DNA from: Candidatus Helarchaeota ASGARD archaeon Hel_GB_B
GTDB taxonomy: Archaea > Asgardarchaeota > Lokiarchaeia > Helarchaeales > HEL-GB-B
Reading direction: 5' to 3'
DNA length: 32,000 bases
Assembly (NCBI GenBank): GCA_005191425.1
Contig: SUPR01000018.1
Location: 10,854 to 42,853 of the forward strand
The translations under genes were made by a program, and so were the position numbers. Shown here piece after piece: positions 1 to 32,000 of this stretch. Numbering within the stretch: the first letter of the stretch is position 1; every line of letters starts with the position of its first letter. Below the pieces are notes generated by a model. That model had not been told where the DNA came from. It saw only the letters and a program-made list of their open reading frames with translations, and did not search any database.

Positions 1-288
1 CAAATTTCTAAAAGCTTCTAGTGGTTCCATTGCTATTAAAATATCTGCTTCTCCAGTTGGTATAAGAACACCATGGACACCTCTTCGCGGGTCATATTCT
101 TCACCTTCTTCAGTAATTGCATATCTAATTGTAGCGTCTACACAACCTTCTCGTTGTGATGCACCTCTAGTTTCTGTTCCTACTACATCAATATTTTTAT
201 GTTCTAATGTAGCAAGCTTTAAAATTTGACCTAATAGAATTGCTCCTTGACCACCTACACCTACAACTTGGACATTTAATTTTTTCAT
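1..288 (-). CDS. iorB: Indolepyruvate:ferredoxin oxidoreductase beta subunit, 5' part (runs off the window edge)
   Basis: Manual translation from ATG at 288: MKKLNVQVVGVGGQGAILLGQILKLATLEHKNIDVVGTETRGASQREGCVDATIR...ADILIAMEPLEAFRNL. It has the GVGGQG and ETRGxSQRxG motifs of IorB/POR-gamma, lies directly downstream of iorA, and has a GGAGGT RBS upstream. Not in the ORF track. Confidence 0.9.
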   Translation of the reverse strand, partial: MKKLNVQVVGVGGQGAILLGQILKLATLEHKNIDVVGTETRGASQREGCVDATIRYAITEEGEEYDPRRGVHGVLIPTGEADILIAMEPLEAFRNL

Positions 289-289
289 T

Positions 290-2263
290 TTAATCAATAC
301 CCTCCAGATGTAAATTAATTTCAGTTTTAGTTATCGCTGAATTTGGACAAATTTCATAGCAAACGCCGCAATTAGTACATCTAGCAGTTTCAATGTAATA
401 ATATTCCTCGCCTTCTTCATTTTTTCCTTTTGTGATAGCTGGGCATCCTAGAATTGAAATGCATTCTTTGCATTTTTGGCATCTTTCTGGGTCTATTTGA
501 TAAATAACTTTTGGTAATGGACGTGTGATTGCACTCAATTTTTTTCTCTTCGTTCTATCTGCTTGTAATGCACATTCTCGACTACAAACAACTATTTTAA
601 AACCTTTCCTTGACATTGCATCAATAAGTGTTGTCTGTAAAGATCGAACATTATATGGGTCAACCGTACGCACATATTTTGCGCCCATAGATTTTGCAAG
701 TGTTGCTATATTTACCGGTTGTATTGGTTGTAAGTGTGAATCGAGACCGGTTGTTTGAGTAGGCTGTTGACCAGTCATAGAGGTCCATTTGTTTTCTAAG
801 ACTAATAATGTCATATTTGAATCGTTATAGATAGCATTTAACATACCTTGCATACCTGAATGGAAAAATGTACTGTCACCAATTGACGCAAATACTTGTT
901 GGTCAGTTTTATGTGCCATCCCTTCTGCAACACCCAGTCCTGCGCCCATACAAATTATCCAATGGCCCATATTCATTGGGGGCTTAATTGCCATTGCATA
1001 ACACCCAATATCACATCCATATACCCCTTGATCCCTGGTTACCTTTTTAAGAGTATAGAAGGTAGCTCTATGAGGACATCCTGGGCACCAAGTTGGGTCT
1101 CTACGTGGAGCTTGGGTAAAAGCTTTTTTAGCAATTTTCTGAATATTTTTAATTTTTGCAGGAGTTTCTACATTAAGTAATTTAGCTAAATGATCTCTTA
1201 CAATATCAATATTAAGCTCATGATAGTCCGGAAATGTATCTTTACCATGTAATTCGATTTTTATACCCGCATCAAAAAAGATTTCTTTAAGCCTATTTTC
1301 AATAAATGGCATTAATTCTTCGACAACAATTAGTTTTTCTAAACCACGGTCTTCTATGAACTTAATAATCAAATTATCATTTATTGGATATAGTAGACCA
1401 AGCCTTAATATTGGGACATCAAAAATTTTTAATTGTTCTAATGCTTCTAATGTATAACCAAATGAGACACCAGTTGTAATGAACCCAGTTTTCGAATCAC
1501 CTTCAAGAATTTTGTTATAATCGAAGCCAATTTCCTTTTGTAATTTTCCTTTTAAATGGTTTCTGCTTAATTTTTTAATTCTTTTCAGTAAATTTTTCTT
1601 ATGTTCCACTGAAAAAAATGTTGCATTTGCATATTTGGTCATATCAGAAACGAATTTTCCTTTTTCAGGAATTTTTTTAAATGGTTTAAGTTCTATCTTT
1701 CCCATTCCATGACATATTCGACTTGATGGACAGACAATTACTGGTACATCGTATTTTTCACTTAAATCAAAAGCACTAACGATAAAATCTTTAGCTTCTT
1801 GAAGCGTTGAGGGCTCAATCCATGGCATAAAAGTATGGTAAGAGAACCATCGATTATCTTGTTCTGATTGAGAACTATAAGCACCGGCATCGGACGCCAT
1901 AATTAATACCAGTCCACCTTTTACGCCAGTTTGAGCTATGGTATGTAATGCATCAGAAGCAACATTAAGTCCTACATGTTTCATGGTACATAAGGCGCGA
2001 ATTCCTGCCCAACTTGCTCCAGCAGCACCTTCAAGCGCTACTGCTTCATTTACTGAATATTCGCTATAAAAATTGGGAATTTTTGGCCCGACCTTTGCAA
2101 GTATATCACCAATTTCTGAGGCAGGAGTACCTGGATAAGTCGATGAAAAACCCACACCAGCTTCAAGAACGGCTCTAGCCATAGCATGATTTCCTTCAAG
2201 TAATAAGATTCTACCAGGCTCATCAATTAATAAATCTTCAATAGCCATTTTTAGATCATCCAT
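290..2263 (-). CDS. iorA: Indolepyruvate:ferredoxin oxidoreductase alpha subunit
   Basis: 657 aa with LLEGNHAMARA, YPGTPASEI, SVNEAVALE, MKHVGLNVASD, CPGCPHR, DIGCY, TPP motif GDSTFFHSG and a C-terminal 2x[4Fe-4S] ferredoxin (CQKCKEC...CP; CTNCGVCYEICP). Confidence 0.95.
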   Translation of the reverse strand: MDDLKMAIEDLLIDEPGRILLLEGNHAMARAVLEAGVGFSSTYPGTPASEIGDILAKVGPKIPNFYSEYSVNEAVALEGAAGASWAGIRALCTMKHVGLNVASDALHTIAQTGVKGGLVLIMASDAGAYSSQSEQDNRWFSYHTFMPWIEPSTLQEAKDFIVSAFDLSEKYDVPVIVCPSSRICHGMGKIELKPFKKIPEKGKFVSDMTKYANATFFSVEHKKNLLKRIKKLSRNHLKGKLQKEIGFDYNKILEGDSKTGFITTGVSFGYTLEALEQLKIFDVPILRLGLLYPINDNLIIKFIEDRGLEKLIVVEELMPFIENRLKEIFFDAGIKIELHGKDTFPDYHELNIDIVRDHLAKLLNVETPAKIKNIQKIAKKAFTQAPRRDPTWCPGCPHRATFYTLKKVTRDQGVYGCDIGCYAMAIKPPMNMGHWIICMGAGLGVAEGMAHKTDQQVFASIGDSTFFHSGMQGMLNAIYNDSNMTLLVLENKWTSMTGQQPTQTTGLDSHLQPIQPVNIATLAKSMGAKYVRTVDPYNVRSLQTTLIDAMSRKGFKIVVCSRECALQADRTKRKKLSAITRPLPKVIYQIDPERCQKCKECISILGCPAITKGKNEEGEEYYYIETARCTNCGVCYEICPNSAITKTEINLHLEGID

Positions 2264-2824
2264 TTATTTATTAATAATAAGGGTTCGAGCCTCTCCCACT
2301 TCTAAGTTTGATGAGCTACATAGGTCACAATATTTAGAATCATATCTTAATACTCGTCCACAATCTTTACAAACTTTTCTTAATACAACCGGACATTTTC
2401 CGTCATTTTCAAATAAAACACAGTTGTCACAGCCGGCACAATCCTCAAAATACCGTCCAAGTCTCTCAATTCTCCCATAAAATAGGGTATTTAATGCAGG
2501 GATATACCTTTTTCCTGTGATTTTTCCAATCGACTGGCAACCTAATCCACAAGTCATAAGTAATAAAATATCTGCTTTTTCAATCTCGTCAGCTATTAAT
2601 TTAGTGTCTCTTTTTGTAATACGTTCATCACAAGCAGAATCTATCATGAGAGTGGCCAAAATATTTTTACCTTTTCCTTGAAAATGTTCTGCCATTTCCT
2701 TTACTTGCTCAGATCCACCTGTTTGACAAATTGCTGCACATTCTGAGCAACCTATTATTACAACATTGTTAAAAGGTGCCATTTTCTCTTCAATTTCTTT
2801 AAGAGGCTTCTGTTCTGTAATCAT
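2264..2824 (-). CDS. MetV-like (methylenetetrahydrofolate reductase C-terminal domain family) Cys-rich protein with a C-terminal zinc ribbon
   Basis: VVIIGCSECAAICQTGG, SACD, TCGLGCQ, IPALNTLFYG, CAGCDNCVL...GKCP match the MetV/MTHFR_C pattern. The tail is CKDCG-x8-YCDLC. ATG at 2824 follows GGAGGT (the track uses TTG at 2827). Confidence 0.75.
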   Translation of the reverse strand: MITEQKPLKEIEEKMAPFNNVVIIGCSECAAICQTGGSEQVKEMAEHFQGKGKNILATLMIDSACDERITKRDTKLIADEIEKADILLLMTCGLGCQSIGKITGKRYIPALNTLFYGRIERLGRYFEDCAGCDNCVLFENDGKCPVVLRKVCKDCGRVLRYDSKYCDLCSSSNLEVGEARTLIINK

Positions 2825-3250
2825 CAATTTATTTTACCTCCAATTGCTGGAATTGTTTTAAAAAATAATAACAATTTAATTTCAGAATTTTTAAAATTAC
2901 TCCTTTTCATTTATTTTTAATATTAATTGATAACTGATTTATTTATATATTTAAGAATTTTTAATTATATCTAAAATCCGAATTAAAAAGATAATAATAA
3001 TATAATTTTAAATGGAACATTCTTTTGCATTCATTACTTTAATGCTTTTTTTATTTTAGAAAATATTAATCAAATTTAATTATTATTAAAAGATTTTCAT
3101 AAGTATTTTATTGATATTAAAAAAAAATAAGCAATAAAATCCTTAAATATATCGTATATTTTCTAATTAGATTATTTATCAAGATTTATATTTATTCATG
3201 TTCTATATATTATTAAATAAAATACAAAAAAATAAACGAAGATTTTATAA

Positions 3251-4378
3251 ATGATCGACGAGGAAGATGCGCGAAAAAAATTAATCGATGAATTATATGA
3301 GAAAAATTTATTACATGACCCAATTATTGCAGAAGCATTTGAAAAAGTTTCTATGAAAAATTTTTTTCCAAAAGAAGTTTGGGATTTTCTATATACAGAC
3401 CGCCCTTTACCCTATTCTTTTAACCCTCAAAGACCTTGCGCAGCTCCACATATGAATGCAATATTTCTTCATTTAATAAATCTGGATATCAATAGTAAAA
3501 TACTCCAAATTTCAAGCATGAGCGGTTATTTTGCTCAATTAATGGCTGAAATCTCATATAAAGGGAAAATTACTATTATAGAAGACCAAAAGGAAATTGT
3601 ACGCATCACTAGAGATAACTTAAAAAAGAATAATAGTAAAAGAATTAAAGTTATAAATAATGACCCTATTGATGAAATATATGACCATCTTGATTCGGAC
3701 AGAATAATATTCTGTGGAGCAATTTCAAATTCGTTATTAAGCGAAATTTCAGAACAAATTGGCGATGGAACAATAATATTGGCACCTGTTTTTAATTCAG
3801 CTTTGTTTCCCATAGACCAAGATCTAATTAGAGTAATTAAAGAAGATGGAGAAATTATCACGGAATCTTTTGGTAAAGTAAATTTTATTTTACTCGAATC
3901 TAAAAAAATGTTGCGTTGGGCTAAAAAGACACAAAAATTAATTTTTGAACAAATTGCAGATACATTAGAAGATTATTTTCAAGAAACTTATCCAAATCAA
4001 GAACCCATTTTAAGGCTAGGAGTAAATATTCCTGAATTTATTAAAAAAGAATTACTAGAAACTAATACATTATTAAGTAAAAAATATTTTAAAACAGTAA
4101 TTTTGAATTGCCTAAATATTTTAAACGAAATCATTAGATATTTATATAAAAACAATATTGACGAAAATTTTGATTATACTCAAATATCAATTGATGATAT
4201 GATTAAAGAACTGGAAAATGTGGGAATAATTAATCAATTTAATAAAAAGAATCTTGAAATAATTTTAGATACAAATCAGACTTTGGCTTATGACCCAGAA
4301 AATCAGCCAAATTTTGAAAATATAGCTCGAACTACATTAAACCAACTTATTTGGTTTATTGAATATATTTTCAAATAA
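3251..4378 (+). CDS. Protein-L-isoaspartate O-methyltransferase-like domain (degenerate SAM motif) fused to a C-terminal helical, possibly DUF4145/HEPN-like, domain
   Basis: N-terminal DRPLP...AAPHMNA, ILQISSMSGYFAQLMAEI, ITIIED...RDNLKK, DRIIFCGA, IILAPV align with PIMT motifs. About 130 extra C-terminal residues. Confidence 0.65.
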   Translation: MIDEEDARKKLIDELYEKNLLHDPIIAEAFEKVSMKNFFPKEVWDFLYTDRPLPYSFNPQRPCAAPHMNAIFLHLINLDINSKILQISSMSGYFAQLMAEISYKGKITIIEDQKEIVRITRDNLKKNNSKRIKVINNDPIDEIYDHLDSDRIIFCGAISNSLLSEISEQIGDGTIILAPVFNSALFPIDQDLIRVIKEDGEIITESFGKVNFILLESKKMLRWAKKTQKLIFEQIADTLEDYFQETYPNQEPILRLGVNIPEFIKKELLETNTLLSKKYFKTVILNCLNILNEIIRYLYKNNIDENFDYTQISIDDMIKELENVGIINQFNKKNLEIILDTNQTLAYDPENQPNFENIARTTLNQLIWFIEYIFK

Positions 4379-4446
4379 ATTTTAATTTTTTATTTCTACC
4401 CTAATAATTTTAAAAAGAATTTTTTTACATTAGGTTTTTTTTATAG

Positions 4447-5241
4447 TCAATATTTAGAAGTTATTGAATTCAATAAGTTTAACAAATTTTTGTGTATTAA
4501 CCCATTGGAAGCAATAATATTATTTATATTCCTATCCAATGGAATATTATCACCCTTCAAATTAGTTATTATTCCTCCTGCTTCTTTTACAAGCAACATT
4601 CCAGCAGCGACATCCCAAATATTTGTCCCCAAACTAAAAAAGGCGGATATCCGGCCAGATGCTACATAACACATCTCTAACGCTGCGCTCCCAAAATGGC
4701 GAAGTTTCTGCTTTAATAACTTAAATTTGAGAAATATCTTGGCGATCTGACGAATTTGTCCTTCATCTCGACTATTTGAAAAAGCAATAATCGCGTTTTT
4801 TAAAGAATTTTCGGATGAAACTTTTAATTTTTTATTATTAAGAAAAGCACCTTTATTTTTAACAGCATAGAATAGTTCGTTTTGAGGAGGAAAATATACA
4901 ACTGAAAGAAGAGGATCTGTTTTTTTACATAATGCAATTGAAATACAAAAAAATGGGTAATGAATTGAATAATTAGTAGTTCCGTCTAATGGGTCAATAT
5001 ACCAAATATATTCGCTTTTTCCTTCAGTAAAACCTTTTTCTTCGCCTAAAATCGAATGCTCCGGAAATTTCTCTTTAATTGCATTACGTATTAATTTTTC
5101 ACTTTCAATATCGGCGAGTGAAACAATACTACTATCTTTTTTATAATGAATATTTAAATCTTCATTAGAATTATAATAGTCCATTAACAATTTTCCTGCA
5201 TTTCTGGCAATTTTAAAAGTAAAATTCAAGTATTCATTCAA
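4447..5241 (-). CDS. suhB: Inositol monophosphatase family protein
   Basis: Signature motifs SLADIESE, ILGEE, WYIDPLDGTTNY, RHFGSAALEMCYVASG, WDVAAG. Confidence 0.93.
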   Translation of the reverse strand: MNEYLNFTFKIARNAGKLLMDYYNSNEDLNIHYKKDSSIVSLADIESEKLIRNAIKEKFPEHSILGEEKGFTEGKSEYIWYIDPLDGTTNYSIHYPFFCISIALCKKTDPLLSVVYFPPQNELFYAVKNKGAFLNNKKLKVSSENSLKNAIIAFSNSRDEGQIRQIAKIFLKFKLLKQKLRHFGSAALEMCYVASGRISAFFSLGTNIWDVAAGMLLVKEAGGIITNLKGDNIPLDRNINNIIASNGLIHKNLLNLLNSITSKY

Positions 5242-5250
5242 AATTATTCA

Positions 5251-6464
5251 TCATTTTTTATTTAAATTTATAATATCTAATTTATCTGAAAATTTATTAA
5301 ATAAATCATCAGATATTTCAAGTCCTGTTAAAAACATTTTTGCAAAGAGTTCTTTATTTTCAGAATTTTCAAGAGCCCATTTAATCAGTAAATTTGAAAA
5401 TTTATCTAAATCTGATATCAATAAATCTCTAATTAAAATTTGATTTGCAAAACTTTTTTTTATATTTCTTTGTTTCCACTTATCTTGATATCTTTTGAGC
5501 GACTTTTTCGAATAATCGTCATCTTCAATAGCTATCACGGCAGTTTCTCCAGCAAATTTTCCGGTTATAAATGCATAATGAATTCCTGCTCCAATCATTG
5601 GTAATACAAACCTTGATGCATCTCCTACTGACAGTATACCGCTACCGTATGTCTTTCCTTTAATACCCGCTAATGGAACAGGATAACTTAGTTTCCAAAT
5701 AATTTTGGGTTTATAAAATTTTTGTTTTATAAAATCTTGTGCCATAAATTTTTCTAAATAATTTATAGGATTTTCTTTTTTTGACCCCCACATTCCTATT
5801 CCGATGTTTGCTTTTCCATCACTCATAGGGAAAATCCATACATAACAATCAGGAGCAAATTTATTCGAAAAAATTAACTGGTCTAATTTAGAATTTTCAA
5901 TATAACCTTTAACAATTGCCGCTGAACATATTGCATAATCACTTTTTTTCCATTGTTTTCGTAGTCCAGCATCAATTACTATTTTTGATCCAACTCCATC
6001 CGCAGCAATGACAATTTTAGACCTAATTTCTTTTAATTTACCATTCTTATCTCTTACTTTAACTCCAGAAACATTTCCATTTTTAATTAAGACTTTGTTT
6101 ACAGTAGTTTCAGTTTCTATTATTGCTCCTGCGTCAAGAGCTCTCTCTCTTATATGCTGGTCAAAAGTTTTCCGGTCCACAACATAATCAAAATAATTTG
6201 GTTCATTAGTATGATCTTTATAATTTATTGTCAATTCTTTTCCTGTAGAAGATCTTAAGGAAAATCCATTAATTATACCTTCAGCATATTTTTTAGAAAG
6301 TTTGAACTCTTTTATACACATATGCGGGACGCCGCCACCACATGGTTTACGCCAAGGAAGCTTATTTTTTCAAACATTATTATTTTTAACCCAGCTTCAG
6401 CAATTATTTTAGCAGCAGTCGACCCTGCCAAACCTGCACCAGAAATTATTACATCATACATCAT
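5251..6464 (-). pseudogene. Geranylgeranyl reductase family FAD-dependent oxidoreductase (about 404 aa) interrupted by a one-base frameshift at about 6365-6370; pseudogene or sequencing indel
   Basis: Upstream frame from 6464 gives MMYDVIISGAGLAGSTAAKIIAEAGLKIIMFEK (FAD GxGxxG). Adding one A to the A6 run gives NKLPWRKPCGGGVPH, in frame with the 356-aa track ORF (DRKTFDQHI, VIAADG, YVWIFP, VGDAS, GAGIHYA). Confidence 0.85.
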
Positions 6465-6681
6465 TTAAACATTAAATATAACTTGTAGGAATATAATTTA
6501 GCTAATTTTTATCTAAATATAAATATTTTTAGAATCCTCAAAATGAGATTTTTAACCGCACAAATTAGTTAATTTATTCATTATTATAAATAGAATATAT
6601 TAGAAATCAACTATTTTATTCCGGTTTTATGATTTTATTAATATAGAAAGTATAATTAATAAAAAAGTTGGTTAAAAGACT

Positions 6682-7887
6682 TTACATATAAAATTTCTCA
6701 GCTTTTCCCCAAATATTCATTAAGATACTTCCAAATATTTCAATTTGATAGGGGTCTTTTACCATAATTCCAACAGGTTGACCAGTAGAATCTCTTGGTG
6801 CTACAAGCATTTCCTCTTGATCTCTAATTATTCCCCATAAACCTTTCTGTTTGTTATTTCTTATGGTAATATTTGGTCTTTTAAAGGAATTATAAATAGA
6901 TTTATGATTTGGATTATTTATATTAATTGAGGAAATAATACGAATTTGAGTAGATGGCTTAATATTTTCAATATTTAAGATTTTAGGTAGTAAATCAAAA
7001 TTTGGTAGACTTAAAATCAAATTATGTTTTAATCTATTAATGATGTCAGAAATTTTTTCATAAACTTGCGATTCGCCCTTGCAAATATTTGGTAAATATT
7101 TTGAAATAATTCCAGACTCTGCCTCCTCTAATTTTTTCTTATAATCGGTAATATTAGTATTAATTTTTTCTATTTTAACCTTTAAATCAAGAATTTGGTT
7201 TTCCAAATTAGTTATATTGTTTTCTTTATCAGTTATTACCATTAATAAGCTTTTTCTTTTGTCCTCTAATGACTTAATTTTTAAATTCAGTTCATCGATT
7301 TCAGAATTCTTATCCTTAAATATTTTTTCTAGTTTTTTAAATTCTAATTCTAATTTTTGCGAGTCAGAAGTCGTCCGCTCTAAAGATTTTAACAAGTCTT
7401 CTTTTTCTGAGTTCAATTTCTCTAATTCCAAATTAATTGTAGTAATTTCAGCATTTCTTTTTCTTACTTCATTTCTTAATTGCTCATTTTTCTCTTTTAA
7501 TTCATTTATGAATGTATTTTTATTTTTAATAATTGAATTTAAATCATGAATATTATTTATATGATCTTCAATTTTTAAATTTAAATTAGTAATCTCTGCC
7601 TTTAATACCCCAACTTTTGTAATTTCACTTTTTAACTTTTTATTTTCTTCCATAAAATTTTCGATTTGTTTTAAAACTTTTTCTTTTTCGTATATAGCTT
7701 GCTCTTCGCTTAGAATAAGATCATTCTTCTCCTTGTCGATTTCTTTTACTTGGTTTTCAAGTTCATTTATCTCTTCCATTAACCTATTAACCTCTCGCTT
7801 ATTTTTTTCCTCTTGATCCTTTAATTTAACTTGTAATTTCTCAATTTGTTTGTCCTTTTTTATTATTTTTTTTTCTAATTTTTCCAT
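6682..7887 (-). CDS. Long coiled-coil protein with a C-terminal globular alpha/beta domain (TrmB sugar-binding/PLD-like fold suspected)
   Basis: About 260 aa of E/K/L/I/N heptad-like sequence, followed by about 140 aa containing QIRIIS...NITIRNN...WGIIRDQEEMLVAP...GIMVKD. Confidence 0.6.
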   Translation of the reverse strand: MEKLEKKIIKKDKQIEKLQVKLKDQEEKNKREVNRLMEEINELENQVKEIDKEKNDLILSEEQAIYEKEKVLKQIENFMEENKKLKSEITKVGVLKAEITNLNLKIEDHINNIHDLNSIIKNKNTFINELKEKNEQLRNEVRKRNAEITTINLELEKLNSEKEDLLKSLERTTSDSQKLELEFKKLEKIFKDKNSEIDELNLKIKSLEDKRKSLLMVITDKENNITNLENQILDLKVKIEKINTNITDYKKKLEEAESGIISKYLPNICKGESQVYEKISDIINRLKHNLILSLPNFDLLPKILNIENIKPSTQIRIISSININNPNHKSIYNSFKRPNITIRNNKQKGLWGIIRDQEEMLVAPRDSTGQPVGIMVKDPYQIEIFGSILMNIWGKAEKFYM

Positions 7888-8063
7888 TTTTATAACCTTG
7901 AAAAATGTTAATGTATTCCCAGATTCAATATATTTGCAAGATAAAAATATAAAGATTGGTAAAGAATTAAAGTACCTGTAATAGATGCATCTAACTTCTA
8001 AAAATTTTAGGATAAAAAATTTGATAATCTAAATTACTGCTAAATAAAAGTAAAAATGTGAAG

Positions 8064-8876
8064 TTATAATGAGATTATTTGGTCAATTGGGTAACCTATT
8101 CTTTTTGCGGTTAGCTCACATGCAATTGGAGACATATCAATTCCTATAAAATGTCTTTTTAATTTATATGCTACTGCAATAGTTGTCCCGCTCCCACAAA
8201 ACGCATCTAAAATTAAATCATTCTTATTTGAAGATACTTTAATAATTCTTTTTAATAATACTTCAGGCTTTTGAGTTGGATAACCCAGCCATTCCTTGTG
8301 ATAACTTGTTAATTTTGTAAAATCAGCCCACCAGTCATTAATTGGAGTTCCCTTTTGTAAATCTAATTTTTTACCCCCAGATGTTAAACTATGTCGCGGG
8401 ACATGTTTTTTAGTCCAATTACCAAATGATCTATACTCAACATTGAATTTCCAATCAGCCCCTTTTGTATAACGAAAAATTGTGTCATGTTTTCTAGGAA
8501 AATCCTTTTTTGGAATACCTCCTCCTGAATATGCCCAAATTATTTCATTTCTAAATTGTTTTACGCCAAAAATATTATCTAATAATATTCTAATATGACT
8601 ATTAGAACGATAATCACAATGATGATAAAAAGTGCCATCTTTTTTTAATATTCTATGCAATTCTTTAATTCTAGGTGTAATCCATTTTATATACTGACTG
8701 ATCCCTCCAGCCCATTTATCCTTAAAAGATATCGATTCATTATGACTTTTATTTTTGCTTATAAATTCTTTATTAGTAAAAAAAGGCGGGTCTATATATA
8801 TTAAATCGATTGATTCATCAGGTATCTTTTTCAAAACATCTAAATTATCTCCACAATAAATTTTATCCATCAACAT
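8064..8876 (-). CDS. Site-specific DNA methyltransferase, N6-adenine/N4-cytosine, beta class; no cognate endonuclease nearby
   Basis: Catalytic motif IDLIYIDPPF at the N-terminus, YPTQKPEVLLKRII, and SAM motif LDAFCGSGTT near the C-terminus (beta-class order). Confidence 0.92.
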   Translation of the reverse strand: MLMDKIYCGDNLDVLKKIPDESIDLIYIDPPFFTNKEFISKNKSHNESISFKDKWAGGISQYIKWITPRIKELHRILKKDGTFYHHCDYRSNSHIRILLDNIFGVKQFRNEIIWAYSGGGIPKKDFPRKHDTIFRYTKGADWKFNVEYRSFGNWTKKHVPRHSLTSGGKKLDLQKGTPINDWWADFTKLTSYHKEWLGYPTQKPEVLLKRIIKVSSNKNDLILDAFCGSGTTIAVAYKLKRHFIGIDMSPIACELTAKRIGYPIDQIISL

Positions 8877-9115
8877 TAAAAAATTTTCTCTCCAATTAAT
8901 TTGTTTAAAAATTTGATTACAGTACCATGATTTTATCTCTTAATTTTTTAATAAAAACATAAGTAAATAACTTTTAAGTTTTCATAAATTCCGTTGCTGA
9001 TGTCGAGTTTCATCATTTTTGAATTTTTAATTGCTCCTACTAATCACCTACTAATATATAATGTTATTTATTAAGAATTTTTTTAATTATAACTTTAGAA
9101 TATTTGATCAATTTT

Positions 9116-10054
9116 CTAATAAAGAATTTTAATTATAAAATCTCCTTTTTTAACTCCCACAAAATCGGCTAAAGGTTTACATTTAAGTTTTAAAATTAAG
9201 ACTATTATTTTATTTTTTAAATTATCTTGATATTTAATTATAGTTTCAAAATTATTTTGACCTTTTGAGATAATTATATCAGATTCTTCCAAGGCGAATT
9301 TAAATTCAGAAGTTAAATTATTATATAAAAAGCCCAAGCAGAAACGATTTGCTTGGATAATTTTAACATTTTTAATTTTTGATAAATTGATGGATAAAGC
9401 GTCTTCAATAGTGGCATCATTTACTAATGGTCCACTTCTAACGACTACATTTATTTTATTGTTATAATTGGATAAATTTTCAATTAAAAGTTTATCACAG
9501 ACAATTTCTCCAGCGTTATCAACAATGTATAAAATATTTTTATCTCCATTTTTAATTAAATCATAGAATTTACGAGAATCATCGATAGTTGGCTTAGATT
9601 TTAGGATATCATTCATTTGTTCTTTTAAATTTTCTACAGATAATTCAAATTCATAATTTCCTGTTGCGAAATCAATAACATTTCCAAAAATAGTTAAAAG
9701 TAATGTTTTATAAAATTTTTCAAAAGGATCTGAGATTGAAGCAATTAATTTTACCATATATGGTTCTAAGCTTAATATTATTTCATTACTTTCTTTTTTT
9801 TCTTTTTTATATGGGTCCTTGATACCTGTTAATTCCTCAACTTTTTCAATAATTTTACTGGAGAGTTCCGTGGTGAAGCTATCTTGTGAAATATCTGAAA
9901 GAATTTTGAGAGATTCTTTAATAATTTCAATTTGCTTCAAATTATCTTTAGTAGACCTTATTGCTAGTTCGTAAGCAATTTTCATAAGACATGTGCCGCA
10001 CGATGGTTTAATCCAATTCTTTTTATTGAAATGCTTGTTATTTGTTTGTGTCAA
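9116..10054 (-). CDS. DUF89/ARMT1-like damage-control phosphatase
   Basis: CGTCL, DPYKKEK, GNVIDF, DNAGEIVCD, PLVNDAT, IISKGQNNFE, LKLKC match the DUF89 family pattern. Confidence 0.88.
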   Translation of the reverse strand: MTQTNNKHFNKKNWIKPSCGTCLMKIAYELAIRSTKDNLKQIEIIKESLKILSDISQDSFTTELSSKIIEKVEELTGIKDPYKKEKKESNEIILSLEPYMVKLIASISDPFEKFYKTLLLTIFGNVIDFATGNYEFELSVENLKEQMNDILKSKPTIDDSRKFYDLIKNGDKNILYIVDNAGEIVCDKLLIENLSNYNNKINVVVRSGPLVNDATIEDALSINLSKIKNVKIIQANRFCLGFLYNNLTSEFKFALEESDIIISKGQNNFETIIKYQDNLKNKIIVLILKLKCKPLADFVGVKKGDFIIKILY

Positions 10055-10168
10055 ATTAGTTTCAACTCAAATTATTTGTAAAAAAATTCAATTTTAAAGA
10101 AAGTATTTTTATTTTGATATTTAATATTGTTTTATAATATCTTTAATTTAATAATAGAAGAATAGAAA

Positions 10169-10834
10169 ATGTCCAATGAAGTCATTGAATTTCTCAAGAG
10201 TAATATTTTAGAATTGGAAATGGACTCTTCAATTGAAAATGCAAATACTATTTTAAATTCAAATGGTAAAATACCGATAAATGATGTAGTTAAAGCTATT
10301 TCGGGTAGTTTAGAAGAAGTTGGTAAAAAGTTTCAGAATGGTGAATGGTATTTAACAGAATTGGTTTACGCAGCAGAAATAGCAAAAGAAGTATTAAAAA
10401 TATTAGCTCCTTTACTGGAAAAATCGAGTACTGAAACACACGGAACAATAGTAATTGGGACAGTTGCAGGCGATTTGCATGATTTAGGTAAAAATATTTT
10501 TTGTAATTATGCAAAAAGTGCTGGATTTAAGGTAATTGATCTAGGGACAGATGTTTCAGTTAATAATTTTATAGATGCAATAAAAGAAAATAATGCCCAT
10601 ATTCTTGGAATGTCATGTCTCCTAACTGCTACAGATAATCAATTGGGGGAAGTTATTAATGAACTCAAAAGGCAAAAATTAAGAGATAAAGTTAAAGTTA
10701 TAATTGGTGGTGCAGCAATCACAGAAGAATTTGCAAGAAGTATTGGAGCTGATGCTTTTGCACCTGATGCAATTACAGGAATCGACATAATAAAAAAGTG
10801 GGCTGAGTTTTTTCTACCTGATTTGACAAAATAA
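10169..10834 (+). CDS. Cobalamin (corrinoid)-binding protein, MtaC/MtbC-like
   Basis: Cap domain (LEEVGKKFQNGEWYLTELVYAAE) followed by the B12-binding motif GTVAGDLHDLGKNI...VIDLGTDV...GMSCLLT...KVIIGGA. Confidence 0.92.
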   Translation: MSNEVIEFLKSNILELEMDSSIENANTILNSNGKIPINDVVKAISGSLEEVGKKFQNGEWYLTELVYAAEIAKEVLKILAPLLEKSSTETHGTIVIGTVAGDLHDLGKNIFCNYAKSAGFKVIDLGTDVSVNNFIDAIKENNAHILGMSCLLTATDNQLGEVINELKRQKLRDKVKVIIGGAAITEEFARSIGADAFAPDAITGIDIIKKWAEFFLPDLTK

Positions 10835-10884
10835 TTAAAAAAAATTATATCTAGTTTTTTATTAAAAATAAAAAGAGGGTCTTT

Positions 10885-12201
10885 TTACATTTGCATATTT
10901 TCAAATAAAATAGCTTGTCCATTTCCAAATCCAGCACATAATGTAAATAAACCCAGTCGTTTGTGGTTATGTATTAATTCCCATATTAATTCTACCGCCC
11001 AAGCAACTCCTGATGCACCAATTGGATGTCCTCCAGCGATAGCTCCACCACTTGTATTTAATCGTTCATCAGTAAGCGCATTACCACCTAGTTCATGCAT
11101 CACTACAAAAGGTACACTAGCAAAAGCTTCATTAATGTGGATTAGGTCCAGATCGTCTAGACCAATACCTTCTCTTTTGAAAACTTTTCTCGAAGCAGGT
11201 ATTGGGCCGGTCAGTACTATTCGGGGGTCAGAAGCTGCATTTGAAATTGTAATAATCCTTACCAATGGTTTAATTCCTAATTGTTCTGCCCGTTCCTCAG
11301 TCATTAAGACCATTGCAGCCCCACCATCAGAAATAGCAGATGAATTTCCGGCGTGTATAACACCGCCTGATTTAAATCTTGGCTTTAAAGATTTCATTTT
11401 CTGCATAGCTCGTTCTGGGTCGTCTAAATAAATAGCTCGAGGTGTTTCGTCCACAGTAAATGTTTCGCGTATAAATTTTTTAGTTTCAGGATCACGAATT
11501 TTTTTACCATTTTCATCTCTTTTAATGTGTGTTATTGGCATCATTCTGGGTTCATATTTTTCTTTTTGTCGTTGAATTTTGATCATATTTCTATGACTTC
11601 TAGCTGCAAATTCATCAAGATCATCTCGCTTTAAATTCCACATCCCGGCAATCTTTTCTCCAGCTGGTCCAAGTCCAAGAGTTCTTTTCATAAATAATTT
11701 TTCAAGCAAAGTTTGATGCTTGTGTCCATCTTTTGTAAATGCTTGTATGCTACTACCTAACGGAAAAATGGAAAGTAATTCCTGCCCACCTGCAATCCCA
11801 ATATCTCCTTGACCTAATGCAAGCATATTATTAATATATTGAATTGCAGAAGTCCCAGCATTACAATACGAATCAACTGTCACACCAAAAACTTGAAAAA
11901 ATTCAGATTCATCTTTATCTGGATCTTGCATTATAGCACTAATTCTTGCTAAATCTCCGGATTGAGCGCCATATTGCCCAGAACATCCATAAGCTATAGC
12001 CTCAATATCTTTCGGAGAGATCTGATTTTTTGATTTTTCTAAAACATCAGCCCAAATATTTCCGAGAATTTGCCCTCCGAAATCTTGTGGTGATGCATAA
12101 TAGTGGATCCCTTTTTTAAGACCCGCCTTCCACCCGGATTTACCCATCGGGGCTCTCTTGGCGGAAACTACTACAACACTATTTACTTTTTTATTACTCA
12201 T
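10885..12201 (-). CDS. Acetyl-CoA C-acyltransferase (thiolase)
   Basis: Active-site Cys in TVDSYCNAG, plus GNSSAISDGGAA, INEAFAS, GGAIAGGHPIGASG and LCAGFGNG. Confidence 0.93.
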   Translation of the reverse strand: MSNKKVNSVVVVSAKRAPMGKSGWKAGLKKGIHYYASPQDFGGQILGNIWADVLEKSKNQISPKDIEAIAYGCSGQYGAQSGDLARISAIMQDPDKDESEFFQVFGVTVDSYCNAGTSAIQYINNMLALGQGDIGIAGGQELLSIFPLGSSIQAFTKDGHKHQTLLEKLFMKRTLGLGPAGEKIAGMWNLKRDDLDEFAARSHRNMIKIQRQKEKYEPRMMPITHIKRDENGKKIRDPETKKFIRETFTVDETPRAIYLDDPERAMQKMKSLKPRFKSGGVIHAGNSSAISDGGAAMVLMTEERAEQLGIKPLVRIITISNAASDPRIVLTGPIPASRKVFKREGIGLDDLDLIHINEAFASVPFVVMHELGGNALTDERLNTSGGAIAGGHPIGASGVAWAVELIWELIHNHKRLGLFTLCAGFGNGQAILFENMQM

Positions 12202-12621
12202 TTAAACCAACCATTCATTTACTAATTTATTGTCATTTAAATAGAAAAAATACATAAAAATATTACTAATTTTCGAGTTTTAATTCGATTCATATTATTA
12301 TTTGAAATCATTTCAATGTTAAATTTAATAATATAAGAGATTAATAAAAAAACTGAATAAAACTAAAAATTGTCTAATATACGTTTTTTCTATTCATTAT
12401 TTAAACAATAAAACTAATTATTGCCAAATATTATACAAAAAAATGAGAATAAAAAGATAAAAATGATATTTATCAATAATGTTCATTAAAAAATTAAAAA
12501 ATAAATAAACCCATTAGAAATAAATTTTAAAAATAAAAAATATAATCTAATGAAATTAGTTAATAACGTTCATTATTTTCAAAATAGAAATAGATTCTAA
12601 TTAAGAAGCAAGGTTTAAGTT

Positions 12622-13605
12622 ATGAGTAAATCGGAAACTCTAAATGATGAATTAAGAAAATATATGCGAATTTTAGATATGAGGAAGGTGAAAGTTAGAG
12701 GCTGCGCAATAGTAGACTCAGATGGACTAATAATTGCCTCAAAAATAAAAGGAACAGAAAATGAAATGGCAGTAGGGGCAGTTACTAGTGTTCTTTCAAG
12801 TTTAAGTGAACGGATTAAAGAAGAATTCAATTCAGGATTATTTCGAAATGCAATGATCGAAACTAATGAACTTTTATTGATTTTTACGGGGATAGGCAAT
12901 ATAGCAATTTTAACAACTATTGCTGAAGTTGGAGCTGAAACAGATAATATAAAACCATATGCAAAAATTTTTGCAAATAAAATTAATAATATACTCACAG
13001 GTAAAGTAGAAATTAAAAAAGCTGCACCAAGTACCGTTGAAATAGATAAAAAGAAAAAAGTAGTCCACAAATTTATAAGCAAAGGTCTCATTTTAGGTGA
13101 TTATGCTGTAGGTAAAACCTCAATTTTAACTCGATTTACCCAATACAAGTTTACAGCTGAATATAAACAATCACTTGGAATTTCAGTTGTTAAAAAGGAA
13201 TATTTTCTTAACAATTATAAAAATGAATGGACTGAAGTAGACTTGGTTTTGTGGGACTTGGCGGCACAAATTAGAGATATGCATGTAAGGCATGATTATT
13301 ATGCTGGAGCAGATTTTGTTTTGATATTATTTGATGTAACTAGGCCTGAAACAATGGACACAGCATTAAATTGGTATAGAGATTGCTATAAAACTCTTTC
13401 GCAAGATTCAAAGAGTAAAAGAGAGCCAGTGTTTATTTTAGTAGGAAACAAGATTGATTTACCAAGAAAAGTTGAGAGATCTGAAGGAGAAACGATGGCT
13501 AAAAGCATTGGAATTCCTTATATTGAAACAAGTGCAAAAACTGCTGAAAATGTTGAAGATGCATTCAAAACAGTAATTTCTAAATTTGTAAATAAAGTAA
13601 CTTAA
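12622..13605 (+). CDS. Roadblock/LC7 (MglB-like) domain fused to a Rab/Ras-like small GTPase
   Basis: N-terminal AIVDSDGLIIAS...MAVGAVTSVL...AMIETNE...IFTGIGNIAILTT is a roadblock pattern. The C-terminal domain has G1 GDYAVGKTS, G2 YKQSLG, G3 WDLAAQ, G4 GNKID, G5 ETSAK. Confidence 0.9.
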   Translation: MSKSETLNDELRKYMRILDMRKVKVRGCAIVDSDGLIIASKIKGTENEMAVGAVTSVLSSLSERIKEEFNSGLFRNAMIETNELLLIFTGIGNIAILTTIAEVGAETDNIKPYAKIFANKINNILTGKVEIKKAAPSTVEIDKKKKVVHKFISKGLILGDYAVGKTSILTRFTQYKFTAEYKQSLGISVVKKEYFLNNYKNEWTEVDLVLWDLAAQIRDMHVRHDYYAGADFVLILFDVTRPETMDTALNWYRDCYKTLSQDSKSKREPVFILVGNKIDLPRKVERSEGETMAKSIGIPYIETSAKTAENVEDAFKTVISKFVNKVT

Positions 13606-13810
13606 TCATGTCATATTTATAAATATGATTTTAATTGTTATTTTAAAGTTTCAAAAACTCATTTTTACTTATTAATACCGATATTTTCAAAATAAGTTAA
13701 TAAATAATTATTTTAATTGTATAAAATTAGATAATTTAAATAAATATTAAAATAGGATATATAAAATAAAATATACTAATTAAAAAAAAATCTATTAAAG
13801 GAGTTTTAAT

Positions 13811-15136
13811 ATGGTAAATACGAAGGTTTTTAAACGGAAAAGTTTTTTAGAGAAATTACAAGCAATGGCTGATAAAGATGAAATAATTGGAGCAATAGTA
13901 GAATGCAAAAACCCCAAAAAATTCGCGGAGGAATTAAAGGAGAAGCATCCACAAATTAATATAAAATATGTTTATAATATTATTGATGCAATAGCAGTTG
14001 AAACAACAGCAAAAGATATTTTGGAAAATTTAAGTGTCATGAACGATGTTGAAGTAATTGACGAAGATATGGAAGTACAAATTTTATTAGACGAGTCTGT
14101 TGCAGTTATTGGTATAAGACCTGAAATTTGGGACCTAGGAGTTGAGGGTGAAGGGGTAACTGTTGCGGTTATAGATACAGGCATTGATGATACACATCCT
14201 GATTTAAAAAATAAAGTTGTTGCAAAATCTGATTTTACCAGTGAAAAAGGTACTGATTTAGAAAATATTGATGGAAATGGGCATGGAACTCATGTTTCAA
14301 GTACTATTGCAGGTACTGGGGCGGCATCCAAAGGAAAATACAAAGGTGTTGCTCCTAAAGCTAAGTTGATTGCTGCTAAAGTTCTTGCATCAAATGGGTC
14401 AGGATCTTTTTCAGGAGTGATTGCTGGGATTGATTGGGCAGCTCAACAAGATTGTCAAGTTATGAATATGAGCTTGGGCGCTAATGTGCCAGGATCTTGC
14501 GATGGGACTGATGCAGTCTGTAAAGCAGTGGATGCTGCAATGGATAAAGGAATTGTAATGTGTATTGCAGCAGGTAATAGTGGACCAGAATCAAAAACAG
14601 TCGGCACTCCAGGTTGCGCTAAGAAAGTAATTACTGTAGGCGCTACTGATAAAAGTGATGTAATTGCTTGGTTCAGTTCTCGTGGCCCGACCGCTGACAA
14701 TAGAATAAAGCCGGATGTTTGTTTTCCCGGTGTAAATATAGTGGCTGCTAGGGCAAAAAATACCTCAATGGGAACACCAGTAGGTAATAGATATACTTCT
14801 GCTTCGGGTACTTCAATGGCGACTCCGCATTGTTCAGGCGTGGCAGCACTTATAAAATCGATTAAACCAGATTTATCTGCGCATGATGTAAAATCATTAA
14901 TTATGAAATTTACAAAAAATCTGAACCTAGACCCAAACACACAAGGTAAAGGGAGATCTGAAGCAGCACAAGCAATAAAATCATTATTAAAAGAAAATGA
15001 AAAAGAACCAGAAAAAAAGCCCGATGAAGAAGACGAAGACTCTTCCAAAAGAGATTTCATAATAAATGTAACAATTTTAGTCGCAATATTCGTAATATTA
15101 ACAATTATTCTAATTTTAACGATAAATTCTATCTAA
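13811..15136 (+). CDS. Subtilisin-family (S8) serine protease with an I9-like propeptide and a C-terminal transmembrane helix
   Basis: Triad motifs VAVIDTGID, GHGTHVSSTIAG and GTSMATPH, oxyanion AAGNSG. It ends with an acidic linker and FIINVTILVAIFVILTIILILTINSI. Confidence 0.93.
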   Translation: MVNTKVFKRKSFLEKLQAMADKDEIIGAIVECKNPKKFAEELKEKHPQINIKYVYNIIDAIAVETTAKDILENLSVMNDVEVIDEDMEVQILLDESVAVIGIRPEIWDLGVEGEGVTVAVIDTGIDDTHPDLKNKVVAKSDFTSEKGTDLENIDGNGHGTHVSSTIAGTGAASKGKYKGVAPKAKLIAAKVLASNGSGSFSGVIAGIDWAAQQDCQVMNMSLGANVPGSCDGTDAVCKAVDAAMDKGIVMCIAAGNSGPESKTVGTPGCAKKVITVGATDKSDVIAWFSSRGPTADNRIKPDVCFPGVNIVAARAKNTSMGTPVGNRYTSASGTSMATPHCSGVAALIKSIKPDLSAHDVKSLIMKFTKNLNLDPNTQGKGRSEAAQAIKSLLKENEKEPEKKPDEEDEDSSKRDFIINVTILVAIFVILTIILILTINSI

Positions 15137-15286
15137 ATATTAATAATCTTTTTTTCCTACATATTTAATTTTAGAAATCTTTTGGTAATTCAAAAACTTT
15201 TTAGGATTTTTAAGTAATAAATAAAAAGAAAATACAAAAATAATCTTAAATCACTATAAAGTGAAAAAAATTTCAGATGAATCGAA

Positions 15287-16453
15287 ATGGTGGAAAAAAA
15301 AGTTTCTGATAAAATATCAAAAATTCGGCCAAGCGGGATCCGTAGAATGTTTGATCTGGCTCAAGGTGTTCCTAATATTATATCACTGGGAATTGGACAG
15401 CCAGATTTTGATACACCGGATTATATAAAAAATGCAATGAAAAAGGCACTTGATAATAAATATACAGGATATTCTCCAAATATAGGTTATAAAGAACTAC
15501 GAGAAGCCATTGTTAATAAATATGAAGAGGAATATGACTTAAATTATGAGCCTAATGATGTAATAGTAACTTGTGGTGCTTGTGAAGCTCTTTTTGATAT
15601 TTGTCAAGCTATTTTAAATGAGGGCGATGAAGTTTTAGTCCCTGACCCTGGATTTCTAACTTATCCCGCGCAAGTAATTTTTGCAGGCGGAATACCCGTC
15701 CCATATCAAACAAAAGAAGAGGATGATTTTGAAATTAAAATAGAAGAAATTGAATCTAAAATCACAAAAAAAACAAAAATGATAATTCTAAATTTCCCAA
15801 ATAATCCTACAGGCGCAGTAATGGACAAGAAAAAAATGAATGAATTAATTGAATTTATAGAAAAAAAAGATATATTTATACTTTCAGATGAATGTTATGA
15901 AAAATTAATATATGATAATTTAAAACATATCTGCGTCCCAACTCTCGGTGCAAAAAATAAGACTTTTATAGTTAATTCATTCTCAAAAAGTTATGCAATG
16001 ACTGGTTGGAGAGTAGGATATCTTTTAGCACCTTCTGAGTTTATAGCACCAATAAATTTAGTCCATCAAATGAACACCGCATGTACAAATTCTGCAGCTC
16101 AAATAGCATGCGTAGAAGCTTTAAATAATAAAGATGAAAGTTTAAAATTCATTAAAAAAATGGTTTCAGAATTTGACAAAAGGCGTAAATTTGTTTTTAA
16201 GAGGGCAAGTGAAATACCAAACATAAGTTGTAATTTGACTAAAGGTGCTTTTTATTTCCTACTCAATATTAAAAATACTGGACTTTCTGCCCAAGAGTTC
16301 TCAGAATTGATGATTACAGATGCTAAAGTAGTAACTGTGCCAGGGGACGAATTTGGAGATATTGGGAAAGATTATGTCCGAATTGCTTATACTTTAGATA
16401 TAAAAAAATTAGACGAAGCTTTTAATAGAATTGAAAACACATTAAATAAATAA
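15287..16453 (+). CDS. PLP-dependent aminotransferase class I/II (aspartate aminotransferase-like)
   Basis: ISLGIGQPDFDTP, TCGACEAL, LNFPNNPTG, LSDECYE, and the PLP lysine motif NSFSKSYAMTGWRVGY. Confidence 0.95.
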   Translation: MVEKKVSDKISKIRPSGIRRMFDLAQGVPNIISLGIGQPDFDTPDYIKNAMKKALDNKYTGYSPNIGYKELREAIVNKYEEEYDLNYEPNDVIVTCGACEALFDICQAILNEGDEVLVPDPGFLTYPAQVIFAGGIPVPYQTKEEDDFEIKIEEIESKITKKTKMIILNFPNNPTGAVMDKKKMNELIEFIEKKDIFILSDECYEKLIYDNLKHICVPTLGAKNKTFIVNSFSKSYAMTGWRVGYLLAPSEFIAPINLVHQMNTACTNSAAQIACVEALNNKDESLKFIKKMVSEFDKRRKFVFKRASEIPNISCNLTKGAFYFLLNIKNTGLSAQEFSELMITDAKVVTVPGDEFGDIGKDYVRIAYTLDIKKLDEAFNRIENTLNK

Positions 16454-16463
16454 CGGGAAAAAA

Positions 16464-17762
16464 ATGGAGATTAAAATAGAAAAATCAAATGAAAAGGACA
16501 AAAATTCTGACGCTAGCAACAAAATTTTAAAAAGAGCTATCGATGCCTATTCAAAAGGAGAAAAATTAGTATTCAAAAGAAAATTTAAAAGCGCAGAAAC
16601 TCATTTTAAGAAGTCATTTAATTATTTTATGCAATTAAATGATAAAATTAGGGGTGAAAAAGTACTTTTAAAACTTACGGAATGTTACTTAATAGAAAAT
16701 CAATATCATAATGCATCTAGTACTATGCGAGATGCTGCAAACTTACGGTTATTGGACAATAAATTTATAAATGCAATTGAACATTATCAATCGGTTATAG
16801 AATTACTATTAAAATTAGATGAAAAGGCAGTTTATATACCAAAAATTCTTGAGATTATTTCATTTATTTCAATGTGCTATCTTGCTGTCGGAAATTTTGA
16901 TATGGCAGCAGAATCTTTAAAAAAGAACCTTTCAAAATATGGAAAAGGATTTAAAAATAAATCTAAAATAAAAATTCTTCACTATGTCACAAATATTAAT
17001 AACTTAATTTTAACTAAAAAGATAGATGATTTAAAAGAATTAAAAAAAGAAATGTTAAAACTCAACTTAAGGGATGGGGAAAGGCGTTTATTCAATAGAA
17101 TATTTGAAATATTAAATGTATTTACTGATAGCACAATTTCATTAAGAATAGTTGAGAAAGAAATTAGGGCCGGTGATCAATTTACTATATTTGGGACATT
17201 AAATTCAAAAAATGATGTGGAGATTAAGTCTATTTCTCTCAATCTAGAACATGGACTAAAAATTATATCTGGTCCACAAATATCGGAAAATAAAATTAGT
17301 TTTACTGCAAAATTGATTTCAAAAATTTCAGGTAATTCAAAAATCGATATAAACCTAATTTGCATTACTGAAGATTTTGAATTTCCATTATCAAGTAAAA
17401 AAGTAATTAAAATTAAGGAAGGCTATCCCATTATTCAATTTTATCCGAGTACAGACCAATTAATAGGTAAAATTGAGCAACCATTAAGTTTAAATTTTGT
17501 AGTAAAAAATGTAGGAATGGGTGAAGCCGTAGATTTAAGTCTAATTATAGAGCACTCAGTTGGAATTCAATTGATCGAAGGGACAAAAGAAAAAAAATTA
17601 CATTCACTCGCGCCCCAAGAAGAATTTGTTTTTGTTTATAACCTAACTGGTAAAATACTAGGAAAACATATTATCAAAGCAAAATTGTCATACCAAGGTA
17701 TAAACTCATCTGATAAATTTCCTGATATAATAAAAGAAATAGATATTGCGATAGTTAGTTAA
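16464..17762 (+). CDS. Hypothetical protein: N-terminal TPR/SNAP-like helical repeats plus two C-terminal Ig-like beta-sandwich domains
   Basis: Helical repeats with A/Y/F periodicity (AIDAYSKG, SAETHFKKS, NAIEHYQS) in about the first 220 aa. The beta-rich C-terminus includes FVVKNVGMGEAVDL...LAPQEE...AKLSY. No signal peptide or TM segment is evident. Confidence 0.55.
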   Translation: MEIKIEKSNEKDKNSDASNKILKRAIDAYSKGEKLVFKRKFKSAETHFKKSFNYFMQLNDKIRGEKVLLKLTECYLIENQYHNASSTMRDAANLRLLDNKFINAIEHYQSVIELLLKLDEKAVYIPKILEIISFISMCYLAVGNFDMAAESLKKNLSKYGKGFKNKSKIKILHYVTNINNLILTKKIDDLKELKKEMLKLNLRDGERRLFNRIFEILNVFTDSTISLRIVEKEIRAGDQFTIFGTLNSKNDVEIKSISLNLEHGLKIISGPQISENKISFTAKLISKISGNSKIDINLICITEDFEFPLSSKKVIKIKEGYPIIQFYPSTDQLIGKIEQPLSLNFVVKNVGMGEAVDLSLIIEHSVGIQLIEGTKEKKLHSLAPQEEFVFVYNLTGKILGKHIIKAKLSYQGINSSDKFPDIIKEIDIAIVS

Positions 17763-17770
17763 AAAGATAA

Positions 17771-18244
17771 TTATTTTAAAATATATTTAGAAATATCTTC
17801 ATCTCTTTTTAATTTCTTTTTTGATTGTATCTTTTGCTCTAATTCTGAATTTTTATTGATGTTAATTGCCGGAAAATTGTTATAAAATTTGTTGAAATCA
17901 TTAAATTTATTAAACCAATTAATGTCTATTTTATTTTCAATATTATTGCCTTCAAAAGGTGTATTTATTGATACTTGAGGAATTTGTGGTTTATTAATAT
18001 TATTTTTAGGTGGAAAAATATTCAAATTATTATCTTGACCCTCGGAATTTATGTTAAAATTTTTATTTATTCGGATTTTTTTATTGGTAATAAGATTATT
18101 TTGCCATTCAATATTATTATTAAACAATTCAACATCAAAAATTGGCTTTATATCATTACTTAAACTTAAATTTGAAGAATTTAATCCACAAATTGGACAA
18201 AAGCCTTCCGTTATTATAGCACCGCACTTCTTACAAATATCCAT
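17771..18244 (-). CDS. Hypothetical protein with an N-terminal zinc ribbon and an Asn-rich low-complexity body
   Basis: Starts CKKCG-x6-FCPICG. The remainder is Asn/Ile-rich, and the ORF fills the gap between the convergent and divergent neighbours. Confidence 0.65.
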   Translation of the reverse strand: MDICKKCGAIITEGFCPICGLNSSNLSLSNDIKPIFDVELFNNNIEWQNNLITNKKIRINKNFNINSEGQDNNLNIFPPKNNINKPQIPQVSINTPFEGNNIENKIDINWFNKFNDFNKFYNNFPAININKNSELEQKIQSKKKLKRDEDISKYILK

Positions 18245-18387
18245 TTTATCATCTTACCAATTTATTAAAATTAAGAAATATATTTTTTTATTCTATAAAA
18301 TTATTATGTATAACAGTACAATAAATATTTTTATTGAGTTTAACAATAAAACTATAATCAATAATAAATTTATAAGTTGAGGAAAGA

Positions 18388-19146
18388 ATGGTAGAAAATG
18401 ATATAAAAATAGTATTGAAGGATAACTATAAAGAAGTTAAATCACCTACAGTTATAGTCGGACTACCTTCAACTGGTTTAGTAGGATTAATATCCGCATT
18501 GCATATAATAGAAACAATGGAAATGGAATATTGTGGTTATGTCGAATCTAAAAGATTTCCCCCTATTATATTAATCCACAATTCTGAATTAGCGCTTCCA
18601 TTAAGAATTTACCAAAAGGATAAAATGCTAGTAATCATTTCTGAGATCTCACTTCCTACCGAGCCTGAAATAATTAATGATATTACAAGTGTTCTGGCTG
18701 ATTGGGTTAAAAGTTTAGACCCTGAATATATTTTAATTTTAAGGGGCAATCCTATCCCCAATAGAATGAATATTGAAGTTCCAAATTGTTATGGTTTAGG
18801 TACATCTGAAAAATTAAACAATTTACTTGATAAAGTAGAATGTGGTATAATGGAACATGGCATAATTACAGGTATCGATGCCTTACTAATGTGGGAATGC
18901 TCAAAACAAAATTTACCTGCAATTACACTTGCTACTGATGCATTTCCAAACTTACCAGATCCTGGGGCTGCAGCGGTCGTTATAGATAAAATCAATAAAA
19001 TTCTAGGAATTTATATAGATCCCGCCAAGTTAATTGAAAATGCTGAAGATCTACGTATTAAAATGCGAGATATGATGAAAAATACTGCTGCTCAACAAGC
19101 ACACTTGCAAAGTAAAGAGTTCCAAATTCCTCCAATGTATGGATAA
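18388..19146 (+). CDS. PAC2-family proteasome assembly chaperone (PbaA/PbaB-like) with a C-terminal HbYX motif
   Basis: VIVGLPSTGLVGLISA, PLRIY, PDPGAAAVVI, IDPAKLIENAE. The C-terminus ...PPMYG is an HbYX motif. Confidence 0.9.
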   Translation: MVENDIKIVLKDNYKEVKSPTVIVGLPSTGLVGLISALHIIETMEMEYCGYVESKRFPPIILIHNSELALPLRIYQKDKMLVIISEISLPTEPEIINDITSVLADWVKSLDPEYILILRGNPIPNRMNIEVPNCYGLGTSEKLNNLLDKVECGIMEHGIITGIDALLMWECSKQNLPAITLATDAFPNLPDPGAAAVVIDKINKILGIYIDPAKLIENAEDLRIKMRDMMKNTAAQQAHLQSKEFQIPPMYG

Positions 19147-19156
19147 AGGTGATTAT

Positions 19157-19639
19157 ATGTCGATTGAAAGAAAAAGAGATAAGAAAAATATTTTTGATGT
19201 AATTGATGAAATGTTTGATAGCCTACAAAGAGCAATTTCAAAAGAATTTGAAAGTTTTATGGATTTTGGCCATATAAATAGACCATTATGGAGCGTAGAT
19301 GAAGAATGCTGTTCTTTAGAGCCCCTTGTAGATATCAAAGCAACAAAAGATGAAGTAATAATTGTAGTAGATTTACCAAAAGTAAAAAATAAAAACGATA
19401 TTGATTTAAATGTTTCAAAAAATACAATTGAACTAAAAGCCGAACTTGAAAACAAAATTTGTTATGAAAAATGGGGCGGGTTCCAAAAAACAATAGAATT
19501 TTGTCAATTTCGTAAAACTATTAACCTCCCTTGGAAAATAGACCCAGATAAAATTCAAGCAAAGTTTAAAAATGGTATTCTAGAAATAAGAGCAAAAAGA
19601 ATTAATGAATTTAAATCCATTAAAATAAGTGATGAATAA
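19157..19639 (+). CDS. Small heat-shock protein (Hsp20/alpha-crystallin family)
   Basis: EPLVDIKATKDEVIIVVDLPKV, FRKTINLP...IDPDKIQAKFKNGILEI and a C-terminal IXI (SIKIS). ATG 19157 follows the RBS AGGTGA (the track starts at 19139). Confidence 0.92.
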   Translation: MSIERKRDKKNIFDVIDEMFDSLQRAISKEFESFMDFGHINRPLWSVDEECCSLEPLVDIKATKDEVIIVVDLPKVKNKNDIDLNVSKNTIELKAELENKICYEKWGGFQKTIEFCQFRKTINLPWKIDPDKIQAKFKNGILEIRAKRINEFKSIKISDE

Positions 19640-19949
19640 ATATATACCTTTTTTTATACTGAATTAAAATATAATGTCTTTTAAATTGAACTTTAAATTG
19701 AAAAATAAAAAATATATTCAAATCTAAAGTAATCTTTAACCATATATTTTTTATTAGACCTAAATTATTTTTTAAAAAATCATAATTCCTAATTATATTA
19801 GCTATGATATTTTAAATGATAAAATTTATAGTTAACATTAATTAAATTCTCGATATTGAATTAATAAAGAATAAACTTTAATTAATATAAGTATAAAGAA
19901 TTAAATAATCGGTAAAAAACAAATTAAAAATAGAATTTTTCTCAATTCG

Positions 19950-20864
19950 GTGAAAATATTGAAGGTAATTTTAGGGTTAAATACTTGTTTTGCTGTTAAA
20001 CGATGGGTAGAACCTTCTGAATGGACAAAAATATTAATAAATTTAGGTGTTTCAGATTGTCAACTTAGTCTAGATCTACTTGAACCATTTACAGAAGAAG
20101 TAGCAAAATCGATGATGATAAATGAGATAATTGGATATACAACTCAATATGATATTTATATCCACTCTGCATTTACAGGGCTTGCTGCTTATAGTTATAA
20201 TTTATTGGCACACCCAGATTTTGGTATGCGGATGAGCTTTTTATATTGGTATCAACTTGCAATCGAAATTGCTAGTAGCCTAGGATGTAGGGGGGTTGGA
20301 GGCCATATTGCTGCTTTTACTGTTAAAGATTATAAAGATAAAACAAGAAGAGAATATTTAACAAACGCTGTTATTGATTCTTTGAGATATTTAGCAGCTC
20401 AATCAAAATTGAATGAATTGGAGTATTTTTTAGTCGAACCAATGCCTCTTGCTAGAGAACAACCATTTGAAATTGAAGGCGCTAAAAAATTTTATGAAAT
20501 GGTAAATAGGGATAATATTGGAGTACCAATAAAATATTGTATTGATTTAGGGCATTCTTGCGCAGTAGCATGCCATGATGAATATAGTAGAGACCCTTAT
20601 AATTGGCTAAGAGAACTAGCAGAATATTCTCCAGAAATTCATATACAACAAACTGATGGAATAGCTGATAGACATTGGCCTTTTATTGATGAATATAATA
20701 AAAAAGGTATAATTGAACCAACAAAAGTACTGGACGCAATTGAAGAATCTGGGACAAAAGAAGTGTCCTTATTTCTTGAAATAATCCATCCATTTGAAGC
20801 TGATGAAGAGAAAGTTTTAGATGATATTACTAAAAGCGTTGAATATTGGAAGCAATATATTTAA
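19950..20864 (+). CDS. Xylose isomerase-like TIM-barrel sugar-phosphate isomerase/epimerase
   Basis: LGLNTCFAVKRWVEP, and metal-ligand motifs LVEPMP, CIDLGH, IHIQQTDG...HWPF and FLEIIHP. Confidence 0.75.
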   Translation: MKILKVILGLNTCFAVKRWVEPSEWTKILINLGVSDCQLSLDLLEPFTEEVAKSMMINEIIGYTTQYDIYIHSAFTGLAAYSYNLLAHPDFGMRMSFLYWYQLAIEIASSLGCRGVGGHIAAFTVKDYKDKTRREYLTNAVIDSLRYLAAQSKLNELEYFLVEPMPLAREQPFEIEGAKKFYEMVNRDNIGVPIKYCIDLGHSCAVACHDEYSRDPYNWLRELAEYSPEIHIQQTDGIADRHWPFIDEYNKKGIIEPTKVLDAIEESGTKEVSLFLEIIHPFEADEEKVLDDITKSVEYWKQYI

Positions 20865-20939
20865 AATTGTTAATATCATACTCAAAAGCTTTTTAATAAA
20901 TATTTTTTTATTCTACTAAATGAATTTGGATGTTTTAAA

Positions 20940-21602
20940 ATGGAACTAATTTGGGTTTGTCCTTTATTGGGAACTACCGACTATGTCCAATCTGAGAAAT
21001 CAGACTCAATTCGAAGTATAGCACTTAGACTATTATGGAAGTATAATGACCAAGTTATAGACTTATTAGGTGGGTCTTATGGCAATATCAGAGCAAAACC
21101 TAATATTTCATTGGTTTCTGTAAAAGTTTATCAAATAATTAAAGGTAGAAAAAAGCCTGTATCCTTAAAATCTACCTTAGAAGATATTGATATTGGAAAT
21201 AGAAAATTCTATTGGAACCCCGAACCAATTGGTGGAAATATCGAAGTTTTTACTCAACACATAAACGAATTAATAAATATGAATCAACATAAAGAATGGA
21301 AATTAATTGATGAAAATAATCTTAGTAAAGGTATTTATTCTACTTCAAAATGGCGGGACGGAATTAATCGAGTTACTCAAATATTATATGCATTTGGATA
21401 TCCAGAAAATCCCCCTACAATTAAAGTAAGTCCTCCTCCTAAAGACCCGTGCTTCGATAATGAAGGAATATTACATTTTGCACTATTTGGAAATAAATTG
21501 GTCTGGAAAAAGTATCATTCACATCAGAACCCCTTAGTATACTTAATAGATGAACTCTATGACAAATATGGACTTGATCTCTTCTTTGATTTGAAGACAT
21601 AA
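20940..21602 (+). CDS. Putative ubiquitin-like domain (ending PEPIGG at residues 94-99) fused to an E2/UBC-fold domain lacking the canonical catalytic Cys
   Basis: [16 protein letters not shown] resembles ubiquitin EVEPSDTIENVKAKI, and [23 protein letters not shown] resembles [34 protein letters not shown]...[12 protein letters not shown]...W resembles the E2 consensus YPxxPPxVxF...HPNIxxxGxICL...W. Alignment by eye only. Confidence 0.6.
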   Translation: [220 protein letters not shown]

Positions 21603-21677
21603 CATAAAAAAGAATGAAAAATTTTTTAGAAAATTAAAAATAGGTAATAATTTATTTTATTCTGATTATTTATTAAT

Positions 21678-22400
21678 TTATTTATCCTCCTTTGTTTCAT
21701 TTTGTGCTACATCTTTATCCCCGCCTTTAGATTTAGCCAGAATTTTTTCTAATTGTTCTCTGTCTTCGGGGCTTAATGATTCCATTACTTCTTGCGATTG
21801 CTGATTAAAAAACTGCATGAAAAGAATTTGTAATATTGGTAACGTATTACTTGTTCTAATTCTACACTCATAGTCTAATTGACTATTTTCTCGCATCTGT
21901 CGTAAATATTCACGGGTCATTGTCCCTTTTCCCAGACCTTCGCAGGATTTATCGATAATATAATATCTATTTGTAGATTTGTCATAACCTAAAGGAAATG
22001 CAATACAACTGATAGGTTTTGAAAAAAATAATCCACAACGATTATTACTATTTGGTGTATAAAAGGGGCATACTTCTTCACCGGCATCATTTTTCACCTT
22101 TTTAAAGCTGATTTGAAATCCTGCCGGAGGTATTAATTCAATTTGTAGGTGTGGAAAAACTCTAGGGAAGGTCTGGTCTAGATTCCACCTCTTCAAATCT
22201 TCATAGTAAATTGGAAATGACCTTTTACAGCATGCACCACATTCAGTACATTCAAATACAAATTTCTTTCTTTTCTTAGGCTTTTCTTCAGAGGTTTCTT
22301 CCTTCTTTTCACTTTCTTTTTCAACTGTTTCTTCTTTTTTTTCAGTTTTTTCTTCTTGCTTATCCTCATTTATATTTTTGCTATCCTTTTCTTGTGCCAC
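21678..22400 (-). CDS. YkgJ-family cysteine-cluster (Zn/Fe-S) protein with a highly charged N-terminal extension
   Basis: FECTECGACC...CPF...CGLFFSKPISCIAFP...CEGLGKG. GTG start after GGTGA. Confidence 0.85.
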   Translation of the reverse strand: MAQEKDSKNINEDKQEEKTEKKEETVEKESEKKEETSEEKPKKRKKFVFECTECGACCKRSFPIYYEDLKRWNLDQTFPRVFPHLQIELIPPAGFQISFKKVKNDAGEEVCPFYTPNSNNRCGLFFSKPISCIAFPLGYDKSTNRYYIIDKSCEGLGKGTMTREYLRQMRENSQLDYECRIRTSNTLPILQILFMQFFNQQSQEVMESLSPEDREQLEKILAKSKGGDKDVAQNETKEDK

Positions 22401-22566
22401 TTTAATTCACCAAATCATTTTTTTTTTTAAAAACTCAAAATTAAAAATTTAATAAATATATTAAAATTTTAGGTTTTAAATTGCAGAAAATAAAATTACA
22501 ATAGATTTATATGAATCAAAAAATAAAAAATATTAATCAACACTAAGATATAAATTTAGAAATACA

Positions 22567-23664
22567 ATGAAAATTAATATCAATTTGGAGATAATTTCAG
22601 TTGTTTTACTTCCAATTGGAGTATATACAATTTGGAGTATAATATTTTATTTTTATTCTCCCTTAATCCCGGTTAAAGACGCTTTTTATTATAAAATGAT
22701 GTCTGAAACACCTTTTAATCCAAGTATAAGTGCTCCTTACTGTTATAGGATATTAACTCCTTTAATTGTTTTTATTTTACCTTTTGATTCTGGTTCATCT
22801 TTTCTTTATATTAATTTTATCTTTTTTATTTTGACTTCAATAATTTTTTATAAATTTCTAAAACGACTAAATTTCAATAAATTTTATTCATTTAATGGTG
22901 AAATTATTTTTACTGCTGGGAATGTAACTAGTATCTATTTAATCCATAATTTTATAATGGTAGACCAATTAAATCAACTGATTTTTCTAATAGGGTGTTA
23001 TTTACTCGTATTTTATAATCCAGATAAAAGAATATATCGTGATATTTTAATCATAGTCATTTTAGCAATCGGAGTTCTTAATAAAGAAACAATACTCTTG
23101 ATAATTCCAATTTATTTTGTTTTAGAATCTGGGAATTTATTTAAAAAAATTTTCAAAACTTTGTTAATCGCAACTCCCAGTCTTGGAATATTTATAGTTC
23201 TAAGGTTATTTATACCCCATACTGGAAGCTATGAGGCAATATGGTTATTTTATCATTTAGAAAATCTCTTATCTACCTTATATAATATTTTTTTAACATT
23301 CGGACTTTTCTGGATTATGGCTTTTTTCAATTTTGATAATAATATTAAATTTTTACAACGCTCTTACTGGATAATACCAATTTTTATAGGTCAAATAATT
23401 CTCGCAAGTAATATATATCGACTAATTTTTCTCTCATTTCCAATAGTTTTACCATTAGCACTTCTTGAATTTAAACAGATTTCACAAAAAATAAATAAAG
23501 TTACAATTACCTTTATTTTAACATCCCAAATTACAATAACTATTTTCTATATATTAAAAAAATATTTAACTTGGGATTTCCTGAATATCTTTTATTTTCC
23601 CTTAATTGCAATTTCCAGTTTAATCGTTCTTGTTATATCCGCTTATTTTTACTTTAAAGAATAA
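22567..23664 (+). CDS. Polytopic membrane protein, probable GT-C-fold glycosyltransferase-like
   Basis: About 9-10 hydrophobic segments. The first-loop DAFYY...APYCYRILTP, a DQLNQL motif and IGVLNKETIL resemble GT-C (PMT/ArnT-like) patterns. Confidence 0.55.
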   Translation: MKININLEIISVVLLPIGVYTIWSIIFYFYSPLIPVKDAFYYKMMSETPFNPSISAPYCYRILTPLIVFILPFDSGSSFLYINFIFFILTSIIFYKFLKRLNFNKFYSFNGEIIFTAGNVTSIYLIHNFIMVDQLNQLIFLIGCYLLVFYNPDKRIYRDILIIVILAIGVLNKETILLIIPIYFVLESGNLFKKIFKTLLIATPSLGIFIVLRLFIPHTGSYEAIWLFYHLENLLSTLYNIFLTFGLFWIMAFFNFDNNIKFLQRSYWIIPIFIGQIILASNIYRLIFLSFPIVLPLALLEFKQISQKINKVTITFILTSQITITIFYILKKYLTWDFLNIFYFPLIAISSLIVLVISAYFYFKE

Positions 23665-23922
23665 AGTAGCAATTTATACTAAAAAACAAAATTTTATGTC
23701 TTAAACTATTTGATAATAATATTTCGAGTAATTTTATTCAATCTCTTTAATATTTATAAAGAAATTGATTGTCAGAATAAAAGAATATAATTTACCACAA
23801 TTTTAAATAAATACTTTTTTTTAAAATCAATTAAATTAAACCTATTGAAAAAATAATTCAAAATTATTCAAACTAATAAATTAATGACTTAATATAAAAA
23901 TAAATAAAATAAAATCTAAAAA

Positions 23923-25356
23923 GTGAATAATTTGGAAATTAAGAAACTTGATTATATATTTAAACCAAAAAATATGGCTATTGTTGGGGTTTCACTGATA
24001 AATCCATTATTTCCTGGAAATATAATCTATAATAAAAATTTATTTGAATATCCCGTTAATATTTATCCTGTTAATCCCAAAGGAGGCACTTTAGAAGGAA
24101 ATATCGTTTATAAAAATTTGGGAGAAATACCAGTTGACCTTGACCTTGCAGTACTAATGATTTCTGCAAAATTAGTACCCGATGAACTGAAAAAATGCGG
24201 TGAATTCGGGGTCAAAAGTGCAATTATTGGCTCAGGTGGATTTTCAGAATTAGGGTCTGATGGAGTAAAATTGGAAAATAGACTTATTGAAATATCAAAA
24301 AAATATGATGACCTCCCCTTTATGGGGCCAAATTGCCTTGGTATCCATTCAAAATATTGTGATACCTTTATATTACCGAGCGAGAGACTTGCAACCCCAC
24401 CTTCTGGAAATGTAGCGGTCATTTCACAATCTGGTGGATTTCTCATTGATCAAATTTTCAGTAAATTTCATGAACGAGAAATTGGAATATTTTCTGCAGC
24501 AAACATTGGAAATAAAGCATTAATAAATGAAAGCATACTTTTGAAATATTATGACCGAGAACCAGGAATTGATACAATTGTAATTTATAATGAAGGATTT
24601 AAAAAAAATACAGGGAAAGAAATAATAGAATTTGCACAACAATCTGATAAAGATATCATCATTATCAAAGGTGGTAAATCAAAAATGGGCGCAAAAGCCG
24701 CAATGTCTCATACTGCTTCTCTTGCCTCCAATATAAATCTAATTTCATCTTCTTTTCGCCAAGCAGGAATTATTGAAGCCATTTCAGAAAGTGAACTGGT
24801 TAGTTATACAAAAGCTATTTCATTTGGTCTAAGTCCTCTTAAAGAAAATAAAATAGTAATTTTATCAATTTCAGGAGGTCATGGCGTTTTAGCTGCAGAT
24901 CTAGCTGCATATTATAGGTTAAACCTTGTAGAATTTACAGATGAACAAAAAAAAGAAATGAAAAATAAAGTGAACCCAGTCATTGCATCCATCGGGTCTT
25001 TTGAAAATCCAATTGATTTGACAGGTTCAGTAAATGATACTGATATTGAAAATTGCCTGGAACTATTACTAAATTTCGACAATGTAGAGGGAATAGTTAT
25101 TCTATTAGTCCCATATGTCCCTACAATATCTATGCAAATTGGCCGTAGACTCGGAAATATCTTACGTACCATTCAAAATAATAAACCAGTCGTTGCATAC
25201 TGCCCGTGGCTAAAAATTTATGGAATAATCATAAATGGACTTGAGTTAAATAGAACAATCCCAGTTGCTTCTACTATTGAAGAAGCAATTCAAATGATGC
25301 GTGGACTTTATTTAAAAGGATTAAAATACAAAAAACGCAAATTATCCAAAAATTAA
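23923..25356 (+). CDS. ADP-forming acyl/acetyl-CoA synthetase alpha subunit (CoA-binding)
   Basis: FKPKNMAIVGVS, YPVNPKG, SGGFSELG, MGPNCLG, ISQSGG, phospho-His motif AAMSHTASLAS, ISGGHGVLAAD, NPIDLTG. Confidence 0.9.
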   Translation: MNNLEIKKLDYIFKPKNMAIVGVSLINPLFPGNIIYNKNLFEYPVNIYPVNPKGGTLEGNIVYKNLGEIPVDLDLAVLMISAKLVPDELKKCGEFGVKSAIIGSGGFSELGSDGVKLENRLIEISKKYDDLPFMGPNCLGIHSKYCDTFILPSERLATPPSGNVAVISQSGGFLIDQIFSKFHEREIGIFSAANIGNKALINESILLKYYDREPGIDTIVIYNEGFKKNTGKEIIEFAQQSDKDIIIIKGGKSKMGAKAAMSHTASLASNINLISSSFRQAGIIEAISESELVSYTKAISFGLSPLKENKIVILSISGGHGVLAADLAAYYRLNLVEFTDEQKKEMKNKVNPVIASIGSFENPIDLTGSVNDTDIENCLELLLNFDNVEGIVILLVPYVPTISMQIGRRLGNILRTIQNNKPVVAYCPWLKIYGIIINGLELNRTIPVASTIEEAIQMMRGLYLKGLKYKKRKLSKN

Positions 25357-25511
25357 TCTGAATATTTTTTATAATCTATATTTAATCCTAAATATTTCTC
25401 GAAAATTTCAATACATAGACTAACTGTAATATCTGTTTAACCTATACTATTAATTCTATTACAAAACAATGAGATAATTAAAAAAAAGCTGATTTAAAAA
25501 GTTTTGTAAAA

Positions 25512-25537
25512 TTGTGTTATGTCACAAAATTTATATA
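25512..25537 (+). promoter_or_regulatory. Putative operator (TTGTG-N6-CACAA inverted repeat) abutting a BRE/TATA box (TTTATATA)
   Basis: TTGTGTTATGTCACAAAATTTATATA lies about 65 bp upstream of ATG 25603. A similar element with the same spacing occurs at 26043. Confidence 0.5.
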
Positions 25538-25602
25538 GCATCGTTAATTAATACTCATAGATATAAATTAAAAGTTAATTAAATAAGGATGTGATATTAA
25601 AA

Positions 25603-25899
25603 ATGCCCGGTGGCGATGGTACTGGTCCAGATGGTAAAGGTGGATGTGGAGTCCCAAATGGGTATCTTAGATTTGGTCGCGGTGGTAGGTTTAGAAACAC
25701 TGTACCTACTACAAATTCCCAGAATTTCTATAATCAACAAGGGTTCAATAATGTAAGAGGCGGCGGCAGAGGTCGCGGCAGAGGCGGCGGCAGAGGCGGC
25801 TGGAGACGAAATAACCAAAGATACCCAGGAAATGGCCCATGGAGTCACCTACCCCCAAATAAAAGACCAGGCTGGACTGGTGTTATTCCAGATGAATAA
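25603..25899 (+). CDS. Small Gly/Arg-rich protein, DUF5320-like
   Basis: MPGGDGTGPDGKGG N-terminus, RGG tract and GPWSHLPPNKRPGW tail. It lies next to a NifX-like gene, a common context for this family. ATG 25603 follows GATGTGAT. Confidence 0.65.
   Translation: MPGGDGTGPDGKGGCGVPNGYLRFGRGGRFRNTVPTTNSQNFYNQQGFNNVRGGGRGRGRGGGRGGWRRNNQRYPGNGPWSHLPPNKRPGWTGVIPDE
25756..25803 (+). repeat. Four imperfect in-frame 12-bp tandem units encoding an RGG box
   Basis: AGAGGCGGCGGC / AGAGGTCGCGGC / AGAGGCGGCGGC / AGAGGCGGCTGG. Confidence 0.85.
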
Positions 25900-26042
25900 T
25901 TTTTAATTTAAATTATTTTTTTATTTTGTCTAATTTCTAAAAAATCATCTCATTTCCTAATTTAAAGCACTTCAGTTCCTATTAACCGCAAACTTTTAAT
26001 AAAAAAATTAATACACTACTATTGATTATTATTTTTAAATTA

Positions 26043-26067
26043 TGTGTTATATGCAAAAAGTTAAATA
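26043..26067 (+). promoter_or_regulatory. Second copy of the TGTGTTAT...AAAA.TTA.ATA promoter/operator element
   Basis: TGTGTTATATGCAAAAAGTTAAATA. The TGTGTTAT-to-TATA offset (18 nt) is identical to the copy at 25513. Confidence 0.45.
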
Positions 26068-26114
26068 TGAACATTTTATATTTTAAAATATAAAAGGTAT
26101 GATGTGATCTAACT

Positions 26115-26444
26115 ATGAAAGTAGGTATTGCAACAGATGGAAATATGGTCGCTCAACATTTTGGCAGGTGTCAAGCCTATACTATCGTTGAATTTGATGG
26201 AAATAAGGTTGTTAAACAAGAAGTCGTCGATTCACCTGAACATCAACCCGGACTTTTACCAGTTTGGCTCGCAAAATTTGGTGTCAGCTGGGTTATTTGT
26301 GGTGGAATGGGTCCTAAAGCTCAAGAATTGTTTATAAACCAAGGAATTACCCCTATAATGGGTGTGACTGGTACTATTCAAGAAACCATTGATAAAATTG
26401 CTGCAGGTACTCTTGAAGGTGGCGAAAATATCTGTAATCATTAA
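26115..26444 (+). CDS. NifB/NifX-family (dinitrogenase FeMo-cofactor biosynthesis-like) protein
   Basis: MKVGIAT...VAQHFGRCQAYTIVE...HQPG...VICGGMGPKA...GEN.C.H. Confidence 0.9.
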   Translation: MKVGIATDGNMVAQHFGRCQAYTIVEFDGNKVVKQEVVDSPEHQPGLLPVWLAKFGVSWVICGGMGPKAQELFINQGITPIMGVTGTIQETIDKIAAGTLEGGENICNH

Positions 26445-26897
26445 TGCTCTTATTTTTGTTAAATCTTAAAAATAAACCCGAATTTCTGATCAAATTTGAA
26501 TGAAATACGAAACTTTTCGAAAATAAAACTAAAACAAAGAAAAAACTTGAAACATTAATTAATTTTAAAGTTTATATTTTTTTACTCTATTTTTTAACCC
26601 CACTTACTTTTTGTTATTGATTGAGTACAATATTTTGTTTATTGATAAATGCACATTATTTCAATATTCAAAATATCAAATATAGATAAATTATACATTC
26701 AAAAAAATTATTAAGTAAATATAATTTATTAAATTCTAAATCTTATATCTTAAAATAAATTTGTTATTATTTTATTTTTATATATTCCAAATTCCTTTAA
26801 AAAAATCTTATATTTTCATTCTATACTTAGTCTTTTAAGCCCACTTCGTTGCTAATTTTTTAATTTTATATTAATAGAAATTATAAAATATGTCTTC

Positions 26898-27308
26898 ATG
26901 GGATTTGTTCAAAAAAAAATAACGAGAATACAATATATGAAAAATAAAATTTTAATACTATTTTGTATTGGAAGACTATTTAATATATTGACCTTTATTG
27001 GTGGTTGGATACTTGAATATGGTATAGATAACTATCCAATTTATGGAATTTTTATAATGGTTTTATCAATTATTTTTACAATTTGGGGTATATTAGGGTT
27101 TAAGGCTTATTTTGATGAGAATTTTATTGGAAATGTTTTTGATCTTATTGTTTTTCTTATAATTGCTATACTTGGGACTATATGTCTTTTTAGCTCAATA
27201 GTTTGGGGTCAAATAATAATCGTAATCTTTGGCTCTATACTAATAATTTCTGGTTCACTAATTACTTTCTTTGCGGATATTATTGTTTTCTCATCAGTTG
27301 AAGGATAA
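26898..27308 (+). CDS. Hypothetical membrane protein (about 4 TM helices)
   Basis: 136-aa ORF with four hydrophobic segments. No family recognised. Confidence 0.55.
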   Translation: MGFVQKKITRIQYMKNKILILFCIGRLFNILTFIGGWILEYGIDNYPIYGIFIMVLSIIFTIWGILGFKAYFDENFIGNVFDLIVFLIIAILGTICLFSSIVWGQIIIVIFGSILIISGSLITFFADIIVFSSVEG

Positions 27309-27823
27309 ATTCCACTTTGTATAATATGATTTTAAAAGATATTATCAATTCTTATATCATTCTCTAATTGATAGAACTTTATTATTAAATTTGGATTCGT
27401 TTTTTTAATTATAAATTTTGATTAATAGCTAGATTATTTTAGGCTCGTCAAAAACTCTTGAATATCAACTAAAATTAAGAAATTTTTTACTTCAAATTTT
27501 TGGGCTGAAATTTTTTTTTATATCTTTAATTTCGGAAAAATTTTGGGGATCTCACGAATTGTAAAATATTTAATCAAATAGAGATTATTTCCATAACTAA
27601 TATTACAATTTTTTCTCTCAAAATTTATTTAAATACCTTTTTAAAACCCAGAATTTTCTTCTTTTTTAATAATCTTTATCGAATATTTCTTACTTTTATA
27701 AATTGAAACTTATCATCTTATCTACGTTTATAAAAATTATTTGAACCGAGACTATAGTTAATCTCTCATCCATCATTATCATTATCTGAGTCATTTAGGT
27801 TTAGGTCTATTTTTACATAAATA

Positions 27824-28239
27824 TTAATGAATTCTATTTACTAATCCATTAAAATTACTATCAAAACTGGCTAAATATATAATATTGTATTTATCCATTA
27901 AATATAGAGTAGAACAATCTGTAAAACTTAAAAATTTTGGCCTATTAATTTGTTGATTAAATAAATTATAAATTTGATATATATCATCCAAAGTAATGTC
28001 AAGTATATGACAAACTTTTGTTTTGGGTCTAAAAAAATCCCACGTTTCATTTATTATTTTACTGTTTTTTGTTCTTCTCCAAATAAGGTCATTAATTCGT
28101 CTATGATAAATGTAGAACTAAATTGAGTCCCAAATTCTTTCTTAGCAATCCTCTCTAATATTTTAATCGCATTATTATAATTTGGATCCTTCTTAAATTT
28201 AAGTGCAAAGAAAAACCCAGTATCTAAAAAAATAGCCAT
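27824..28239 (-). pseudogene. vapC: VapC-like PIN-domain toxin (about 138 aa) with a one-base frameshift near 28081-28090
   Basis: First frame: MAIFLDTGFFFAL...DPNYNNA...STFIIDELMTL. The -1 frame continues WRRTKNSKIINETWDFF...LSFTDCSTLYLMDKYNIIYLASFDSNFNGLVNRIH*, which supplies the C-terminal PIN motifs SFTD and SFD. Confidence 0.85.
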
Positions 28240-28256
28240 TTAATTACCCTATTATC

Positions 28257-28520
28257 CTAAAAACCATAAATATCTGTATCTTCATCTTTAATAGTATTAT
28301 ATTTAATATCAACAGCTGAATTTATTATCTTCTCAATCCTTTCAGGTGATATCTCGATAAACTTGAAATTATCTTCAATGAATTTATCTATATTCTTAGA
28401 TAAATATTCAATACTCTTATCCAGAATTTCTTGTTGAGAAAATCTTTTTCCTAACTTAAGTGTTAACATTGCTTGAATTTTTTCTAATAATTTTTTGTTT
28501 TTTATCTTTACAACTGACAT
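28257..28520 (-). CDS. Probable antitoxin (VapB-like small DNA-binding protein)
   Basis: 87-aa ORF ending 17 bp before the PIN gene. MSVVKIKNKKLLEKIQAML...SQQEILDKSI resembles a ribbon-helix-helix protein. Confidence 0.65.
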   Translation of the reverse strand: MSVVKIKNKKLLEKIQAMLTLKLGKRFSQQEILDKSIEYLSKNIDKFIEDNFKFIEISPERIEKIINSAVDIKYNTIKDEDTDIYGF

Positions 28521-28891
28521 TTGGTTTATTTAAATTATATAAATATAAGAAATTTACTAGTATATTTTTTATATTTTTATATTTTTATGTTCAAATATAA
28601 CAAGAATTTATAATCCTTTTTACTGTCAGAAAAAGAGTTTGAAACTCTAAGTCCGATATCACCACAACTTTTAAGAAAAATTTATATCTACCTTAAATAA
28701 TCCTATCCGATTATCGATTATTGATAGATATTTTAAAATTAGCATTAATATTGAATAAAAAAATTATCCTATAATTAACAGTCCAATAAATATGATTTCC
28801 ATTCTCAATATTCTTTTAAAAAATTTTGTTATATTAAAATTTTAAATAAAAAATAGTTTGAAATTTGAAATGAATTATTTTTTAGAAACTT

Positions 28892-30340
28892 TTAATCGAT
28901 TAATTCATTCAAAATTTCAAGTAAATCCAAAACTTTACCTTCAAATTTCATTTTAAATTCTTCTGCTGCCTGCCCCATGTTCAACTCGCAGAATGGACAC
29001 GCAGTCATAAGTATATCTGCACCAGTTGCTTCCGCTTCTTCTATCCGCCTTTTTGCACCCTCGAGAGCAAAATCAGGATATCCCGCCTTTACACCACCGC
29101 CTGCACAACAACAAAGAGAATTTTCACCTATTCGATACATTTCTTTTAATTCCATTCCAGGAATATTTCTGATTATGGCTCTTGGCATTTCAATCCATCT
29201 TTCTCGTTCGAATTTTGATGGAACATATGTACGCCACATGTTTGAATCGCCTTCACCTGTAACTTCATCTATTGCTTTATCTTTTAGATAATGACAAAAA
29301 TGACGGACTGTATGACATGGGTCATGCCATGTAACTGCACCTTTGGTCCACTTTTTCTCAATCTTCAATTTATTCTCATGAAACTCGGCTGGAAAAGGTA
29401 CCCCACCCCTTTTAGAATATTTTGGACAAAAATCATTTCCACAATATTCAGCATCAGGGTCATTCCATTTCCCACAAGCTGGACATTTGATCAACATTAA
29501 TTCAGCTATTAATTCAATCACATGCTTTGGGTTATATTTAAGTTCTACTTCACTGAACCGTTCATAATCAATTTTCATAGTCCTATAACAGCCAGCGCAA
29601 CTAAAAACTACTGTTTCATATTTGTTGAATTTCTCAACATTTATTCTCATGACCTTCTTTGCTACATCTAATTGACCAGTCCTGAAAATAACACTACCAC
29701 AACACACTTCATCTGATAATATCGTAAAATCTGGTATGTAGCCCTTTTTCTGTAATTTATTTAAAATGTCTTCCGTAGCTCGCGCCATGTCGTTCATTCG
29801 ATAAGCAGCTGTACATCCAACAAAATAGGCGATCTTTGCATTGGGATTATCAATTTTGCTTTTGTCAGTCACCCATGCAGTACGGTTTTTATGCTCCTCA
29901 TTATAAGGATTATTTTTTGTATCAATAAGATCACGTAAGCCCTTATGTTTTGGGAGTAGTTCTACACCAGCCTCAACAAGAGCTGCACGTAGAGCTTCAT
30001 TAATAGGAACTGTTGGTAAGTTATTTTCACATTGCATTGAACAAAGTCCACATGTAGGACATCGATAAAGAATATCGTAAATTTCTTGACGAGTTTTTTT
30101 GTCATGAATGTCCAAATCACCCTCAAGGACAGCTCTTGCTATCCACATGCGCCCTGCATTCCAATATCCTTCCCAGCCATATTCTATACCTGCTGGACAG
30201 CCATCCATCATTCCTTCATATAAGACGCCATTATGCTCGCCCAATCCTTCTCTGTTGGGCTCTCCAGAGTAGGCAAACCTACATGCCCTGCAATGTATGC
30301 ACTTATACAAGTCGTCCTTAAATTTTAATAACTCTTCCAT
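28892..30340 (-). CDS. HdrD/GlcF-like Fe-S oxidoreductase (2x[4Fe-4S] plus 2 CCG domains) with an internal zinc-ribbon insertion
   Basis: CIHCRAC...CP, CPTCGLCSMQC, YFVGC, VCCGS, CAGC, WHDPCH, CCCAGGG, TACPFC. ATG 30340 follows GGTGA (the track starts at GTG 30352). Confidence 0.9.
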   Translation of the reverse strand: MEELLKFKDDLYKCIHCRACRFAYSGEPNREGLGEHNGVLYEGMMDGCPAGIEYGWEGYWNAGRMWIARAVLEGDLDIHDKKTRQEIYDILYRCPTCGLCSMQCENNLPTVPINEALRAALVEAGVELLPKHKGLRDLIDTKNNPYNEEHKNRTAWVTDKSKIDNPNAKIAYFVGCTAAYRMNDMARATEDILNKLQKKGYIPDFTILSDEVCCGSVIFRTGQLDVAKKVMRINVEKFNKYETVVFSCAGCYRTMKIDYERFSEVELKYNPKHVIELIAELMLIKCPACGKWNDPDAEYCGNDFCPKYSKRGGVPFPAEFHENKLKIEKKWTKGAVTWHDPCHTVRHFCHYLKDKAIDEVTGEGDSNMWRTYVPSKFERERWIEMPRAIIRNIPGMELKEMYRIGENSLCCCAGGGVKAGYPDFALEGAKRRIEEAEATGADILMTACPFCELNMGQAAEEFKMKFEGKVLDLLEILNELID

Positions 30341-30352
30341 TTTCAAAATCAC

Positions 30353-31888
30353 CTATTTTTTTCTAAAACCTACCAAATATTTTGGAGTTTCTTTAGGACC
30401 CCATGGAAATGCAAGTCTACCGGGATGCATAATCATATTGGGGTCAATAAGCTCTTTCACTTTTTTCAGCATTCTATATGACATATCGGCTTTTTCAAAC
30501 GTTAAAGGAGCGTGGATAGAGGGATTTGGTCTATAATTTACCCAGCCTTTATCGAGGAAGACCTTAGTGACCTCGGTTTCGCACGCTTCGAGTCGTTCGA
30601 AGTCTTCCGTTTTGCGGCTATCGAAGCAAAAAATTGGCATAATGATAGCTTCGCGGCAGTGGTCAATTGATGCATACCACATTACTGGAGGAAAGTCATA
30701 TTTTTCCATTAGGTCGCAATATATGGTCATACATTCAGCAGCATCAACCCACGGAGTGTACCAAGTTACAAATAAAAACCCTTGTTCCCATTGGCCATAG
30801 GAAATGGCTATTTTATTGGGCTTTAATAATCGGCTTTGAATTTGAAGTGGATGTAATTTCCATTCATAAACTTTACCTTTAGCGGACGGTTTAAAATCCT
30901 CTAAAATAATTTTGTCAAGTTTATTACAGACAAAGTCAAGTTCTTCTTGAGAGTGAGCCCAAATTTCAAAATTCATAAAATATTTAGGGATTCCGAGATT
31001 TTTCCAATAATCATATTTTTTAGGTATTTTTTCTTTTCGCCATCGAGTGGGAACGAGCCACCAATTTCCACCTTGTACCATTACGAAATGATCGGCAATG
31101 CCCATTTCGTATTTAGAAGCCATTAAAGTAGCGTTTTGAGAATCTTCCCAGTTTTCAAAACCATAAGCTTTAACGGTTTTAAATTTAGGGTGTGGGACGA
31201 TCTTTAAAGCTGCTTTAGTTATAACGCCCATTGCTCCTTGACTTCCAAAAAAAAGGCTGTGTAAATCGGGGCCAAGTCCATATTTATAAAATGGTTTAGC
31301 GCCTGGGAGTCCCCATGAGCCAGTTCTGAAGATTTCGCCAGTAGGGAGGACAACTTCCATTCCTAGTACCATATCAGCTTGGGGGCCGTATCTGCCTGTG
31401 ACTAGTGAGAAGCCTCTTTCAATAGCATCGCCCATAATGGTTGCAGCTGGAGGTGCGCCGTCTGCGATAGGGGGGGCCCATTCTGGATAGTGTTTATGGA
31501 AATATGCCCAAATTTCTCCTGCTCGGACGCCAGGTTCAACTATAACATAACGGTCATTAGTATCGACTTCAATAATTCTGTTCATTCTGCTGCAGTCTAG
31601 AAGTATTCCCCCATTTTTTAGGAGTGGGAGAGCAAATCCGCCGGAAAGTCCACCAGCCATAGGAGTAACAGGGATTTTATGTTCATTTGCAAGTATGAGA
31701 ATTTTTTGAATTTCTTCAGGAGTAATAGGTCGTACTACAACATTTGGAGGTGCTGCCCTAATACCCATTATACCGCGAGCCATGTATGCATGCATCATTG
31801 CCGGAATATCATTGACATATTCTTCACCGACGATTTCTTTTAATTTTTTAATTATATTCTCATCGATTTCATTATAAATAATCGACAT
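30353..31888 (-). CDS. FAD-binding oxidoreductase, VAO/PCMH (GlcD/D-lactate dehydrogenase-like) family
   Basis: PNVVVRP...GGLSGG...LLDCSRMNRIIEVD...VEPGV...VLGMEVVLPTGEI...GPDL..LFFGSQGAMGVIT...DPNMIMHPG. Translationally coupled to the HdrD-like gene. Confidence 0.9.
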   Translation of the reverse strand: MSIIYNEIDENIIKKLKEIVGEEYVNDIPAMMHAYMARGIMGIRAAPPNVVVRPITPEEIQKILILANEHKIPVTPMAGGLSGGFALPLLKNGGILLDCSRMNRIIEVDTNDRYVIVEPGVRAGEIWAYFHKHYPEWAPPIADGAPPAATIMGDAIERGFSLVTGRYGPQADMVLGMEVVLPTGEIFRTGSWGLPGAKPFYKYGLGPDLHSLFFGSQGAMGVITKAALKIVPHPKFKTVKAYGFENWEDSQNATLMASKYEMGIADHFVMVQGGNWWLVPTRWRKEKIPKKYDYWKNLGIPKYFMNFEIWAHSQEELDFVCNKLDKIILEDFKPSAKGKVYEWKLHPLQIQSRLLKPNKIAISYGQWEQGFLFVTWYTPWVDAAECMTIYCDLMEKYDFPPVMWYASIDHCREAIIMPIFCFDSRKTEDFERLEACETEVTKVFLDKGWVNYRPNPSIHAPLTFEKADMSYRMLKKVKELIDPNMIMHPGRLAFPWGPKETPKYLVGFRKK

Positions 31889-32000
31889 AAAGACACCTCA
31901 TTAAAAATGTCTGTTTTTTTATAATCTTTATAAAATTACAATTGGACAAATTAGGTATATTTAACTCTGGACTTAGCTTTAAATATTTTTCAATATAAAT

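Follow-up and report, generated by a model that had tools for sequence, protein, structure and literature searches.

The characterized ubiquitin-type tagging systems outside eukaryotes are SAMP/UbaA, the Ub-E1-E2-RING systems of Caldiarchaeum and Asgard archaea, and the bacterial CBASS-Cap2, Bil, and Bub. Among these, Type I Bub, in which BubCD cleaves BubAB, is the closest characterized system to the gene family described here. Type I Bub (6E.1) consists of BubAB, a fusion of a ubiquitin-like protein (Ubl) with an E2; BubCD, a fusion of a JAB peptidase with an E1; and BubE, a DUF6527 protein (Ye, Gong, Chambers & Corbett, bioRxiv 10.1101/2024.11.21.623953). BubCD cuts BubAB right after a conserved Gly, and the chemistry is that of oxyesters, with a Tyr in the crossover loop of the E1 and a Ser, accompanied by His and Asp, at the canonical E2 position (10.1101/2024.11.21.623953). 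Bil (BilABCD), which comes in Types I and II, performs antiphage ubiquitination with a multidomain E1 that comprises an inactive adenylation domain, an active adenylation domain, and a Cys domain (IAD-AAD-CYS) and with a diverged E2, the Cys of which has been described as catalytic (Chambers et al., bioRxiv 10.1101/2023.09.26.559546).

The gene analyzed here lies in a stretch of 32,000 nucleotides (hereafter, the window) of contig SUPR01000018.1 of Candidatus Helarchaeota archaeon Hel_GB_B. To our knowledge, this lineage is represented only by metagenome assemblies. According to the ORF list and its translation, the open reading frame at 20940-21602 on the forward strand encodes a protein of 220 amino acids plus the stop codon (P0001). 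The coordinates of this frame and of the codons for the Gly-Gly pair, Cys171, and His179, as given by a preceding reading of the DNA that used no database searches (the sequence-only reading), all check by arithmetic. Counting from the start places the Cys171 codon at 21450-21452 and the stretch [10 protein letters not shown] at residues 154-163. The features of the gene are as follows.

20940..21602, forward strand: the whole gene, encoding the predicted Ubl-E2-like fusion pre-protein P0001 (ORF translation; 12 fused homologs; metagenome contigs)
20940..21236, forward strand: ubiquitin-like beta-grasp domain, residues 1-99, ending in PEPIGG (AF2 model and VIA matches; a separate gene in sister loci)
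21231..21236, forward strand: Gly98-Gly99, with a JAB cut predicted after 21236 (conservation; cleavage proposed by analogy with BubAB)
21237..21599, forward strand: E2-like UBC-fold domain, residues 100-220 (C-domain model, structural matches, and profile matches)
21249..21260, forward strand: F104-x-x-H107 at the start of helix alpha1 (invariant family-wide in alignments A2 and A3)
21444..21452, forward strand: D169-P170-C171 at the HPN position, with Cys171 as the candidate thioester site (conservation in A2 and A3; mapping to UBE2L3 and to the E2 variant of contig C128)
21474..21476, forward strand: His179 at the canonical catalytic-Cys position (invariant in 20 close homologs, variable more widely)
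21570..21593, forward strand: clade-specific C-terminal tail GLDLFFDL, residues 211-218 (kept in all 20 close homologs)

The junction between the two domains is bridged at the Gly-Gly pair, without a substitution or an indel, by contigs from three hydrothermal-vent metagenome runs, which amount to at most three samples, one of them possibly the source of the window. Moreover, 12 full-length homologs, 54-85% identical to P0001 and found in MAGs named Helarchaeota, Lokiarchaeota, or Promethearchaeota, are fused as well. Given that metagenome contigs bridge the junction and that 12 homologs share the architecture, the Ubl-E2-like fusion is real and not an assembly artifact.

Single-sequence searches of Pfam, NCBIfam, PADLOC, and PDB sequences with P0001 returned nothing meaningful. 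The protein falls below every Pfam threshold, including that of UQ_con (PF00179), and weak matches to the latter were obtained for 3 of 24 relatives, with the best E-value of 0.014. Both domain folds that had been proposed from the sequence were recovered by structure prediction. The whole-protein AF2 model, built on a 20-sequence alignment (pLDDT 73.7), has the secondary structure beta-beta-alpha-alpha-beta-beta-beta in residues 1-99 and alpha-beta-beta-beta-beta-alpha-alpha in residues 100-220, and was compared with 48,161 solved chains using VIA. In this comparison, residues 1-99, for which a beta-grasp fold was expected, best match the parkin Ubl (Z 9.4, rmsd 2.6, 74 aligned residues), followed by SUMO, FAT10, ubiquitin, and the Rad23 Ubl at Z 8.2-9, and residues 100-220 match E2s, namely, Ubc8 (Z 8.5) and a Leishmania E2 (Z 8.2).

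When modeled alone on a 29-sequence alignment, the C-domain reaches a pLDDT of 88.8 and a pTM of 0.82, and all of its best 50 matches among solved structures (50/50; Z 9.0-6.6) belong to the UBC superfamily, which here includes E2, UEV, RWD, Atg3/10, UFC1, and BubB structures; the UBC fold expected for this part of the protein is thus borne out. The UEV-like domain of VPS37A is the single best match by both Foldseek (E 4.2e-4) and VIA (Z 9.0), followed by Ubc8 (8.8), the Tsg101 UEV (8.5), Mms2 (8.2), Atg10 (7.8), Atg3 (7.5), UFC1 (7.5), and BubB (9eav_D, 7.0). The differences among these Z scores lie within noise; the matches fix the fold of the modeled domain as UBC but do not tell the active from the inactive kind. 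The C-domain model lacks the last two E2 helices, and the GLDLFFDL tail has low pLDDT in both models. Feature matches in the ESM Atlas (0.81) point to bacterial clusters of YukD-UQ_con fusions; these are leads only.

An HMM search, run in full against 1.84 billion cluster representatives, retrieved no more than 38 proteins at E up to 1e-3, among which are fused proteins of 200-260 amino acids, longer fusions, stand-alone Ubls of ~105-118 amino acids, and stand-alone E2-like proteins of ~115-128 amino acids. The family is detected at strong E-values in 6 of the 301 sampled Asgard species genomes and is present also in bacteria, including an uncultured Chloroflexia bacterium. It is small and patchy in its distribution.

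The conservation of the Gly-Gly pair and of Cys171, named by the sequence-only reading as a check, is apparent across the family: the close clade keeps PEP[IV]GG without exception, G99 is nearly invariant in the family as a whole, and Cys171 is retained in 22/24 sequences of alignment A2 and in 28/29 sequences of alignment A3. Two long relatives (P0039 and P0046) carry Arg or Ser in its place. Invariant in both alignments are F104, Y154, P158-P159, and W189; the same is true of H107 in A3 and of P155 and P198 in one or both alignments. As a guess, F104-x-x-H107 could be an E1-docking element. His179 is invariant in the 20 close homologs and is not conserved outside the close clade; in the wider family, its column contains H, K, D, N, S, G, or M and in no member of A2 or A3 a Cys. 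Given this variability outside the close clade, His179 is a trait of that clade rather than a catalytic partner that the family requires. Among Cys, Ser, and Thr residues, Cys171 alone stands out as conserved, which makes it the best candidate nucleophile of these three kinds; Y154 and Y210 are conserved as well. The GLDLFFDL tail is absent from the other clades, the proteins of which end ~8 residues earlier.

Using the family profile derived from A3, we compared the putative active site with those of known UBC-fold proteins. The best matches among PDB sequences are UEVs (6zm3_B, PfUev1a, and Mms2; E about 1e-3), after which the profile aligns with ~15 UBE2L3 chains, 47-113 to 47-113, at E about 1.5e-3. 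The profile columns read Y61-P62-x-x-P65-P66, d76-p77-c78, G83, and h86. In UBE2L3, we take the corresponding residues to be YP at 61-62, PP at 65-66, HPN at 76-78, G83, and Cys86, a match to the profile that rests on the equal ranges. Furthermore, the profile aligns without gaps and in the same register with an E2 variant encoded on contig C128 of the same genome (UQ_con, 73.9 bits) that reads HPK...GQVHL. Judging from the same-span alignment with UBE2L3 and the ungapped one with the C128 variant, D169-P170-C171 most likely occupies the place of H-P-N, and His179 that of the catalytic Cys, just as had been claimed from the sequence. A different register comes from the hhalign comparison of the family profile with two canonical E2s of the same genome, with probabilities of 1.7% and 27.5%; the alignment at 27.5% matches Cys171 with the canonical Cys at the cost of deleting the HPN loop, and we rate this mapping as less likely than the same-span one with UBE2L3 and the ungapped ones with the UEVs and HPK...VHL.

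The presence of Cys in the column of the HPN Asn is by itself no proof of catalysis because non-catalytic UEVs carry it too, with Mms2 reading LPC and PfUev1a reading MSC. Where present in UEVs, the Cys in the HPN column is not known to be conserved across them. In P0041, which is identical to the sequence from G070, the motif reads HPC, which is consistent with descent from HPN. Two further interpretations of these residues were considered and rejected. An Atg3/Atg10-type site was prompted by the HPC of G070; the Cys in the HPC of Atg3/Atg10 is taken to be at the canonical position, and the Z scores of Atg3 and Atg10 (7.5-7.8) are no better than those of ordinary E2s. A Zn site formed by H107, C171, H179, and H195 was discarded as well, with H179 and H195 not conserved family-wide.

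No match to ThiF, Prok-JAB, or UQ_con was found on the contig of the window, so that the earlier observation that the window contains neither E1 nor JAB extends to the whole contig. Elsewhere, the family is encoded beside a JAB/JAMM peptidase and a single-domain ThiF-type E1, in the following gene orders.

Asgard genome G002: fused gene, then a 659-aa JAB-ThiF (JAB-E1) fusion
Asgard genome G070: fused gene, JAB, ThiF E1, JAB
G294, of the same order as the genome of the window: Ubl, E2-like, JAB (350 aa), and ThiF (361 aa), contiguous
Uncultured Chloroflexia bacterium, 11.3-Mb chromosome: HD-CE protein, fused gene, 711-aa JAB-ThiF fusion
L017: HD-CE, fused gene, JAB, ThiF
L018: Ubl-E2-like-JAB fusion, then ThiF

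The partner E1s, 304-377 amino acids long with one ThiF domain, form one family, sharing the nucleotide-binding Gly motif and two invariant CxxC pairs, and 7 of the 8 sequences contain a Cys in the crossover region. With PADLOC, the JABs matched BilC no more than weakly, and the Ubl, E2-like, and E1 proteins that were tried matched none of the Bil models. Apart from the HD-CE neighbor, genes for a caspase-like peptidase, an NB-ARC-like protein, transposases, and toxin-antitoxin modules occur elsewhere in the bacterial loci. With respect to what is expected of a conjugatable modifier, the Ubl of the window has the beta-grasp fold and an exposable Gly-Gly, and the family has a dedicated E1 linkage.

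The Gly-Gly pair marks the boundary between the Ubl and E2-like domains. Seven close homologs consist of the E2-like domain alone and start right after the GG column, such that 7 of the 19 members are split. In L010, a 107-aa Ubl (5649-5972) that ends in PEPIGGR lies 28 nt upstream of the gene for a 125-aa E2-like protein; in L013, a 104-aa Ubl (5694-6008) that ends in AEPVGGTSSDE overlaps by 8 nt the gene for a 123-aa E2-like protein; and in L015, a 104-aa Ubl with the same AEPVGGTSSDE end likewise overlaps the E2-like gene by 8 nt. The stand-alone Ubls end in GG followed by R, L, TSSDE, IMYLT, or VPYI, that is, by 1-5 residues. Hence, judging by these termini, the Ubl would need trimming to expose the GG in every form, fused or split. 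In the tree of the E2 domain, fused and split forms are interspersed among each other in the clade of the window (SH-aLRT 99), which calls for at least 2 label changes, although, on the starred branches, a single origin of the fusion or the split stays compatible with the tree. This interleaving implies that the covalent link between Ubl and E2 is dispensable. The clade of the window is the sister (SH-aLRT 85) of an operon-linked Helarchaeota clade.

The genome from which the window comes, 93.7% complete, contains a second, split copy of the pair on contig C103. There, a Ubl that ends in PEPIGGIMYLT is followed by the E2-like gene and by a 350-aa JAB (PADLOC JAB, E 8.2e-10), in which HEVGGY and HVH...S..D motifs (E...HxH...SxxD) are recognizable by eye. 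A ThiF E1 of 365 amino acids, with its crossover Cys in a GAC motif, is encoded 3.2 kb beyond the JAB and shares 29% identity along its entire length with the E1 of the L017 operon (E 3.9e-41), and the contig also carries a GNAT gene on the opposite strand and a class II aldolase gene. This JAB and this E1 are the only ones of their type found in the assembly, in keeping with the prediction from the sequence that the partners of P0001 would be encoded elsewhere in the genome. The Ubl of the window and that of C103 are 33% identical, and the YW-x-PEPIGG tail is common to both paralogs. On L051, a 107-kb Helarchaeota contig, a fused paralog lies ~1 kb from a divergent Ubl/E2-like/JAB/E1 operon, with a radical-SAM gene between them. 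The gene in the window is therefore a duplicated, orphan copy of the Ubl/E2-like pair. In the simplest reading, the pair was duplicated, and one JAB and one E1 serve both pairs; the use of the C103 enzymes in trans is suggested by the paralogy, the shared tail, and the one syntenic contig, L051. The complex predicted for the C103 E1 with residues 1-99 scored 0.00, a value that counts neither for nor against binding.

Taken together, these observations lead us to consider it reasonably probable that P0001 is the pre-protein of a Ubl conjugation system in which cleavage by a JAB after Gly99 is followed by activation of the Ubl by an E1 and its transfer to Cys171. Under this scheme, the C103 JAB would cut after Gly99 and free the Ubl, the E1 would adenylate Gly99 and form a thioester, and the Ubl would then pass to Cys171 of the released E2-like domain. 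This residue, at the position of the HPN Asn, is predicted to sit on the strand facing the canonical Cys position, here His179. No E3 would take part in the ensuing transfer of the Ubl from the E2-like domain to the targets, in line with the proposal for bacterial Bil.

The sequence-only reading had offered two options, a precursor that releases a conjugatable Ubl together with a UEV-like reader and a self-contained Ubl-E2 that employs Cys171. Each survives in part. The JAB/E1 linkage of the family and the split orthologs favor the precursor cut after GG, with the UEV-like reader being the disfavored part of that option; from the other option, we retain the active E2, and the self-contained, uncut Ubl-E2 is replaced by a released C-domain. 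Because Cys171 is nearly invariant and His179 is variable, the released domain is probably an active E2 that uses Cys171 rather than a UEV-like reader. The more specific version of the scheme is that of an Asgard thioester E2 in which the catalytic Cys moved across the hairpin to the HPN Asn, from HPN through HPC to DPC, with one JAB and one E1 serving two Ubl/E2 pairs, one of which is a self-contained pre-protein off the operon. To this version as a whole, we assign slightly less than even confidence. The patchy distribution and the bacterial gene contexts suggest an accessory function in stress or defense.

The main rival explanation takes the C-domain for a non-catalytic, UEV-like adaptor: the JAB would free the Ubl, the E1 would conjugate it directly, in the manner of UbaA and the SAMPs, the adaptor would bind the Ubl, the E1, or the targets, and Cys171 would be structural. 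We regard this as rather unlikely, even though the canonical catalytic position lacks a Cys in every member and the best PDB sequence matches are UEVs (Mms2, PfUev1a, and 6zm3_B), some of which also carry a Cys in the column of Cys171. The missing last two helices are another trait of UEVs, but minimal E2s that lack them (Cap2 and BubB) are active, and the UEV domains of VPS37A and Tsg101 among the top fold matches have Z scores tied within 1 with those of active E2s. Furthermore, the conservation of Cys171 is far above the need of a structural surface residue, and the E2-like domain is the only E2-type component of the operons, where it accompanies an E1 with a crossover Cys. The nearly invariant Cys171 thus argues against a UEV devoid of a nucleophile, without disproving it. 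Another rival, an ESCRT-I-type ubiquitin-binding protein of Asgard archaea (a Vps23/Tsg101 or Vps37A-like UEV) fused to ubiquitin, could be read from the top position of VPS37A in both structure searches and from the eukaryote-like ubiquitin genes of the Asgard host. It appears very improbable: the lead of VPS37A over ordinary E2s is within noise (Z 9.0 vs 8.8-8.0), the partners are JAB and E1, with no ESCRT genes beside the family members examined, the family is also bacterial, and the Pfam UEV model matches 1 of 24 relatives, at E 0.049, and not P0001.

The orphan status of the gene leads to yet another explanation, namely, that the fused copy stays unprocessed and, as an intact Ubl-domain protein, for example regulates the C103 system, serves as its decoy, or acts as a proteasome shuttle. 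In line with this possibility, neither a JAB nor an E1 is encoded in the window, the clade has its own C-terminal tail, GLDLFFDL, and the gene order PAC2-HSP20-TIM barrel-fused gene-CxxCxxCC, with PAC2 and HSP20 upstream of the fused gene, is kept in L050. However, this synteny is confined to close relatives, and L010, L013, and L051 have other neighbors; the two halves are separate in 7/19 members of the clade, so that covalent linkage is not required; and the GG, Cys171, and the tail that would face the E1 and the JAB are all invariant. We accordingly hold the unprocessed protein to be improbable, and the cleaved pre-protein with an active E2 remains our preferred reading.

The family adds to the known repertoire a putative Cys-based relative of the Bub layout that is found in Asgard archaea and bacteria, with an E2 active-site arrangement for which the literature searched contains no description; indeed, our literature search found no paper describing this Ubl/E2-like family. 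A thioester site at Cys171 would mean that the UBC fold allows its catalytic residue to change place, a point relevant to the interconversion of UEVs and active E2s. Should the Cys have moved as proposed, E2 catalysis would have a third chemical variant in addition to the canonical Cys and the Ser of Bub, and the family would represent an archaeal branch of Bub/Bil-type systems. The fused and split forms, along with the orphan paralog, provide a natural experiment on why the tag and the E2 are made as one chain.

Compared with canonical UBC E2s (UQ_con, PF00179), of which this genome has three, the C-domain shares the fold, the YPxxPP strand, the hairpin Gly, and the downstream Trp, whereas the HPN motif reads DPC and the catalytic Cys (Asn+8) is replaced by His179. 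With UEVs (Mms2/Uev1, Tsg101, and VPS37A), it has in common the UBC fold, the lack of a Cys in the catalytic position, and the lack of the C-terminal helix pair, but UEVs lack dedicated E1 and JAB partners and are not fused behind a Ubl that ends in GG. Among bacterial E2s, Prok-E2_E (PF14462) gave no match at E up to 1 in the 24 family members searched, and the search for it in the genome of the window was empty, as was its control, which had no match anywhere. Bil resembles the family in the gene order Ubl-E2-JAB-E1, seen in G294, L051, and C103, in the Cys-based chemistry predicted here, in a Ubl with a short tail for removal by the JAB, and in the lack of an E3; it differs in its multidomain E1, as opposed to the ~360-aa E1 with one ThiF domain.

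The likeness to Bub encompasses the whole layout. In both, the Ubl is fused upstream of an E2 fold with a conserved Gly at the junction; the partners are a JAB and a ThiF/UBA5-like E1 with a single adenylation domain, fused into JAB-E1 in G002 and in the Chloroflexia bacterium; and the UBC fold is minimal, without the last two helices, with BubB itself among the structural matches (9eav_D, Z 7.0). The statement of the sequence-only reading that no characterized archaeal protein has this arrangement therefore has to be qualified, given that BubAB is a bacterial precedent. BubE/DUF6527 (PF20137) was found neither in the genome of the window nor among the called neighbors of the relatives examined. 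The locus in the window further differs from Bub in having one beta-grasp only and no adjacent gene for a JAB-E1 fusion like BubCD. With regard to the chemistry, the E1 of the family, unlike that of Bub, keeps a crossover Cys (7/8), and the E2-like domain has a Cys at the HPN Asn, with the canonical position variable and occupied by His179 here. The layout of the system is already known from Bub; what merits biochemical testing is the unusual active site of the E2.

The split operon copies of the Ubl/E2-like family, one in the same Hel_GB_B genome and the other in a second Asgard genome, share an arrangement of reading frames in which the E2-like gene is read in the +1 frame with respect to the Ubl and overlaps the Ubl tail that follows the GG:

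L033 6484-6849, E2-like gene, contig C103 of the same genome
L048 3551-3958, E2-like gene, genome G294

Ahead of the conserved F..H helix, ATG, GTG and TTG are all absent from both E2-like frames. Possibly, translation initiates at a near-cognate codon (ATC or ATA), which would account for the startless frames, or else a +1 frameshift yields a Ubl-E2 fusion. Errors in the MAGs are a further possible explanation, albeit a less likely one because two independent MAGs show the same pattern.

A few kb from the C103 Ubl/E2-like/JAB/E1 locus, there are genes for the beta and gamma subunits of methyl-coenzyme M reductase (L033 12504-14710). Helarchaeota have been reported to oxidise alkanes, and the presence of these genes on C103 would fit such a metabolism.

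The same genome encodes a UQ_con-scoring E2 paralogue within a canonical ubiquitin locus (L003, contig C128, about 58831-59121). Its motif reads HPK...GQVHL, so that the catalytic-Cys position is likewise occupied by His, as in the window's protein (His179). The acidic-hydrophobic C-terminal tail of the latter, GLDLFFDL (window 21570-21593), is conserved within its clade and missing from the family's other clades; partners whose genes lie elsewhere might dock on this motif.

A short way upstream of the fused gene lies a gene for PAC2, of the proteasome assembly chaperone family, together with one for HSP20 (window 18388-19639, +), a synteny that is retained in the closest relative (L050 4430-5678) but absent from more distant clade members. 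The window also encodes a Ras/Roc-type small GTPase joined to a Roadblock/LC7 domain (12622-13605, +), a combination reported from Asgard archaea.

The N-terminus of the family E1s, archaeal and bacterial alike, is extended by about 100 residues that form a conserved stretch (QNPDT...PP..FT):

L033 10069-10400, E1 N-terminal extension, contig C103; also the N-termini of the L016, L017 and L018 E1s

In two of these loci, an HD-CE domain protein is encoded directly upstream of the Ubl-E2-like gene:

L016 6345-7919, HD-CE domain protein, Chloroflexia bacterium
L017 6198-7907, HD-CE domain protein

At other positions, the two loci between them contain genes for a caspase-like peptidase and an NB-ARC-like protein, along with transposase and toxin-antitoxin genes. 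These surroundings look like a defence island.
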